Positions 1-64,000 of a stretch of DNA of 64,000 bases are shown here, piece after piece. The notes below the pieces were generated by a model that was not told the origin of the DNA, did not search any database, and was given only the letters and a program-made list of their open reading frames with translations. Source of the DNA: Promethearchaeota archaeon. Lineage in GTDB: Archaea > Asgardarchaeota > Lokiarchaeia > Sigyniarchaeales > SOKP01. The stretch lies in assembly GCA_019058445.1 (NCBI GenBank), contig JAHPZA010000010.1, positions 32,001 to 96,000 of the forward strand, in the 5' to 3' direction. Position 1 is the stretch's first letter; each line of letters opens with the position of its first letter. The position numbers were made by a program, and so were the translations under genes.

Positions 1-2931
1 AAGCGTTTTTGTTGGTAGAGAGGGATCTAAAGGTTTTCCACACGACCAACAAGCATTTTCAAGTTCTTTAATTGCCTCGACACATCTTATACAATAATAG
101 GCACCACAGGTTGGGCAAATAAAATTATATCCCTCAATTGGACCTTTATGAACTAAACAGAAATGCTTTTCCTTGGATAATATTATATCATCCTCCACAA
201 TTTCTTCTCTTTGCTTGATATATTCTTTTATATTACTGGTATCTTTTCGGATGCCACCTTTTCGGGAAACATAAGTTCGACCTATAACTAAAAAAGCTGC
301 CACCGCTATTACTATTAAACCAATAACCATTACTATTGTAGTATCAAATACGTCAGATTTACTACTATCATCTCCATTTCCATCTCCTCCTCCATCGGTT
401 ATGACTGATTTTATAACATTGACATCTATATAAACGATATAACCTCGCGAATCATTGCAATAGAATCGTATTGTGATGTTTCCATTGGATAGAGTCTTCC
501 ATTGATCTTGATCAATTAAACCAGTGATATTATCATTCGCCACTCCATTTAACTTTGTTAAGTTTATAATTTTTTCAATCTCTAGAAATTCACACCAGAA
601 GTATTCTCCTAGACCTTCAACAATACTAATATTACAAGCTGGTGCGATTGAGCCAAATTTCTGGCCCATTGTTGGCTCAGCAATATAAAGAACAGGAGCG
701 TCCCACCAAATTGGAAAATTATCTTGACTTCCCGCAGTTCCTGGAATATTGTATGCCGTATCTCCTATACCGTCATCGTTCGTATCTATATCGGTATAAT
801 CCCACCAATAATTTCCAATGTTAATATTGTCCCAATAATTACTATTTCCATCATCCCTCGCATTTTCCTCATTCCTACTAAAATTATTTAAATAGATCAA
901 ATTATTATCACAATTACCCTCTATTACTATCCCGATTTGATTGTTATTTTGAACAGTGTTTTCTGTTATGTTGTTATTGTTGCATTTATCAAATAAATAA
1001 ATTCCATAATTAGTATTATTATTTACAATATTTCCCGAAATTGTAGTATAATTACTAGAAATTAAATATATCCCATTTATCCCATTACTATTGACAGAGG
1101 TATTTCTAATTTTATTATTTACACAACCTCCAATAATCCCCCAGCCAAAGACTGGACGGCTCCCCAAATAAATTCCATACTCATTATTGTTATTTGCGGT
1201 GTTATTTGTGAAAGTATTAGAATGACAGTTTGAAATGTAGAATCCAGACTTAGAATTATTATTTACAGTGTTTCTCGAAAATCTGGAATTATTACATCCA
1301 TTTAAATATATCCCATGTATTCGATTATTATTTATGATGTTTCCCGAAACGTTATTATTTTCACATTCTACCATAAAAATACCTACATCATTATTATAAG
1401 CAGAGTTATTCCTAATTGTATTATTACCGGAATATGATATAGAAATTCCAAATAAAAGACCACTATTATTTACAAAATTACCTGAAATTGTGTTATTATA
1501 ACTAAGAACCAAATATATTCCGCAGAAAGTATTATTATTTAATGTGTTGCCCGAAACAGTATTGTTTTTACATGCATATAATAAAATTCCTACTGTTGAG
1601 TGAGAAAGATCTAAATTCTCTATTACCGTGTTATTACAATTAACTAATATGATTTGACCAGCATTAGTAAAATTCTTACTTTCTAAACCTGTTTCATTAA
1701 TGTAGTAATAAATAGGTTTTCCATCTACAAAGTTTGAAGTAAAATTGTTTGAAGATACATCATCAGGTGATCCATGAATCCAAACTCCAGAACTATTCAT
1801 TGTATTCCCTGAAACGTAGCTATATGGACTAAATGAAAGAAATAATCCACATATTTTATTGTCTGAAGCATTATTATTTAGGATTGTAATATTGTTTGAA
1901 TTATATAATGAAATTCCAATTGAAACATTAGAAATGTCTAAGTCTGAAATCTGTGAATCTTCACAATCGATTAATATAATTTACCCCGAGTCTGTAAAAT
2001 TATTTTTTCCTAAACCTTTTTCATTAGTGTAATAATATAAAGTTTTTCCATTCACTAAATTTTTATCGCCAATATTAAAAGGTAAAGAATTTTCTTCAAC
2101 GCTCGGCCATATCACAACTCCACACTCTGTCATATTATTTCCTGAGAATGTATTGTTATAACTGGCACTAAACATAACTCCAAAATAATTTTTATTTAAA
2201 ATATTACCCAAAATGGTGTTATTACTACAATCATTTTGTATACTTATCCCATAAAAACTATTATTAACTGTGTTATTTTTAATGGTGTTATTATTACTAT
2301 TAGATAAATATACCCCCGCCACATCATTGTTGTATAAAATATTTCCCATTATTGTGTTATTGTGGCAGTTATCAAGTAAAGTGATCCCATAATCAACATT
2401 TTTATTTGCTTTGTTTCCCAATATAGTGTTATTGTGGCAATCATTAATTAAAGCGATTCCTACACGTGTATCCGAAAAACTATCATTAATTAATAACCCA
2501 TTGGAAGTATTAACCAATTCAATTCCCGCATCAATTTGAAAAATCTCAAGATCAGCAAATAATCCAGAATTGTAGAATGTACAATTTTTAATCCTAAAAT
2601 ATTCCTTGGAATTTTCGATTAATATCCCACTACCCATACCACCAGCGTTTATCGTTACATTCTCAATGAAATGAGGGGAAATTTTTGTTCCTAGACCTAT
2701 TTTAATCCATGGAAAGAGTGTAGCAGACCAGTTATCGTCTTTAATATGTATAAAATTTGTTGACCAATAACCTGATTTTCTCGGACTTTTTAAATTAGCT
2801 TCATCGCGAAGTTCCGTGGCATCATCACTTTTTTCTTCGTTCCCGATGAAGTTATACACACTAGTGGTGGATAAAGCCAAAATTATCAATAAAGAGATTT
2901 TAAATAATTTCTTTTTTGTTCTTTTTCTCAT
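1..2931 (-). pseudogene. Membrane-anchored NosD/CASH right-handed beta-helix surface protein with C-terminal TM helix and RING-like Zn finger; interrupted by one in-frame TAA at 1981-1983; 3'-partial
   Basis: The track ORF 1981..2931 stops at ...FTDSG*, but the same frame stays open from 1980 to base 1 (checked codon by codon). The stop sits where the internal repeat reads FTNAGQIILVNC, so CAA appears to have become TAA. NNTIxGN repeats, TM IVMVIGLIVIAVAAFLVIG (~280-336), Cys/His cluster at 40-159. Confidence 0.8.
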
Positions 2932-3099
2932 TGAAATTTTACAAAAAATTATTTGGATTTAATAAAAAAAATATAGTATATTATTTAACAATTTTGTAAA
3001 AACATTTTTTTAAGATTTTTCAAGATTATTACAATACAAATTTCCCTCTAATATAGTAATAAAAAATCTCAAATACTTTAGATAATAGATTAAAATCTT

Positions 3100-3759
3100 T
3101 TATTGTATAAGATCAATATAATAAAAACGATTTTCCCGAAATACAATTTCTCCTTTTTGAAATTGAATGGGATATGAAAATATGGGTCCATCAAAAACAA
3201 ATGAGTGAAATTCACCATTTTCTCCACAGGGATCTACAGATGGTGGAAGTGAATCCAAAAAGTCCTGATTAAACATACTACCAATAAATGATCCTTCAAG
3301 CTGATCGGAATCAACAGATGTAATTATTGCTTTAAATCCGAGTTTTATAAATTTTTCAGCTAATTCTTTCGTATCTTGCTTCCAAAGCGGAAAAATTGCT
3401 TTCATTCCAATTTTTGAGAGGTTTGATTCACGGTAATTTCTTATATCTTCAAGAAAGATATCTCCAAAGACAACATGATAAACTCTATGGGATTTGAAAT
3501 ACAACATATCTCGTTTCATAATTTTTTCATATTCTTCATTTGAAGTGTCTTTTGGAAGCGATATAGTAAGAAGAGGGATTCCAATTGATTTCGCTTGCTC
3601 TTCTAGTAGCTCTCTTCTTACGCCATGCATACTTACTCTATTATAATCTTCTGAAATTGTGGAAATTAAAGTTCTTACGTTAAAAACTTCTCTGCTTAAT
3701 AAGTAAAGGGCTAGAGCGCTATCCTTACCTCCACTCCAAGAAAATACAACCGGTTCCAT
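3100..3759 (-). CDS. Diphthine-ammonia ligase / ATP-binding PP-loop family protein (Dph6-like)
   Basis: SWSGGKDS PP-loop, FGDIFLED, DPCGENGEFHSFVFDGPIF. Confidence 0.88.
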   Translation of the reverse strand: MEPVVFSWSGGKDSALALYLLSREVFNVRTLISTISEDYNRVSMHGVRRELLEEQAKSIGIPLLTISLPKDTSNEEYEKIMKRDMLYFKSHRVYHVVFGDIFLEDIRNYRESNLSKIGMKAIFPLWKQDTKELAEKFIKLGFKAIITSVDSDQLEGSFIGSMFNQDFLDSLPPSVDPCGENGEFHSFVFDGPIFSYPIQFQKGEIVFRENRFYYIDLIQ

Positions 3760-4562
3760 CAGTCACCACTAGTTTTATTATGGTTAATTTGGCAATTAGG
3801 GCAAAAAAATCCATGTCTTTGAGCAATTTTAAGTCTTTCAATATTTCCACCGCAACGTGGACATAATTCTCCTTTCTTTCTATGGGGAATAATAAAATCA
3901 TTAGGATAAGTCTTTAGGATCCCTTTTTTTTCTATTCCTACTTTAAGCACATTTTTTATGGTTTCAAAAATTTCTCTTAATTTTGAATCATTTACTTCAT
4001 TAATTTTGGTTTTGGGATGAAGTCTTGTTTGATATAAAATCTCATCTGAGTAGATATTCCCAATTCCAGCAATAATGTTCTGATTCATTAGCGCGGATTT
4101 TGCGAGAGCAGTTCTTTTCTCTAAAGATTTCTTAAATTCTTCAAAATTCATTTTCAAAGCATCTATTCCCAGATTTTTCTTATTGATTATAAAATCTTCA
4201 ATGGTATTTGTTAAATCTACCTTGCCAAACATTCTCTGAGAGATGTATGATAAAAAATTTCCATTTTCAAATTCAAATAATATTCGACTATGTTTTGGTT
4301 CTTCCTTGATATCATCAAAATATTTTAAATCTCCTGACATTCCAAAATGAAATACAATAAATCCTGAATTTAATTTAACAAAAAGATATTTCCCATGCCT
4401 TAAAGAAGAATAAAAAATATTTGATCTAATCGTCTTTTTAAAAATTTTTTCTTGGACATTAAGAACTCTATTATCTCTGATAAATACATTATTAATTTTT
4501 TGGCTTAAAGATGTTTTATCAAAATATTTTTTAAAAGTCTCGACCTCGGGAAGTTCTGGCAA
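3759..4562 (-). CDS. mutM: Formamidopyrimidine-DNA glycosylase (Fpg/Nei family)
   Basis: PELPEVE N-terminus implies the TTG start at 4562 rather than 4571, because the catalytic Pro must be residue 2. HFGMSG, GIGNIYSDE (H2TH), C-terminal CPRC...CPNCQ zinc finger. Confidence 0.92.
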   Translation of the reverse strand: MPELPEVETFKKYFDKTSLSQKINNVFIRDNRVLNVQEKIFKKTIRSNIFYSSLRHGKYLFVKLNSGFIVFHFGMSGDLKYFDDIKEEPKHSRILFEFENGNFLSYISQRMFGKVDLTNTIEDFIINKKNLGIDALKMNFEEFKKSLEKRTALAKSALMNQNIIAGIGNIYSDEILYQTRLHPKTKINEVNDSKLREIFETIKNVLKVGIEKKGILKTYPNDFIIPHRKKGELCPRCGGNIERLKIAQRHGFFCPNCQINHNKTSGD

Positions 4563-4656
4563 AATAATCAAGTTAAAGTTTTCATTAATTTTTCTTAAGG
4601 TGGTAAAAAATAGATGTTTAAAAAAAATATTTAATATAAAAAATAAAAAATATAGT

Positions 4657-5613
4657 TTAGAAATTAGAAAAAATCATAAATTTCTGATCAGAACCAATAG
4701 AATAAATCTCAAATTTGCTTCCCTTTTTAGACTTACAATTCAATTGGATCATTGGAAACAAATAAATCTGTGTAACTATCTGAGTATCTTTGTCTTTCTC
4801 ATAATTTTTATAATCGCTGCCTGCGGAATTAATAGTTTTCTTGACATTTTTATCCCAATACCCAAGTGAGCCTTCTGCCTTATCATCAAGGTCTTTGAAA
4901 TTATTAAACTTTATACCTTCAACAGATTCAATAAGATCTTGAAGATCCTTTCCAATTTCTTTCTCATATTTTGTTTGTAAACTACTGTGAAGTACAGGAA
5001 CTCCAGTTACTACCGATTGAAAAGGAACGGGTTGGATCTCGAATTTATAGAGATTTTTATGACCTCCACATTCCTTACATGGATTTTGTACTTTACCTGT
5101 TCCATAACATTCTCCGCAAGGATAACTGAATACTTTCTTCACCTTGTTTTGATCCTCACCCTCCAGAACATTCAAATTTTCCTCAATTTTACCGCTACCT
5201 TTACAACTTCGGCATTTATCATCGATATATCCTTTTCCACCGCAAGTTTTACAGGGAACAGCAGCAATCGATTCATATATCGGAACTTTTTCATCTCCTT
5301 TCCAATTATCCTTATTAACATTTTTTCCTTTAAAACTATAAAAAGTTTCCCTACTAACCCGAGGAGCCATCACTAAATTTTCTTCTTTACCCTTGGCAGG
5401 AGCAACAGTTTTTTTGATTGAAAAATAAATAGCAGCCCCTTTAAGCGCAGGAGGAACAACGTATTCTGCGGCTGAAATTGCGTCTAATGAAAAAACCGCA
5501 CCTTTAGTACCAAATTGTTTTTCCATTTTCTTTCGATCTTTTCTTACAGCACTCTGTTTCCATTTTTCGAAAATATCATCGAGGTTAGGGGTTTTTATAC
5601 GAACATCTCCCAT
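4657..5613 (-). CDS. DnaJ-type CxxCxGxG zinc-finger protein without a J domain, SSUH2-like
   Basis: CKTCGGKG, CRSCKGSG, CGECYGTG, CKECGG repeats; no HPD motif; C-terminus ends ...FEIYSIGSD. Confidence 0.7.
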   Translation of the reverse strand: MGDVRIKTPNLDDIFEKWKQSAVRKDRKKMEKQFGTKGAVFSLDAISAAEYVVPPALKGAAIYFSIKKTVAPAKGKEENLVMAPRVSRETFYSFKGKNVNKDNWKGDEKVPIYESIAAVPCKTCGGKGYIDDKCRSCKGSGKIEENLNVLEGEDQNKVKKVFSYPCGECYGTGKVQNPCKECGGHKNLYKFEIQPVPFQSVVTGVPVLHSSLQTKYEKEIGKDLQDLIESVEGIKFNNFKDLDDKAEGSLGYWDKNVKKTINSAGSDYKNYEKDKDTQIVTQIYLFPMIQLNCKSKKGSKFEIYSIGSDQKFMIFSNF

Positions 5614-5753
5614 AGTTAACCATCTCTTTATTTATAAATTATTATTTGTTTTTTTCTTTTAATAAACAATTATATACCCGAAGACTTATATTTTTATATA
5701 AGTTATAAAACATTTAATTTAAGAGAATTAAAAAATATATCATTTTGATAAAT

Positions 5754-5915
5754 ATGTCAGAAGAAGATAAACAAGCCGTCCAATACTTACTGGACTGGAT
5801 TAAGCAAGGAGGAGTTGCGGACTGGATAAAATATTATCTTGATGCCGGTGACGAGGCGAAGTTAAGACAAATAAAAGCTGTTTATGATAAAATAAAAGCC
5901 GTTTTTGGTTTTTAA
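5754..5915 (+). CDS. Small 53-aa hypothetical protein (below track cutoff)
   Basis: ATG 5754 to TAA 5915: MSEEDKQAVQYLLDWIKQGGVADWIKYYLDAGDEAKLRQIKAVYDKIKAVFGF. GC-richer than its flanks, amphipathic, fills the intergenic gap. Confidence 0.7.
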   Translation: MSEEDKQAVQYLLDWIKQGGVADWIKYYLDAGDEAKLRQIKAVYDKIKAVFGF

Positions 5916-5969
5916 GCAAAAAATTTAACTTTCTTAATTACTTTATTTTTGTAGTTGAATAAAAGTTAA

Positions 5970-8657
5970 TTGTGTAATTATTTGACTATTCCCCCAAGAA
6001 ATTACTTTTTAGTTATTGAAAAGAATCGCGAATACAAAAAGGAATTACTATTTGATGTAAGTTTCTTTTATTTAAAATCATTTAAGAAAAAATCACTCTC
6101 GTTTAAATATGTAAGTGAACCATTCTTACGAAGTACAGTCATTTTTGGGTTAGACATAAAAAATAAAATGAGACCATTGAAATTCAGCAAGATTGAGAAA
6201 GATGATACTGAAACTCCTATAAATCCTCGACTTTTTAAAAAATTTGTGCTAGCTGATGAAAACAGATTTATTGCATTATCGAGCCAAACTGACCCTAAAG
6301 AATTTGATCCAGTTACTAAAATGCTTCAAAATTTTCAATTTGATATGACTAAAATAACTAACTTAACCTTTTGTGAATCGTGTTTAGATAACAAGAAATT
6401 TAAAATATTAAGAAAGAGAGCTCAAATATTATCTCTCAAAAATCAAATTATCTGTTCTGAATGTGCTTTAGAATTAGTTTTAAAAAATATTCAAATGACA
6501 GGATTAATCTCATCTGAAACTAAAATTAGCCCAAAGCTAAAAAATTTCTTTAATCATATGATCTTGAAATTTCGAGATGTCAAAAAAGTTCTTTCAGCTT
6601 TTAAATCCGACTTTAATCCAGTTTCAAATAGAGAGATAACTCTTTATGATATTGAGAAAAATCCCTCAATAAGCAAAAAATATCTAAATTTTAATATTAA
6701 TCCTTTAGACATACCTCTCTCTTTCAAAGAGATATTAAAAAGTTTAAAAATTTCAACCCTTTTACCCATACAAGCCATTTCAATCGAAAAAGGTTTATTA
6801 TCAGATTGGAATGATCAATTAATAATGGCTCCAACTTCAGGAGGTAAAACATTGGTTGGTGAACTCGCAGGTATTTCTAAACTTCTCACTAATAAAAATT
6901 CTAAGATGTTATATTTAGTTCCAATTGTAGCACTTGCCAATATAAGAACAGAAGAATTCAAAAAAAAGTATAAGCCGCTAAAGTTAAAAATTGTTAAAAA
7001 AGTAGGAGAATCCCTTCTGGAAAAAAAAGAGGATATATTAGAAGAGGACTTACACGACGCTGATATTATAATTGCAACATACGAAGCAATTGATTTTATT
7101 TTGCGAAGTGGTAATATGGAGCATTTAGGAAGGATTATGACTATAGTTGTGGATGAAATTCAAGTGTTAATTGACCCTGATCGTGGCTATTTATTAGATG
7201 GTTTCATCGCTCGTTTAAAATCTCTTTTTAAAAATGCTCAATTTCTATATCTTAGCGCAACAGTTGGAGAGCCAGAATTATTAGCTAAAAAGTTAGATTG
7301 TTCTCTAATTAGGTATAATAACCGTCCGGTTCCAATTGAACGTCATTTATTATTATGCCTCAACGAAAATATAAAACATAGAAATATAGCAAAATTGATT
7401 CGTTCAGCCTTTTCTCATAAGTCAAATTATGGTTTTAAAGGCCAATCAATAATCTTTACTAACACTAGGAAAAAGTGTGAAGCCTTAACTGCTTATCTTC
7501 AGAACAGAGGAATTTTTGTAAGAGCCTATCACAGCGGACTAACTAGTGAAGAAAGAAAAGTAATTGAGTTGGAATTTCAATCTCAGAGAATTGCCGGCGT
7601 TGTTGCTACCGCAGCCTTAGCGGCGGGAGTAGATCTTCCTGCAAGCCAAGTTATTTTTGAATCTTTAGCAATGGGGATAAACTGGCTTACTGTAGCTGAA
7701 TTTGAACAGATGCTAGGAAGGGCGGGTAGATTAAAAAAACATGAGTTAGGGTTAGCTTATATTCTAGTTGAGCCGGGAAAAATTTATTCTCCAAAAATGT
7801 CGGAAACAGAAGAAAATATAGCTATAAAGTTATTAAATGGAAAAATAAAAGATTTTGAATTAGAGCCCAATGAAGACAGATCCCTTACTGAATTGTTAGC
7901 TTTTGTTTCTATGTTCAATCAAGGAATTGAATACAACAAAATTTTCGAGTTTTACGAGTTATTAATCAATAATGATTATAATATCGAATTATTTACTAAA
8001 AAATTGAATAATTTAAAGCTTCTTAGAATTAAAGAAAATGAGATCCACAAACCTACTCATATTGGTCAATCCATTGCGAAATCCTTTTTGAGTGTTAATG
8101 AAGGTTTAGAAATAATAGAAATATTGCGAAATCAACAAGCGCCTAATATGATTCATTTAGCCCTTGAACTTAAACCTATAAGGAATGTATATCTATCTAA
8201 AAGAATCGTAGCTGAATTGTCTAAAAATGTAAGGATGAAATATTTCTCAAACAATTTTTTTTCTGCAAGCGTGCTTTCATTGATGAATGCAGAGTATATC
8301 AAAAAAAGAAAATCATTTTCCAGTGATTTTTTACAGCTTATTATGAAATGGATTAATGATATTTTTAATTGTAATTGTAAGGATAATCCTTATTGTGATT
8401 GTGGTAGAAAAAATCTAGAAAAGATTATACTTGATTTAAGAATTAATGATGGCTTTACGATTGCACAAATATCTCAATTCTTAGAAGATGAATACGAATT
8501 ATTGGTCTTTAAGGGAGATTTAATTGATTATTTACAAAACCTGATTTACTCACTGGAGAGTATTAAAAATATTTCAGAGGGAATAAAAAATCTGGATGCA
8601 ATATATAAACAAGAATTATCTAAAATCCCTAAGGTTATTGAAAACATCAAAGGTTAA
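5970..8657 (+). CDS. Archaeal superfamily II DEAD/DEAH-box helicase (COG1202-like)
   Basis: APTSGGKT, DEIQ, LSAT, QMLGRAGR motifs; C-terminal CxCxxxPYCDCG. Confidence 0.9.
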   Translation: MCNYLTIPPRNYFLVIEKNREYKKELLFDVSFFYLKSFKKKSLSFKYVSEPFLRSTVIFGLDIKNKMRPLKFSKIEKDDTETPINPRLFKKFVLADENRFIALSSQTDPKEFDPVTKMLQNFQFDMTKITNLTFCESCLDNKKFKILRKRAQILSLKNQIICSECALELVLKNIQMTGLISSETKISPKLKNFFNHMILKFRDVKKVLSAFKSDFNPVSNREITLYDIEKNPSISKKYLNFNINPLDIPLSFKEILKSLKISTLLPIQAISIEKGLLSDWNDQLIMAPTSGGKTLVGELAGISKLLTNKNSKMLYLVPIVALANIRTEEFKKKYKPLKLKIVKKVGESLLEKKEDILEEDLHDADIIIATYEAIDFILRSGNMEHLGRIMTIVVDEIQVLIDPDRGYLLDGFIARLKSLFKNAQFLYLSATVGEPELLAKKLDCSLIRYNNRPVPIERHLLLCLNENIKHRNIAKLIRSAFSHKSNYGFKGQSIIFTNTRKKCEALTAYLQNRGIFVRAYHSGLTSEERKVIELEFQSQRIAGVVATAALAAGVDLPASQVIFESLAMGINWLTVAEFEQMLGRAGRLKKHELGLAYILVEPGKIYSPKMSETEENIAIKLLNGKIKDFELEPNEDRSLTELLAFVSMFNQGIEYNKIFEFYELLINNDYNIELFTKKLNNLKLLRIKENEIHKPTHIGQSIAKSFLSVNEGLEIIEILRNQQAPNMIHLALELKPIRNVYLSKRIVAELSKNVRMKYFSNNFFSASVLSLMNAEYIKKRKSFSSDFLQLIMKWINDIFNCNCKDNPYCDCGRKNLEKIILDLRINDGFTIAQISQFLEDEYELLVFKGDLIDYLQNLIYSLESIKNISEGIKNLDAIYKQELSKIPKVIENIKG

Positions 8658-8768
8658 TTTTTTATGTATTAAAAATTAAATATTTATACAATTATCGATA
8701 AAGTAATATTGAGAGAATTCATCTAAGGGTTTTAAAAAAACATATAAAAAAAGCAAAATCTCCTAGAA

Positions 8769-9722
8769 ATGCTATATACAATCTTTCTTTATCAGAGTGA
8801 AAGTGGATTATTACTCTTTGATAAGAGCTTTCAAGATATTAGTTCTGGTAAAATGGAACTTTTTTCTTCATTTTTCTCGGCCTTAAAAGCTTTTATAGGA
8901 GAAATGATAATAGAGGGATCAACAGAATTGAAAAATATTTCTTTAGGGGATTATACGGTTTTAATTACTTCTATAGATGAAGTCAGAGCAGATTTGGTTG
9001 TTATCGGCGATAAGGAAGATAGTAAAGCAATTAATAAGTTAGTTCCAAGATTAATTAAAGAGATTCTAAAACATACAAACGTGTTTCTTGAATGGCAAGG
9101 AAAGAGAGAAGATTTTGAAATTTTAGACCAACCTATTTCAGAGATAATATTAAGCCATAAAAAACTTCTTGGAGATAAATCTTTAATAGAGCATCAAGAT
9201 CTTATCTTAAAATCAATGTGGGCACATAAAAAAGATCTTTCTGCCCAGCAAATTAAGGATTTAACTCACGAAAGACAAATTTTAATGAAGAGGTTAGAAA
9301 ATTTAATTAATCTTCCTAAAAAACTGGAGATTGCTGAAAATTTATTAGAAATTTCTGAAAAATTAAAAGATGACCAAAATTTCATGAAACATCAAGAAGA
9401 AATTAAGGTAATTAAGGATGAAATAAGAGATACAAAAATAAAATTAAATTATTATTTGGAAAAGATTAAAATTACTATAAACCAGGCTGTAAATCAGTTA
9501 GGAAATAAACCTCTGAACGAGGGTGATTATAAAGATGTTTATTTAAATTTATATTCATTTAGCAATAAACTTAAAAACATGACTGATTCTAATTCTTGGG
9601 AAGAATATCGAAACAATGCTCAGATATTTATAAATAAAGATGAGGTTGAGTTAGGGGAGATTTCTCAGGCAATTTCTAAAACTCTTAAAATGAGTGATAA
9701 TGTAGAAGATTATATCAACTAA
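8769..9722 (+). CDS. Longin-like N-terminal domain plus helical/coiled-coil C-terminus
   Basis: IFLYQSESGLLLF...LFSSFFSALKAFIGEM pattern typical of Asgard longin-like domains. Confidence 0.6.
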   Translation: MLYTIFLYQSESGLLLFDKSFQDISSGKMELFSSFFSALKAFIGEMIIEGSTELKNISLGDYTVLITSIDEVRADLVVIGDKEDSKAINKLVPRLIKEILKHTNVFLEWQGKREDFEILDQPISEIILSHKKLLGDKSLIEHQDLILKSMWAHKKDLSAQQIKDLTHERQILMKRLENLINLPKKLEIAENLLEISEKLKDDQNFMKHQEEIKVIKDEIRDTKIKLNYYLEKIKITINQAVNQLGNKPLNEGDYKDVYLNLYSFSNKLKNMTDSNSWEEYRNNAQIFINKDEVELGEISQAISKTLKMSDNVEDYIN

Positions 9723-9780
9723 GAAGCAATTTGGTATAAAACTCGATTTGTAAGACTCCCTAAAACATCTCTTTTGCTTA

Positions 9781-10974
9781 TTAGATCGTGTGTATCTCAA
9801 TAATGTCATTATCTTTCATTTCATAATCTAATCCAACTTTTTTACGCTTTTGGCGAGCTTCTTTACGAATGATAATCGCATAGTCAAAATTTTCTAAGAA
9901 GCTTCTATGAATCTTTAATGCCACATCTTTTACTTTTGAAGCTTTATCTATTAAGAGTGGTTTTTCAGCAACATTTCCAGATTGAGAAGTGTATACTTTT
10001 ATCTTTTCTAAATATTTTAGGATCATATCTCCAAAATCATCTGGAAAATTCCTTTTTTTGGTACTGGTTCCCAAAATTATTGAAAAATTATTAGAATATA
10101 ATTCTTTTAGAAGCTGAAAGTTCGCTTCTGTATGTGGGAGGTCTCCTTTAGTTGCTAATATTATTGCCTTTTTATACACCATCGCAGGGATTAAAGCATC
10201 CACTACTTGTTCAAGGGTAATCGATCCAAAAACCTTTACTACCGCATTCCTTATACCATTTTCATGTACAATTTCCTTAATTTTTTCCGTAAAACTCACT
10301 AAATCTGGGTTATTTTTAGCTTCTTTTGTCAAATAAAAGACTTGAATCTTGTTAGAACCTGTTTTTTCTATATTGATTGGCGGAACAGGAACATTTATTC
10401 TAATATCTGAATTAGTAAGTTCAGTTAGCATCAAATTCATTTGTTCCTTAATATTTCTAGATAAATCCACACAGAGACAAATTAAATCACAAGCTCTAAG
10501 TTGAGAAAGGATCTCTTTTCCATTTCCCACTCCTGTCGATGCTCCCTCCATTAAAGAAGGCATATCAACAATTTGAATCCGAATTTCATTAAAAGTATAT
10601 ATACCAATTTCAGGAATTGCCGTAAATTTGCCTATTTGTTCTTTAGCTGCCCCAGTTAATAAATTTAAAAGTGATGTTTTACCAACACCTGGAGTGCGGT
10701 AATCACTAATTAGAATTAATTGGATTCCCTCTTTTTTTATTGAAAAAGGACTTACAATTTTCCCTGTACTTTTTGCCCGTTGCCTATGTTCTTCTTGCTG
10801 GCGTCTTAACTTTGCAAGTCTTGACTTGTTTAAGGCAACAATTTTTTCCGTAGCTTTATGTTTAGGGACTAAAGATATGAATTCTTCTAATCTTTTTATT
10901 TTCTCATCCAAAGAAGAAGCATCCAAATATCGTTGATAAGCTGCTTTTGCCTCAGGACCAATATTGGAGCTCAA
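9781..10974 (-). CDS. DRG/OBG-family GTPase with C-terminal TGS domain
   Basis: VPKHKATE N-terminus, PGVGKTS, DMPSL, TKGD, IH...KVGLDYEMKDNDIIEI. Confidence 0.88.
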   Translation of the reverse strand: MSSNIGPEAKAAYQRYLDASSLDEKIKRLEEFISLVPKHKATEKIVALNKSRLAKLRRQQEEHRQRAKSTGKIVSPFSIKKEGIQLILISDYRTPGVGKTSLLNLLTGAAKEQIGKFTAIPEIGIYTFNEIRIQIVDMPSLMEGASTGVGNGKEILSQLRACDLICLCVDLSRNIKEQMNLMLTELTNSDIRINVPVPPINIEKTGSNKIQVFYLTKEAKNNPDLVSFTEKIKEIVHENGIRNAVVKVFGSITLEQVVDALIPAMVYKKAIILATKGDLPHTEANFQLLKELYSNNFSIILGTSTKKRNFPDDFGDMILKYLEKIKVYTSQSGNVAEKPLLIDKASKVKDVALKIHRSFLENFDYAIIIRKEARQKRKKVGLDYEMKDNDIIEIHTI

Positions 10975-11000
10975 ATCTTATCACATTGACACAGTGATTT

Positions 11001-11453
11001 TCAAAAAAGGCTCTTAAATCTATCTTCTGTTTTTAATTTTAAATCTCCAAGAGTATTATCTATTCTAGCATTAAATTTCTTGAAGAATTTCCCTTTCTTT
11101 GAAAAAATATCATTAATGGAATATCTATTTAAGAAGTTTTGAAGTATTTCGTATAGAAGTTTCTTGACTACATCAGAATCTGTTTCTTTTTCAATAATCG
11201 CATAAGCAAGTAGAGGTTGTATATTTTTATCATCTCCACCTGGCAACGCAATCATTTCACAATTACATACAAGTTTAAGAGATGCCAGACTAACTACGTT
11301 TATATCATCACCAAATACCTCTGAAGTGAAGCTCTCTAGAGCTGAGAGGAATCCTGCTCTTAAATCAGGTTCTAATACATCTGAGGATGAATAATATTTA
11401 GTTTCTATTAAACTGCGGTTCCCCAGATTAATACCACATTCAAGTATGGCCAT
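11001..11453 (-). CDS. Stand-alone longin/roadblock-like protein
   Basis: DLRAGFLSALESFTSEVFG helix and overall longin-like pattern. Confidence 0.6.
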   Translation of the reverse strand: MAILECGINLGNRSLIETKYYSSSDVLEPDLRAGFLSALESFTSEVFGDDINVVSLASLKLVCNCEMIALPGGDDKNIQPLLAYAIIEKETDSDVVKKLLYEILQNFLNRYSINDIFSKKGKFFKKFNARIDNTLGDLKLKTEDRFKSLF

Positions 11454-11536
11454 TTCGGCTTCTTTATTAATATATTTTTTGTTCTTTCTTTGATATGTAT
11501 ATGAATAATTTGATTATTTAATTTTTGTTTTTTTTC

Positions 11537-12406
11537 TTACTCTATATTCAATTGTTTCTTATATGTAATATAAGTATTTTGAAGTAAAAAACTGACTGTC
11601 ATAGGACCAACACCCCCAGGCACTGGAGTTATTTTACTACACTTGTCTATAACCCCATCAAAATCTACGTCACCACATAATTTACCATCAACTCTGTTTA
11701 TTCCAACATCGATAATAACTACGTTATCTTTTATTTTTTCTTTTGTTATAAAATTTGGACGTCCAACAGCAACAATTAAAATATCAGCATTCTTAATATA
11801 GCTGTTTATATCTCTGGTTGATGTATGGCATACTGAAACTGTAGCATTCCGCTTTAAAAGCATAAATATTAGTGGTTTACCTACTAAGTTAGAGCGATTA
11901 ATAATAGTAACATTTTTTCCTTTAATCTCAATATCATTATGTTCTAACAACGCAATTATCCCTTTAGGAGTACATGCTGCCATGGTTTCGTCATAATCAA
12001 AAAGCTTACCCCTATTGCAAGGATGAGAGCCATCAACATCCTTTATTGGTGATATCTGTTCAAGAAATTCAATAGTATGTTTCCTTAGGTGTTGAGGTAA
12101 CGGTAACTGTAATAAAATTCCATGGATGGATTTATCTTTATTTAATTTTCTTATATTCTTAATCAATTCATGCTTTGAAATATTTTCTACTAAATTAAGC
12201 ATCACAGACTCTATTCCAACGTAGGCTGATGTTTTATGCTTTATATTTACATAAATTTTTGAGGCTGGATCTTCACCAACTAAAATAGTAGCCAATTTTG
12301 GTCGGATTTTGAGAGTATTTGTTAAATCATGAATATTTGATTTTAATTCTAAATTTAATTTATCAGCTAATTTCTTTCCATCAAGAATTTTATCGTTGCT
12401 GAGCAT
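11537..12406 (-). CDS. folD: Methylenetetrahydrofolate dehydrogenase/cyclohydrolase
   Basis: ILDGKK, GILLQLPLP, KDVDG, CTPKGI, ITPVPGGVGPMT. Confidence 0.96.
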   Translation of the reverse strand: MLSNDKILDGKKLADKLNLELKSNIHDLTNTLKIRPKLATILVGEDPASKIYVNIKHKTSAYVGIESVMLNLVENISKHELIKNIRKLNKDKSIHGILLQLPLPQHLRKHTIEFLEQISPIKDVDGSHPCNRGKLFDYDETMAACTPKGIIALLEHNDIEIKGKNVTIINRSNLVGKPLIFMLLKRNATVSVCHTSTRDINSYIKNADILIVAVGRPNFITKEKIKDNVVIIDVGINRVDGKLCGDVDFDGVIDKCSKITPVPGGVGPMTVSFLLQNTYITYKKQLNIE

Positions 12407-12489
12407 TTTTAATCCTTTAAATGATTAATTTATTAAAAAGATAAATCGAAAATTGGAATAATACAATAATAAATAAAATTATAGAAATT

Positions 12490-13662
12490 TTATAGTCTTC
12501 TTTTTCTCCTAATAATAATAATTGCTACGGCTACTATACCTATAGCAACTAATAATCCGACTAATATCCAATAATTAAACTCTACCATAAAGATTTCCTC
12601 ATTCAATGATACTGAATCAGCATCAAGTAGGTTTATAATTTCAAGTGCGTAATAAGAATTTATCACTGAGGAATATTTCTGTTCATCCCCATCGTCAATA
12701 TCTTTAAAACCCCCATCTTTGAAGTTTTGACGATTCAAAATCCACTCTAAAGTCTCTTCTTCATTCTCTAGTTCACCGTCATCAATTAGAGAAATACCCA
12801 TTATGCAATAAAACGTGCTACTAATCATCGTATTTTCAGCATTATCATCGGGATAGTATCCACCATAGTTTTCTTCATCATTTTCGTTATCTTCATAAAA
12901 TGATTGAAGATAATCAATTGTAGAATCTTTACCAGCTAGTTCATCAACATCGTCAATCTCATCCATACTAAATATCGCATAATAGGTATTAAGAATAGTT
13001 GAGGATGAATCAATACTACCCCCATATCCACCATCACCATTATAACATGACCCAATCCAGTTTTTTGTTAATGTTTTATTAGCGTAATCCTTGTCGAGTA
13101 AATCATAGATTTTTAATGCAAAATATGTTGACGCCATAGTAGCGGAAGTTGACGTTTTTGAAGCAGCATAGCCACCACCATTCTGTAAAAGAGAATCTAC
13201 AAAAGTTCTAATTTTACTCTTTACTGATGAACTCACTTCGTAATCCTCATTAGTATCTTCTAATAGTTCCAAGGATTTCAAGAAAAAATAGAGTTTATAA
13301 ATATCGGGATCTCCACTATCAACTTCACCCTCGGCACTATCTTCCAATTCCTCAGTAAGGTCAGTTGTATTAATTTCTTTTGTAGTAACTTCAAAAGGAT
13401 TTTGTTCATTTTGAAAATACTCTTCTGTTTTTAATAAATTAAATTCTTCTAAAATCTCAAGAGCATAGGCAGTAGCATCTGCTAATACTTCATCATCATT
13501 ATCCACCGAATTTGAAAATCCCTCATCATGAATTTCACATTCATAGAGAAAATCAGTTATATAAGTTTTTCGTGGTTTAGCTAATACTGAAGGGATAATT
13601 GAAAAAGTGATAATAAAAACTAAGCTGAAAATTAGTAAAATTCGAATCTTCGAAGTTTTCAT
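12490..13662 (-). CDS. Secreted, membrane-anchored prenyltransferase/squalene-cyclase repeat (alpha-alpha barrel) protein
   Basis: Signal peptide; repeated GG(Y/F)...S(T)xxxTYYA motifs; C-terminal TM followed by RRKRRL. Confidence 0.7.
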   Translation of the reverse strand: MKTSKIRILLIFSLVFIITFSIIPSVLAKPRKTYITDFLYECEIHDEGFSNSVDNDDEVLADATAYALEILEEFNLLKTEEYFQNEQNPFEVTTKEINTTDLTEELEDSAEGEVDSGDPDIYKLYFFLKSLELLEDTNEDYEVSSSVKSKIRTFVDSLLQNGGGYAASKTSTSATMASTYFALKIYDLLDKDYANKTLTKNWIGSCYNGDGGYGGSIDSSSTILNTYYAIFSMDEIDDVDELAGKDSTIDYLQSFYEDNENDEENYGGYYPDDNAENTMISSTFYCIMGISLIDDGELENEEETLEWILNRQNFKDGGFKDIDDGDEQKYSSVINSYYALEIINLLDADSVSLNEEIFMVEFNYWILVGLLVAIGIVAVAIIIIRRKRRL

Positions 13663-13798
13663 TACAATTATCCTAGAGCTAATTATATTTATTTTTTTAA
13701 ATTTAACTTGGAATTAAAAATTATCGATAAAAATAAAATAATGAAGCATAGATTTTTGAATTGTAATAATCAAATTAGGATTTAAGATAATTTATCAA

Positions 13799-15340
13799 TT
13801 AACCTGAAAAAATCTCCGAAATATCTTTATAAAGAAGTTCTGGATTAACCTGAAATTCTTCATAAGAAACAAATAAGGCTTGAAAGCTTGGAAGAGACCC
13901 TAATATGGAAGCTCCATTAAAAATTGCATATTGAAGATTATCTGGGATATAAAAATTAATAACTTTACTTGATGTATCAAGATCCATAAATTCCGATGCA
14001 ACTGCAGTTTTATTAATTACATCATCCATATTTTTCGTTGTCTCCAATGCATCTATTAGTGAACCACAATATGGACAAAATCGAGAAGTATCATCTTTTA
14101 TTTGTTTCATGCACTTAGGACATATCTTTTCAGATGGCGTCTTTTCTTTCTTTTCCGTTTTTCCGCTTAAATCTAAAGATATTTGGGGTGGTTTCATTTC
14201 GGCACCACATTCAGGACAATTCATTTTTCCATCAGCTAAATTTACTAAAGCTCCACATTGAGGACATGTATCTATTGATTTCATCATCCCCTCTAAAGCT
14301 TTAAGAGATTCAGATTCGGATTCATTCCTTTCTTTTTTTTTTCGGGGTTTAGGAATAGAGCCTAATTGTGGTAGTAAAGCATTTAATTCATGTCTTAATC
14401 TTTCTTCAAATCCGTTATACGATAAATTACCTCCAGACAAGACGATGTGACCCAATAATTCCGCCCAATGTTCATTACTTAACATTTGTAAACAATTAAT
14501 AATTGATTGTGGAATGCTCATTATATTGTAACCTAGCATAGAAGGTTGAAACATAACTTCTGGAGCTTCATAAAAAATATGGTTGGGAATTTCTTTAACC
14601 GATCCATCAGGCATAGGATATGTAAAAGTATCTGTTGCCTTAGGGGGATTTGCTGGATCTAATACAAAATAACAATTTTTTTCTTTAATTTCTTTTATTA
14701 TCTCTTCTGCTGCGCTGGATTCGATATTAATCCCTTCTCTCATTAAGAGAGATTTTAAATTATGATTAACATCTACTCCTGCAAGATTTAATTTTTGGAC
14801 AGCTTGATGATGAATAAGACCATTTATTATCGGAACAATCCATGACACCCCATCTCCACTTTCAATAACTAAACCAGTAGTAAGACCCACTGAAAAGCTA
14901 GAAAGTATAGGAGATTGCATCATTATTAAAGAATGTACCCTATGTGTTTCAAATAAGACTCTTGCGATATATTCTTTTGTTTCTCTTGGAACGAATGGAT
15001 GCTCAACATATATAATTGGATATTTTGAAAGGTCTTCAATTCTTAGGAGGGTATAAAAAATATGATTTAAAATTTCATAATAATCATTCCAATCCATAAT
15101 GTTTCCTCTCTGTATCGGATAGTTGACTTTTAGAACTCCCCGCATCCTCATCGCATCGTTGCCAACATAGACTTCCCTAGCACCTACATCCACCATAACG
15201 GATTTATATTTTTCTGTACCAGTTAAACATGGAAACACAAATCGCGGGCTCGGTTCACCAGCAAAACCAACTTTAACATACGCACTCCCGATATCTATAA
15301 TAATTGGTGTTCCTGGAAGAGGTATCGCATACATCATCAA
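13799..15340 (-). CDS. Actin-family protein (Asgard actin-related) with a double zinc-ribbon insertion
   Basis: IDIGSAYVKVGFAGEPSPRFVFP, YPIQRG, TTGLVIESGDGVS, MPDG, PEVMFQPS, IVLSGG, GASILGSL; four CxxC motifs inserted near the C-terminus. Confidence 0.92.
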   Translation of the reverse strand: MMMYAIPLPGTPIIIDIGSAYVKVGFAGEPSPRFVFPCLTGTEKYKSVMVDVGAREVYVGNDAMRMRGVLKVNYPIQRGNIMDWNDYYEILNHIFYTLLRIEDLSKYPIIYVEHPFVPRETKEYIARVLFETHRVHSLIMMQSPILSSFSVGLTTGLVIESGDGVSWIVPIINGLIHHQAVQKLNLAGVDVNHNLKSLLMREGINIESSAAEEIIKEIKEKNCYFVLDPANPPKATDTFTYPMPDGSVKEIPNHIFYEAPEVMFQPSMLGYNIMSIPQSIINCLQMLSNEHWAELLGHIVLSGGNLSYNGFEERLRHELNALLPQLGSIPKPRKKKERNESESESLKALEGMMKSIDTCPQCGALVNLADGKMNCPECGAEMKPPQISLDLSGKTEKKEKTPSEKICPKCMKQIKDDTSRFCPYCGSLIDALETTKNMDDVINKTAVASEFMDLDTSSKVINFYIPDNLQYAIFNGASILGSLPSFQALFVSYEEFQVNPELLYKDISEIFSG

Positions 15341-15449
15341 ATTTTTCTTTTATAGTTTTGTTGTTCTTTAAAAAAAATAATATGGTTTTTTCTAATTAAT
15401 TTTATTTTTTTATTCTTTTCTTTATTAATTAAAATTTATTAATTAAAAT

Positions 15450-15890
15450 TTATACTTGCTTTAAATATTCAAGGAGTTTTTTTAAAATCATTTTTTCCAA
15501 TACTAGTCCAATTAATTCATTACTTCTATCTTTAACTACAGGTAATCGTTCGATATTATTTTCGAACATTATTTCTAAGGCCTTCTTTATCGTGTCATTT
15601 TCTGTTACTGTGTATGGTTCAGGAGTCATTAGATTTTTAACTATAGTATTTGACGATTCTAAACTAATCGCAAATCTTGCTAATCTTATATCTCTTTGCG
15701 TGATAATCCCAATAACTTCCTTTTTTTCATCAACGACAGGAAGTCCATTAACATTTTTTCTTAACATTAATAATTCGGTCTTCGAAATCTTCTCGTTGGG
15801 GGTGGTATAGAGGGGATTATAGACCATGATTTCAGACACTTTTATTTCACCGAAGCTTTTTAAGCAGTCTTCCCCCATGACATTAACCAT
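15450..15890 (-). CDS. CBS-pair domain protein
   Basis: LPVVD...IGIITQRDI and LPVV...IGLV. Confidence 0.88.
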   Translation of the reverse strand: MVNVMGEDCLKSFGEIKVSEIMVYNPLYTTPNEKISKTELLMLRKNVNGLPVVDEKKEVIGIITQRDIRLARFAISLESSNTIVKNLMTPEPYTVTENDTIKKALEIMFENNIERLPVVKDRSNELIGLVLEKMILKKLLEYLKQV

Positions 15891-15973
15891 TTAATAGAGA
15901 GTTATGTCCAAGTTAAAATTTCAAATTATAATGATTGAAGAACATAATCAATGTTAAAATTAAAATCTATTTA

Positions 15974-16354
15974 TCAGTTCATTTTTAAGTTATCTTTGAG
16001 CTTTTTTTCAATCTTTTCTATTTCTGATTGCAAATTAGTATAAGCTCTTAGAAGATGTTTACCAAATTCATTAAGTCGTACCCATCCACCTCCTCCACGT
16101 CCGCCTTTACCTGTATCAACTGGAGAAGCCCCAGTCCGTCTCTCAATTCTCTTTAAGATATTCCAAGCATATTTGTAAGAATAATTGCACTCTTTTGCTG
16201 CTTGAGTAAGAGAACTACTCTTATTTTCGTCAAGATTCTTTAATAAATTCGCCCATCCCGAACCTAAAATACTCTTATTTTCGTATTCTAACCAAAATTT
16301 TATACCAAAACCGATTTTTTTTTTCAAATCTTCAAGATCGGGTTCTCCTTCCAT
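15974..16354 (-). CDS. ModE-like winged-helix regulator
   Basis: SLTQAAKECNYSYKYAW...GGRGGG. Confidence 0.85.
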   Translation of the reverse strand: MEGEPDLEDLKKKIGFGIKFWLEYENKSILGSGWANLLKNLDENKSSSLTQAAKECNYSYKYAWNILKRIERRTGASPVDTGKGGRGGGGWVRLNEFGKHLLRAYTNLQSEIEKIEKKLKDNLKMN

Positions 16355-16452
16355 AAATAAAAATTGTTTTTGGAGTATATTAACTTTTATAATGAAAAAA
16401 CATTAAAATAAAGCCATTTTTATTCTTTTAAATATAAAAGGATTTAAAGCGC

Positions 16453-17202
16453 ATGGTCTTTTCAAGTAGAACGACTGTAAAAAATGGTAAAGAACTTATT
16501 AAGAACGTTTTTTATTTCCAAGAAGATGCGATGCTCGATTGCAACGTGTATTGTATAGTTGATCATGAAACTGATGAAATTGCTCTTTTTGATGCGGGTA
16601 ATGGGATATCCTTGAAAGCTTTAATTGAGGGTATGAAAAAATTTGATTTGCAATTTGAAAACATTACAAAAGTCCTATTAACTCACGAGCACGTGGATCA
16701 TGTTCTAGGAATTTATCCACTGACAAAAATTTTGAAAGATACTCCTCCACAAATTTATGCATATGGAAGAACTGCTGATATATTAAGGAATGGAGATGAA
16801 TCCCAAATATTTCCAAGAGGATTAGGGATTACTCCTAAAATGCTTGGACTGGAGATTGTCCCTCTAAATGTAATTGATTTAAAGGAGCATAAGGAATTTA
16901 AAATTAATTCTGAATTTACGTTCCAAATCCATTATACTCCAGGGCATTCAATTGGATCTGTTAGCTATTATGAGTCCTCTCAAAAACTATTGATCCCCGG
17001 GGATTTAGTGTTTTGTGGGGGATCTTTTGGAAGGTTTGATTTCCCCGGAAGTTCATTAACCAGTCTTCAAAAATCAATTAAGCAAGTAAATGATTTAGAT
17101 GTAAAATATCTTTTACCAGGACATATGAGTATAAGTGATAATGGAAATCAACAAATTCAACTTTCTTATAGAATGGTTATGTCTATTAGTGATTTTAGGT
17201 AA
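16453..17202 (+). CDS. Metallo-beta-lactamase-fold hydrolase
   Basis: THEHVDH, TPGHS, GD, PGH. Confidence 0.9.
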   Translation: MVFSSRTTVKNGKELIKNVFYFQEDAMLDCNVYCIVDHETDEIALFDAGNGISLKALIEGMKKFDLQFENITKVLLTHEHVDHVLGIYPLTKILKDTPPQIYAYGRTADILRNGDESQIFPRGLGITPKMLGLEIVPLNVIDLKEHKEFKINSEFTFQIHYTPGHSIGSVSYYESSQKLLIPGDLVFCGGSFGRFDFPGSSLTSLQKSIKQVNDLDVKYLLPGHMSISDNGNQQIQLSYRMVMSISDFR

Positions 17203-17218
17203 TATTATTCAAAAAAAA

Positions 17219-18579
17219 TTACTTTAGATAAACTTGAAATTCTGCTCTTCGTCTTTCTAAATGGGAAGGAAGAGTTCCAAAAAGAGAATATATCTTTAAT
17301 TGTTCAAATGTCATCCCAAATTTCTTTTTTATTATCCGAGTGCTGTGATTAGTAATATTTGAGTTTTTATAACCGAATCCTCCAAGATCTCTTATTAATT
17401 GAGCCACAGAATATCTTATATGATTTGATTCGTAATTTCGAATTAGATTGATTGCTTTTTTGAAATAATTTCTCATCCACCTGTCAAAGTTAATTCTAAC
17501 TGGAACTTCCAAAGATTGAATATATGTATTGAAATCGCATTTCTCAAAAAAATCCAGTCCCTCAATTAATTTAAACATTCGTTTATTCCATAAATTCTCT
17601 CCTGCATTATTTATTTCAAATTTCCTTCTAAGATATGACATACTTTGTTTAAAATCAAGATCCATCATTTCATTAAATAATTCTGGACCTAAATTTAAGT
17701 AAAATGCACCTGTCTTAGAGCCTATTATATTCTTAATTCCAAATAGTCCCTTAATTTGTTCTAGAAATTTGAAACTACCACTTGTAATTCTTGTAGCATC
17801 TTTAGTTCCATCCCCATCATAATATCCAAGCAAAAATGCTAGATATAATTTTCTTAATACTTGAAAAGAAATTCCTTTTTTTCTGAAATCTGGTAATTCA
17901 ATATTTTTTGATTTTTTTTTTCCTGGGATTAATCCCAGACTAATCAAAGGTTTTACTAAGTCATTATTTGAAATCCTCATACCAAATTCATAAGGTTTTT
18001 TTAATATTTTAGCTGTATTTTTATTCAACCTAACAATTCAGTAAGTCTTCTTACCGCAATTTCTTTTTCAACATGACGATTATCAGGTTTAGGTTTTATT
18101 GATTGAGAAAACTTTAGTCTATAAAATAGTATCTCAACTCCATTTTTATCAATATAAGTATCTATTTGAATAGATCCATCGGCAAACAAAAATCCAAGCC
18201 AATAAGCCTTTTCTAATGTGTTGATAATTCTGAAAAAGTCTTTTTGAAAATCTGGATGATTTTGATATACATTTCCAAATTTGTTTGATTTAAGATAAGT
18301 ATCTAAAAAGTCAGAAACCGTATTACTTATATATCCAAATTCTTGCCATAAATAATATTTATAATATTCTATTGTTTCTTTTAATAACACATGATTTGGA
18401 TTTTTTTTTATTTGTGCTTTAATATGTTTAATATGATTTTTCACCATGCCTAAATAAAGGTTTAAATCTCTGTTTGTTAATGTCCTATCTATTAAATTCC
18501 CATAATCATTTCTGACTAATTTTTTAAGGTCTTCATAAGGAACAAGTTTTTTAATCCACTCTCTTAAATCTTCAAACAA
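17219..18579 (-). pseudogene. LAGLIDADG homing-endonuclease-like gene split by a frameshift at ~18027, probably 5'-truncated
   Basis: Motif 1 AYWLGFLFADGSI is in ORF 18025..18579 and motif 2 AFLLGYYDGDGT is in ORF 17219..18028. The junction GGT-TGA-ATA is repaired by one extra T (LLGLNKN). Confidence 0.7.
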
Positions 18580-18602
18580 ATCAACTGTTTGATATTTATT
18601 AT

Positions 18603-19850
18603 ATGAATAATATGGAATATGAAGAAACCAAAGAGAAATTCAAAAGTTTTTTCATTCAAAATGGATGTGAAATTTTAGAGGAGAATGATGATAAGCTGGT
18701 TTTCAAATATTTGGCTGAAGGATTTTCATTTTCTTTTCAAGTGGACAGAGAAAATATTGAAGCTTATAATAATGTAAATTCAAGTTATAAAGTAAATCAT
18801 CCAACTGATTGTTCAATAATGAATGATAATTATAGAGAGGTATTAATTGATTTTACTACTTACAGGGATACACTTGACGAAAGGAGTGAGATATTCTTTG
18901 GAGATAAAGAGAATATTTACATAAGAATCGGCAGAGCTAGTAATAATTTTATGATTGCCTTCCTCCTAAACAAAAATCTGTTTAATTATAGCAAGCTTTT
19001 TACTACTCCTGAGGATGAAGAAGACCAAAATATTCTTGAATTTTATGATAGCCCTTTTACCATTAGTATCTATAATTTGAGTCAAAAAAATGAAGATGAA
19101 AGAATTAAATTTTCAGATAATATGTTCGAGACATGCCTGTTTCAACTCGCAAATTTTAAAAATATTTGCACAGAAATAATTATTGATTGGAATAAATATT
19201 ATGAGGAACTAGAAGTAGATTATGACTACGAAGATATTCTAGAACAGAAATTTGATTTGCCTAAAGTATTTTACAATAAAGATCTTATTAGATACTATAT
19301 ATTAGGGAAGAGTAGTGCCTTCAATACACATGAGTTTCTTGCGTTTTACCAAATTTTAGAATATTTTTTTATACAAGTGTCCGATGAAAATCTTTATGAG
19401 AAATTATCTTATGAAATTAAAGATCCTTCATTCAAACCAAAAGATCATTATTTAGCTAAATTGGTAAGAATTATGAAAGGTCATTCACGAAAAACTAATG
19501 AGACTGAAATGCTTAAGAATGTGTTAAAGAAGTTTACAGATTATGAGGATCTTAAAAAATTTATTGAAGATTATGAAGAAGAAATAGGGGAATATATCTA
19601 TACAAAAATTAATAAGATATTTGGAGAAGAAATGGTGGTAAATTTAGAAGAAGGTCATATTTATGGGAATATTGCTAAAATAATAAAAATAATCAGAAAT
19701 GCTTTGGTTCATTCCTCCGATATATATGGATATGAAAGACAAGAGCGATATATTCCATTCTCAGAAAGTGAAGAGATCGTCGAAAAACACATACCTTTAA
19801 TAAAATTTCTTGCAGAAAAGGTATTATTTGCAACTTCTCAATTTATTTGA
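18603..19850 (+). CDS. Putative HEPN-domain protein (ApeA/MauJ-like C-terminus)
   Basis: FLAFYQILEYFF helix and RNALVH (Rx4H) motif near the C-terminus. Confidence 0.6.
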   Translation: MNNMEYEETKEKFKSFFIQNGCEILEENDDKLVFKYLAEGFSFSFQVDRENIEAYNNVNSSYKVNHPTDCSIMNDNYREVLIDFTTYRDTLDERSEIFFGDKENIYIRIGRASNNFMIAFLLNKNLFNYSKLFTTPEDEEDQNILEFYDSPFTISIYNLSQKNEDERIKFSDNMFETCLFQLANFKNICTEIIIDWNKYYEELEVDYDYEDILEQKFDLPKVFYNKDLIRYYILGKSSAFNTHEFLAFYQILEYFFIQVSDENLYEKLSYEIKDPSFKPKDHYLAKLVRIMKGHSRKTNETEMLKNVLKKFTDYEDLKKFIEDYEEEIGEYIYTKINKIFGEEMVVNLEEGHIYGNIAKIIKIIRNALVHSSDIYGYERQERYIPFSESEEIVEKHIPLIKFLAEKVLFATSQFI

Positions 19851-20170
19851 TATGGCTGCAAATTTTTTTTAATATAGATAATTTATTTTTTTTAAAGGTA
19901 TAAATAGTTTCAATTTAAATAATGTCTTACTGATTTTCTATGATTTTAAAATCATGCGAAATCCAAAATTATATAATTCAAATGAATTATATTGAATTGG
20001 TTCACTATTTAGAAATCCAATTTTAAAGGCTTCCCTATATGATCCAGTTCGCACAAAGGGTGAAAACTAAATATTATTAATTATAATCTGAGTAATTGTT
20101 CAATAGCTATTTTTGCAGCATTTTTTCTTAATATTCTAATTTAAAGTAGTCTCTGTGAATATGGTGAATA

Positions 20171-20218
20171 TGGACCTGACGGGACTCGAAACTGTGACCT
20201 CTTGAGTGCAATTCTAGC
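20171..20218 (-). pseudogene. Degenerate 3' portion of tRNA-Ala(UGC), possible att-site remnant
   Basis: Minus strand CTAGA-AT-TGC-AC-TCAAG-AGGTC-ACAGT-TTCGAGT-CCCGT-CAGGTCC-A: anticodon arm with 1 mismatch, T-loop and acceptor 3' strand. No D arm or 5' acceptor strand upstream. Confidence 0.7.
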
Positions 20219-20656
20219 TTATTCATGTATATGCATATGTAAAAATTTTTTTTTCTCTCATATAATGCTATAATTAATCCCATCCCTTTTCACTATATAT
20301 CACTTAAATTTGCTTTATAATAAAAGATGGATGACCTTCCGACTATTATTCTTAGGTTTCTTAAAAATTAATAGGAAATAGAAATATACCTTGGATATGC
20401 TTTTGAAGAGATTGAGTATTAAAGTCTAATTTTGGTAGTTCCAATTACTTGTATGTTTGATTAATTTTCTGATAATATGGTTTAAAATTTAATTTTAAAG
20501 ATTGGTGGAAAATTTACTTATGCTCCAAAATGTTTTTGGACATAAATAGAGTTATATTTGTCAACTACTTGAATAGAATATATCCACAAATAAAGAAGAT
20601 TAAATTTATTTACAAATAAACAGTAAAATTAGATTAAATGAAGAATTATTATTATT

Positions 20657-21871
20657 TTAGGGGTCACATATTAATTCTACTTTATTATAATCAATATATC
20701 TCGCAAAATCTTTAAATCGTTCAATTTTTGCCATAGAATAAAACCAGTCATCTTTAGAATCAAAATTATTTAAGATGCTATATGATTTATTTTTAAGTCG
20801 ATTTTCACTTATCAAGATTCCTGTAACACTTAGTAGACTAGCTATCATTGCTGGAGTTAAAATTTTATTCCGGAATTTAAATTCGACAGAGGTGCTTTCA
20901 ATTAATTCCTTCAGTTCTGTTGTAGAAATCTTAACTTTCGAATCTTGTGAAAAGAAATTCGCCAATTCATACAATAAATACTCATAAAAATCAGGTTCGA
21001 CAAAGATATACTCATCAAAGACATCCATATTATAATAATCAATCCAATCATAAGTTATTCCAAATAAATCAATAAGATCATCCCGGCTAATTTCTTTATT
21101 TTTTTCCAGATAATCATAGATCTCTTGTAAAAATTGAATAGCGTGTCTAGGTGCCGCTCTATGGCATTGATGTAGAAGGAAGTTAATGAATTCTAGAATA
21201 TCAAAATATTCCTCTAATGGTAATTTAAAAGCCATGCACCACCTCTGTATTATAATATCAAGATTTTGGTTATATAGATAATTTGATATGTCAAATTTAA
21301 AATCAAATTTAGGCAATTTTGATAATTCATAAGGAATAAGTTTCTTATTTCTTGTTGATATTGTAGTTATTTCTGTCTCCTTCAATAGATTCAAAAGTTT
21401 TGCATAATCCGGAATTTTTAACTGCTCTACGTTTGTAAGAATAACAATTAGATTCATATCTATTCGGGATCTAACAAGTATGAATAACTTCTTTAATTTG
21501 TTAAAATTCGAATTAACATAATTCTGCAAGTTATATCTTAATGAAAAATATTGGTTTAGATCTTTGATTATGCGAAATAATATGAATTCTTTACTTTTAT
21601 CAGTACAATCAATAATCGGTATTGTATGAAATGGTACTTTTATCCTTTTTTCCTTTATTAATGCTTTGAAACATATTCTAATGACTGTAGTTTTCCCTAT
21701 TCCCAGGATACCTTGGATTATAATATTTAACAAGTAATTATTATTCAGCGACTTTTCAAGGTATCCTGATATAAGTTCAATAAGATCATCTCTGTATTTA
21801 AAAACAGATGGAATATATCGAAGATCCCCAATTGCCTCATAACCAACGAATTTGATGTTTTTGGTTGACAT
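20657..21871 (-). CDS. Divergent Cdc6/Orc1-like AAA+ protein
   Basis: YIPSVFKYRD N-terminus, GILGIGKTT Walker A, degenerate Walker B (IVILTNVE), PRHAIQFL sensor region. Confidence 0.65.
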   Translation of the reverse strand: MSTKNIKFVGYEAIGDLRYIPSVFKYRDDLIELISGYLEKSLNNNYLLNIIIQGILGIGKTTVIRICFKALIKEKRIKVPFHTIPIIDCTDKSKEFILFRIIKDLNQYFSLRYNLQNYVNSNFNKLKKLFILVRSRIDMNLIVILTNVEQLKIPDYAKLLNLLKETEITTISTRNKKLIPYELSKLPKFDFKFDISNYLYNQNLDIIIQRWCMAFKLPLEEYFDILEFINFLLHQCHRAAPRHAIQFLQEIYDYLEKNKEISRDDLIDLFGITYDWIDYYNMDVFDEYIFVEPDFYEYLLYELANFFSQDSKVKISTTELKELIESTSVEFKFRNKILTPAMIASLLSVTGILISENRLKNKSYSILNNFDSKDDWFYSMAKIERFKDFARYIDYNKVELICDP

Positions 21872-22354
21872 AGTGGTTTATAGCCAAGTAAGATAAATTT
21901 TTTTTTTTTTTTATTATTTTTAATAAAACTATTTAAACCTATAGTCAAGTTTAAATCTTTGAAAGATTCATGTATTTAGAAAAAGTATTAGTCTGCAAGG
22001 AGAAAGATATGCTTATTTCTCTTTTTTAAACAGAAATAATCATTTTTGAACATTAACGACTTCAGTAATATTACCAATTTCGTCATAATGCTCCCGATTT
22101 AAAGCTTTCGCTAATGCAATAGGGATAATATTCTTCCGGACCCTGATATTTCATACTTATAATATTTAATGGTCTCTCCATTCGCCCAATAAAGAAAATC
22201 GAGCACCTAAAATTTTTTATCAAAATATCTGCGTTTTATTTTAGAGATCCTTTATCCAAACGAATTTATTTTCCCTTTTTTAATGTGTATTCTTTGTTAT
22301 TATAAATCACAACCCTATCAGACTATATAAAACGGGTTTCTTTATTTACTATAG

Positions 22355-22600
22355 ATGGTTGAACTGGAAGACTGGATCTTCAAGGCATGTGAGCGACTCA
22401 TCAAAAACGCCTTGGCAAAGATCAATATGGTCCAGCAACCGATTAAGGTCTATTCGGAAGCTTACTATGCAATTGCTTGTTTGGGTTTGCATATAAAAGC
22501 TCAAAAGGCAGGCTTGTTCGATAAGCAGCTATGAAAGAAGAATGAAGATATAGAGCGCAATATAGGAGCCCTAGAAGCATTTTTATGGAAGGAGATTTAA
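22355..22600 (+). pseudogene. Short ORF or gene relic with internal TGA (22532-22534)
   Basis: ATG 22355, 59 codons, TGA, then the frame continues to TAA at 22600; GC-richer than its flanks. Confidence 0.35.
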
Positions 22601-22668
22601 TAAGTCGTTTAAATATTTTTTGTTTAAATATTTATATATGAACTATATTCAAAAAACAGAAGGGAATT

Positions 22669-23478
22669 ATGAAAAAAACACAATTAATTACATATCAAAA
22701 TTTCAGAGATATAAATCAAAGATATATTAAATATTATTCCTCATTTACAAACAATACAGTAAGGCTCAATATTATCGATTATCCCCGCTTGAAGGATTAT
22801 ATTATAGAGCATTACAATGAGGAGGAGCTTAAATGGATTTTCAACCACTGTCCCTATACCCTCAAATTAGCGCCACGGGAGGGCGATGTGAAAGAATTTA
22901 TGAGGGATAATATCAGGCAACATTCTACAATATGGGTGGTAAAGCGTGAAGGCAAAAAGATGGTATTTATCAATAGAGCAGAGGGGGGAATTTTTAGTAT
23001 AAAAGAAATGAAAGTGCTACGGGATTTAGATGAAACCCTATTAGATTACGATGAATTTGAAGAATATTTATTTGATGATTTTGTTGCTTTGCGCACACGG
23101 CTTTTTTGTGAGTCCATTGAGAAAAATTTCCTAGGTAGAAAGCAAGGGCCTAATAATTCCTCAAATTCTCTCGTTGAACAAATTGCAGATATATATAGAT
23201 ATTATGAAGATAAGGTAGAAGTCGATGAGGGGTTAAAAGATAGGGAAGGGATCGTACTGATACTTACGCACTTTAGCTTTTTGGAGGTTCATGACGATGA
23301 TACCGTTGGAATAGGATTTAAGGTTGATACCCCTCCGAATGTGGCAGCCACCCAGATCCTTAAATTAAAGGAGATCAAACAAATCAAGCAAATTTTAATC
23401 TATGAAAATTTTTATGTTAATGAGAGCGGAGAATTTCTGTGGAATCCTAAATTGAAAGTAAAGATAAGCGAGTCGTAA
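22669..23478 (+). CDS. Hypothetical protein
   Basis: 269-aa ORF with no recognised motif; more G/C-ending codons than core genes by eye. Confidence 0.65.
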   Translation: MKKTQLITYQNFRDINQRYIKYYSSFTNNTVRLNIIDYPRLKDYIIEHYNEEELKWIFNHCPYTLKLAPREGDVKEFMRDNIRQHSTIWVVKREGKKMVFINRAEGGIFSIKEMKVLRDLDETLLDYDEFEEYLFDDFVALRTRLFCESIEKNFLGRKQGPNNSSNSLVEQIADIYRYYEDKVEVDEGLKDREGIVLILTHFSFLEVHDDDTVGIGFKVDTPPNVAATQILKLKEIKQIKQILIYENFYVNESGEFLWNPKLKVKISES

Positions 23479-23782
23479 TCAGTAAAAAATTTGTATTTAA
23501 CAATGATTTATAATCGACTTCGATCCTTTTTCTACAAAATTTTGCTTGAAAAATAATGATAGCCTATAAATGTAAAATATCTTCTCCCGAAACATATGGG
23601 AATTAGTGAAAATGGAAACAAATCAATTCAGTTTTCTTACAAAATGGTATCATCATTGGGACAATATTTCTAATTTTTCTATTTTTTCATTCTTTTATCT
23701 TATAACTTTATGATGCAACATTCTTCGATATAAATAGAATGATTAGGTTTATGAATAAAATCATATTTTATTAATTCACTTT

Positions 23783-24514
23783 ATGGCAGAACCAACGATA
23801 TTCTTATTTGATTTAGATGGTGTTGTGCTAACTCAAAAAGCGCTCGAATATACCGCTTTAAAACAGCTTAGAAATAAGTGGTACAATTGGCAAAATATTA
23901 AAAATTTACGTCTCATTGATTTTGCGAGAATTTTTGAAGAGGGCGATTCTAAAAATAGGTTAAAAGCATTAATACAAGTTAATTTGGCATATAAATCAAT
24001 AATCCCTAATAGATGTAAGAGAATCTTATTTTTTATTAAATTTCGACGCTCTTATAAGAAGTATGAGAAAATTTATGAGCGCGTAAATCCGCAATTAAAA
24101 TCTATTTTAATTGAATTAAAAAATCATGGAATTATCTCTGGTATTGTATCAAATACGAGCAGAAAAAGATTAAGTTATTATACACTAAAATTTCATTTGG
24201 ATGAATATATTTCCTGCTTTATTTCACGAGATGATGTTCCTGTGAGAAAACCTCATCCATATCCCTTAATATTTGCATTAAGAGAAATTAAACATAAGTT
24301 TCAAATTCCTAAGCTTAATAAAAAGACTATTTTTTACATAGGGGATCTTTCTTCAGATATTATATGTGCTAAAGCTGCGAATGTGAATAGTATTGCATTA
24401 CTCTCTGGACATGGTACAGAAAACCAATTAAGAGATTCAAAACCGGATTATTGTATTAAAGAAATTAGAGATATATTGGAGATTGAGCCAGTCAAAAAAT
24501 TATTATCCAAGTAA
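23783..24514 (+). CDS. HAD-superfamily hydrolase (phosphoglycolate phosphatase-like)
   Basis: FDLDGV, VSN, KPHP, IGDLSSD. Confidence 0.9.
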   Translation: MAEPTIFLFDLDGVVLTQKALEYTALKQLRNKWYNWQNIKNLRLIDFARIFEEGDSKNRLKALIQVNLAYKSIIPNRCKRILFFIKFRRSYKKYEKIYERVNPQLKSILIELKNHGIISGIVSNTSRKRLSYYTLKFHLDEYISCFISRDDVPVRKPHPYPLIFALREIKHKFQIPKLNKKTIFYIGDLSSDIICAKAANVNSIALLSGHGTENQLRDSKPDYCIKEIRDILEIEPVKKLLSK

Positions 24515-24531
24515 ATATTAACCTACTTGAT

Positions 24532-27252
24532 ATGTTTAATCTGGAAGATTTTTATGATTATGAAGAAATTGAACCATTAATTATAAGATTAAATAAGTTA
24601 TTAAATAAAGAGAAATTTACCAAAATCCCCAAAATCATAAAGGAGCTTGAGGAATTATTGGAGGATGATGAGCTTCGCGTTCCAGCGACATATATTCTAA
24701 GTATTCTGGCTGAAAATCATATTGAATTGATATCTCCAGATTTAATTGAAAGAATTGAGCCATTTATTAAAGCTGAAGATGAAAAACTAAAAATAAATTC
24801 GATTATTATTTTAGGTTTTTTAATTCTTGAAAATACGACTTTTATAAAAAAATATTTTTCTATTTTTATCCATTTATTAGTTGACAATTCCGAAGATGTT
24901 AGAGACAATGTGCATTATTTTATTCAGGAATTTATCAAGGATTCTCCAAGCATTATTAAATCTTACCCAGATCTACTTTTGGAAGCTCTCAAATTAGAGA
25001 ATAAGAAAGAAAATATAATTTCTCTATTAAATTTTTGTAATCACCTTAAGAATTTGGATTTTAAGCAAATTTACAGTTTTAGAGAGATTGCTAGTGAGTT
25101 GATTTTGAGTGATGTTATGATTAACTCCCCTGAAATTTTTACAAATTTAGAACATTTACTCATACAATTTTTTCCATTATTAAAAGATGTTAATCTTAAT
25201 AATTTAAAAGCTAATGACCTGATCAAATTATTGGATAACCAATTTTTAATGAAAAAACAAAATATTTCAAAAATAGCGAAAGCAAAAAACGTTAATGCTC
25301 AGAACTATATTGAAGACATTAAAAAAACACGATTAAAAGAGATAGAGATCTATTTTTATATAAAGGATAAAAAAACACTTGAAATTTATTTTTATGAACT
25401 AGAAAAAAGTAAGCTTCATGAAATTTTTAATATAAATAATAAAGTTTCATTTGAAAAATTGAAAAAAATATTTTCCCAAATAATAGAAAGTGATTCAGAG
25501 TTAAAGCTATTTATAGAAACTTTACTTAAATTAAATTTTATTAAAGGTTACTTCTCAGACTTTTATTTTTATCCTTACGAATACCTGAAATCTGATATTA
25601 ATAATCAATTTCTAAACAAGGGATTGATTAATATAAAAAAGCATTATGATTTCTTACCCTCTAAATTGGTCCATGATATAATTTTAGAGCTTAATCATGA
25701 TTTTTTAAGAGGAAAAAATTTCGCTGTTTATTATTCATTTAAAAAAATTATTAAGCAAATTAATAGAGTAGCTGCTAACAATAGCGTTATAGACCTTAAA
25801 TCTTATAGAAAGAAATTACTTGAGGAAGATTTTATTAAATTAATCAAGAATTTACCAAAGGATTATTTAACCAATTTTCATAAGGGAACTTCTTGGTTAA
25901 CCAATATAGGAAGAATTCGAATTGAAGATGAATTAGAAAACTCAAAATTAATTGGATTTATAAACATTATCCGAATTTCTGAAAAATTGAAAATAAATAG
26001 GCTATTGTTAATGGATATATTACTTTTAAATATAGACCCTAGAAGTGGCATATGGGATAAAAATAAAGAAATTTTTTATTTTTCAAAATATTTAAATGAC
26101 CGAATTGATGAAATCAATTTAATTTCTGACGAAACTAATAAAAAAGAACAAATTACTGCAGTTGCCGAAGACCTCAATATAGATATTGATCATATATTAT
26201 CTAAAATTGATGAAAATCTCAAATTAATTGGTAAAGAAATCAAAGATAAGGATGAGATCAATATCTTTGAATATATTGAGAAAACCGGTATGACTTATGA
26301 TGTATTTTTTAGCTTTATTAATGAATTAGGTCTAAATTACTTTAAAAAAGGAGATCAGTTAATTCTTAGCGCAAAAAAGATAGAAGAAGCAAAAAATAGT
26401 ATCAAACATAACTTAATTGATAGATCAAAATCTGCCAATCATATTTCGTTAGGAAATTTTGAAATTAACTCAGAATTGATAAAAGAATTAATTGAAGAAT
26501 TAAGAAAGGATGGTAAGTTAAAAGGGATTTTTCATGAAGAATCGGGCGAAATAGTTTTTTACACATTAAAGGGAATACGCAATTTGATGTTAGAAAATAG
26601 CTTTCTCTTTTCATTTGAAGATCTTTTTTATGGAAAAGAATTAGATGAAGAAGAGATAGGTTTTTTGAAAGTAATATTAGAAGATTTAATAAAGGAGAGA
26701 AAATTAAAAGGTACTTTTGATATTAACACAAATACCTTTTCAAGTAAAGAACTCTTGTTTGAATTTGATTATAATACAGTGGTGGATGACTTTAGAAAGA
26801 CGGTCAATAATCATATAAAAAAATTCAATATTGAATTTCAGAAAATCAAGAAAATTTTATCCAAACGAGAGGAAAATATATTTCCCCAAGAAATAAAAAT
26901 CATACAAGATACAATTGATAGAATAAATCTGAATTACGTAAAATGGAGAGCTCAATTAAATGCTTATGTAATTGAAGCTAATAAAAAATTGCTTAAAGAT
27001 CAAGGATATAGTTTCAAGAGATATCAAAATTTACCGATTGAAAAAAAGAAAGAAGTAAAGCTTTTTAAAGAAGATCCAGATATTTACGAGCTCTTGGATA
27101 AATTTAATCAGTGGGTTAAAATTTTTAATGAAATTGAGCTCAATTATGGTAAAATAATTTTTCTTCAAAAAAGATTAATAAATAATCCAGATGATGAAAA
27201 CACTAAAAATGATCTTGATGAATTGTTATTATATTTAAATCTAAATAGCTGA
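24532..27252 (+). CDS. Large protein with N-terminal HEAT/ARM repeats and tandem winged-helix (PCI/UFL1-like) repeats
   Basis: HEAT-like LLVDNSEDVRDN; repeated 'L...G.IKG.F' and 'G.I.I..I...L' units. Confidence 0.55.
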   Translation: MFNLEDFYDYEEIEPLIIRLNKLLNKEKFTKIPKIIKELEELLEDDELRVPATYILSILAENHIELISPDLIERIEPFIKAEDEKLKINSIIILGFLILENTTFIKKYFSIFIHLLVDNSEDVRDNVHYFIQEFIKDSPSIIKSYPDLLLEALKLENKKENIISLLNFCNHLKNLDFKQIYSFREIASELILSDVMINSPEIFTNLEHLLIQFFPLLKDVNLNNLKANDLIKLLDNQFLMKKQNISKIAKAKNVNAQNYIEDIKKTRLKEIEIYFYIKDKKTLEIYFYELEKSKLHEIFNINNKVSFEKLKKIFSQIIESDSELKLFIETLLKLNFIKGYFSDFYFYPYEYLKSDINNQFLNKGLINIKKHYDFLPSKLVHDIILELNHDFLRGKNFAVYYSFKKIIKQINRVAANNSVIDLKSYRKKLLEEDFIKLIKNLPKDYLTNFHKGTSWLTNIGRIRIEDELENSKLIGFINIIRISEKLKINRLLLMDILLLNIDPRSGIWDKNKEIFYFSKYLNDRIDEINLISDETNKKEQITAVAEDLNIDIDHILSKIDENLKLIGKEIKDKDEINIFEYIEKTGMTYDVFFSFINELGLNYFKKGDQLILSAKKIEEAKNSIKHNLIDRSKSANHISLGNFEINSELIKELIEELRKDGKLKGIFHEESGEIVFYTLKGIRNLMLENSFLFSFEDLFYGKELDEEEIGFLKVILEDLIKERKLKGTFDINTNTFSSKELLFEFDYNTVVDDFRKTVNNHIKKFNIEFQKIKKILSKREENIFPQEIKIIQDTIDRINLNYVKWRAQLNAYVIEANKKLLKDQGYSFKRYQNLPIEKKKEVKLFKEDPDIYELLDKFNQWVKIFNEIELNYGKIIFLQKRLINNPDDENTKNDLDELLLYLNLNS

Positions 27253-27266
27253 TTATTTATTATCTT

Positions 27267-27551
27267 TTATTTATTATTCCTATCAATATGAGAAATGAAT
27301 TTTTCAACATCAATCTTAGAAGAGGCTCTAATCTTATATGTTTTTGGCTTTATAATGCCATTTTCCTCAAGAATACCTTCCTTTGCGAGAAAATCAAGAC
27401 TGCGCCAAATAAAATTAATCTTAGATCGATTCGAAGATTTAATATTATAGCATCTTCTAATACGTTTAGTATTAACAATCGTTATGTTGTTATCCATTAA
27501 TTTATTTATAGCTTCAAGCGTTTCTTTAACGTTTTTTAGGAAAAAATCCAT
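27267..27551 (-). CDS. Small basic protein, probably winged helix
   Basis: 94 aa; FIWRSLDFLAKEGIL...PKTYKI pattern. Confidence 0.6.
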   Translation of the reverse strand: MDFFLKNVKETLEAINKLMDNNITIVNTKRIRRCYNIKSSNRSKINFIWRSLDFLAKEGILEENGIIKPKTYKIRASSKIDVEKFISHIDRNNK

Positions 27552-27869
27552 CTAAGCGAAGTACCTCTTAATTAGACTAAATTACGTTATAAATTATTTT
27601 AATTGGCTAAAATATTCAAGTAAAATATTAGGTTTATAAATATTGGGTTTATGAGTGTAATTTTATAATATATAAAATTATATTTTTAGGAGTTTATTAA
27701 TCTTTTTTTCTTAAAAAAAAATCTTTTTAAAAAGTAAGAACTGTAAAGTTTATAGATTTTAATAAATTACATCGTGAAAATTCTAAAAGATTTTAGGTAA
27801 TTAGCTCTAAATTTCGATTTTATTATATTTTAAAAGGTATTATTAAGATATTAAGGAAAATTCCATAAT

Positions 27870-29483
27870 TTAATGGCGAAAAACTCTTTTTCCACAAAAA
27901 ACTAGAGCACAATCCAGCTCATCAGCTCGTTTTATAATCATATTATCTCGAATTGAACCACCTGGATTAATTATTGCTTTCGCTCCCGCGTCTACAGCAA
28001 CTTCCAATCCATCTGGAAATGGGAAGAAAGAGTCTGTTCCCATAAAAGAGTTTTTAAGTTCCTCCTTATGTCCGAATTCAATAGCTTTTTGTACAGCTAA
28101 TTTTACAACATGAACACGACTCTGTTGACCAGCACCTATGCCAATAGAATAGAAGCCAGAATCATACATTTGAGCAAAACAAGCCGAATTTGATTTGGCC
28201 CATTTTGATACCTTATAAGCGAATATTAAGGCTTCTTTTTCGCTTTCACTAACAGAATTTTTACTTACAACATTCCATTCTTTAATTACAGGTTTATAGT
28301 CATATTCTTGTACTACAACTCCGCCCAATGTGGAACGAATTTCCAATTGTTTATAGATTTCATCTCTTTTTTCAAGAAAATCCCCAAATTCTAAGATTCT
28401 CAGGTTTTCCTTCTGCCTTAGGATTTCTAAAGCTTCTTTATCAAAAGTCGGGGCTAACAGTACTTCCACGAATATTTTCTCTTTATTTACTATAAAATCT
28501 GCAACTTCCCTTGTTAATTCATGATTGACACCCCATATCCCACCAAATGCGGATAATGGATCGCAGCTAAAAGCCATTTGTACTGATTTCAATTGTGTTT
28601 TCGTGTCTATTGCCATCCCATTTGGAGATGTATGTTTTAAAATTGCTGTTACGTGGTGTTCTGTACCCATATCAAGTAACATTTGCATACAAGCATCAAT
28701 ATCTAAATAATTATTAAATGAAATCTGTTTACCCCCTAATTGCTTAAAACTGTGTAAGCCTTGTTTAGTAGAGATATCGCGATAATAAGCAGCATTTTGG
28801 TCCCAATTTTCTCCATATCTGCAATCTTGGACTTTTTCATAGATTTTATAAATTCTATCTCTCATTTTTACATCAGGATTATAATATTGCTGCAAATAAT
28901 TCGCAATTGATAGGTTATAATCAGCCATAATAGCAAATACTTCCTGAGCTAACATAGCTCTAGTTTTTTCTGTTATAGCCCCTCTATTCTTTCTCATTTC
29001 ACTTATTATCTCATCATAATATTCAGAACTTGGGATCACTATTACGTCTGGATAATTCTTTGCAGCCGATCTAATCATCGTTGGACCACCTATGTCGATC
29101 ATTTCCAATGCTTCTTCTAAAGTAACATTTGGTTTCTCAATTGCCTCTTTAAATTGATATAAATTACATACAACCATATCTATGGAACGAATATGGAATC
29201 TTTCCGCGTCTTCAATATCTTTTTGAACATTTCGACGATATAAAATTCCACCCTCTATTTTTGGATGTAATGTTTTAACTCTTCCATTAAACATTTCAGG
29301 AGATTGAGTATATTCAGAGATTTTTACGTATTTGATTCCATTTTGTTCTAATAATTTGCCAGTACCTCCAGTTGACAAGATTTCTACCCCAAATTCATTT
29401 ACCAAGGTTTTTACAAAATTTAAAACATTTGTTTTATCAAATACACTTACAATTGCTCGTTCAATTTTTTTCATAGAAACCAA
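27870..29483 (-). CDS. purH: Bifunctional AICAR transformylase/IMP cyclohydrolase
   Basis: STGGT, GRVKTLHP, IDIGGPTMIRSAAKN, RYGEN, GAGQQSRV, DSFFPFPD, terminal FRH. Confidence 0.96.
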   Translation of the reverse strand: MVSMKKIERAIVSVFDKTNVLNFVKTLVNEFGVEILSTGGTGKLLEQNGIKYVKISEYTQSPEMFNGRVKTLHPKIEGGILYRRNVQKDIEDAERFHIRSIDMVVCNLYQFKEAIEKPNVTLEEALEMIDIGGPTMIRSAAKNYPDVIVIPSSEYYDEIISEMRKNRGAITEKTRAMLAQEVFAIMADYNLSIANYLQQYYNPDVKMRDRIYKIYEKVQDCRYGENWDQNAAYYRDISTKQGLHSFKQLGGKQISFNNYLDIDACMQMLLDMGTEHHVTAILKHTSPNGMAIDTKTQLKSVQMAFSCDPLSAFGGIWGVNHELTREVADFIVNKEKIFVEVLLAPTFDKEALEILRQKENLRILEFGDFLEKRDEIYKQLEIRSTLGGVVVQEYDYKPVIKEWNVVSKNSVSESEKEALIFAYKVSKWAKSNSACFAQMYDSGFYSIGIGAGQQSRVHVVKLAVQKAIEFGHKEELKNSFMGTDSFFPFPDGLEVAVDAGAKAIINPGGSIRDNMIIKRADELDCALVFCGKRVFRH

Positions 29484-29625
29484 TCCTAATAAAATGATTC
29501 GAAATTATGATTCCAATTTAGATTAATATTAGAAATAGTTAAAATTTAATTAATTAACGTTTAATAAAAAGAAAAAATTTAGGATTTTAAATCTTAGATT
29601 GTTTTTCATAATTAAAAAGGTAATA

Positions 29626-30681
29626 TTATTTTAAATTGGGCAAATCTCCAATCACATCTTTTCCACGCTCAACTATTTCGGGATTTTTGAGCAATCTTAC
29701 GCCACATTCAGTTAATACTGCTTTTTTCTCTTCTTCATTAAAAATATTTGCTTCAAATTTTTGAAATTTTATGTATTCTATGGCTAAATTTAATCGTAGT
29801 AGTTCATGAAAAATAAATCTTATATCCATATTGCACCCCGCAATTAATAACTCATCAGTTTTATGTTTAATTGCGTTTTTGATAAGAGACCCAATCGTAG
29901 CACTAACACGGGGAACTATGAACTGCATTATTGAAGTTGTGGCTACTAAGGCAACTTTTTCTAAAATTTTTATCCATCGATTGTTATCAACATTATAAAG
30001 AACCCAATCCACTTCAAATCCATACCTTTTATCAGGTTCGACAAATTCCAAATATTCCATTTCTTCAATTTCATTGTTAGGCTTAAATGAAAGACTAACT
30101 TCTCTTAATTCATCGATATATAAAAGCTCTCCATCCTCTCCAGAGTAAGTCTTAACTTTATCTTTAGGAACTTGAAACAACTCGAAGCACATTAATATCG
30201 CAGTTTTTACAATACTAGGTGGATCTTTAATAGTTGTTTTTAGTGTTTCAAGCGATTTTCTTGCCATTCTGATATATTCTAATAGTTCATCTTGATTACT
30301 AATATTGATTTTAGCTGCTAGTGCTTTAGGATCTTTATCGGCGAATTCTAAGAATACCCCTAAGTTATCTATTTGAGTTTGCTCAATTATATTAGTTACA
30401 TCCTTTTTTGATAATCCTTTTTTAACTAAAAAGACTTTTAAAGGCCCTTCTCTTTCAGATATTTTAATCTTTCTTTCTTTTACTTTCTCACGTAATTTTT
30501 TAATTGCTTTTATGACCCTTCTGTCTTCTTGTTTATCAAGTTCATCAAAATTAAGCAATTTTTCTTCCTGAGATCCCGGAAAAAGTCTCTCATCTAATTT
30601 TAGAGTTTTCGAGTCAAATTCTTCTTGTGGACTGAAAATCGTAGAAAATGCAAATCTTAAATTGCCTCTAACGTCAACCAT
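29626..30681 (-). CDS. Hypothetical protein
   Basis: 351-aa ORF with no recognised motif. Confidence 0.7.
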   Translation of the reverse strand: MVDVRGNLRFAFSTIFSPQEEFDSKTLKLDERLFPGSQEEKLLNFDELDKQEDRRVIKAIKKLREKVKERKIKISEREGPLKVFLVKKGLSKKDVTNIIEQTQIDNLGVFLEFADKDPKALAAKINISNQDELLEYIRMARKSLETLKTTIKDPPSIVKTAILMCFELFQVPKDKVKTYSGEDGELLYIDELREVSLSFKPNNEIEEMEYLEFVEPDKRYGFEVDWVLYNVDNNRWIKILEKVALVATTSIMQFIVPRVSATIGSLIKNAIKHKTDELLIAGCNMDIRFIFHELLRLNLAIEYIKFQKFEANIFNEEEKKAVLTECGVRLLKNPEIVERGKDVIGDLPNLK

Positions 30682-30840
30682 ACTAAATTCTCACTCATAT
30701 AGAAATTTTAATAAATAATACAAGAAGTTCCTTTTAATATTATGTAATATGTTGCGTTTTCGGTTTAATATTTAGGTAGACTTAATATTAAATGTGAAAG
30801 TAGAGTGAGAATAGAGATTAAATAGGACTTAAGAATAGAG

Positions 30841-32340
30841 CTAATATTTTCCCAATAGATCATGTGGTCTTGCTTCTGTTTGTCCTATGGCAGAAATTAC
30901 TCCCATTTTCGCAGTTCTCATATTTAGAAGATTTTGAGCTCCTGCATATATCATCCCGTTAGCTAATCCTTCCTTTAAAGTTTCTAGCATGCTTTCTAAT
31001 GGTCCAGTAAAGGGTACATAGTCAGATACACCTTCAGGAAGCATTTTAGCTTCAACACTGTATCTATCCAATACATAATTCGTAGTCCGCGCTTCCTTTG
31101 AGCCCATCCCTCTATAAATCTTTACCTTTCTCCCTTGAATGGTATCTAAATATCCCGGGCTTTCGGTTGTACCAGCAAAAAAATGGCCAGACATAATCAT
31201 ATCAGCGCCGACTGCGAATGCTTTTGGTAGATCTCCTGGATTTTTAAATCCTCCATCAGCGATTAATCCCATTTTGGGATTATAGTCCGCTATAGCGTCT
31301 GCAACTTCAGCAGTGGCAAACAAAGTTGGAGCTCCAACTCCAGTTTGGATGGAGGTAGTACAAATTGAACCAGAACCCATCCCCACTTTCAATGCAATAA
31401 GTTTTTCAGGATAGTCGCATTTAGTCAAAATAAACTCAGCGGCTTCATAAGTCCCTATATTCCCAACGATAAAATCACCTTCCAGTAAATCCATTAATTT
31501 TCGCGTACCTTCAATATCATCTTTTTTATAAAAATCTGCTACATCTATGAAGAATATATCCGAATATTGGTCGATTTCTTTAAGTTTTGAAACTGCCTCA
31601 CTGGATGTCGGGTATTTTGGACTAATTGCTAGAGCACATAGTAAACGGCCTTCTTCATCTATTGTAGCTAAGGGGAACTCGGGTTTTAGATCCTTTTTAG
31701 TAATTAAGCCTCTTAAGTTTCCATTATCGATTATAGGTAATTTTTCGATTCTATGCTTGAATAACATTTCTAAAGCCTCTTTACGGGATGCATTTGGTTT
31801 AATAGAAATTACATCCCTTGTCATGAAATCTTTCACATGCCCCTTTTTGCATTCCTCTTCTGAATATGGAATGTCTCTTTTTGTAAATATTCCACAGACC
31901 TTATTATTTTCATCAACTACTACTAATCCGCTAATGCCATAGTTTTCCAAAAAGTCTTTTGCTTTATATAAGGGTTCATCTGGTGTGATTGTTGCTACAT
32001 CTTCAATAACAAAAGATCGAGCTCGCTTTACGTGGCGCACCATTTTTAATTGTTTTTCAAAGGAACAATTTCGATGTAAAACACCTAATCCTCCAAAAAG
32101 TGCCATTTTAATTGCCATTTCTTCTTCTGTGACGGTGTCCATTGCTGCTGACATTATTGGTAAATTAAATTTATACTTTTCTCCTAATTTAGTAGAAATA
32201 TCGACTTCACTTGGTCCAAAGCTAGTATATCCCGGAAGGAGAAGAACATCATCAAAAGTTGTGATTAACTCATTTGTATGGGCTTTTTTACGGAAATAAT
32301 CTGACATTTTAAATTCACTTATTTGTAATATTTTCTTCAA
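30841..32340 (-). CDS. guaB: IMP dehydrogenase with CBS pair
   Basis: TFDDVLLLP, SAAMDTVTE, VGMGSGSICTT, IADGG, YRGMGS, PEGV. Confidence 0.95.
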   Translation of the reverse strand: MKKILQISEFKMSDYFRKKAHTNELITTFDDVLLLPGYTSFGPSEVDISTKLGEKYKFNLPIMSAAMDTVTEEEMAIKMALFGGLGVLHRNCSFEKQLKMVRHVKRARSFVIEDVATITPDEPLYKAKDFLENYGISGLVVVDENNKVCGIFTKRDIPYSEEECKKGHVKDFMTRDVISIKPNASRKEALEMLFKHRIEKLPIIDNGNLRGLITKKDLKPEFPLATIDEEGRLLCALAISPKYPTSSEAVSKLKEIDQYSDIFFIDVADFYKKDDIEGTRKLMDLLEGDFIVGNIGTYEAAEFILTKCDYPEKLIALKVGMGSGSICTTSIQTGVGAPTLFATAEVADAIADYNPKMGLIADGGFKNPGDLPKAFAVGADMIMSGHFFAGTTESPGYLDTIQGRKVKIYRGMGSKEARTTNYVLDRYSVEAKMLPEGVSDYVPFTGPLESMLETLKEGLANGMIYAGAQNLLNMRTAKMGVISAIGQTEARPHDLLGKY

Positions 32341-32496
32341 ATATTAATTATAAAGCGATTACTAGGTTATAAATCTTTATCACGAACAATAATATAAAAA
32401 GGAAAGCTCTGAACAGAATTTTCTTGTTTTTATTAATAATTTAATAAAACATGATTAGGGAAATTGAAGGATTAGCTATCTAAGTCTAAACTGATA

Positions 32497-33660
32497 TTAA
32501 GATATTTTTACTCTGACATTAATTCCTCGTTTTGCTAATTCCTCAACAAAATAATCTCCAGGGATTGCTAATTCGACGGGAATAGCCCCTTTTTGAACTT
32601 TTTCCTGAGCCATCATGATTGCTACAATTGAAGCATCCCAACCTGTTGTTCTCTCCATCGCTGTAAATTCTGTGCTTTCATCGTAATAGTCAATTAAATC
32701 TAAAACAACTTCCGCTTCCTTTCCATCTTTCAACCCTAAGCATTTAATTTTAATAACTACTAAATCTTTATCTCCCGGTATAACGACTTTTGGTTCTAAA
32801 AGAGCATGAAGTACTTCCCGAGGAACAATCTTTTTATTATTTATTATTAAAGGCTTTAAATCAAATAATCCTAAATCCCACCATGCTCTTAATTGTGTAA
32901 AATGTCCAGGATAACGAACCGTTTTATTTTGGTATGTCTTAAGCTTTCCTTCGAATGTCCAAGGTGCTGTCGATGTACCTCCTCCAGTTGTGAAGGCTTC
33001 TAAACGACCTACGGGGGGAGAAAAATCTATTTCCTCTAGCTCTTCTAATGGTTGAATCTCAGTAAGTTTCCCCTCTCTTAAAAATAGGGTGGGTTCAGCA
33101 TATTCATTTGTTAATCCTTCAACATTAAAAGTCAAAAGATAATTAAAAGGCGGTCGGGGATTCTGAGGTAGACCACCATCCCACATGAGAACATCGCGTG
33201 GTTCATCTAATAGACTCATGGCATATACACATAATGTTGTTCCCATTCCTGGTACTTGCCCACAATCAGGAACAATGCTTATACCTGCTTCTATAGCCTG
33301 AAAATTGAGTTTCAATTGCTCTTTAACAAGGTCGGTATTTCCCCCCAAATCACACATACTTGCTTTTACTTCTATAGCTGCTTTAGTAATATCTAGATTA
33401 TAATAATAAGGTACAGAACTAAGAAAAGCATCAACTCCATTAAGAAAATCAATCAGAGAGGAATGATCCTTTACATCAACTTGCTTGGCTTCTGCTATTT
33501 TTATATTGAGTAGGCTATTAACTCTTTTAGCAGCTTTTTCAGCATTTGCAATAGATATATCACCCAATAAGACTTTTTCAGCATCGCCATGTTTTGCCAT
33601 ATCATATGCGGCAGCTGTTCCTTGTCTCCCTGCACCAAGAACAGCATAATTATAACCCAT
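32497..33660 (-). CDS. Saccharopine/lysine 6-dehydrogenase family protein
   Basis: GAGRQG, DLGGN, DCGQVPG, GGLPQ, TAMERTTG. Confidence 0.88.
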   Translation of the reverse strand: MGYNYAVLGAGRQGTAAAYDMAKHGDAEKVLLGDISIANAEKAAKRVNSLLNIKIAEAKQVDVKDHSSLIDFLNGVDAFLSSVPYYYNLDITKAAIEVKASMCDLGGNTDLVKEQLKLNFQAIEAGISIVPDCGQVPGMGTTLCVYAMSLLDEPRDVLMWDGGLPQNPRPPFNYLLTFNVEGLTNEYAEPTLFLREGKLTEIQPLEELEEIDFSPPVGRLEAFTTGGGTSTAPWTFEGKLKTYQNKTVRYPGHFTQLRAWWDLGLFDLKPLIINNKKIVPREVLHALLEPKVVIPGDKDLVVIKIKCLGLKDGKEAEVVLDLIDYYDESTEFTAMERTTGWDASIVAIMMAQEKVQKGAIPVELAIPGDYFVEELAKRGINVRVKIS

Positions 33661-33725
33661 ATCTTATCCCAATTAAATTAGTTCAATTCTAATATATTAA
33701 TAAATGAAATTTAATACGCTAAAAA

Positions 33726-34637
33726 TTACATGCGAGTTAAATTTTTTCTTTGCATATTCTGAATTCTTGGATCATTTATGAATGCATCTAAGGTTTCAAT
33801 AAATTTCTCCCTATCTTCTTTGATATTTGATGATTCTATTGCACAATAATTCGATACGTGATCATTAAACACTTGTGAAGTGACATTTTCACCCAGATTT
33901 GCGATGATGTCTCTCTCTTCTTTTAAACATTCAATAGGTTTCAATAATTTAAATTCCCCAGATTTCCATTCTTTCCAGAGGGGAGTATTGGGCATAATAT
34001 TTAGGGTTCTGAACCGAAATATAGTGGGATTTATCGCTGTTAACACTCTTGCTGTCTCTTTAACATGTTCTTCAGAATATTTATAACTGCCTAATCCGAG
34101 AATAATATATAAACTTAGCTTAATTCCAGCGTTTAATACTTTTTTACCTGCTTTTATCATTGATTTCGCATTTGTACCTTTTTTCATAATTCTTAATATC
34201 TCACTAGAGCCACTTTCTAAACCCATGTAAACGATATCTAAGCCTGCTGCAGCTAATCGTTTTAAATCTTCATTACTTTTTCGTAAAATATCCAAAGCCT
34301 TAGCGTAGCTACTCACTCGAGGCACATTTTTTAGTCTTAATCTCACATATTTAATAATCTCAACAAGATAATCGGTTGGAGCTGAAGTGGGATTACCTCC
34401 CGCTAAAAAGACTGGAAATCCGTGATAATTCATTTCTACTTTTTGATCAATATCTCTCAAAACATCTTCTAATGGTCTTATAGTATAATCTTGACCCCCG
34501 CCATAAATCCCCTTATAAGTCCCGCAAAACCTGCATTGATTCCACGAACAGCCTCCTGTAACAGCAATCAAAACAGAATAAGCTTCAACCGGTGGTCTAA
34601 TAATTATTTGTTCAGGAGGAAGTTTTTTGCTCATCAA
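33726..34637 (-). CDS. Radical SAM protein (paralogue of 42953..43870)
   Basis: RPPVEAYS, CSWNQCRFC, YMGLESG, NDHVSNY. Confidence 0.9.
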   Translation of the reverse strand: MMSKKLPPEQIIIRPPVEAYSVLIAVTGGCSWNQCRFCGTYKGIYGGGQDYTIRPLEDVLRDIDQKVEMNYHGFPVFLAGGNPTSAPTDYLVEIIKYVRLRLKNVPRVSSYAKALDILRKSNEDLKRLAAAGLDIVYMGLESGSSEILRIMKKGTNAKSMIKAGKKVLNAGIKLSLYIILGLGSYKYSEEHVKETARVLTAINPTIFRFRTLNIMPNTPLWKEWKSGEFKLLKPIECLKEERDIIANLGENVTSQVFNDHVSNYCAIESSNIKEDREKFIETLDAFINDPRIQNMQRKNLTRM

Positions 34638-34810
34638 TTTTTATCAAATGTTTTTTATTAGTAAGATCATATATAGATAAAATATTCGCTAATTTAGATT
34701 TTTACATTATAAAATAATATAGATTTCGATTATTTTTTTTGGCAAGCACAATTTAATATTTATAAATAAGAAAATAATCATCTCCAACATTTTTTGGAAC
34801 TCAAGTATGT

Positions 34811-35404
34811 ATGATAATTCCAGAAGAAAATATTAGTTATGCTTTTAAGATAGTATTAATCGGTGCTCCAGGGGTTGGAAAAACATGTTTATTTAACAGA
34901 TATTGTTTTAATTCATTTGATATAAATACAAAAATGACATTAGGAATAAGTTTTCATTCTACTTATTTAAGAATCAAATTTCCAAAGATTAAGAGTAAGA
35001 AGGAGCAATACGCAGTCAATTCGATCTTCGACTTTGGAGGTCAAGAACGATTTCGACCTATGCTACCAAAATTTTTAGAGGGAGCAAACGGGGCATTATT
35101 GGTTTTTGATTTAGTTAATTTTTCATCATTTGAGCAATTAGATTATTGGCATAATATGCTTGTTAACCATACAGGAAGCTTAAATATTCCAATCTTATTA
35201 ATTGGGAGTAAAAGTGATTTATTAGATAAAACTTCAGAAACTGAAAGGGTTAATGATGAACTTATCATGGATTTTATTAAAATGAAAGACCTAGATGGGT
35301 ATTACAAAACAAGTGCGTTAGAAAATTATAACATTTTAGATGTTTTTAAGAATTTAACTAATTTAATGTTAAAAATCCATAATTCAGGAGCCGTTGTCAT
35401 CTAA
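34811..35404 (+). CDS. Rab/Ras-like small GTPase
   Basis: GAPGVGKT, DFGGQERF, SKSD, TSAL. Confidence 0.92.
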   Translation: MIIPEENISYAFKIVLIGAPGVGKTCLFNRYCFNSFDINTKMTLGISFHSTYLRIKFPKIKSKKEQYAVNSIFDFGGQERFRPMLPKFLEGANGALLVFDLVNFSSFEQLDYWHNMLVNHTGSLNIPILLIGSKSDLLDKTSETERVNDELIMDFIKMKDLDGYYKTSALENYNILDVFKNLTNLMLKIHNSGAVVI

Positions 35405-35430
35405 TTTAAGCCATTGAGAAAATTCTTTTC

Positions 35431-36510
35431 TTAAAATTCACGTAAATAAATGAAATCGCTAAATTCATTAAAAAATTCTTTTTGTTCTCTATTGAGGTCA
35501 GGATAAATTTCTCTCAAATGCTCTTTAGCTTCCTGTACTAAATTTTTACTAAAATGTTCCGCTATTATTATTGCGTTAGTTTCAGCAAAAATTTTCATAA
35601 CTTCATTAACGTCACTTTTAGTTGTATCAGGTTTGCGATAAATCTCATTCAACTTCTTTGACTGTACTTCATCAGTATTTTGCACAGCTAAAATATAAAG
35701 AAATTTCTTCTTTCTATCTTTAATATCAGACTCAACATCTAATATATCATCTCGAATAGCATGGGCCTGACCTATTCTTAACATGGCTTCGGATAAGGGT
35801 TTTATCTGATAGTGGATATTTCCTCTTGCAAGGATGGCCCCTATTTTAGCAGATTTCTCTAATACTCTTGCCCTTTGCATCTCAGCTATGTTAAGATATT
35901 GTTCTAGAGTCATTGTAATATTATGATACTCCATGTATTCTTCTATAATCATACCTTTCATTAAATAGTCCATTGCTTCAGAATATTCATTAATAGCTAA
36001 TAATTTTAGCTGATCAGGAAATTTAGAAAAACGAATTATATCCAATCCTGTAATATAACCAAGAGATCCTCCAAGAATACTTAAATCTCTCCCATATAAT
36101 TCGATTAATTTATCCTTCTCAGATATATCGACTGATTTATAGACATTATTAATTTCGTTTTGTAATTGCTTATGAAAAGCCGGTTCACCCCTTCTCATAT
36201 CATCATTATCAATTAAATCGTCATGAATTAAATGCCCACTGTGAAGAAACTCTACCGCCATTGCTACTTTTCTGATTTCCCCTAAATTATCTTCTAAATA
36301 CATTGGATTAATAATTCCATTAAAAGCAGCAATCAAGAGAATAGGATGAATTCGTTTAGCCTTGCTCTTCTCCGGTATGATGAAGTTTCTCATTTTGCTA
36401 TTAAAATCTGCAAAAAGTAGCTCTTTTTCTTTTTTATTAAGTTTATTGAAAAATTTTTCTAATTCTAGATTAATAGCCTCTCTTTCAGATTTAAAGAATT
36501 CTTCAATCAT
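35431..36510 (-). CDS. Polyprenyl diphosphate synthase family protein, divergent
   Basis: LIHDDLIDNDDMRRG (first Asp-rich motif) and RDDILD (second); other motifs altered. Confidence 0.85.
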   Translation of the reverse strand: MIEEFFKSEREAINLELEKFFNKLNKKEKELLFADFNSKMRNFIIPEKSKAKRIHPILLIAAFNGIINPMYLEDNLGEIRKVAMAVEFLHSGHLIHDDLIDNDDMRRGEPAFHKQLQNEINNVYKSVDISEKDKLIELYGRDLSILGGSLGYITGLDIIRFSKFPDQLKLLAINEYSEAMDYLMKGMIIEEYMEYHNITMTLEQYLNIAEMQRARVLEKSAKIGAILARGNIHYQIKPLSEAMLRIGQAHAIRDDILDVESDIKDRKKKFLYILAVQNTDEVQSKKLNEIYRKPDTTKSDVNEVMKIFAETNAIIIAEHFSKNLVQEAKEHLREIYPDLNREQKEFFNEFSDFIYLREF

Positions 36511-36696
36511 CTAAGACCAACTAATTTTATTAAAGGCAATAATTTAATAAAATAAATATCATAATTATTTATCTTTTTTTTGTAAAAGTAAATTTTAATT
36601 ATGAACATAAGTAATTTGGTCTAAAAAATTAAAAAAAAATGTATAAATCGACACTCCGTTCTGAATAAATCTGCTTTCATTTATCTAATACATAAT

Positions 36697-38025
36697 ATGC
36701 TTTTAACTCATAAGATTCGCATCTTTCCTACTCACGATCAAGAAATTGTTTTAAGGGATCTAGCAGAAAAATGCAGATTAATTTATAACTTTGCGTTAGA
36801 GGAAAGAATAGAGGATTGGAAGCAGAATAAAAAAAGAAGTAAAGAAGAGAGGCTTTATATCAGCTATACAGAGCAACAAAATAACTTGCCACATCTAAAA
36901 AAAAAATATCCAGAATATAAATGGGTATATTCGAAAGTTCTCCAAATGACATTGAGAAAACTTGACGAGGCTTACAAATCTTTTTTTACTAAATGGAAAA
37001 AAGGAGATACTACAACCCGTCCCCCGAAATTTAAAGGAAAAAAATATTTTACAACGTTATGTTATAATCAAAGTGGATTTAAAATCGAAAAAGATAAGAT
37101 TGAGTTTTCCCATAAGCATCCCTCGAAAACATTATTAAATTTTAGTCTCAAATATCCATTTCATTATGAAAACAATGAAATTAAACAAGTAGAACTTTTT
37201 CTAGATTCACAAAATCGTTGGTTTATTTCAATTAATTATGAACATTTAATCCCTAAATATAGAGATAACGGACTATATCAGGCGATTGATTTGGGAATAT
37301 CTAATCTCGTTTCCGCCGTAAACTTAGATTTCAAGTTCGTTCAAGTCAAAAACAGAAGGGCGGACCTTTATTGGAGGAAAAAAATCGAGGAAGTCCAATC
37401 AAAACGAGACCATTGTAAAAAATATAGCCATAGATGGTATAGATATACCACAAAACTCAACAAAATGAAGCGAAAATGTGCACATCAAATGCGTGATTAT
37501 CAGCATAAAATTTCCAAGAAAATTGTTTCAAATACAAAAGCAAATACTATCATCATTGGAGATTTAGATGTGAAAAAAATGGCTAAAAGGAAAAAGGGAA
37601 CGGGAAGCTCGTTAAAAAATAAAATGAATAAAACATTAAACCACTCCATACAAAATACTGGGTCTTTAGGACGATTTGCCGAGTTCTTAACCTATAAAGC
37701 CAAGCTTGTAGGTAAAAGAGTAATAAGAACTGACGAGTCGTACACCTCCCAAGACTGTTGCTTGTGTGGAAAACGGGTCAAAAGAAAAATATCCGAAAGG
37801 ACTATCAATTGCGATTGTGGAAATCGTATGGACAGAGACCTTAATTCTGCTGTAAATATTATGGTAAACCTCTTACATAATAAGCATGAATATGATTTCC
37901 TATTGCATCAACCCTCTTTGAACGAGGAATCCTTCCTTACTCGGTTGGATTTGCTACGAAACACAGCCCTATCGCCGTTATTTACGGGAGATAGAGGACT
38001 CGTAGTGAAGGCGAAAAATCTATAA
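36697..38025 (+). CDS. tnpB: TnpB RNA-guided endonuclease with rearranged RuvC-II
   Basis: N-terminal HTH (KIRIFPT, CRLIYNFAL), PKFK, AIDLG, IIIGDL, DESYTSQDCCLCG, CDCG, DRDLNSAVNI. Confidence 0.93.
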   Translation: MLLTHKIRIFPTHDQEIVLRDLAEKCRLIYNFALEERIEDWKQNKKRSKEERLYISYTEQQNNLPHLKKKYPEYKWVYSKVLQMTLRKLDEAYKSFFTKWKKGDTTTRPPKFKGKKYFTTLCYNQSGFKIEKDKIEFSHKHPSKTLLNFSLKYPFHYENNEIKQVELFLDSQNRWFISINYEHLIPKYRDNGLYQAIDLGISNLVSAVNLDFKFVQVKNRRADLYWRKKIEEVQSKRDHCKKYSHRWYRYTTKLNKMKRKCAHQMRDYQHKISKKIVSNTKANTIIIGDLDVKKMAKRKKGTGSSLKNKMNKTLNHSIQNTGSLGRFAEFLTYKAKLVGKRVIRTDESYTSQDCCLCGKRVKRKISERTINCDCGNRMDRDLNSAVNIMVNLLHNKHEYDFLLHQPSLNEESFLTRLDLLRNTALSPLFTGDRGLVVKAKNL

Positions 38026-38053
38026 ATTTTTAGATATTTTTACCTATGTTCAA
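37900..38053 (+). ncRNA. Putative omegaRNA (reRNA) scaffold overlapping the tnpB 3' end
   Basis: TTGCTACGA (37951-59) pairs with TCGTAGTGA (38000-08), enclosing CCCTATCGCCGT/ACGGGAGATAGAGG; followed by an AAAAATCTA/TAGATATTTTT hairpin. Confidence 0.6.
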
Positions 38054-38104
38054 TTATTGAACTATCTTAATCTAATTCATCAAAATAAAATAAATGATTG
38101 AAAA

Positions 38105-38611
38105 ATGAAGTTAGCAGTTATTTCAGACACACACGATCATAAGGACAATATTTTAAAAGCAGTTTCCATAATGAACGAAAGAAATGTTGATGCCTTAATA
38201 CACTGTGGCGATTATGTGGCCCCTTTTGTAAAGAGATGGTTTGATGGATTGAAAAACAGTATAAAAAAGAATTTCTATGGAGTTTGGGGTAACAATGATG
38301 GAGAGAGAGTGTTTTTAAAGCAAAATCTTGGACAAATTTGCAATATTGTGGGTATGGAAATTAATAAAGAATTTGATGGTAAGAAAGTTTTTGCTGCTCA
38401 CATGCCAACACAAGAAACAATAGACGCCTTAGCAAATTCCAACAAATACGACATTATTTTAACTGGTCATACCCATGCTGTAGTAAATGAAAAGTATGAA
38501 AACGGAGTATTAGTTGTAAATCCCGGAGAGGCTTGTGGATATTTATCTGGAAAAGCAACATTTGCTATAATCGACCTCGATAAATTGATAGCTGAAATAA
38601 TAGAATTATAA
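38105..38611 (+). CDS. YfcE/MJ0936 (Vps29-like) metallophosphoesterase
   Basis: ISDTHD, HCGD, GNND, GHTH, NPGE. Confidence 0.9.
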   Translation: MKLAVISDTHDHKDNILKAVSIMNERNVDALIHCGDYVAPFVKRWFDGLKNSIKKNFYGVWGNNDGERVFLKQNLGQICNIVGMEINKEFDGKKVFAAHMPTQETIDALANSNKYDIILTGHTHAVVNEKYENGVLVVNPGEACGYLSGKATFAIIDLDKLIAEIIEL

Positions 38612-38671
38612 ATTTTATTACTTCTTTTTCTTTTTTCAAAACCTTTTATTTAGGAAATCATAATCTTTATT

Positions 38672-39886
38672 ATGCTACCTTTAGAGGATATTACAGTTTT
38701 AGATCTCACAAGAATGCTGCCAGGCCCCTACTGTACAATGATTTTAGGGGACTTGGGAGCAAATATTATTCGTGTTGAAGATCCAAATTACCCATACGCA
38801 AATCCCCCTCCTTTCTTTCAAAAAGGGAGATATCGTGAAAGTGCGTTCAATTCTATTATTATGAGAAATAAAAAATCTATAACTCTTAATCTGAAAAAAG
38901 AGAAAGCAAGAGGAGTCTTCTATGAGTTAGTAAAACATGCAGATGTAGTTTTAGACACTTATCGTCCTAAAGTTATGGATAAATTAAAGATTGATTATGA
39001 AACTCTTTCTTCAATAAATCCTTCAATTATATGTTGTTCTCTGACAGGATATGGTCAATATGGCCCCTATGAACAAATAGCGGGGCATGATCTGAATTAT
39101 ATCGGTATTTGTGGAATATTAGATTTAAATAGACAAAGAGCTATTTTTGGTCAAGAAAATCAAGAAAGACCCCCTATAGTTCCCGGACTTCAAGCGGCAG
39201 ATGTTGGAGGGGGGTTAGTTACAACTATAGGGATACTTGGAGCACTTATGGAAAGAGAGAGGAATCCTGAAAAGAGGGGGCAGTATCTAGACATTGCAAT
39301 GACAGATTGTGTTTTCTCTTTTATGCCTATGGCCGCTGCATATCATTTCTCTAAAGATTTAAATGATGGAAAGATAACACCTATAAATCCTTTACATGGA
39401 GAACTTCCCCTTTATGCGGTTTTTAAAACAAAAGATAATAATTATCTATCTGTAGGAGCCATTGAGTTAAAATTTCGGCGAGAAGTATTTTTAGGGATTG
39501 GTCGTGAAGATTTAATATTAAAAGGAAATCCTGTGGGTGAAGAGAAAGAATATGTTTATGAAGAAATGCAAAAAGAATTCTTAAAGAAAACTCAAAAAGA
39601 ATGGATGGAAATATTTATCAATAAGGATGCTTGTGTTATGCCAGTTAATTCATTTGAGGAAGCATGTGAAGATCCTCAAATTAAAGCTCGTAATATGGTT
39701 GTGAAGCTTGAACATCCTAAATTTGGGGAAGTTCAAAATATTGCTTCGCCAATTAAAATGTCGAGAACTCCATTGAAAACTAGGAGTTTAGCCCCAAAAG
39801 TAGGACAACATACAAAGGAAATATTAAGGAATCTCAACTATTCTGATGAAGATATTCGGGACCTAAAAAGAAATGGGATTATCTAA
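38672..39886 (+). CDS. CaiB/BaiF family III CoA-transferase
   Basis: VLDLTRMLPGP, RNKKSITLNLK, GYGQYGP, GHDLNY. Confidence 0.93.
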   Translation: MLPLEDITVLDLTRMLPGPYCTMILGDLGANIIRVEDPNYPYANPPPFFQKGRYRESAFNSIIMRNKKSITLNLKKEKARGVFYELVKHADVVLDTYRPKVMDKLKIDYETLSSINPSIICCSLTGYGQYGPYEQIAGHDLNYIGICGILDLNRQRAIFGQENQERPPIVPGLQAADVGGGLVTTIGILGALMERERNPEKRGQYLDIAMTDCVFSFMPMAAAYHFSKDLNDGKITPINPLHGELPLYAVFKTKDNNYLSVGAIELKFRREVFLGIGREDLILKGNPVGEEKEYVYEEMQKEFLKKTQKEWMEIFINKDACVMPVNSFEEACEDPQIKARNMVVKLEHPKFGEVQNIASPIKMSRTPLKTRSLAPKVGQHTKEILRNLNYSDEDIRDLKRNGII

Positions 39887-39928
39887 AACCTCAGCATTTA
39901 TATGAATACGTAATCAGACAGATATAAT

Positions 39929-40465
39929 ATGCTTATGAAAGAAGAAATTGAATCACTGAAAGAACTTTTAGAAGTAAATCCAGATAACATTAATGCGTGG
40001 ATGAATCTTGCTCAAATCTACTATGATACAGGAGATTTTGAAAATGCTATAGAAACTTTTAAGCAAGCTTTAAAAATTGAATCAGATAATGCTTTAATAT
40101 GGCAGAATTTGGGATACCTTTACAATGAAAAAGGTTTATATCATGATGCTATAGAAAGTTTAAGAAAGGCTCTGGAGATTAACCCAAATTTATCGGTCGC
40201 TTGGACAGAATTAAGTTTTTCATATATAGAATTAGCTGATTATGATAAAACGATTGATGCATGCAAGCAAGCATTAAAAATAGATGAGAATGATGAAACT
40301 GCTTGGACAAATCTCGGTTCTGCCTATTATAACAAAAAACAATATAAGAAAGCAATTGAAGCCGTGAGAAAAGCTTTAAGGATTATTCCTAATTTAGAAT
40401 TCGCACAGACGGTTTTAGAATTAGCAGAAAAAGCGAATAAAGAAAATAGAAGATTGGAAACTTAA
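39929..40465 (+). CDS. TPR repeat protein
   Basis: Four W-x-x-L-G/A/S...A...AL repeats of about 34 aa. Confidence 0.9.
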   Translation: MLMKEEIESLKELLEVNPDNINAWMNLAQIYYDTGDFENAIETFKQALKIESDNALIWQNLGYLYNEKGLYHDAIESLRKALEINPNLSVAWTELSFSYIELADYDKTIDACKQALKIDENDETAWTNLGSAYYNKKQYKKAIEAVRKALRIIPNLEFAQTVLELAEKANKENRRLET

Positions 40466-40544
40466 TAACATTTATTTAAGATTTCTTTTATATATTTTAA
40501 AGAATACTAAATTTTCTAATTGAAATTATTATTCCATATTTAAA

Positions 40545-42095
40545 ATGTCAGAAGAATCCAACAAGAAGGAAAGAAAAGAGGGAAAAAAAGCTAACGATCA
40601 AGAATCACAACATAATGAAGGACAACCAATAAAAGAAAACCATGAAAACCTAATTGAAAAACCTGTGATTATTAAAGCTGAAGCCTATAAAACAATTATA
40701 TTATATGCCAGTCGATATGCTAATAAATCTATTCCACAAGAAGAATGGAAAGAAATCTATGGAATTTTAATTGGATACTCTGACAATGATTTTATATATG
40801 TTGAAAAAGCTGAAGCAATGACGTTTGGTCATAAATATGATGTAGAACTAAATGTAAAACATTTAGGTTTTATTGAAGAAATTGAATTAAAGTATCAAAA
40901 CGAGGGTAAATATATGATTGGATGGTTTCACTCCCATCCTAGTTTCGGGCTATTCTTCTCAGTTATCGACCTTATAAATCAATATAAATTTCAGCAAGTG
41001 AATAATGATTTCTGTGGGTTAGTATTCGATCATACTCTTCTTGGGCAAAAGAAAGAAGAAAAAATAGAAGCCGAAGATGGAACTAAGCATAAAATAGCAA
41101 AATATGACACAGGATTTGAAATTTATCGTTTATCAGATATTAAAATGAATATAGACGATCCTCAATTTGAAAAAAATTATCATAAAGTAGACTATATTGT
41201 TGAAGGACTCAATAAATTCTTTTTTGCTAACGTTTTAACTGAACTTTCTGCCTTAGTCTCTGCTGGAAAACCATTACAAGAGGCGTATGGTGAACATTAT
41301 GAACTTGAATCTTCTGAAAAAAAGGAGGAGATAAGAAAAGAAAGTTTGGTTAAAATCCCTATTTCAGATGATATTGAGTTTGATGTGGACGATTTTTTTT
41401 ATGGAGATCTTAGTAAAAAAGAAAAAAAAAAAACACAATTATGTGAGGAGGCTGAACAACTTATCTATGAGGGAAACCAAGCTTTTGAAGAAAGAAATGC
41501 ATTTATGGGTGTTGAAAAATACCAGCAAGGTATAGAACGATATAAGAAAATCAATGATAGAGAACGAGTCTTTGCCTTACTAAGGAATTTAGCAGAGCAT
41601 TGTATTGCTTCAAATCATCAAGTACTAGCGAAAAAATTTGCCGAGGAATTATTCAGTTTATCTGAGAAATATAACAACCTATTTTACAGAGCTGAAGCGA
41701 ATTATTTAGTAGGATACCTTTCTCTGAAAGAAGGAGAAAATGAAGATTTAGAATCAGCATTAAGACAAATCCAAAAAGCTTCAATTGATTATGAAAATGC
41801 AGGAGATTTTGCTGGCGCTGGCAAATGTTATCATAAAATTGGAACAATTTATCAATCTCGTTTAATGAGACCTTATAATGCCTGTCTTTTCTATGAACAG
41901 GCTTTAAGAAGTTTCAATCAAGCATTACTTAAAGGACATCCTTTACGTACTTCGATATGGAGTAAAGCAGAATTATTATCCCAAAAAATAATAGAACTAA
42001 AAGATCTAGTTGAGGAACTAATTCCAAAAATCGAAAACACAGAAGAAAGAAAAAAAATTATAGAAGATCTTAATTCAATTAATACTACTTTTTAG
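40545..42095 (+). CDS. MPN/JAMM domain protein fused to TPR-like helical repeats
   Basis: EIYGILIG...GWFHSHPSFGLFFSVID; C-terminal TPR/SNAP-like repeats. Confidence 0.8.
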   Translation: MSEESNKKERKEGKKANDQESQHNEGQPIKENHENLIEKPVIIKAEAYKTIILYASRYANKSIPQEEWKEIYGILIGYSDNDFIYVEKAEAMTFGHKYDVELNVKHLGFIEEIELKYQNEGKYMIGWFHSHPSFGLFFSVIDLINQYKFQQVNNDFCGLVFDHTLLGQKKEEKIEAEDGTKHKIAKYDTGFEIYRLSDIKMNIDDPQFEKNYHKVDYIVEGLNKFFFANVLTELSALVSAGKPLQEAYGEHYELESSEKKEEIRKESLVKIPISDDIEFDVDDFFYGDLSKKEKKKTQLCEEAEQLIYEGNQAFEERNAFMGVEKYQQGIERYKKINDRERVFALLRNLAEHCIASNHQVLAKKFAEELFSLSEKYNNLFYRAEANYLVGYLSLKEGENEDLESALRQIQKASIDYENAGDFAGAGKCYHKIGTIYQSRLMRPYNACLFYEQALRSFNQALLKGHPLRTSIWSKAELLSQKIIELKDLVEELIPKIENTEERKKIIEDLNSINTTF

Positions 42096-42173
42096 ATTTC
42101 ATAACTATAGGTTTGAATTAAAAAATCAAAAAAAATATATTTTGTGAAATATTATTTTATTTACTCTTTTTAG

Positions 42174-42920
42174 GTGAGAAAAAAAATTCCACGAAGAAAA
42201 CAAAAAGTTAAATATTCTCGTAAACTTGCGTGTCAACATCTTGAACCTATAGGTGATATTTCTAATAGTTTACAACCTTTATGCTATTGCCCTGAGAGGG
42301 ATCTGGTACTTGGAACTAGAGCGTATGTATGCCAAGTATGTTCTCTCTATAACCCTCGTTCAAATATCTCGATATCGGAAATTTATGCTGAAAGTAAAAA
42401 AATTGCAGAAAAACAAATAAAAGAGAAAAAATTGGAATTATCTGAAGTTGACATTGAGGATATAGAATTAGAAGAAGATGTTGACTTATCCATTGACGAA
42501 TTTGAGGAAGAAGAAGAAATTCAATTAAAATTTGAAAAAAGAAAAGCCGGGAAAGCCGATGTTGAGGATAGTGATGATGAATTTGCTGAAGTTGAATGTC
42601 CGTTCTGTGGTGAATTATTTGATGATCTCGCATCACATATTCGAGAATGTGAATTTGCGCCTGAAGATGTTAGCATAGAAGAATATTTACCCTCGAAACC
42701 CAAAAAAAAAAGAAAAAAGAAAAAAGGGCCTGCTAAAGCTGCAAAAGAAAAAGATGGTAAAGCTGCGGGAAAGGCATCAAAAGATAAAAAAGCTTGTCCC
42801 TACTGTGGAAAGGAATTTGTTAGATTGGGACGCCATTTAAAATCTTGTTCCAAAAGACCTGAGGATGCTGATGAAGAAAAAGAAACAAAATTCTTAAATG
42901 GAGAGCTTGATTCACTCTAA
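42174..42920 (+). CDS. Zinc-finger protein with two C2HC fingers and acidic and basic tracts
   Basis: CPFC...SHIREC, CPYC...RHLKSC; N-terminal Cys cluster. Confidence 0.7.
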   Translation: MRKKIPRRKQKVKYSRKLACQHLEPIGDISNSLQPLCYCPERDLVLGTRAYVCQVCSLYNPRSNISISEIYAESKKIAEKQIKEKKLELSEVDIEDIELEEDVDLSIDEFEEEEEIQLKFEKRKAGKADVEDSDDEFAEVECPFCGELFDDLASHIRECEFAPEDVSIEEYLPSKPKKKRKKKKGPAKAAKEKDGKAAGKASKDKKACPYCGKEFVRLGRHLKSCSKRPEDADEEKETKFLNGELDSL

Positions 42921-42952
42921 GAAATATTTATTTATTATTTTACAATTAATAT

Positions 42953-43870
42953 ATGACAGAAAAGATTAATTATTGCGAGCCAGTTTTTAGACCCCCAAGT
43001 GAAGCTTATTCTTTATTAATTCAACTTACTGAAGGCTGCACTTTCAAATGCGACTTTTGTATGTCAAATCTTCGAAAACATTTTCTTGTTAGAGAAGTTG
43101 AAGATGTGAAAAAGGATCTTAATATTGCTAAAAAGTTATATGCTAATAGGATTAAAAAGATTTTTTTTCTAGATGGTAATGCAATGGTGACTCCCGCTGA
43201 GAAGTTGCTTGAAGTAGTAAAATACGCGAAAGAATTATTTCCAAATTTAGAAAGATGTGCGGTCTATGCTCATGCAAAAGATATCCTCAAAAAGTCTGAT
43301 GAGCAGTTAAGAGAATTATCAGATTCAGGATTAAAAATGGCTTATGTGGGATTTGAATCAGGGTATAATAAACTTTTAAAAGCGGTCAATAAGCATGCAA
43401 CTAAAGAAGAGTTTATTGCTGCTTCAAAAAAGCTTTTCAAGGCGGATATCACCCTTTCAGCAACGTTGATTAACGGACTTGGAGGTGCAGGCAATTTAGA
43501 ACTATCAGAGATGCATGCAAAAGAGTCTGCAGATCTAGTCAATAAAATATGTCCTCTTGATGATAGATTATGGTATATAGCATTTCTTACATTAATGGTG
43601 CCTCAAGGGACGGAGATTTATAAGGAAAAAGCAAGAGGAAAATTCAAGGAAATGGATCAATTTGAAATATTACACGAATTAAAAATATTTATGCAAAATA
43701 TCAAATTTGCAAATAAAAATGCGAACTGTATTTTTCGCTCTAATCATGCTTCGAACTACTTACCTATTAAAGGAATTTTAGATAGAGATAAAGATAAGAT
43801 TATATCCACTCTCAACTATGGATTGAATCATCCAGAAGTAATGAGACCCGAATTTTATAGGGGATTGTAA
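42953..43870 (+). CDS. Radical SAM protein
   Basis: FRPPSEAYS, CTFKCDFC, YVGFESG, SNHASNY. Confidence 0.9.
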   Translation: MTEKINYCEPVFRPPSEAYSLLIQLTEGCTFKCDFCMSNLRKHFLVREVEDVKKDLNIAKKLYANRIKKIFFLDGNAMVTPAEKLLEVVKYAKELFPNLERCAVYAHAKDILKKSDEQLRELSDSGLKMAYVGFESGYNKLLKAVNKHATKEEFIAASKKLFKADITLSATLINGLGGAGNLELSEMHAKESADLVNKICPLDDRLWYIAFLTLMVPQGTEIYKEKARGKFKEMDQFEILHELKIFMQNIKFANKNANCIFRSNHASNYLPIKGILDRDKDKIISTLNYGLNHPEVMRPEFYRGL

Positions 43871-43956
43871 TTTACATCCTTTTTCATTCTCTAAAATAAT
43901 TATGCTATGGAAATAAAACTTGGTAAATTTTTATAATTTTATACATTAATTTTTTC

Positions 43957-44580
43957 ATGAAAATTGCTTTAATTGTTGGATCTCCAAGAAAAAATAGAAG
44001 TTGTAATTTTTTAATTGATAAGGCAATTGAAGGGATTAAATCTGTAGGCGAAGAGTTTGAAATAAAAAAGGTCCAAATTGCTGATTATCAAATATCTCCC
44101 TGCAATGGTTGTGATCAATGTTTAAGACCTCCTAACGATTGTCCTTTGGCAGAAAACGATGATACGAAAAAATTAGAAGAACAAATATTAGGTTCATCAG
44201 CATTGTTTATAGCTGCTCCAAATTACTTTGGATCGGTAAGTTCTCAAATCAAAGTATTAATTGACCGCTCAAGACCATGGAAAATGAAGAATTATTTACT
44301 TAAAGATGTTATTTTTGCTCCTATGGCTTCTACTGGTCTCAGAAATGGCGGAGGAGGAGTTATCTCTGACTTGATCAATTTTGCTCTAATTCAGGGTATG
44401 ATTCTTGTTGGAAATACAGGTGGAAGTCCTGTATTGGAAGGTAACATACCTATTACAAGTCTTCAGAAATTCGCCCTTAAAGAATTTGTAGGTAAAGGAG
44501 AGACAGATGAATTAGCAGGAAAAATCTCATTTGATTTAGGGAAAAGAGTTGCTGAACTTATAAAAAAAATGAACAAGTAA
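43957..44580 (+). CDS. Iron-sulfur flavoprotein / flavodoxin family protein
   Basis: GSPRK, CNGCDQC...C, APNYFG, IDR. Confidence 0.88.
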   Translation: MKIALIVGSPRKNRSCNFLIDKAIEGIKSVGEEFEIKKVQIADYQISPCNGCDQCLRPPNDCPLAENDDTKKLEEQILGSSALFIAAPNYFGSVSSQIKVLIDRSRPWKMKNYLLKDVIFAPMASTGLRNGGGGVISDLINFALIQGMILVGNTGGSPVLEGNIPITSLQKFALKEFVGKGETDELAGKISFDLGKRVAELIKKMNK

Positions 44581-44632
44581 GAATTAATAAGAAAAAATAG
44601 TTTTAAATAAAATTTTTTATTATTTTTAGATT

Positions 44633-44950
44633 TTAATCTTCGTCATAGAATTCAATACTACTATTTTGTTCTTCTGTATCCCTTTCTGATTCTTCCTTGG
44701 TATAAACACCTATATATTTTTCTCCGGGCCATTTTGTATTTATAATAATACCGGATATAATTAAAATAGCAAAGATCACGTAATAGGGGACTAAACTACC
44801 AGTAGGGAAAAATCTTAGCAGGACGTCAACCCAAGATACCATCCAGGCACCAATAGGTGTAACAAAAGGTTTTAAAACGCCTAAAATCAACGCGATAATA
44901 TCTGCTATTATTTGCAAAAATTCAATCCTTTCATATTCTTGGAACCACAT
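44633..44950 (-). CDS. Hypothetical membrane protein
   Basis: Hydrophobic segments; GGAGG RBS upstream; last gene of a 3-gene operon. Confidence 0.7.
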   Translation of the reverse strand: MWFQEYERIEFLQIIADIIALILGVLKPFVTPIGAWMVSWVDVLLRFFPTGSLVPYYVIFAILIISGIIINTKWPGEKYIGVYTKEESERDTEEQNSSIEFYDED

Positions 44951-44968
44951 GTTGGTATTTACCTCCTT

Positions 44969-45487
44969 TTACTTTTTCCCTCTCTCGTATTTAATTTTTT
45001 CTCTATTTACCACAAAATCCAAAAGATCATATGCTTTTAAAATCACAGTTAGAAAATAGATTCCCATGTACAGCAGTATCATTTGCTGCAAATTCACTGT
45101 GACAATACCAAAATCCACTAGATCGAATTCTATTTCAAGGGCTCCAGAAAATTTGTAGCTCCATAGATATAAACAATTTAGAATAATCTGGATTAACGCA
45201 AAGGCACCACGTCTAATAGACTGCTTAGGTGCTGAGTAGGCAAAGAATGCTGTTCCAGAGATAATAAGCCCAAAAGCCCAAACATAGAATAGAATTTGAT
45301 TTACTTGCTGTTTATAAGCTTGTAATTCAACACCCTCGACATTAATCGTTTTTATCCAACTAAAAGTCCAAAAAGGGATAAGCACAGTACTAATAAAATA
45401 TATAGCGGCGATTATGGTTCCTCTGAGAATATTTTTAATTTTCGCATTTTCTAATTGCTTTGTAACTCTATCCTTATAAAAACTCAT
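44969..45487 (-). CDS. Hypothetical 4-TM membrane protein
   Basis: Four hydrophobic helices; 3 nt from the upstream gene. Confidence 0.72.
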   Translation of the reverse strand: MSFYKDRVTKQLENAKIKNILRGTIIAAIYFISTVLIPFWTFSWIKTINVEGVELQAYKQQVNQILFYVWAFGLIISGTAFFAYSAPKQSIRRGAFALIQIILNCLYLWSYKFSGALEIEFDLVDFGIVTVNLQQMILLYMGIYFLTVILKAYDLLDFVVNREKIKYERGKK

Positions 45488-45490
45488 TTT

Positions 45491-46054
45491 TTACACCTTC
45501 TCCTCAAATCCTCCTAAATCCATATCCTCTATATCTGCTTCAAATGAAATTAGTCCCAAGGAATATTTTGCCGAAATTTTTAATTCTTCTGCTACAAAAT
45601 CAAATATCGGATCTCTTGTTAAATCAGCATTCAGGGCAATATCAGTAAAATTTACATAGTCTATATCTTCATAATCAATACCAATTTTAAATTTCTTTTT
45701 CTCCCCGGCAGGAATGGTTGCAAATGATTTCTCATCTTCATAGAGTTTTACTTCTGTTGTAACATTGCCACTAACAGTAACTCTATCGTACACTAGATTT
45801 AACAACATCTCTACTTCCAGATCTTCTAAATCAAAATACCCCAAGTTATTAATTTCAAATTCAATATCAATTTCAAAGCTATTTGGATCAATAAATGGGT
45901 TGCCATCATAAGATACGTCAATATCGATATTTTCTTCATTAGTTAATATGAGTGCCGCAGAATACCCCCCTAGAAATGACACTAAAGACATTGAGGAAGC
46001 TAATATAAAGAGGAAGATTCGAACAATTAATCGAAAAATTCTTTCTGGTCTCAT
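45491..46054 (-). CDS. Hypothetical membrane-anchored protein with acidic beta-rich (LEA_2/Ig-like) domain
   Basis: N-terminal TM, EINNLGYFDL pattern, AGGAG RBS. Confidence 0.65.
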   Translation of the reverse strand: MRPERIFRLIVRIFLFILASSMSLVSFLGGYSAALILTNEENIDIDVSYDGNPFIDPNSFEIDIEFEINNLGYFDLEDLEVEMLLNLVYDRVTVSGNVTTEVKLYEDEKSFATIPAGEKKKFKIGIDYEDIDYVNFTDIALNADLTRDPIFDFVAEELKISAKYSLGLISFEADIEDMDLGGFEEKV

Positions 46055-46258
46055 AATTGTTCTCCTATATTCTTTTTATTATTTTCATTTCTTTTTGTTC
46101 AATTTTATAGGTAAATTGTGACTAATTAAAATTATAAAGTTCCATCTATTAAAATTTATATATTTTTCTATAGGAGAAAAATCATTATTTTACTTCTTTA
46201 CTTTAGAAATTTCAGATAAAATTGAAAGGTAAAAAAAAAAAGATGCTAATTAAAAAAC

Positions 46259-46270
46259 CGGTCGCAACCG
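46259..46270 (-). promoter_or_regulatory. Short hairpin immediately 3' of SECIS A, followed by U-tracts
   Basis: CGGT-TGCG-ACCG followed by TTTTTT and a longer T-run. Confidence 0.5.
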
Positions 46271-46273
46271 TAA

Positions 46274-46310
46274 ATCGCTAATCTTCTAACATTTATCAAG
46301 ATTAGTTCAT
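46274..46310 (-). promoter_or_regulatory. Eukaryote-type SECIS element A (3'UTR)
   Basis: AUGAA-CUAAUCUU-GAUAAAUGUUAG-AAGAUUAG-CGAU: AUGA/GA core, perfect 8-bp stem, apical AAA; 13 nt after the stop of 46324..46686. Confidence 0.88.
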
Positions 46311-46323
46311 TTTTTTAAAAGAA

Positions 46324-46686
46324 TTAAATATGTTCTATTTCCAATGAAAACGAGCCTCTGTATTTACCAAAAAGTTTCCATGTATGTGCATCGATTTTAA
46401 TTGTTTTTGAGTTACTTTTTAATTCATTTTTCAGGTATTTATCAATATAAATATCAAATCCACCATTATCAACTTCAATTTGATTCCATTTTTCAAAATG
46501 AGGATTATTAGCAACTTTATGTTTCTCAACTAATTGAACAACATCACTGCAAAATGTTCCGGATCAAGATCTGGTAAAGTATCTATAAATAGCAAAAACT
46601 AAATCATTTAACTTATTTTGTTTAACGATTTTATTATGCTTTTCCTGTAAAAGTGTTAAGGCTCTTTCTGATATTTCTAAATTCAT
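46324..46686 (-). CDS. Selenoprotein A (120 aa, Sec41, U-x4-C), HesB/IscA-like small protein; absent from ORF track
   Basis: AGGAG RBS; MNLEISERALTLLQEKHNKIVKQNKLNDLVFAIYRYFTRS-U(TGA 46564-46566)-SGTFCSDVVQLVEKHKVANNPHFEKWNQIEVDNGGFDIYIDKYLKNELKSNSKTIKIDAHTWKLFGKYRGSFSLEIEHI; SECIS downstream. Confidence 0.85.
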
Positions 46687-46809
46687 CAATATACTCCTAA
46701 TCTTTGCTCAAAACTTTTTATTATTTATTTCTTTATAAATGAAAAAAGCTGAGAACTAAAAATAATATGGTTTATAATTTAAAATTTTAAGAATAATTTT
46801 AGTTATAAA

Positions 46810-47154
46810 TTATTTTTTATCTTCCTTTAAAATGAGAGATACAAATTCATCTTCAAATTTCTCAGTTTTCTGTATGTCTATTAATATTTTTCCTATCTCT
46901 GGAAAATCTTTTAATATCCTTCTTTCAATATAAATAAGAACAGTATTACCATAACCATCATCAACTTCTTCATATTTTTCGTATAGATCTATCTCAATTT
47001 TCGCCTCAGTAAAATTTAATTCAAGATAATAATCTAAATATGACCCCGCACAAGCCTGTTTGCTAATTTGATATATGAGAATTACAGGTTTTACATTTCT
47101 GCCTTCTTTTCGTGCCTGAATATATTCAATTGTGTCTTTTGTTAAAGAAAACAT
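46810..47154 (-). CDS. Cys-containing paralogue of the flanking selenoproteins
   Basis: ILIYQISKQA-C-AGSYLD aligns with FAIYRYFTRS-U-SGTFCS; shared IYIE...I.ID pattern; no SECIS in its 3' region. Confidence 0.8.
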   Translation of the reverse strand: MFSLTKDTIEYIQARKEGRNVKPVILIYQISKQACAGSYLDYYLELNFTEAKIEIDLYEKYEEVDDGYGNTVLIYIERRILKDFPEIGKILIDIQKTEKFEDEFVSLILKEDKK

Positions 47155-47245
47155 TTTTAAATTCCTTTATTAAAACTTATTATGTTTATTAATTATCATT
47201 TTTACCTCATTTTACGTTCTCATTATTCTATTTTCATATATGGAA

Positions 47246-47259
47246 CGGGTGCATAACCG
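47246..47259 (-). promoter_or_regulatory. Short hairpin immediately 3' of SECIS B
   Basis: CGGT-TATGC-ACCCG, 3 nt after the SECIS core, the same spacing as copy A. Confidence 0.45.
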
Positions 47260-47262
47260 CAA

Positions 47263-47298
47263 ATCATTTTTCTTCTAACATTTTAAAGAAAAACTCAT
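47263..47298 (-). promoter_or_regulatory. Eukaryote-type SECIS element B (3'UTR)
   Basis: AUGAG-UUUUUCUU-UAAAAUGUUAG-AAGAAAAA-UGAU; perfect 8-bp stem; 3 nt after the stop of 47302..47682. Confidence 0.88.
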
Positions 47299-47301
47299 AT
47301 T

Positions 47302-47682
47302 TTAACCATATACATCTTTTTGTTTCTTAAGAAATAATAAACCCATTTGCTCACCATTCAATTCACCAAGTGCCACATCAATTAGTACTATAGTTTTTTG
47401 TGTTAATTCTTGGATCAAATCATTTTCAATATAAACTTCAATATTAGGGTCATCTATTATCTCATTCCATTGAATAAAATTTTCCTTTTCATCAAGAACC
47501 TTATGCTTTTCGACTAATTCGATGACATTACCACAGAAGGCCATTGTTCAACTCCCCCCAGAATAATAGAAAATCACCAGAACATATTTATTTAGCTCGT
47601 TCAATATTTCATTCTGTTCAAATGGTTTATTCTTATTGTAAATAAAATCCAATGCTTTTTTAGAGATTTGTATTTTAAACAA
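47302..47682 (-). CDS. Selenoprotein B (126 aa, Sec45, U-x4-C); track ORF 47302..47544 is only its post-UGA part
   Basis: AGGTGG RBS, TTG start; MFKIQISKKALDFIYNKNKPFEQNEILNELNKYVLVIFYYSGGS-U(TGA 47548-47550)-TMAFCGNVIELVEKHKV...; SECIS downstream. Confidence 0.85.
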
Positions 47683-47908
47683 AAACCACCTACTTTAATT
47701 CTTGATTAATTAATATTTATGAAATAAATAGTTAAAATTTATCAAAAAGCTTTGGATTTCTCGATCCTTAAGCATTGATTTCAAAAGCCAGAATGGTTTT
47801 TTTATGATAATTAATTAACCAAAACCAATAAGTAGAAATATCATTATTTCTACATTTTTTTTAACCATTTAACAACTAACTCTTAAATAGAAAATAAAAT
47901 GAATTAGA

Positions 47909-50776
47909 GTGGAAATAATGGAAATAAATGCACATTCATTAGAAGTTCAAGAAGTAGTTAATAAAATGAATACTTCATTGGACACAGGATTATCTGAAAA
48001 AGAGGTAAATAAAAGAATTGAGGAGTATGGTTTAAACGAATTACGAGAAACTAAAAAAATTTCAGCATGGCAAATCTTTTTAAGTCAGTTTAAGGATTTT
48101 CTGGTTTACTTATTATTATTTGCAATTGCTATATCCCTTATCGTTGGATTTTATGAACTCTCTGTTGGGGAGGAACCTTCTGAATTCTTAGATGCTTTAG
48201 TAATATTTATAATATTAATTATTAACGCGGTTTTAGGATTTTATCAAGAGTATAAAGCAGAACAGGCATTAGAAAGCTTAAAAAGGATGGCCCCCCATAA
48301 TGCTAAAGTTAAAAGGGATGGGATGGTAAAAGAAATTGAGGTAAAATATGTAGTACCTGGAGATATCTTGCAATTAGATGAGGGTGATAAATTACCTGCT
48401 GATGCAAGGTTAATCCAAGCATATTCTTTATATATTGATGAAGCGATTCTTACTGGTGAATCTCAACCTGTCGAAAAAAATCTTAAATTAGTTGAAGAAA
48501 AGACAATTCTTGCAGATCGTAAAAATATGGTGTATAGCAATACAATAATAACTCGAGGTAATGGAGTAGCAATTGCTGTAGCAACCGGAATGCAGACAGA
48601 GATTGGAAAAATTGCTGAAAAAATTCAAGCAGAAGAACCTGAACCAAGTCCATTTCAAATTGAAGTTGACCGTTTTGGAAAATCTTTAGGGAAAATTATA
48701 TTGATTGTATGTTTTTTGGTTTTCTTAATAGAATTCTTTATAATCATATTAACTGAGGGTTTAGAATTTGGAAGGGAAGAAGTAGGCCATATAGTTGCCG
48801 CTTTAACTATAGCTATAAGTCTAGCAGTTTCCGCTGTACCAGAAGGATTAATAGTGGTAATAACAGTAGTTATGAGTATAGGAATGAGAAAGATGGCAGA
48901 TAGAAATGCATTGGTGAAGACTCTTACTGCTGTTGAAACTTTAGGACGGGTAAATATAATATGCTCAGATAAAACTGGCACACTTACTAAAAATGAGATG
49001 ACTATTGTAAAACTATTTCTTGGAGGAAATGAATATAATGTAGAGGGCGTGGGTTATAATGTTGAGGGAAAAATTTTAAATGAATCCGGGAATGCTGTGT
49101 CATTGGACTTATCGTATTTAAAGAGATTTTTAGAAGTAGGAAATTTTTGTAATAATTCTAGTGTAATTATTAATGAGGATGGAGTAAGTACTGATGTTGT
49201 GGGAGACCCGACTGAGATCTGCTTTAAAATTTTAGCATTGAAAATGAGTCTTGATACTAAAGCTGAGAAACTTAATGAAATCCCCTTTAGCTCTGATAGA
49301 AAAATGATGTCTGTTGCCATAAAAATCGATAATAAAATATATTCTTTTCTTAAAGGAGCACCTGATGTTTTATTAAAAAATGCAGCAAAAGGATTTTATA
49401 ATGGAGAAGAAAAACCGATTAATGAGATTAAAGACACCTTTCTTAATAAAAATGAAGAATTTGGTAAAAATGCTTTAAGAGTCTTAGGATTGGCATATAA
49501 ACCACTACATGAAGGTTATAATGAAGAGGATATGGAAAAAGATTACGTATATCTCGGACTTGTAGGTATTATAGATCCTGCTCGAGATGAGGTTAAAAAA
49601 TCAATAGTTCAGGCAAGAATGGCAGGAATTCGAACTATTATGATCACAGGAGATCATAAAATTACCGCAATTGCGATTGCTAAAGAGATTGGTTTAACTG
49701 ATAACGATGATGCTATAACTGGTGCGGAGTTAGAGGAGATATCGGATGAAAATTTAGCAAATCGGCTTCAAAATATAGATGTATTTGCAAGAGTCACATC
49801 GGAACATAAATTACGTATCCTTAAAATCTTAAAGACTCAAGGAAATGTTGTTTCGATGACCGGTGATGGAGTAAACGATGCTCCTGCTGTAAAAGGGGCG
49901 AATGTTGGAGTTGCTATGGGCTTAAAAGGAACTGAAGTCACGCAAGAAGCTTCGGATATGATCCTTATTGATGATAATTATGCCACTATTGTAAATGCGA
50001 TCGAAGAAGGAAGGGGTATTTTTGAAACTACTAAATGTTTCTTTAGATATATGCTAAGCGCAAATTTTGATGAAATAATCCTAATCTTAACAGCCTGGAT
50101 TCTTATGAAGCTTTTCGTTAATGTTTATCTCGCTATACCCCTTGAACCTATACAAATATTATGGTTAAATATTGCCACTGATGGTATTCCGGCGATGGTC
50201 TTAGGTTTAACTCCTACTGATCCTGATGTGATGAATTTTAAACCGCGTAAAGGTTTTAATATGATTGCTGATATCAAGAAAGCCATAATATTTGTGGCCA
50301 TTTTTGCAGCAATCACTGATGTGGCATTATATGTAGTTTGTTGGTCAATTTTAATTCCTGCTTGGAGTGATCCAAATTCACCTTGGTATGATCCCCGTTT
50401 AGTCAATGGAACTACGATTTGGGGCGTGAAATATTCAGCAGAGGAGTATCAAATTGGTGTAGTACAAACTATTGTTTTTACTAATGTAGTCTTTTTCGAA
50501 TTATTCTTTGTATTCTCATGTACTTCTGAATATAAACCAATGTGGGAATTTCCAAACAAACATTTATTCTGGGCGACAGCAGTATCATTTGGATTACACT
50601 TGGCAATTTTATTTACACCACTTTGCATCGCATTCCATGCAGTACCGATGGATCGATGGTTTTACTGGCTAGCAATTTTTTTGGGTTCAATTTTTATTAT
50701 ACCTGCTGAAGAAACAAGAAAATACTTAAAAAGAAGAAATTTTCAAAAAAGTCCACAAAATTTTGAAATCTCATAA
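47909..50776 (+). CDS. P-type ATPase, P2A (SERCA-like Ca2+ pump), copy 1
   Basis: TGES, PEGL, DKTGT, KGAP, TGD, GDGVND, SANFDEI, WLNIATDG; the start may be ATG 47918. Confidence 0.93.
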   Translation: MEIMEINAHSLEVQEVVNKMNTSLDTGLSEKEVNKRIEEYGLNELRETKKISAWQIFLSQFKDFLVYLLLFAIAISLIVGFYELSVGEEPSEFLDALVIFIILIINAVLGFYQEYKAEQALESLKRMAPHNAKVKRDGMVKEIEVKYVVPGDILQLDEGDKLPADARLIQAYSLYIDEAILTGESQPVEKNLKLVEEKTILADRKNMVYSNTIITRGNGVAIAVATGMQTEIGKIAEKIQAEEPEPSPFQIEVDRFGKSLGKIILIVCFLVFLIEFFIIILTEGLEFGREEVGHIVAALTIAISLAVSAVPEGLIVVITVVMSIGMRKMADRNALVKTLTAVETLGRVNIICSDKTGTLTKNEMTIVKLFLGGNEYNVEGVGYNVEGKILNESGNAVSLDLSYLKRFLEVGNFCNNSSVIINEDGVSTDVVGDPTEICFKILALKMSLDTKAEKLNEIPFSSDRKMMSVAIKIDNKIYSFLKGAPDVLLKNAAKGFYNGEEKPINEIKDTFLNKNEEFGKNALRVLGLAYKPLHEGYNEEDMEKDYVYLGLVGIIDPARDEVKKSIVQARMAGIRTIMITGDHKITAIAIAKEIGLTDNDDAITGAELEEISDENLANRLQNIDVFARVTSEHKLRILKILKTQGNVVSMTGDGVNDAPAVKGANVGVAMGLKGTEVTQEASDMILIDDNYATIVNAIEEGRGIFETTKCFFRYMLSANFDEIILILTAWILMKLFVNVYLAIPLEPIQILWLNIATDGIPAMVLGLTPTDPDVMNFKPRKGFNMIADIKKAIIFVAIFAAITDVALYVVCWSILIPAWSDPNSPWYDPRLVNGTTIWGVKYSAEEYQIGVVQTIVFTNVVFFELFFVFSCTSEYKPMWEFPNKHLFWATAVSFGLHLAILFTPLCIAFHAVPMDRWFYWLAIFLGSIFIIPAEETRKYLKRRNFQKSPQNFEIS

Positions 50777-50975
50777 AAATTGATTAGATTACACAATTTA
50801 AAACCTTTTTTTTTATGTTCATTTTCAGTATACATCTAAATATTTTAAAAATTTAAATATCCAGAATAAAGAATATGAATCTTTTATTCTATCGGTTATC
50901 TTTTTAAATCTTATTTATTTTTTAATTTCATATTATATTTATTTTTTAATCATTTATTGAAAATGCGGATCAAAT

Positions 50976-53831
50976 ATGACGATTAAAGAAGTATATCCTC
51001 ATGCAATGAGTATTGATGAAGTTACAAAATCACTGGACACGTCACTCAGCACGGGAATATCGGAACAAGAAGCTAATAAACGATTAGATGAATATGGTTT
51101 AAATGAATTAATCCAAAGAAAAAAAATCTCTCCATTTACTATTTTTATTGGACAATTTAAAGATTTTCTCGTTTATTTACTATTTTTTGCAATAAGTATT
51201 TCGATAATAGTAGGCTTTTATGAGCTTTCCAGGGGTGAAAATCCCTCAGAATTCTTAGATGCCTTAGTTATTTTCATTATTTTAATTTTGAATGCAATTT
51301 TGGGATTTTATCAAGAATATAAGGCGGAAAAATCATTAGAAAGTTTGAAAAGGTTAGCACCTCATTACGCTAAGGTTAAAAGAGATGGTAAAATTAGACA
51401 AATCAGTGTTAAAGATGTAGTGCCTGGAGATGTTATTCAATTAGACGAGGGTGAAAAATTACCTGCTGACGCCCGGTTAACAAAAGCTTTCTCGTTATAT
51501 GTCGATGAAGCTATTCTTACTGGAGAGTCAAAACCAGTTCATAAAAATTTGGATTTATTGGACACAAAAACGATGTTAGCAGATAGAAAGAATTGTATTT
51601 ACAGCAATACAATAATAACAAGGGGTAATGGAGAGGCAATTGTAATCGCTACAGGGATGCAAACTGAAATTGGAAAAATTGCAGAAAAAATTCAAGAAGA
51701 GGAGCCAGAACCAAGTCCTTTCCAGCAAGAAGTTGATCGATTCGGGAAAATGCTTGGAAAAATGATTATGATTGTATGTTTTCTAGTATTTGCTATAGAA
51801 TTGGTAATTATCATAGCTTTTTCTGGAATTGGATTTCAGCAGGAAGAAACAGAAGAGATTATAAATGCATTAACAATTGCAATAAGCCTTGCAGTTTCTG
51901 CCGTACCAGAAGGATTGGTTGTAGTTATTACGGTTGTAATGAGTTTAGGAATGAGACGAATGGCTGATAAAAATGCCTTGGTAAAAACACTTACTGCTGT
52001 TGAGACTTTAGGACGTGTAAACGTCATATGCTCAGATAAAACAGGAACCTTAACTAAAAATGAAATGACAGTTGTAAGGACTTTTATAAATGATAAAGTC
52101 TATAAAGTAGATGGAGTGGGATATAATATAATCGGGACAATCCTTGATGAAAACAATAATGTCATTCAAGAAAATCTTAATCTACTACGTTTTTTAGAAG
52201 TTTGTATGTTCTGTAATAATTCAAGTGTAAATATCATTAATGATGAGGGAGATACGGAAGTTGTGGGTGATCCCACAGAAATTTCACTAAAAGTTTTAGC
52301 AATGAAAATGAATTTACCAACGAAAATAGAAAAAATCGATGAAATACCATTTAATTCAGATAGAAAAATGATGACTGTAATCGCAAGAATTAATGGAGAA
52401 TTATTTGCACTTATAAAAGGAGCACCAGATGTCTTGTTGAAAAAAGCAAGCAAGGTTTTACACCAAGATCAGGATGTACCAATAGAGAAAGCTGAAAAAA
52501 TTATTTTGGAGCAAAATGAATATTTTGCAAAAGAAGCCTTACGAGTGTTGGGAATAGCCTATAAACCTCTAATTGAAGGATATAATGAGGAAAAGGTTGA
52601 AGAAGATTTTATATTCTTAGGTTTAGTAGGAATCATCGATCCCGCTAGGGATGAAGTGAAAAGTTCTATTGAGGAAGCTAGGAATGCGGGTATCAGAACA
52701 ATAATGATAACTGGTGATCACAAAAGTACTGCGATTGCCATAGCAAAACAAATTGGATTAACAGATAATGAAAATGCGATTACTGGAGCAGAATTGGAAG
52801 AAATGTCTGATAATGAATTAGCACAAAGAGTAAAAACTACTGATGTTTTTGCGAGGGTAACTTCAGAACATAAACTTCGCATTCTAAACTCGTTAAAAGC
52901 TGAACAAGACATTGTTTCCATGACCGGAGATGGAGTAAATGATGCACCTGCAGTAAAAGGTGCTAATGTCGGAGTCGCGATGGGGCTAAAAGGAACTGAA
53001 GTTACCCAAGAGGCAGCAGATATGATCCTTATCGATGATAATTACACAACGATCGTTAATGCTATTGAAGAAGGACGTGGTATTTTCGCAACTACAAAGA
53101 GTTTTTTTAGGTATATGTTAAGCTGTAATTTTGATGAAATTTTCATGATTTTAACTGCTTGGATTTTAATGAAAATCTTTATTAATGTTTATTTAGCTCA
53201 ACCACTTGAAGCTATACAAATATTATGGCTAAATGTTGCAACTGATGGAATTCCAGCAATGGTACTTGGATTAACTCCAACAGAACCCGACGTTATGGGA
53301 TATAAACCTCGTAAAGGCTTTAATATGATCTCAGACATCAAAAAAGCAATCATATTTGCAGCAGTTTTTGCGGCAATAACTGATGTAGGATTATATGTAA
53401 TAGTATGGTGGCTAATTAGGGGCCCTACTGGAGATGGAGGAATTTGGATGAATTTAGATCCTCGATTAGTTAATGGAACAACTATTTGGGGGATTCACTA
53501 TTCAGCAGAAGAATATCAAATTGCTGTAGCACAATCAATTGTATTTACCAATGTAGTGTTTTTTGAATTATTTTTTGTATTTTCATGTACCTCTGAAACC
53601 AGACCTGTTTGGGAATTTCGAAATAAACATCTATTTTGGGCAACCGGACTTTCATTCACTTTACATTTAGTAATTCTATTTACGCCATTAGCAATTGCAT
53701 TTCATACAGTTCCAATGGATCGATGGTATCATTGGTTAGCTATCTTTTTAGGCTCTGTGTTTATCATTCCGGCTGAAGAAATGAGAAAATATTTAATTAG
53801 ACGAAAAAAGGCTACAGAAATAATATATTAA
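50976..53831 (+). CDS. P-type ATPase, P2A (SERCA-like Ca2+ pump), copy 2
   Basis: Same motifs (SCNFDEI, WLNVATDG); close tandem paralogue. Confidence 0.93.
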   Translation: MTIKEVYPHAMSIDEVTKSLDTSLSTGISEQEANKRLDEYGLNELIQRKKISPFTIFIGQFKDFLVYLLFFAISISIIVGFYELSRGENPSEFLDALVIFIILILNAILGFYQEYKAEKSLESLKRLAPHYAKVKRDGKIRQISVKDVVPGDVIQLDEGEKLPADARLTKAFSLYVDEAILTGESKPVHKNLDLLDTKTMLADRKNCIYSNTIITRGNGEAIVIATGMQTEIGKIAEKIQEEEPEPSPFQQEVDRFGKMLGKMIMIVCFLVFAIELVIIIAFSGIGFQQEETEEIINALTIAISLAVSAVPEGLVVVITVVMSLGMRRMADKNALVKTLTAVETLGRVNVICSDKTGTLTKNEMTVVRTFINDKVYKVDGVGYNIIGTILDENNNVIQENLNLLRFLEVCMFCNNSSVNIINDEGDTEVVGDPTEISLKVLAMKMNLPTKIEKIDEIPFNSDRKMMTVIARINGELFALIKGAPDVLLKKASKVLHQDQDVPIEKAEKIILEQNEYFAKEALRVLGIAYKPLIEGYNEEKVEEDFIFLGLVGIIDPARDEVKSSIEEARNAGIRTIMITGDHKSTAIAIAKQIGLTDNENAITGAELEEMSDNELAQRVKTTDVFARVTSEHKLRILNSLKAEQDIVSMTGDGVNDAPAVKGANVGVAMGLKGTEVTQEAADMILIDDNYTTIVNAIEEGRGIFATTKSFFRYMLSCNFDEIFMILTAWILMKIFINVYLAQPLEAIQILWLNVATDGIPAMVLGLTPTEPDVMGYKPRKGFNMISDIKKAIIFAAVFAAITDVGLYVIVWWLIRGPTGDGGIWMNLDPRLVNGTTIWGIHYSAEEYQIAVAQSIVFTNVVFFELFFVFSCTSETRPVWEFRNKHLFWATGLSFTLHLVILFTPLAIAFHTVPMDRWYHWLAIFLGSVFIIPAEEMRKYLIRRKKATEIIY

Positions 53832-53940
53832 TTTTTTTTTACTTATAAAATCCTTATTTAGTTAAAATTTTTTAAAAAAAATTACTTCACTTTATTTAAT
53901 AAATAATTATTCAAAATTAAAAGTTTAAGCTGAAATCAAA

Positions 53941-54954
53941 ATGAGTAGAGATATATCTGACGGTATTGAAGAGGGTAATATTGTAATAAAAGTCTTAACA
54001 TGTAATACAACAAGCATAACATTATTGACAGATAAAAAATTTGCTGGTAAAGTAATCCAACCTGATGTAAAAGCAAACAGAGCCGTAGCTGAACACGGTT
54101 TAGCAATGAGTATTAGAATAACAACAAATGATTCCAGTCATCATATTCTATTAGATACGGGAGGTTTAAATGGAACCTTTATGAAAAATTCTGAAAATTT
54201 AAAAGTAGATTTGAGCGATATAGAGAAGGTTATTTTGAGTCATGGTCATTTTGATCATTTCGGAGGATTAATGGATCTTATTCCTAAATTGAAATCAGGT
54301 GCTGAAATATATCTAAATCCAATTTGTTTTGAACCAAATCAAGTTGTACTTACTGCTGAAGGGGTTGAAATTCCTGCTGAAGAATTAGGACCAAATCTGA
54401 GAAAATTGGAAAAAGAAGGTAAAGTATTACGAACTGCTAAATTGCCCTCCCTTAATAAAAACTTAATTTTAGATCTTGCCAATCAGCATAACATAAAAAT
54501 TATTGAAACAAATAAACCTGAAAAATTATATGATGGGATAATTACGAGTGGTGAAATTGAGATTTTTGATGATGCTGAAGTTACTAAAGGTATTTATTTA
54601 GTTAAAAGTAGAAAAGAGCTTGAAGAGCATACTTTTAGGGATGAAACATCATTATATATTAATGTGAAAAATAAAGGATTAATTGTTCTTACTGGATGTG
54701 CCCATTCAGGTCTTCTTAATACTATAAAACACGGTCAAAAGTTAACAGGCATCGAAAAAGTATATGCAATAATAGGGGGCTTACATAAAGAATATGAAAG
54801 TGATGAAAATATTGAGAAAGCAGTAGAATTTATAGAAAAAATAAATCCAGAGGTAACATGTGGAATGCATTGCACAGGTTTTCGTTTTAATGCAGTAATG
54901 AAGCGACATCATTCTCATACTTTAGGAATTGTCGGAACTGAATTTCATTTATAG
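53941..54954 (+). CDS. MBL-fold metallo-hydrolase (COG1237-like), copy 1
   Basis: AEHGLA, LDTG, LSHGHFDHFGG, TGCAHSG, GGLH, HCTG. Confidence 0.88.
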   Translation: MSRDISDGIEEGNIVIKVLTCNTTSITLLTDKKFAGKVIQPDVKANRAVAEHGLAMSIRITTNDSSHHILLDTGGLNGTFMKNSENLKVDLSDIEKVILSHGHFDHFGGLMDLIPKLKSGAEIYLNPICFEPNQVVLTAEGVEIPAEELGPNLRKLEKEGKVLRTAKLPSLNKNLILDLANQHNIKIIETNKPEKLYDGIITSGEIEIFDDAEVTKGIYLVKSRKELEEHTFRDETSLYINVKNKGLIVLTGCAHSGLLNTIKHGQKLTGIEKVYAIIGGLHKEYESDENIEKAVEFIEKINPEVTCGMHCTGFRFNAVMKRHHSHTLGIVGTEFHL

Positions 54955-55232
54955 CTCAATTATTCTTTTTTTCGTTTTCCTTTTTAATTCTTATCACATA
55001 TTCTATATAATATACTCTTTAAACAAGAATTCTATACTTATAGTAGAATTCTTTTTATGTGTAATATCATAAACCATAAAAACAACATTTTTAACTCTAC
55101 ATATAGGTATGCCTAACTAATTTGGACTATTTAAATTTGGGGATTGATGATAACCAAAGTTTTTTAACAAAAGTAACTTCACAAAATTTAATTAATAATT
55201 ATTCAAAATTAAAAGCTAAAGTTGAAATCAAA

Positions 55233-56249
55233 TTGAGTGTAGATATATCAGATGGTATTGAAAGTGGAAATGTAGAAATTAAGGTCTTGACAACGAACAC
55301 GGTAATATCAACTTTATTAACCGAAGAGAAGTTTCAGGGAAAAGTAATACAACCTCAAACTAATGGCAGTAAAATGATTGCAGAACATGGGCTCGCTATG
55401 AGTATAGAGATAACCGAAGGAGATACTAAAAAAATGTTTTTATTGGACACAGGAGGTCCAAAGAACACAGTGATTGAGAATGCTCAGTCGATGGGTATTG
55501 ATTTTAGCCAATACGACAAGCTTATTCTTAGCCATGGACACACGGATCATTATGGTGGAATGTTAAATGTTTTACCGAAATTAAAGGAGGGTTGTGAAAT
55601 AATTTTAACTCCTAACTCATATAATCAGCATATAATTTTAGTACCAAAGCTTGGAGATCCAATTTATACTCCCGAGCAATTAAACGAGAACTTTCGTGAT
55701 TTACAAAAACAAAATGCATTTAGGTTTAATTTCAAGCTCCCGCAATTAAAAAAATCGATGATCGATAATTTGGCAAACCAACACAAATTAAAATTAATTG
55801 AAACAACCGAACCGATAAAACTAGCAAAGGGGATAACAACCAGCGGAGAAATCGAAATATTTGATGAGAATGAAATTACAAAAGGAATGTATTTAATGGT
55901 AGGTAGAAAAGAATTCGCAAAAAACACATTTAGGGACGAGATTTCAATTTATATCAACGTAAAAGACAAGGGACTCGTAGTTATAACTGGTTGTGGTCAT
56001 ACAGGGGTAGTGAACACGATAAAACACGGACAAAAACTTACAGGCATAGAAAAAGTATATGCCGTTATTGGGGGATTTCATAAAGAATGGGAAACAACCG
56101 AAGATATTGAAGAATCTGTAAAATTTATTGAAAATTTAAATCCAGAGGTTACTTGTGGAATGCATTGCACGGGTTTTGAATTTAATAAGATTATGTCTAG
56201 GCACCCTTCCCATACGTTCGGAATAGCAGGTACCGTATTTCATTTATAA
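55233..56249 (+). CDS. MBL-fold metallo-hydrolase (COG1237-like), copy 2
   Basis: Same motifs; start moved to TTG 55233 (MSVDISDGIE aligns with MSRDISDGIE of copy 1). Confidence 0.88.
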   Translation: MSVDISDGIESGNVEIKVLTTNTVISTLLTEEKFQGKVIQPQTNGSKMIAEHGLAMSIEITEGDTKKMFLLDTGGPKNTVIENAQSMGIDFSQYDKLILSHGHTDHYGGMLNVLPKLKEGCEIILTPNSYNQHIILVPKLGDPIYTPEQLNENFRDLQKQNAFRFNFKLPQLKKSMIDNLANQHKLKLIETTEPIKLAKGITTSGEIEIFDENEITKGMYLMVGRKEFAKNTFRDEISIYINVKDKGLVVITGCGHTGVVNTIKHGQKLTGIEKVYAVIGGFHKEWETTEDIEESVKFIENLNPEVTCGMHCTGFEFNKIMSRHPSHTFGIAGTVFHL

Positions 56250-56272
56250 TTAAAATATATTTTATTTTTTTA

Positions 56273-57361
56273 TTATTCTTCTTTAATTTCTCCAAAAGTT
56301 TTAAAAAAAAGTCCTATACCTATTAACTTAAAGGTATCTTGGACATTTATATTATTTAAGGCAGATGTTTCTATAAAAAAAGAGTTTAATTCTTCAGCTT
56401 TATTCATACCTTCTTCTTTAGAAACCTGCCTTTGCTCTTCTAAATCGATTTTATTACCAATTAGCACAAATGGAATGTTCCCTAATTCTTGTCGAGCATC
56501 CTTATGCCAGAAATCTATAGCCTCGTTAAATGTCTCTCTTCGAGTAATATCATATACTACAAAAACACACTTCGCTCCGGTATAATATTTATGCCTGATT
56601 AATTTAAAATATTCTTGACCTGCAAGATCATAAATCAGGAATTTAATTAAGTTATTTTTAAATCCTTGAAGATAATAGTGTTGAGTAGATATTGAGATTC
56701 CTAAAGTAGGTCGATAGTCTACAACTTGCTTTTTTTGAAGAAAACTATTAACTAAAGTTGTTTTACCTACCGCAGCAGAACCTAAAATTATGAGCTTAAA
56801 AGCATGCTTTCTTGGTTTATCGCTGCTGATATGATGTACTAATTTAACTTTTGAATCCATTGATGTTGATGAATCAACAGCGTGACGATTTAATTCTAAA
56901 GAGAAATCATCGCTAATATTTAAATCGGGAATTTCTAAACTACTATATTTAGGATCGAAACTATTTTCAAAGATCTGAGCAAGTTTCTCTACCACAAGAT
57001 AAGCAATTGGATAAAATTTATCTAAATCGATATTTGAAGCACAGACGCATAGTAAAATTGCTTCAGGTCCAGCTTCAAGATAAACAATCTGATTATTTTG
57101 AGCTTCAAATGAACCAGTACCAAAATGACCAATTTGATATTCTAATGGGATCTTGTTTAGTAATTCCTCTATAATTTCTGAAATCTCATGATTGTGCTGT
57201 TTTATTTCTTTTTCATCTGCTGCATCATCTAACTTCAAATCACCATACTTAGCAATTAAGAGACCTTGTCTAGAATAGAGAAATGCAATCTCAAGATCGT
57301 CTCGCGAAGTAATAAAATTCTTTAATACTTGAGAAATGCTTTCTTGTTTTCTTATTGCCAT
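56273..57361 (-). CDS. Roadblock/longin domain fused to a Rab-like small GTPase
   Basis: N-terminal AFLYSRQGLLIA; C-terminal GSAAVGKT, DLAGQE, GNKID, ETSA. Confidence 0.88.
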   Translation of the reverse strand: MAIRKQESISQVLKNFITSRDDLEIAFLYSRQGLLIAKYGDLKLDDAADEKEIKQHNHEISEIIEELLNKIPLEYQIGHFGTGSFEAQNNQIVYLEAGPEAILLCVCASNIDLDKFYPIAYLVVEKLAQIFENSFDPKYSSLEIPDLNISDDFSLELNRHAVDSSTSMDSKVKLVHHISSDKPRKHAFKLIILGSAAVGKTTLVNSFLQKKQVVDYRPTLGISISTQHYYLQGFKNNLIKFLIYDLAGQEYFKLIRHKYYTGAKCVFVVYDITRRETFNEAIDFWHKDARQELGNIPFVLIGNKIDLEEQRQVSKEEGMNKAEELNSFFIETSALNNINVQDTFKLIGIGLFFKTFGEIKEE

Positions 57362-57526
57362 TTATCTCCCTAATAAGGGATAGTTTATCATAAAAAAAAA
57401 TCTTCTATTGTATTTCAGTCTTAAAATTAAATGTTTTCAATAATTTTAAATCTTTTTTAAAATTTAATTTATTAATAATTTAGACATATTAAAAGATAAT
57501 TCTATATAAGTAACGAGAGAATAAGA

Positions 57527-58216
57527 ATGAATATTGCTGAAGTTTTAAAGAATAAAATCGAGGCCGGTCAAAATGTTCTTACTGAATTTGAATCTAAAGA
57601 GCTTCTTGAAGAAATCGGTATAAAAATTCCTGCTCAGAATCTGACCAAAACTAAGGATGAAACTATAGCTGCCGCTGAAAAAATAGGTTTTCCCGTTGTA
57701 TTAAAACTTATGGCAGAAGATGTTGTTCATAAATCAGATACCGGAGCAGTGAAGCTAAATATTAAAAACAAAGAAGAAGTTGGAAGTGCCTATGACGATT
57801 TAATGAAAATTGAATCACAATCGGAAAAGCAAATATCAGTTCAAAAAATGGCCGATGAACCTATAACTGAATTGATTATTGGTATGACGACAGATGCCCA
57901 GTTCGGCCCAGCTTTAATGTTTGGGATAGGAGGTATTTTAGTGGAGCTTTTGGAAGATGTCAGTTTTAGAATCGCCCCTATTACCGAATATGATGCAAAA
58001 GAGATGATTCATGAAATCAAAGGCTTTCCCATTTTAGATGGATATCGAGGCAAGCCTAAAGCAGATATCAATGCAATTGTGGATACTTTGTTAAAAATAT
58101 CTGACCTCGTGGTAAAAAATGAGGAAATTTTTGAAATGGATTTAAATCCCGTATTTATTTACGAAAATGGATTACTCTGCGTTGATGCGAGGATTATCCT
58201 AAAAAAGAAAGAATAA
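57527..58216 (+). CDS. acdB: ADP-forming acetate/acyl-CoA ligase beta subunit (ATP-grasp)
   Basis: LTEFESKELL, GFPVVLK, HKSDTGAV, FGPALMFGIGG, DLNPV, VDARI. Confidence 0.88.
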   Translation: MNIAEVLKNKIEAGQNVLTEFESKELLEEIGIKIPAQNLTKTKDETIAAAEKIGFPVVLKLMAEDVVHKSDTGAVKLNIKNKEEVGSAYDDLMKIESQSEKQISVQKMADEPITELIIGMTTDAQFGPALMFGIGGILVELLEDVSFRIAPITEYDAKEMIHEIKGFPILDGYRGKPKADINAIVDTLLKISDLVVKNEEIFEMDLNPVFIYENGLLCVDARIILKKKE

Positions 58217-58221
58217 TTCAA

Positions 58222-59133
58222 TTATATTTTTCTTCTATTTTTAAGAAATAATAGATCTAAAATCTCTTTATAACGTTTACATAGAGTTATATTTGTAATT
58301 CCTGCTACTTTAGCTATTTCTTTTTGGCTAATTTTTATATTTATATTTATCATTTTACAAACCAGATACAATGCGCTAGCAGCAATAACTCTTGGATCTT
58401 GACCAGTTGAGCAAGATCTTGATGTAAATGCTCTGATTATTTTTATTGTGGGAGATTCCACTTTTATATCTAAATGCAAATCCGAAATTAATCGTGGAAT
58501 GAATGATATTGGATCTGGAGGGGGTGGTTTTAAATTTAATTCTTTAATAAGAGCCTTATAGCAATGATATACTTTTTTTGAATTTTCATGCTTTAAGTCT
58601 GTTTTATTTGAAATCTCTTTTAATGATCTTGAAATTTGATTTACTCTACAAACGTAAAATATACAAGCAGCAACCATTCCATTAATACTTCTCCCGCTTA
58701 GTATATTATTTTTAAGATATCTTTTATATAATGCCATTGCCATATCTTTAACATAATTTGGTAATCTCAAACCTGCTGTAATTCGTTTTATTTCATTACC
58801 AGCAATAATTATATTTTTTTCATGCCATTCAATCAATTTATCCTTTTTTGCTGCTCTTTTCAAATCTGGATTTCTAATTTTATTAGTTTTTATAATTGTG
58901 CTATGGTTAAGATTTGAGAAAATGGTTTGAGGGGGTCCTGTTATAATTTTTTTTTCCATTTCTTCTGAAGTAAAAAATCTCGTGCCAAAGCTGAAATTTA
59001 CAATATTTCTTTCACTTATTATCAATCCACAATTATTACAGACAATTTCTCCTTTTTCTTTTATAAAAGTATCTTTGCCACCGCATTCGAGACATTCTGA
59101 TTTCTCTATAGTTGGAGGAGAGTCTGCTTCCAT
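58222..59133 (-). CDS. tfb: Transcription initiation factor IIB paralogue
   Basis: CLECGG...GEIVCNNCG Zn ribbon; two cyclin repeats (GRSINGMVAACIF; GQDPRVIAASALY...SQKEIAKVAGIT). Confidence 0.88.
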   Translation of the reverse strand: MEADSPPTIEKSECLECGGKDTFIKEKGEIVCNNCGLIISERNIVNFSFGTRFFTSEEMEKKIITGPPQTIFSNLNHSTIIKTNKIRNPDLKRAAKKDKLIEWHEKNIIIAGNEIKRITAGLRLPNYVKDMAMALYKRYLKNNILSGRSINGMVAACIFYVCRVNQISRSLKEISNKTDLKHENSKKVYHCYKALIKELNLKPPPPDPISFIPRLISDLHLDIKVESPTIKIIRAFTSRSCSTGQDPRVIAASALYLVCKMININIKISQKEIAKVAGITNITLCKRYKEILDLLFLKNRRKI

Positions 59134-59461
59134 ACGAAAGGCCTTTTGATTTTATTTTAAAAAAAGAGTTGAATTAAATTTTTAAGAGAAGTCTATAATG
59201 TATATAAAAAATATTATATATAAACTCACTTTAGTATTAAGCAAAATAATTTTTGATTCGCTTAAAACTAATAAATTTTTCAAATGAGTTCAAAAAAATT
59301 TTTAACAAATTTTTATTGTAGAATTAATCATTTATATAGCTAAATTTTAAAATAATATTTAATCCTATAGTTTACTATATTTTGTAAACTATTTTTCAAA
59401 AGGAATAAAAACTTAAATAAAATAAATCTAAAAATAAAAACCTTCGGGGATTAAAATTTAT

Positions 59462-62400
59462 ATATCAAATACAAAAAAAAATAAAAGAAGACTTGTAGTT
59501 TTATTTTTTCTCCTCGGATTAGCTTATGCAAACTTTGCTACTATTAACTTACTTAATTATTCAGGTATCTCAACAACTGAAAGCGGTTTAGACAATGATA
59601 TCTCTCCTTTAGACGAGAAAATAATTGAATCAGCCTCTTACTCTGACACTATTGAACAGGCTGGAGATAATATTCTGATCACCCAGCACCAATCAATCAA
59701 TAATACCGGGGATCCTCTCTATGAGATAACAGATTTTGACAGCACTCAAAATCGATCCTTTGAAGTGGATGCTCCTGCTGATGCTGATTTTAACTCATTA
59801 TATGCAGAGATAAAAGTGGAAGATATTTATGCTCCCAATAAAATTTTTATAGTCGAGAACGCTGGTTCTGGTAGAGAAAATACCAATAATATTGTTTTTG
59901 CTGGTTTTAGGGTGGGTAGTGATTGTACTCTATCAAATCTCTCAATAGAAGTAAGAAATAACGCCGGAACACAAGAACGATTTGATGTAAATATATATAA
60001 TGCAACATGGGATAATGGATATAATAGACCAGATACGGATCTAAATGGCATATTTACTGATGTCGATCAAATTCTTGTAAATCCTACGGGTTCATCAAAT
60101 GTATGGGTAATGTCTTCTATATTTAATTTTCCCTTAGATATTAGTAATACAGCCAATAATAGTTTCTTTGTTTCAGTCTCATCCATTCCAGGAAATGGTC
60201 AATGGGTATATGATGGAGATCCGGATGATAATTCAGATACCTTCTTAGGGGTAAGTGAGACTTGGACTGATCAAGATCAACATCTAATCTTGAATTTTAC
60301 TTTAGCTGACAACACCCCCACACCTGAAGCCATAAATATGAAGATAAATGGAACTGCAGTTGTTAATGGAGTTGGTAATGCTGGAACATGGACAAATAAT
60401 ACAGCCTTGCCAAGCAAAAATAATCAATTGAATTTCACGCTTGATGCTGGGTGGTGGGATGTCCAATGTAATATTACCAAGATTCAAGTTAATTATACTA
60501 AGACTAGCATATATGGAATTGCCAATTTTACAGCATCTACCACTGAGGATACGGTCTATTGGAATGTAACGATGAGCGATCTTATTAATGACTTTGAAGG
60601 AACATTTGAAAATCCCTACATAAATTTCACGATACCGTCTCACTGGCAAGATGTTCAAGTGTGGAATGGCGGTACGCAAAAAACTATTCTTATAACAAGA
60701 GAATTAGGCACAGGATACAATGAGACACAAGTTATTAATGCTGATAACGGTAACTTTTGGTTCTTGAACGCGACATCCTCAAATCTAATATCTGATACTC
60801 AGGGGATTCGGACATATGTGAATGATAATAATCTTGATACAATAGATTATACTAAAGAAATAGAAATTAATGCTACTTTTTCACAAAGTATAATAGATAA
60901 CAATGGAGAATTTAATCTAAGCATATATAACCATGATTTACCAAGAAATTTAAACCATAGTTTTGATCTTTCTATTTTTACAGGAGGAACAGAAATATAT
61001 ATTCAAAATTGGACTATTAGGGATAATGTAACTTTATATGAAAAGCTTAGAGTTCAAGTGTTATGGAGTAATGGGACTGATGTTGGGTTTCGAGAAAAAA
61101 TAATTACTATATTAGGAGAGACCGAAATTCAATCTTCCATACCAGTTGGAAAGACTACTTTCGACTCTGATGAACATTTTAATATCACAGTACTTTACAA
61201 CGATACCGGAAAGGAAGAGGGAATTTTTACCAATATGCTGAACTATAGTATAGAAGGAAATACATTCCGCAGTGATAGGATTAAATACATCGGTAATGGT
61301 GAATATAACATTACTATATACTGCAATGATAATGAATTTGGAGGATATGGACAGAAAAGCATAGTAATTCATGCAAATAAGACTTATTATCACAATCAAA
61401 CTGATACAGTCGATATTGAAATATTAGCAGATACCAGCTTCCAAATTTTAGCGGGAGCAGGACCTTCAAATTATGATTCAAATGAAATCTTCAATATTAC
61501 AATTGAATATAATGATACGGTGTTAGATCAAGGAATTGTTACAAATCAAATTAATTATAGTATTGATGGAAACGCATTTCGAGGAGATAATGTAGAATAT
61601 ATAGGTGATGGGCAATATAATATTACTATATATTGTAATGACACAGAGTTTGGAGATTACGGTCTAAAAACCATTTTAATCCATGCAAATAAAACTAGTT
61701 ATCACAATCGTACCGATACAGTTGATATTACAATTACAGGAGTCACAGAGTTGATTATTGAGAATCCTTCTCCAGATTCGTTGTATTATTCTACTGACAC
61801 GTTTAATATTACAGTTTACTATAGGGACATTTCAAGAGACCAAGGGATTTTTAGTGCCTCTAATCGAGAATATAAACTTAATGATACTGCTAATTATCGT
61901 TCAGATAACTGGAATGAACTCGAAAATGGTAGGTATAATATCACTATTAATTGTAATACTGTGGAATTTTATCCATATGGACAATATACTATTACTATTA
62001 ATCTCAGTAAAGGAAATTATTATGAAGCGAGTAAAACTCTTGATGTGATTTTAATAGGAAATACCTCTTTAGATATAATTAATCCAACAGGAACTCCTAC
62101 ATATCTTCCCGACGAAATATTTAATATTACAGTAAGTTTCGATGATGTTGTTAGAACTGAAGGTATAGGTAATGCTATGCTAAATTATTCTATAGATAAT
62201 GGGAACAATTATATTTGGGATAATATCACTTATATCGGAAATGGAAATTATAATTTGACAGTCTATTCAAGTGCATTTGGTAGTAACTATGGATTATTAA
62301 AAATCATAGTAAACACCTCTAAGGATTATTACATCAATAGGTCAGTTGAACTTGAGTTAAATAGGGTTATTGGAACTGAAATTATTCCATTTAATAATAT

Positions 62401-64000
62401 CGGAACAACTACTAGAGAACTTAATATAAGCTTTACATTTAATTATACTGATGTAAATGGGAATGTAGTTGATAATGCCAAATGGCTCGTTCCTGGGGCT
62501 GATTATGGTTTTGTGGGATCATTATCTCAGCAGGGTAATGGTAATTACACAATTGAGCTAAATACTAGCAATGTGGTTGCAAGTGAAACAGCTTACTCCT
62601 TTGTTTTTAGAATTTATGCTGATGGAAATTTATCTCAAGATATAACACTGATAATTACAGTGCTATTACCAAGAACAGAATTTGTAAATTTTACAAATAA
62701 TATCATTGGTGGAATAGTTCCTGCAGGATTCAATTTAACAATCACGTTCTACTTCAATGACACTCTTAAGAATAAACCAATAATAGGATTGGATTATAGA
62801 AACGTTTCTGTATGGGACTTAGAATATGATGTAAATTGGACAAGAGGATTTGGTTATATACTTTGGAATCATGGTAACGGGAACTATACTTTGAATATTA
62901 GTACTTCTGGGTTAACTGCTGGTAACCTATATAGAATCAGGATAACTCTTTCTTATACATCTCCTAATCCAGGACCATATAATGATACAATTAGAATCGT
63001 ACAATTTTATTATGCGAGCAGTACTACAATAACACCTTCTGATGGAGGAGGTGGTGGAGGTGGCGGAGGTGGCGGTACAACAGTGACAGGAATAGCTGCC
63101 GAAACACTTATGTTCTACATTATAATTATCGCTGCCGTAGTTGGGCTTGTAGCTGCTATCGTAGGTGTACAAAAAGGTGTAATTGCTCCAAAGAAGCGTG
63201 AAAAAGAAAGAATTCTACGAGAAGTAACAACGGTATTCGACGATGCCATTAATATGGAGCATCTACTTGTCATCTTTAAAGGTACTGGTACCTGTATATT
63301 CTTTAAATCCTATGGAATGGAGGAAATTGACCCTGAATTAATTAGCGGTTTCTTAACAGCCGTGTCTTCGTTTGGAAGAGAAATGGATTCTCAAGAAGCA
63401 TTAAATGAAATTAAATATGGCGATAAAATGCTTTTGTTAGCTGATGGACTATTTATCAGAGTCGCATTAGTATTAGAGAAAAGCGCTTCTATCATACTAC
63501 GTCAACACTTAAAAGATTTCATTGAGGCGTTTGAAATTGCCTACACTGATGAATTACCGAAATGGAAAGGGCAAATCAATGTTTTTAGAGATGCGGGAGA
63601 TCTCGTTGATGAAAAACTGCATACATCAATTATTTTACCTCATGAAATTAAATATGATTTAGGAAAAGTCAAGGCATTAAAAAATCCTCACTCTAAAGTC
63701 GTTTTAAAAGTCGCAAATAGTTTAGTCGATGAATCAGATCGGAAATTCTTCTTTATAGCCACCCTTTTAATTGAAGCTGTTGATAAAACCGGGAAAGATA
63801 AAGCAGAAATCTTTATGGGTATTAAGGAATTAAGAGACTCTGGATTATTATCAGCGATTCAATTAACAACTATCGAGGAACAACCGGTTTCTCAGCAGGA
63901 ATTGAATTTAATTAGCCAGAAACTTCAAGAAATACCAGACTTAACAGATGGAGAACGTCAGAAACTGGTAAATGATGTGGCAAAAATGAGTCCTGCGGAG
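59462..64000 (+). CDS. Very large (>1500 aa) single-pass surface glycoprotein with Ig-like repeats, poly-Gly linker, TM helix and cytoplasmic longin-like domain; 3'-partial; absent from ORF track
   Basis: The reading frame is the same at 59438 and at the window end, and the track reports no stop-terminated ORF in it. Signal-like KKNKRRLVVLFFLLGLAYA, many N-x-S/T sequons, Gly11 at 63044-63076, TM ~63104-63170, then HLLVIFKGTGTCIF...DPELISGFLTAVSSFGREM. Confidence 0.85.
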   Translation, partial: MSNTKKNKRRLVVLFFLLGLAYANFATINLLNYSGISTTESGLDNDISPLDEKIIESASYSDTIEQAGDNILITQHQSINNTGDPLYEITDFDSTQNRSFEVDAPADADFNSLYAEIKVEDIYAPNKIFIVENAGSGRENTNNIVFAGFRVGSDCTLSNLSIEVRNNAGTQERFDVNIYNATWDNGYNRPDTDLNGIFTDVDQILVNPTGSSNVWVMSSIFNFPLDISNTANNSFFVSVSSIPGNGQWVYDGDPDDNSDTFLGVSETWTDQDQHLILNFTLADNTPTPEAINMKINGTAVVNGVGNAGTWTNNTALPSKNNQLNFTLDAGWWDVQCNITKIQVNYTKTSIYGIANFTASTTEDTVYWNVTMSDLINDFEGTFENPYINFTIPSHWQDVQVWNGGTQKTILITRELGTGYNETQVINADNGNFWFLNATSSNLISDTQGIRTYVNDNNLDTIDYTKEIEINATFSQSIIDNNGEFNLSIYNHDLPRNLNHSFDLSIFTGGTEIYIQNWTIRDNVTLYEKLRVQVLWSNGTDVGFREKIITILGETEIQSSIPVGKTTFDSDEHFNITVLYNDTGKEEGIFTNMLNYSIEGNTFRSDRIKYIGNGEYNITIYCNDNEFGGYGQKSIVIHANKTYYHNQTDTVDIEILADTSFQILAGAGPSNYDSNEIFNITIEYNDTVLDQGIVTNQINYSIDGNAFRGDNVEYIGDGQYNITIYCNDTEFGDYGLKTILIHANKTSYHNRTDTVDITITGVTELIIENPSPDSLYYSTDTFNITVYYRDISRDQGIFSASNREYKLNDTANYRSDNWNELENGRYNITINCNTVEFYPYGQYTITINLSKGNYYEASKTLDVILIGNTSLDIINPTGTPTYLPDEIFNITVSFDDVVRTEGIGNAMLNYSIDNGNNYIWDNITYIGNGNYNLTVYSSAFGSNYGLLKIIVNTSKDYYINRSVELELNRVIGTEIIPFNNIGTTTRELNISFTFNYTDVNGNVVDNAKWLVPGADYGFVGSLSQQGNGNYTIELNTSNVVASETAYSFVFRIYADGNLSQDITLIITVLLPRTEFVNFTNNIIGGIVPAGFNLTITFYFNDTLKNKPIIGLDYRNVSVWDLEYDVNWTRGFGYILWNHGNGNYTLNISTSGLTAGNLYRIRITLSYTSPNPGPYNDTIRIVQFYYASSTTITPSDGGGGGGGGGGGTTVTGIAAETLMFYIIIIAAVVGLVAAIVGVQKGVIAPKKREKERILREVTTVFDDAINMEHLLVIFKGTGTCIFFKSYGMEEIDPELISGFLTAVSSFGREMDSQEALNEIKYGDKMLLLADGLFIRVALVLEKSASIILRQHLKDFIEAFEIAYTDELPKWKGQINVFRDAGDLVDEKLHTSIILPHEIKYDLGKVKALKNPHSKVVLKVANSLVDESDRKFFFIATLLIEAVDKTGKDKAEIFMGIKELRDSGLLSAIQLTTIEEQPVSQQELNLISQKLQEIPDLTDGERQKLVNDVAKMSPAE
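61150..62370 (+). repeat. About four tandem ~100-aa Ig-like coding repeats
   Basis: Recurring FNITxxYxD...IG(N/D)GxYNITIYCND.EFG.YG.K.I.IHANKT.YHN.TDTVDI units; the first two are highly similar at DNA level. Confidence 0.7.

Follow-up and report, generated by a model that had tools for sequence, protein, structure and literature searches.

We found that two RNA elements on the minus strand of a 64,000-nucleotide stretch of archaeal DNA (the whole stretch analysed, hereafter the window) are very likely functional 3′-UTR lokiSECIS elements, each of which would recode the single in-frame UGA of its own gene to selenocysteine. This reading of the sequence is supported by the covariation within the elements, by their confinement to UGA-containing genes in more than 50 genomes, and by the selenocysteine (Sec) machinery of the genome; the same three lines of evidence bear out the preliminary description of the pair as SECIS elements of a eukaryote-like type, with one for each Sec gene. 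The lokiSECIS is a kind of RNA element that is already known, and what deserves attention here is the unlisted protein family that hosts the elements, together with their extended architecture.

Organization of the locus

The genome, from a member of the Promethearchaeota (Asgard), comprises 4.6 Mb in 10 contigs, and the window has a GC content of 30%. Three tandem paralogous genes are located on the minus strand in the order Sec (gene A), Cys (the middle paralogue), and Sec (gene B), with a single in-frame TGA in each of genes A and B:

47302..47682, minus strand: selenoprotein gene A, 126 codons, TTG start, TAA stop, translated with TGA as U
47545..47547, minus strand: in-frame UGA of gene A, Sec45, in the motif G-S-U-T-M-A-F-C
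47304-47302, minus strand: TAA stop codon of gene A
46810..47154, minus strand: middle paralogue, 114 codons (114 aa), with Cys in the Sec column
46324..46686, minus strand: selenoprotein gene B, 120 codons, ATG start, TAA stop
46561..46563, minus strand: in-frame UGA of gene B, Sec41, in the motif R-S-U-S-G-T-F-C
46326-46324, minus strand: TAA stop codon of gene B

The UGA column of gene A aligns with the Cys of the middle paralogue, which contains neither a second Cys nor a SECIS. A Cys-type paralogue with the motif C-A-G-S-Y-L-D often adjoins the type A and type B genes in metagenome loci, and no SECIS follows any gene of this C-A-G-S-Y-L-D type in those loci.

Structure of SECIS A and SECIS B

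The key regions of the two elements, named after their genes, are as follows:

47263..47298, minus strand: SECIS A key region, with AUGA, a 9-bp helix II, an 11-nt apical loop, and GAU
46274..46310, minus strand: SECIS B key region, with AUGA, helix II (A.C plus 8 bp), a 12-nt apical loop, and GAU

In SECIS A, the AUGA is situated at 47298-47295, 3 nt past the TAA, and the GAU ends at 47263. The stem GUUUUUCUU / AAGAAAAAU consists of nine pairs when the G-U at its base is counted, the inner 8 bp being UUUUUCUU/AAGAAAAA, and carries the 11-nt apical loop UAAAAUGUUAG. In SECIS B, the AUGA is situated at 46310-46307, 13 nt past the TAA, and the GAU ends at 46274. Its stem ACUAAUCUU / AAGAUUAGC contains an A.C at the base followed by the 8 bp CUAAUCUU/AAGAUUAG (8/9 pairs) and carries the 12-nt apical loop GAUAAAUGUUAG. 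The segment AAAUGUUAG is common to both apical loops, which are A-rich and end in AG, and the stems are three double (compensatory) changes apart. The elements arose as paralogous copies and diverged together with their genes, which accounts for compensatory changes under a shared apex. The distance from the in-frame UGA to the element of the same gene is ~250 nt in both genes. The AUGA...GAU cores, the 8-bp inner stems, the shared apex, and the spacings of 3 and 13 nt from the stops had all been placed correctly, to the base, in the preliminary description. Plain minimum free energy (MFE) z-scores of the 121-nt stretches are not significant (z 0.42 and -0.86); folding energy is a poor test here because the sequence is AU-rich.

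Conservation and covariation of helix II

To the two elements of the window we added 31 from other DNA and aligned the 33, all distinct, with MAFFT on sequence only. All of them start 1-18 nt past the stop codon or overlap it. In helix II, 91.9% of the cells are paired compared with 76.4 +/- 1.5% after shuffling, a level of 91.9% being reached in 0 of 500 shuffles, and the paired fraction is 50-56% when the partner strand is slid. Double-sided changes were observed in 47 cells, with 14 expected, and covariation extends over eight of the nine pairs. The base position of helix II is unpaired in 14 of the 33; therefore, the canonical helix has 8 bp and the ninth position is part of the non-Watson-Crick core.

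No variation is seen in the A and the G of AUGA, in two adenines of the loop, or in the GAU. The AUGA as a whole is nearly invariant in the 33 homologues, with departures to AGGA in three of them (L016-L018) and to AUGU in two (L024 and L025), from which it follows that the core tolerates change or that those copies are impaired. RNAalifold, unprompted, returned helix II plus a second, 4-bp hairpin on the 3′ side, referred to below as the mini-hairpin. The paralogous SECIS pair and its more than 60 orthologous copies make up a natural experiment that distinguishes fixed bases from bases that only need to pair; the fixed bases are the AUGA, the loop AA, the GAU, and the CGG/CCG of the mini-hairpin.

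The 3′ mini-hairpin and helix I

Outside the key regions, we traced the following segments:

47245..47260, minus strand: SECIS A 3′ mini-hairpin, GCGG / CCGU stem with an 8-nt loop (MFE fold, RNAalifold, and pair counts)
46259..46270, minus strand: SECIS B 3′ mini-hairpin, CGGU / ACCG stem with a UGCG loop (MFE fold, RNAalifold, and pair counts)
47306..47313, minus strand: SECIS A probable helix I, 5′ strand, GUAUAUGG, in the last CDS codons (MFE fold and own-partner duplex test)
47236..47243, minus strand: SECIS A probable helix I, 3′ strand, CCAUAUAU (MFE fold and own-partner duplex test)
46250..46257, minus strand: SECIS B candidate helix I, 3′ strand, UUUUUUAA, with its partner UUAAAAAA at 46311-46318 (MFE fold)

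The mini-hairpin is present in 32 of the 33 family elements as a GC-rich stem of 3-4 bp located 2-4 bases past the GAU, mostly CGG...CCG, with alternative stems such as CCAG/CUGG and GCAGG/CCUGC in some members. Its cells are paired in 87.9% of cases versus 35-52% when slid. In the same genome as the window, all six SECIS examined, namely the five matches of a strict descriptor (see below) and the type II SECIS of SelD, have the mini-hairpin, for which the background rate past a random GA is 11%. At the level of sequence, the mini-hairpin is established.

Helix I, formed below the core, is graded as probable. In most type A elements, the last CDS codons pair with the bases right after the mini-hairpin, as in GUAUAUGG with CCAUAUAY, GUGUAUGA with UCAUACAC, GUUUAUGG with CCAUAAAU, and AGUAUGU with ACAUACU, and the helix is present in most constrained MFE folds. 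Shuffling of the 5′ flank gave modest z-scores only (mean -1.0). Covariation of helix I by column on the MAFFT alignment was not significant because its (UA)n content also pairs out of register (when slid by 2). We therefore rely on an alignment-free duplex test, in which each 5′ flank was paired with its own 3′ partner and with permuted partners; the mean energy of the helix I flanks is -5.42 kcal/mol with their own partners versus -3.67 +/- 0.32 kcal/mol with permuted partners, and 0 of 5000 permutations reach the former value. The grade of probable reflects the few members without helix I (it is missing in L004, L012, and L019) and the type B elements, in which helix I consists of an A-run against a U-run only. 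For SECIS B itself, the candidate helix I has a self duplex energy of -2.6 kcal/mol and is weak because it contains A/U pairs only, and its 3′ strand may double as an oligo-U terminator.

The preliminary description had found a lower helix I hard to see. Its characterization of the elements as minimal has to be abandoned: the mini-hairpin and, in most members, the lower helix complete a three-way junction. The main text of PMC4989117 and that of PMC11227280 make no mention of the mini-hairpin or of a three-way junction with helix I.

Occurrence of the motif

A covariance model of the core plus the mini-hairpin (R1) was run over the whole 4.6 Mb genome, a scan that the preliminary description had put forward as a check, and it matched two sites only: SECIS B (46252-46316, minus strand, 77.7 bits) and SECIS A (47239-47304, minus strand, 72.2 bits). 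The middle paralogue has no R1 match. Over 135 genomes of the same GTDB family, R1 gave 70 matches in 56 genomes. An R1 match lies directly 3′, on the same strand, for 61 of the 64 matches to the protein, and two of the other three are at contig ends. Nine R1 matches have no listed gene, of which six were usable and inspected, while a seventh is a contig-end stub. Among the six, divergent type B genes with U precede three matches and a VhuD-like gene with U precedes a fourth; the remaining two are an orphan (G182) and a weak false match without AUGA.

A strict, family-independent descriptor (ATGA, 8 inner pairs, a 10-12 nt A-rich loop ending in G, and then GA) gave five matches in 9.2 Mb (both strands), with 0 matches in the reversed genome and 0 in five Markov decoys. 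All five follow ORFs with an in-frame TGA, namely VhuU, a UxxU peroxiredoxin-like gene (PrxL), a Cys-Sec-Sec gene, and genes A and B. The preliminary description held that a motif common after genes without an in-frame UGA would speak against SECIS function; we looked for such a pattern, and the motif was not found after ordinary genes, since the R1 and strict-descriptor matches track UGA-containing genes. A SECIS-like match of 14 bits at C3:222151 (minus strand) is antisense within an FAD-oxidase gene and was taken as chance. An Rfam scan of 46000-47900 with E up to 10 found neither a SECIS family nor a box C/D RNA at the elements. Three chance-level matches appeared elsewhere in the same scan.

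Archaeal L7Ae binds kink-turns, and on this general knowledge the AUGA/GA kink-turn might be read as an L7Ae-type regulatory site that acts in translational repression or RNA processing and is unrelated to recoding. That Asgard archaea are not known to have an SBP2 (PMC4989117, PMC11227280) points the same way. A regulatory site of this type is nevertheless very unlikely, as the motif is confined, in this genome and in its relatives alike, to the 3′ side of genes that contain an in-frame UGA. Moreover, binding of L7Ae is compatible with SECIS function, and the proposal is therefore not a true alternative to the SECIS reading.

Coding evidence and Sec machinery

A profile of the three paralogues was compared with 1.84 billion proteins and returned 46 representative clusters only. 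About half of these begin exactly after the Sec column and have therefore been cut by gene callers. The full-length public entries have W at the Sec column, and in all three W entries whose DNA was fetched, the W results from translating a TGA with code 4 on a short contig. The type A and type B genes of 34 metagenome loci all have exactly one TGA, in the Sec column, flanked by conserved protein on either side. We found the gene in 53 of 400 genomes of the phylum. All 53 belong to a single GTDB family (the genome studied here and 52 of the 134 others in the family), and each of the 64 gene matches in them contains exactly one TGA, in the same column, with the protein conserved on both sides. 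TGA is also an ordinary stop codon here, ending 250 of 1,984 long frames (12.6%).

The genome encodes SepSecS (478 bits), a PSTK-like gene (149 bits, under the curated cut-off), a SelB-like factor (242 bits), and a SelD gene with one in-frame TGA. Located ~2 kb from SepSecS is a tRNA-Sec candidate whose anticodon is UCA, whose acceptor stem measures 9 bp, and whose variable arm is long. It was obtained in a local permissive scan only, where it scores 28 bits versus the Rfam threshold of 47 because the T arm does not align; a Loki tRNA-Sec with a T-loop intron is described by Mariotti et al. 2016 (PMC4989117). The Rfam tRNA-Sec scan over the whole genome returned nothing. ARAGORN also reported a 'tRNA-SeC' at C1:27020-27126, probably a normal tRNA that contains an intron.

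Hairpins at these positions could also be transcription terminators or mRNA-stabilising 3′ structures, with the TGAs as true stops in split or decaying genes. Both elements do lie at gene ends, U-runs follow SECIS B, and gene callers split the genes at TGA. However, the frame is kept on both sides of the single TGA throughout the 64 matches, and the AUGA, the loop AA, and the GAU remain invariant while the stem covaries, which is not required of terminators. The same motif also follows PrxL, VhuU, and SelD, and the Cys paralogue is without such an element, so that we consider a terminator or stabilising role in place of recoding to be extremely improbable. It is just as hard to credit that UGA is reassigned to Trp, Cys, or another standard residue with the hairpin as a general read-through stimulator, because the W at the Sec column of many public homologue gene calls, which would favor it, stems from code 4 on short contigs, while TGA terminates one long open frame in about eight, the UGA column aligns with a Cys in the paralogue, and the genome has dedicated Sec machinery.

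Fold of the host proteins

The AlphaFold2 model of the gene A product has a pLDDT of 90. The best Foldseek matches of this model are IscA, SufA, DsrR, and 'putative Fe-S biosynthesis' structures, with IscA 1r94 at the top (E 5.5e-4), and few structures of other kinds are matched. VIA gave a Z of 8.3 to IscA 1s98, with 96 of 97 residues aligned and an rmsd of 3.7, compared with a Z of 3.5 or below for unrelated folds. Accordingly modelled, the gene A protein is predicted to adopt an IscA/HesB-like fold. The Sec/Cys position is located in the central β-hairpin loop of the model, between strands 33-43 and 48-58. In E. coli IscA, three Cys residues ligate the cluster, one in the β-hairpin loop and two in the C-terminal CxC. 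We infer that the Sec is equivalent to the loop Cys of IscA. The host proteins share the motif U-x4-C, and the C-terminal tail contains no Cys in any of the three paralogues, the Cys pair of A-type carriers being absent.

At the level of sequence profiles, Pfam PF01521 (Fe-S_biosyn) gives 13.9 bits (E 0.067) for gene B versus a cut-off of 26.3 and no match for gene A or the Cys paralogue, and a PDB profile search returned no IscA and no significant family. The genome itself has no canonical PF01521 gene. The host proteins have no significant match to any NCBIfam model; the CC/Se motif family (NF041239 / PF28096) reaches 12 bits (E 0.17) across just 17 residues, the cut-off being 40. In an Atlas feature search, the CC/Se motif family appeared as a weak neighbour (0.82).

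HesB-like selenoproteins are known in bacteria and in Methanococcus maripaludis (MMJJ_08070) (PMC1794560, PMC11097638). The host family resembles them in its length of ~110-125 aa, its IscA/HesB-type fold, and its Sec, but differs from them in having no significant PF01521 match, no C-terminal Cys pair, and the U-x4-C motif, and in its occurrence, which we observed in a single GTDB family of Promethearchaeota only. Neither the host family nor the HesB-like type is among the seven Asgard selenoprotein families given by Huang et al. 2024 (PMC11227280), where the search was by homology to known families only. Homology-only surveys have missed the host family; hence, Asgard selenoproteomes are under-counted and SECIS-first searches are worthwhile. 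As to the role of the protein, our guess is either a selenenylsulfide redox couple formed by U-x4-C or a chalcogen/metal carrier on the IscA scaffold. The tandem Sec/Cys/Sec set provides a built-in comparison for what selenium adds to an IscA-fold protein.

Proposed mechanism

The core is kink-turn-like, with the AUGA opposite the GAU. The folded element would recruit the archaeal Sec-specific elongation factor (SelB) with Sec-tRNA(Sec) while the ribosome is paused at the UGA, and this recruitment might be direct or via a kink-turn-binding adaptor. Ribosomes arriving at the stop codon would melt helix I and the core, which would refold afterwards.

A wider reading joins the RNA and the protein: the working SECIS of these Asgard archaea may be a three-way junction in which the mini-hairpin is the recognition element for a SECIS-binding factor, and the U-x4-C IscA-fold proteins may be a new, lineage-restricted selenoprotein family. 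We offer this combination as a possibility that falls somewhat short of an even chance. If it is true, the three-way junction replaces the plain AUGA-stem-loop-GA hairpin that published models assume, gives a concrete handle for finding the archaeal SECIS-binding factor, and places the three-way-junction architecture in the archaeal-to-eukaryotic SECIS transition.

Comparison with known SECIS types

The lokiSECIS is described by Mariotti et al. 2016 (PMC4989117) as an AUGA, a 9-bp stem, an 11-nt loop, and a GA near the CDS end, the first bases of the loop being mostly A and its last base an ultraconserved G that is usually preceded by A. The criteria also allow GUGA (rarely) in place of AUGA and AA in place of GA. 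In the looser type I model that Huang et al. 2024 (PMC11227280) use, the stem has 7-15 bp with at most two mismatches and the loop 8-20 nt. SECIS A and SECIS B share the AUGA, the GA, the stem, the loop, the near-stop position, and the Sec machinery with the lokiSECIS and the Asgard eSECIS-like type I. SECIS A is an exact lokiSECIS fit once its basal G-U is taken as a pair. In the case of SECIS B, the loop has 12 nt rather than the 11 of Mariotti et al., which is within the range of Huang et al., and the stem has an A.C at its base. There are two further differences: the GA is always followed by U in the SECIS of the host family, whereas the other SECIS of the same genome have GAC, and the host family stands outside the seven listed Asgard selenoprotein families. 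The elements of Mariotti et al. are reported to be likewise without an Rfam SECIS match (PMC4989117).

Compared with the type I SECIS of eukaryotes, the elements have the same AUGA_AA_GA signature, lie in the 3′ UTR, occur once per mRNA, and would act at ~250 nt. Unlike the eukaryotic SECIS, they have no Rfam match, they carry a hairpin on the 3′ side of the internal loop, and no SBP2 is known to accompany them; moreover, the eukaryotic SECIS is situated far downstream of the stop, whereas the elements here lie 1-18 nt from it. In the case of the Methanococcales and Methanopyrus SECIS, the archaeal host, the location in the 3′ UTR, and the synthesis pathway with PSTK and SepSecS are shared, but the GAA_A bulge and the GC-rich upper stem are absent here, and an uninterrupted AU-rich helix II with an AUGA/GA core takes their place.

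In the three-way junctions built on a kink-turn ('k-junctions') of TPP riboswitches, for example, a third helix branches off beside a tandem G.A core. SECIS A and SECIS B may resemble them in both respects. The Asgard SECIS has been proposed as the link between archaeal and eukaryotic selenocysteine decoding.

Apparent dual use of UGA near the SECIS element

In the type A homologue of locus L034 (metagenome contig Ga0307427_1057406, 300-365), the stop codon is apparently a UGA (..Y-G-UGA), situated only 2 nt ahead of the SECIS AUGA, and the Sec codon of the same mRNA is another UGA lying upstream. The gene appears to be a natural example in which the meaning of UGA depends on its position. The frame of a VhuU-like gene of the host genome, G000 (L041:3125-3330; G000:C3:242125-242330; motif D-C-U-L-S-C-A-A-H), continues into the UGA within the SECIS AUGA; therefore, its stop codon may be supplied by the SECIS core itself.

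Natural variants of the SECIS core

Natural core variants follow some homologues.
L016:1555-1590, core-variant SECIS
L017:2877-2912, core-variant SECIS
L024:2889-2925, core-variant SECIS
AGGA replaces AUGA in L016-L018, and AUGU replaces it in L024 and L025, accompanied by a bulged 3' strand. The genes upstream of both variants retain the in-frame UGA.

Gene neighbourhood

Two genes adjoin the window's selenoprotein genes A and B.
47909-50776, plus strand, P-type cation ATPase gene (955 aa), divergent from gene A and 226 bp apart
46054-45491, minus strand, downstream membrane-protein gene, syntenic in locus L001

IscA fold, further SECIS elements and candidate genes

No match to Pfam PF01521 (IscA/HesB) was found across the whole of G000 (92.6% complete) at E up to 0.01, and the IscA fold may be represented there solely by the window's three divergent paralogues. 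ARAGORN, with introns allowed, called a putative CUA-anticodon tRNA, "tRNA-Pyl", at G000:C9:655982-656074 (complement), a kind of prediction that frequently proves false.

The PrxL-like SECIS occurs in a second copy (L040:3007-3075, minus; G000:C3:332068), which is preceded by a short zinc-ribbon ORF with a UGA at its end, and a TnpB-like (IS605-type) gene adjoins it (L040:860-2164).
L040:2402-2935, minus strand, true PrxL (G-G-W-U-V-Y-U)

In G182, a genome of the same GTDB family, a well-formed SECIS of the protein family's type (L050, G182:C66:81253-81316; 72.5 bits) may be a leftover of gene loss, as no gene of the protein family can be recognised upstream of it on the same strand. A further lokiSECIS, whose 3' hairpin has 6 bp (L042:3051-3113; G000:C6:634054), is preceded by an open frame, 183 codons as read here, which contains G-C-U-U and may encode another unlisted selenoprotein.
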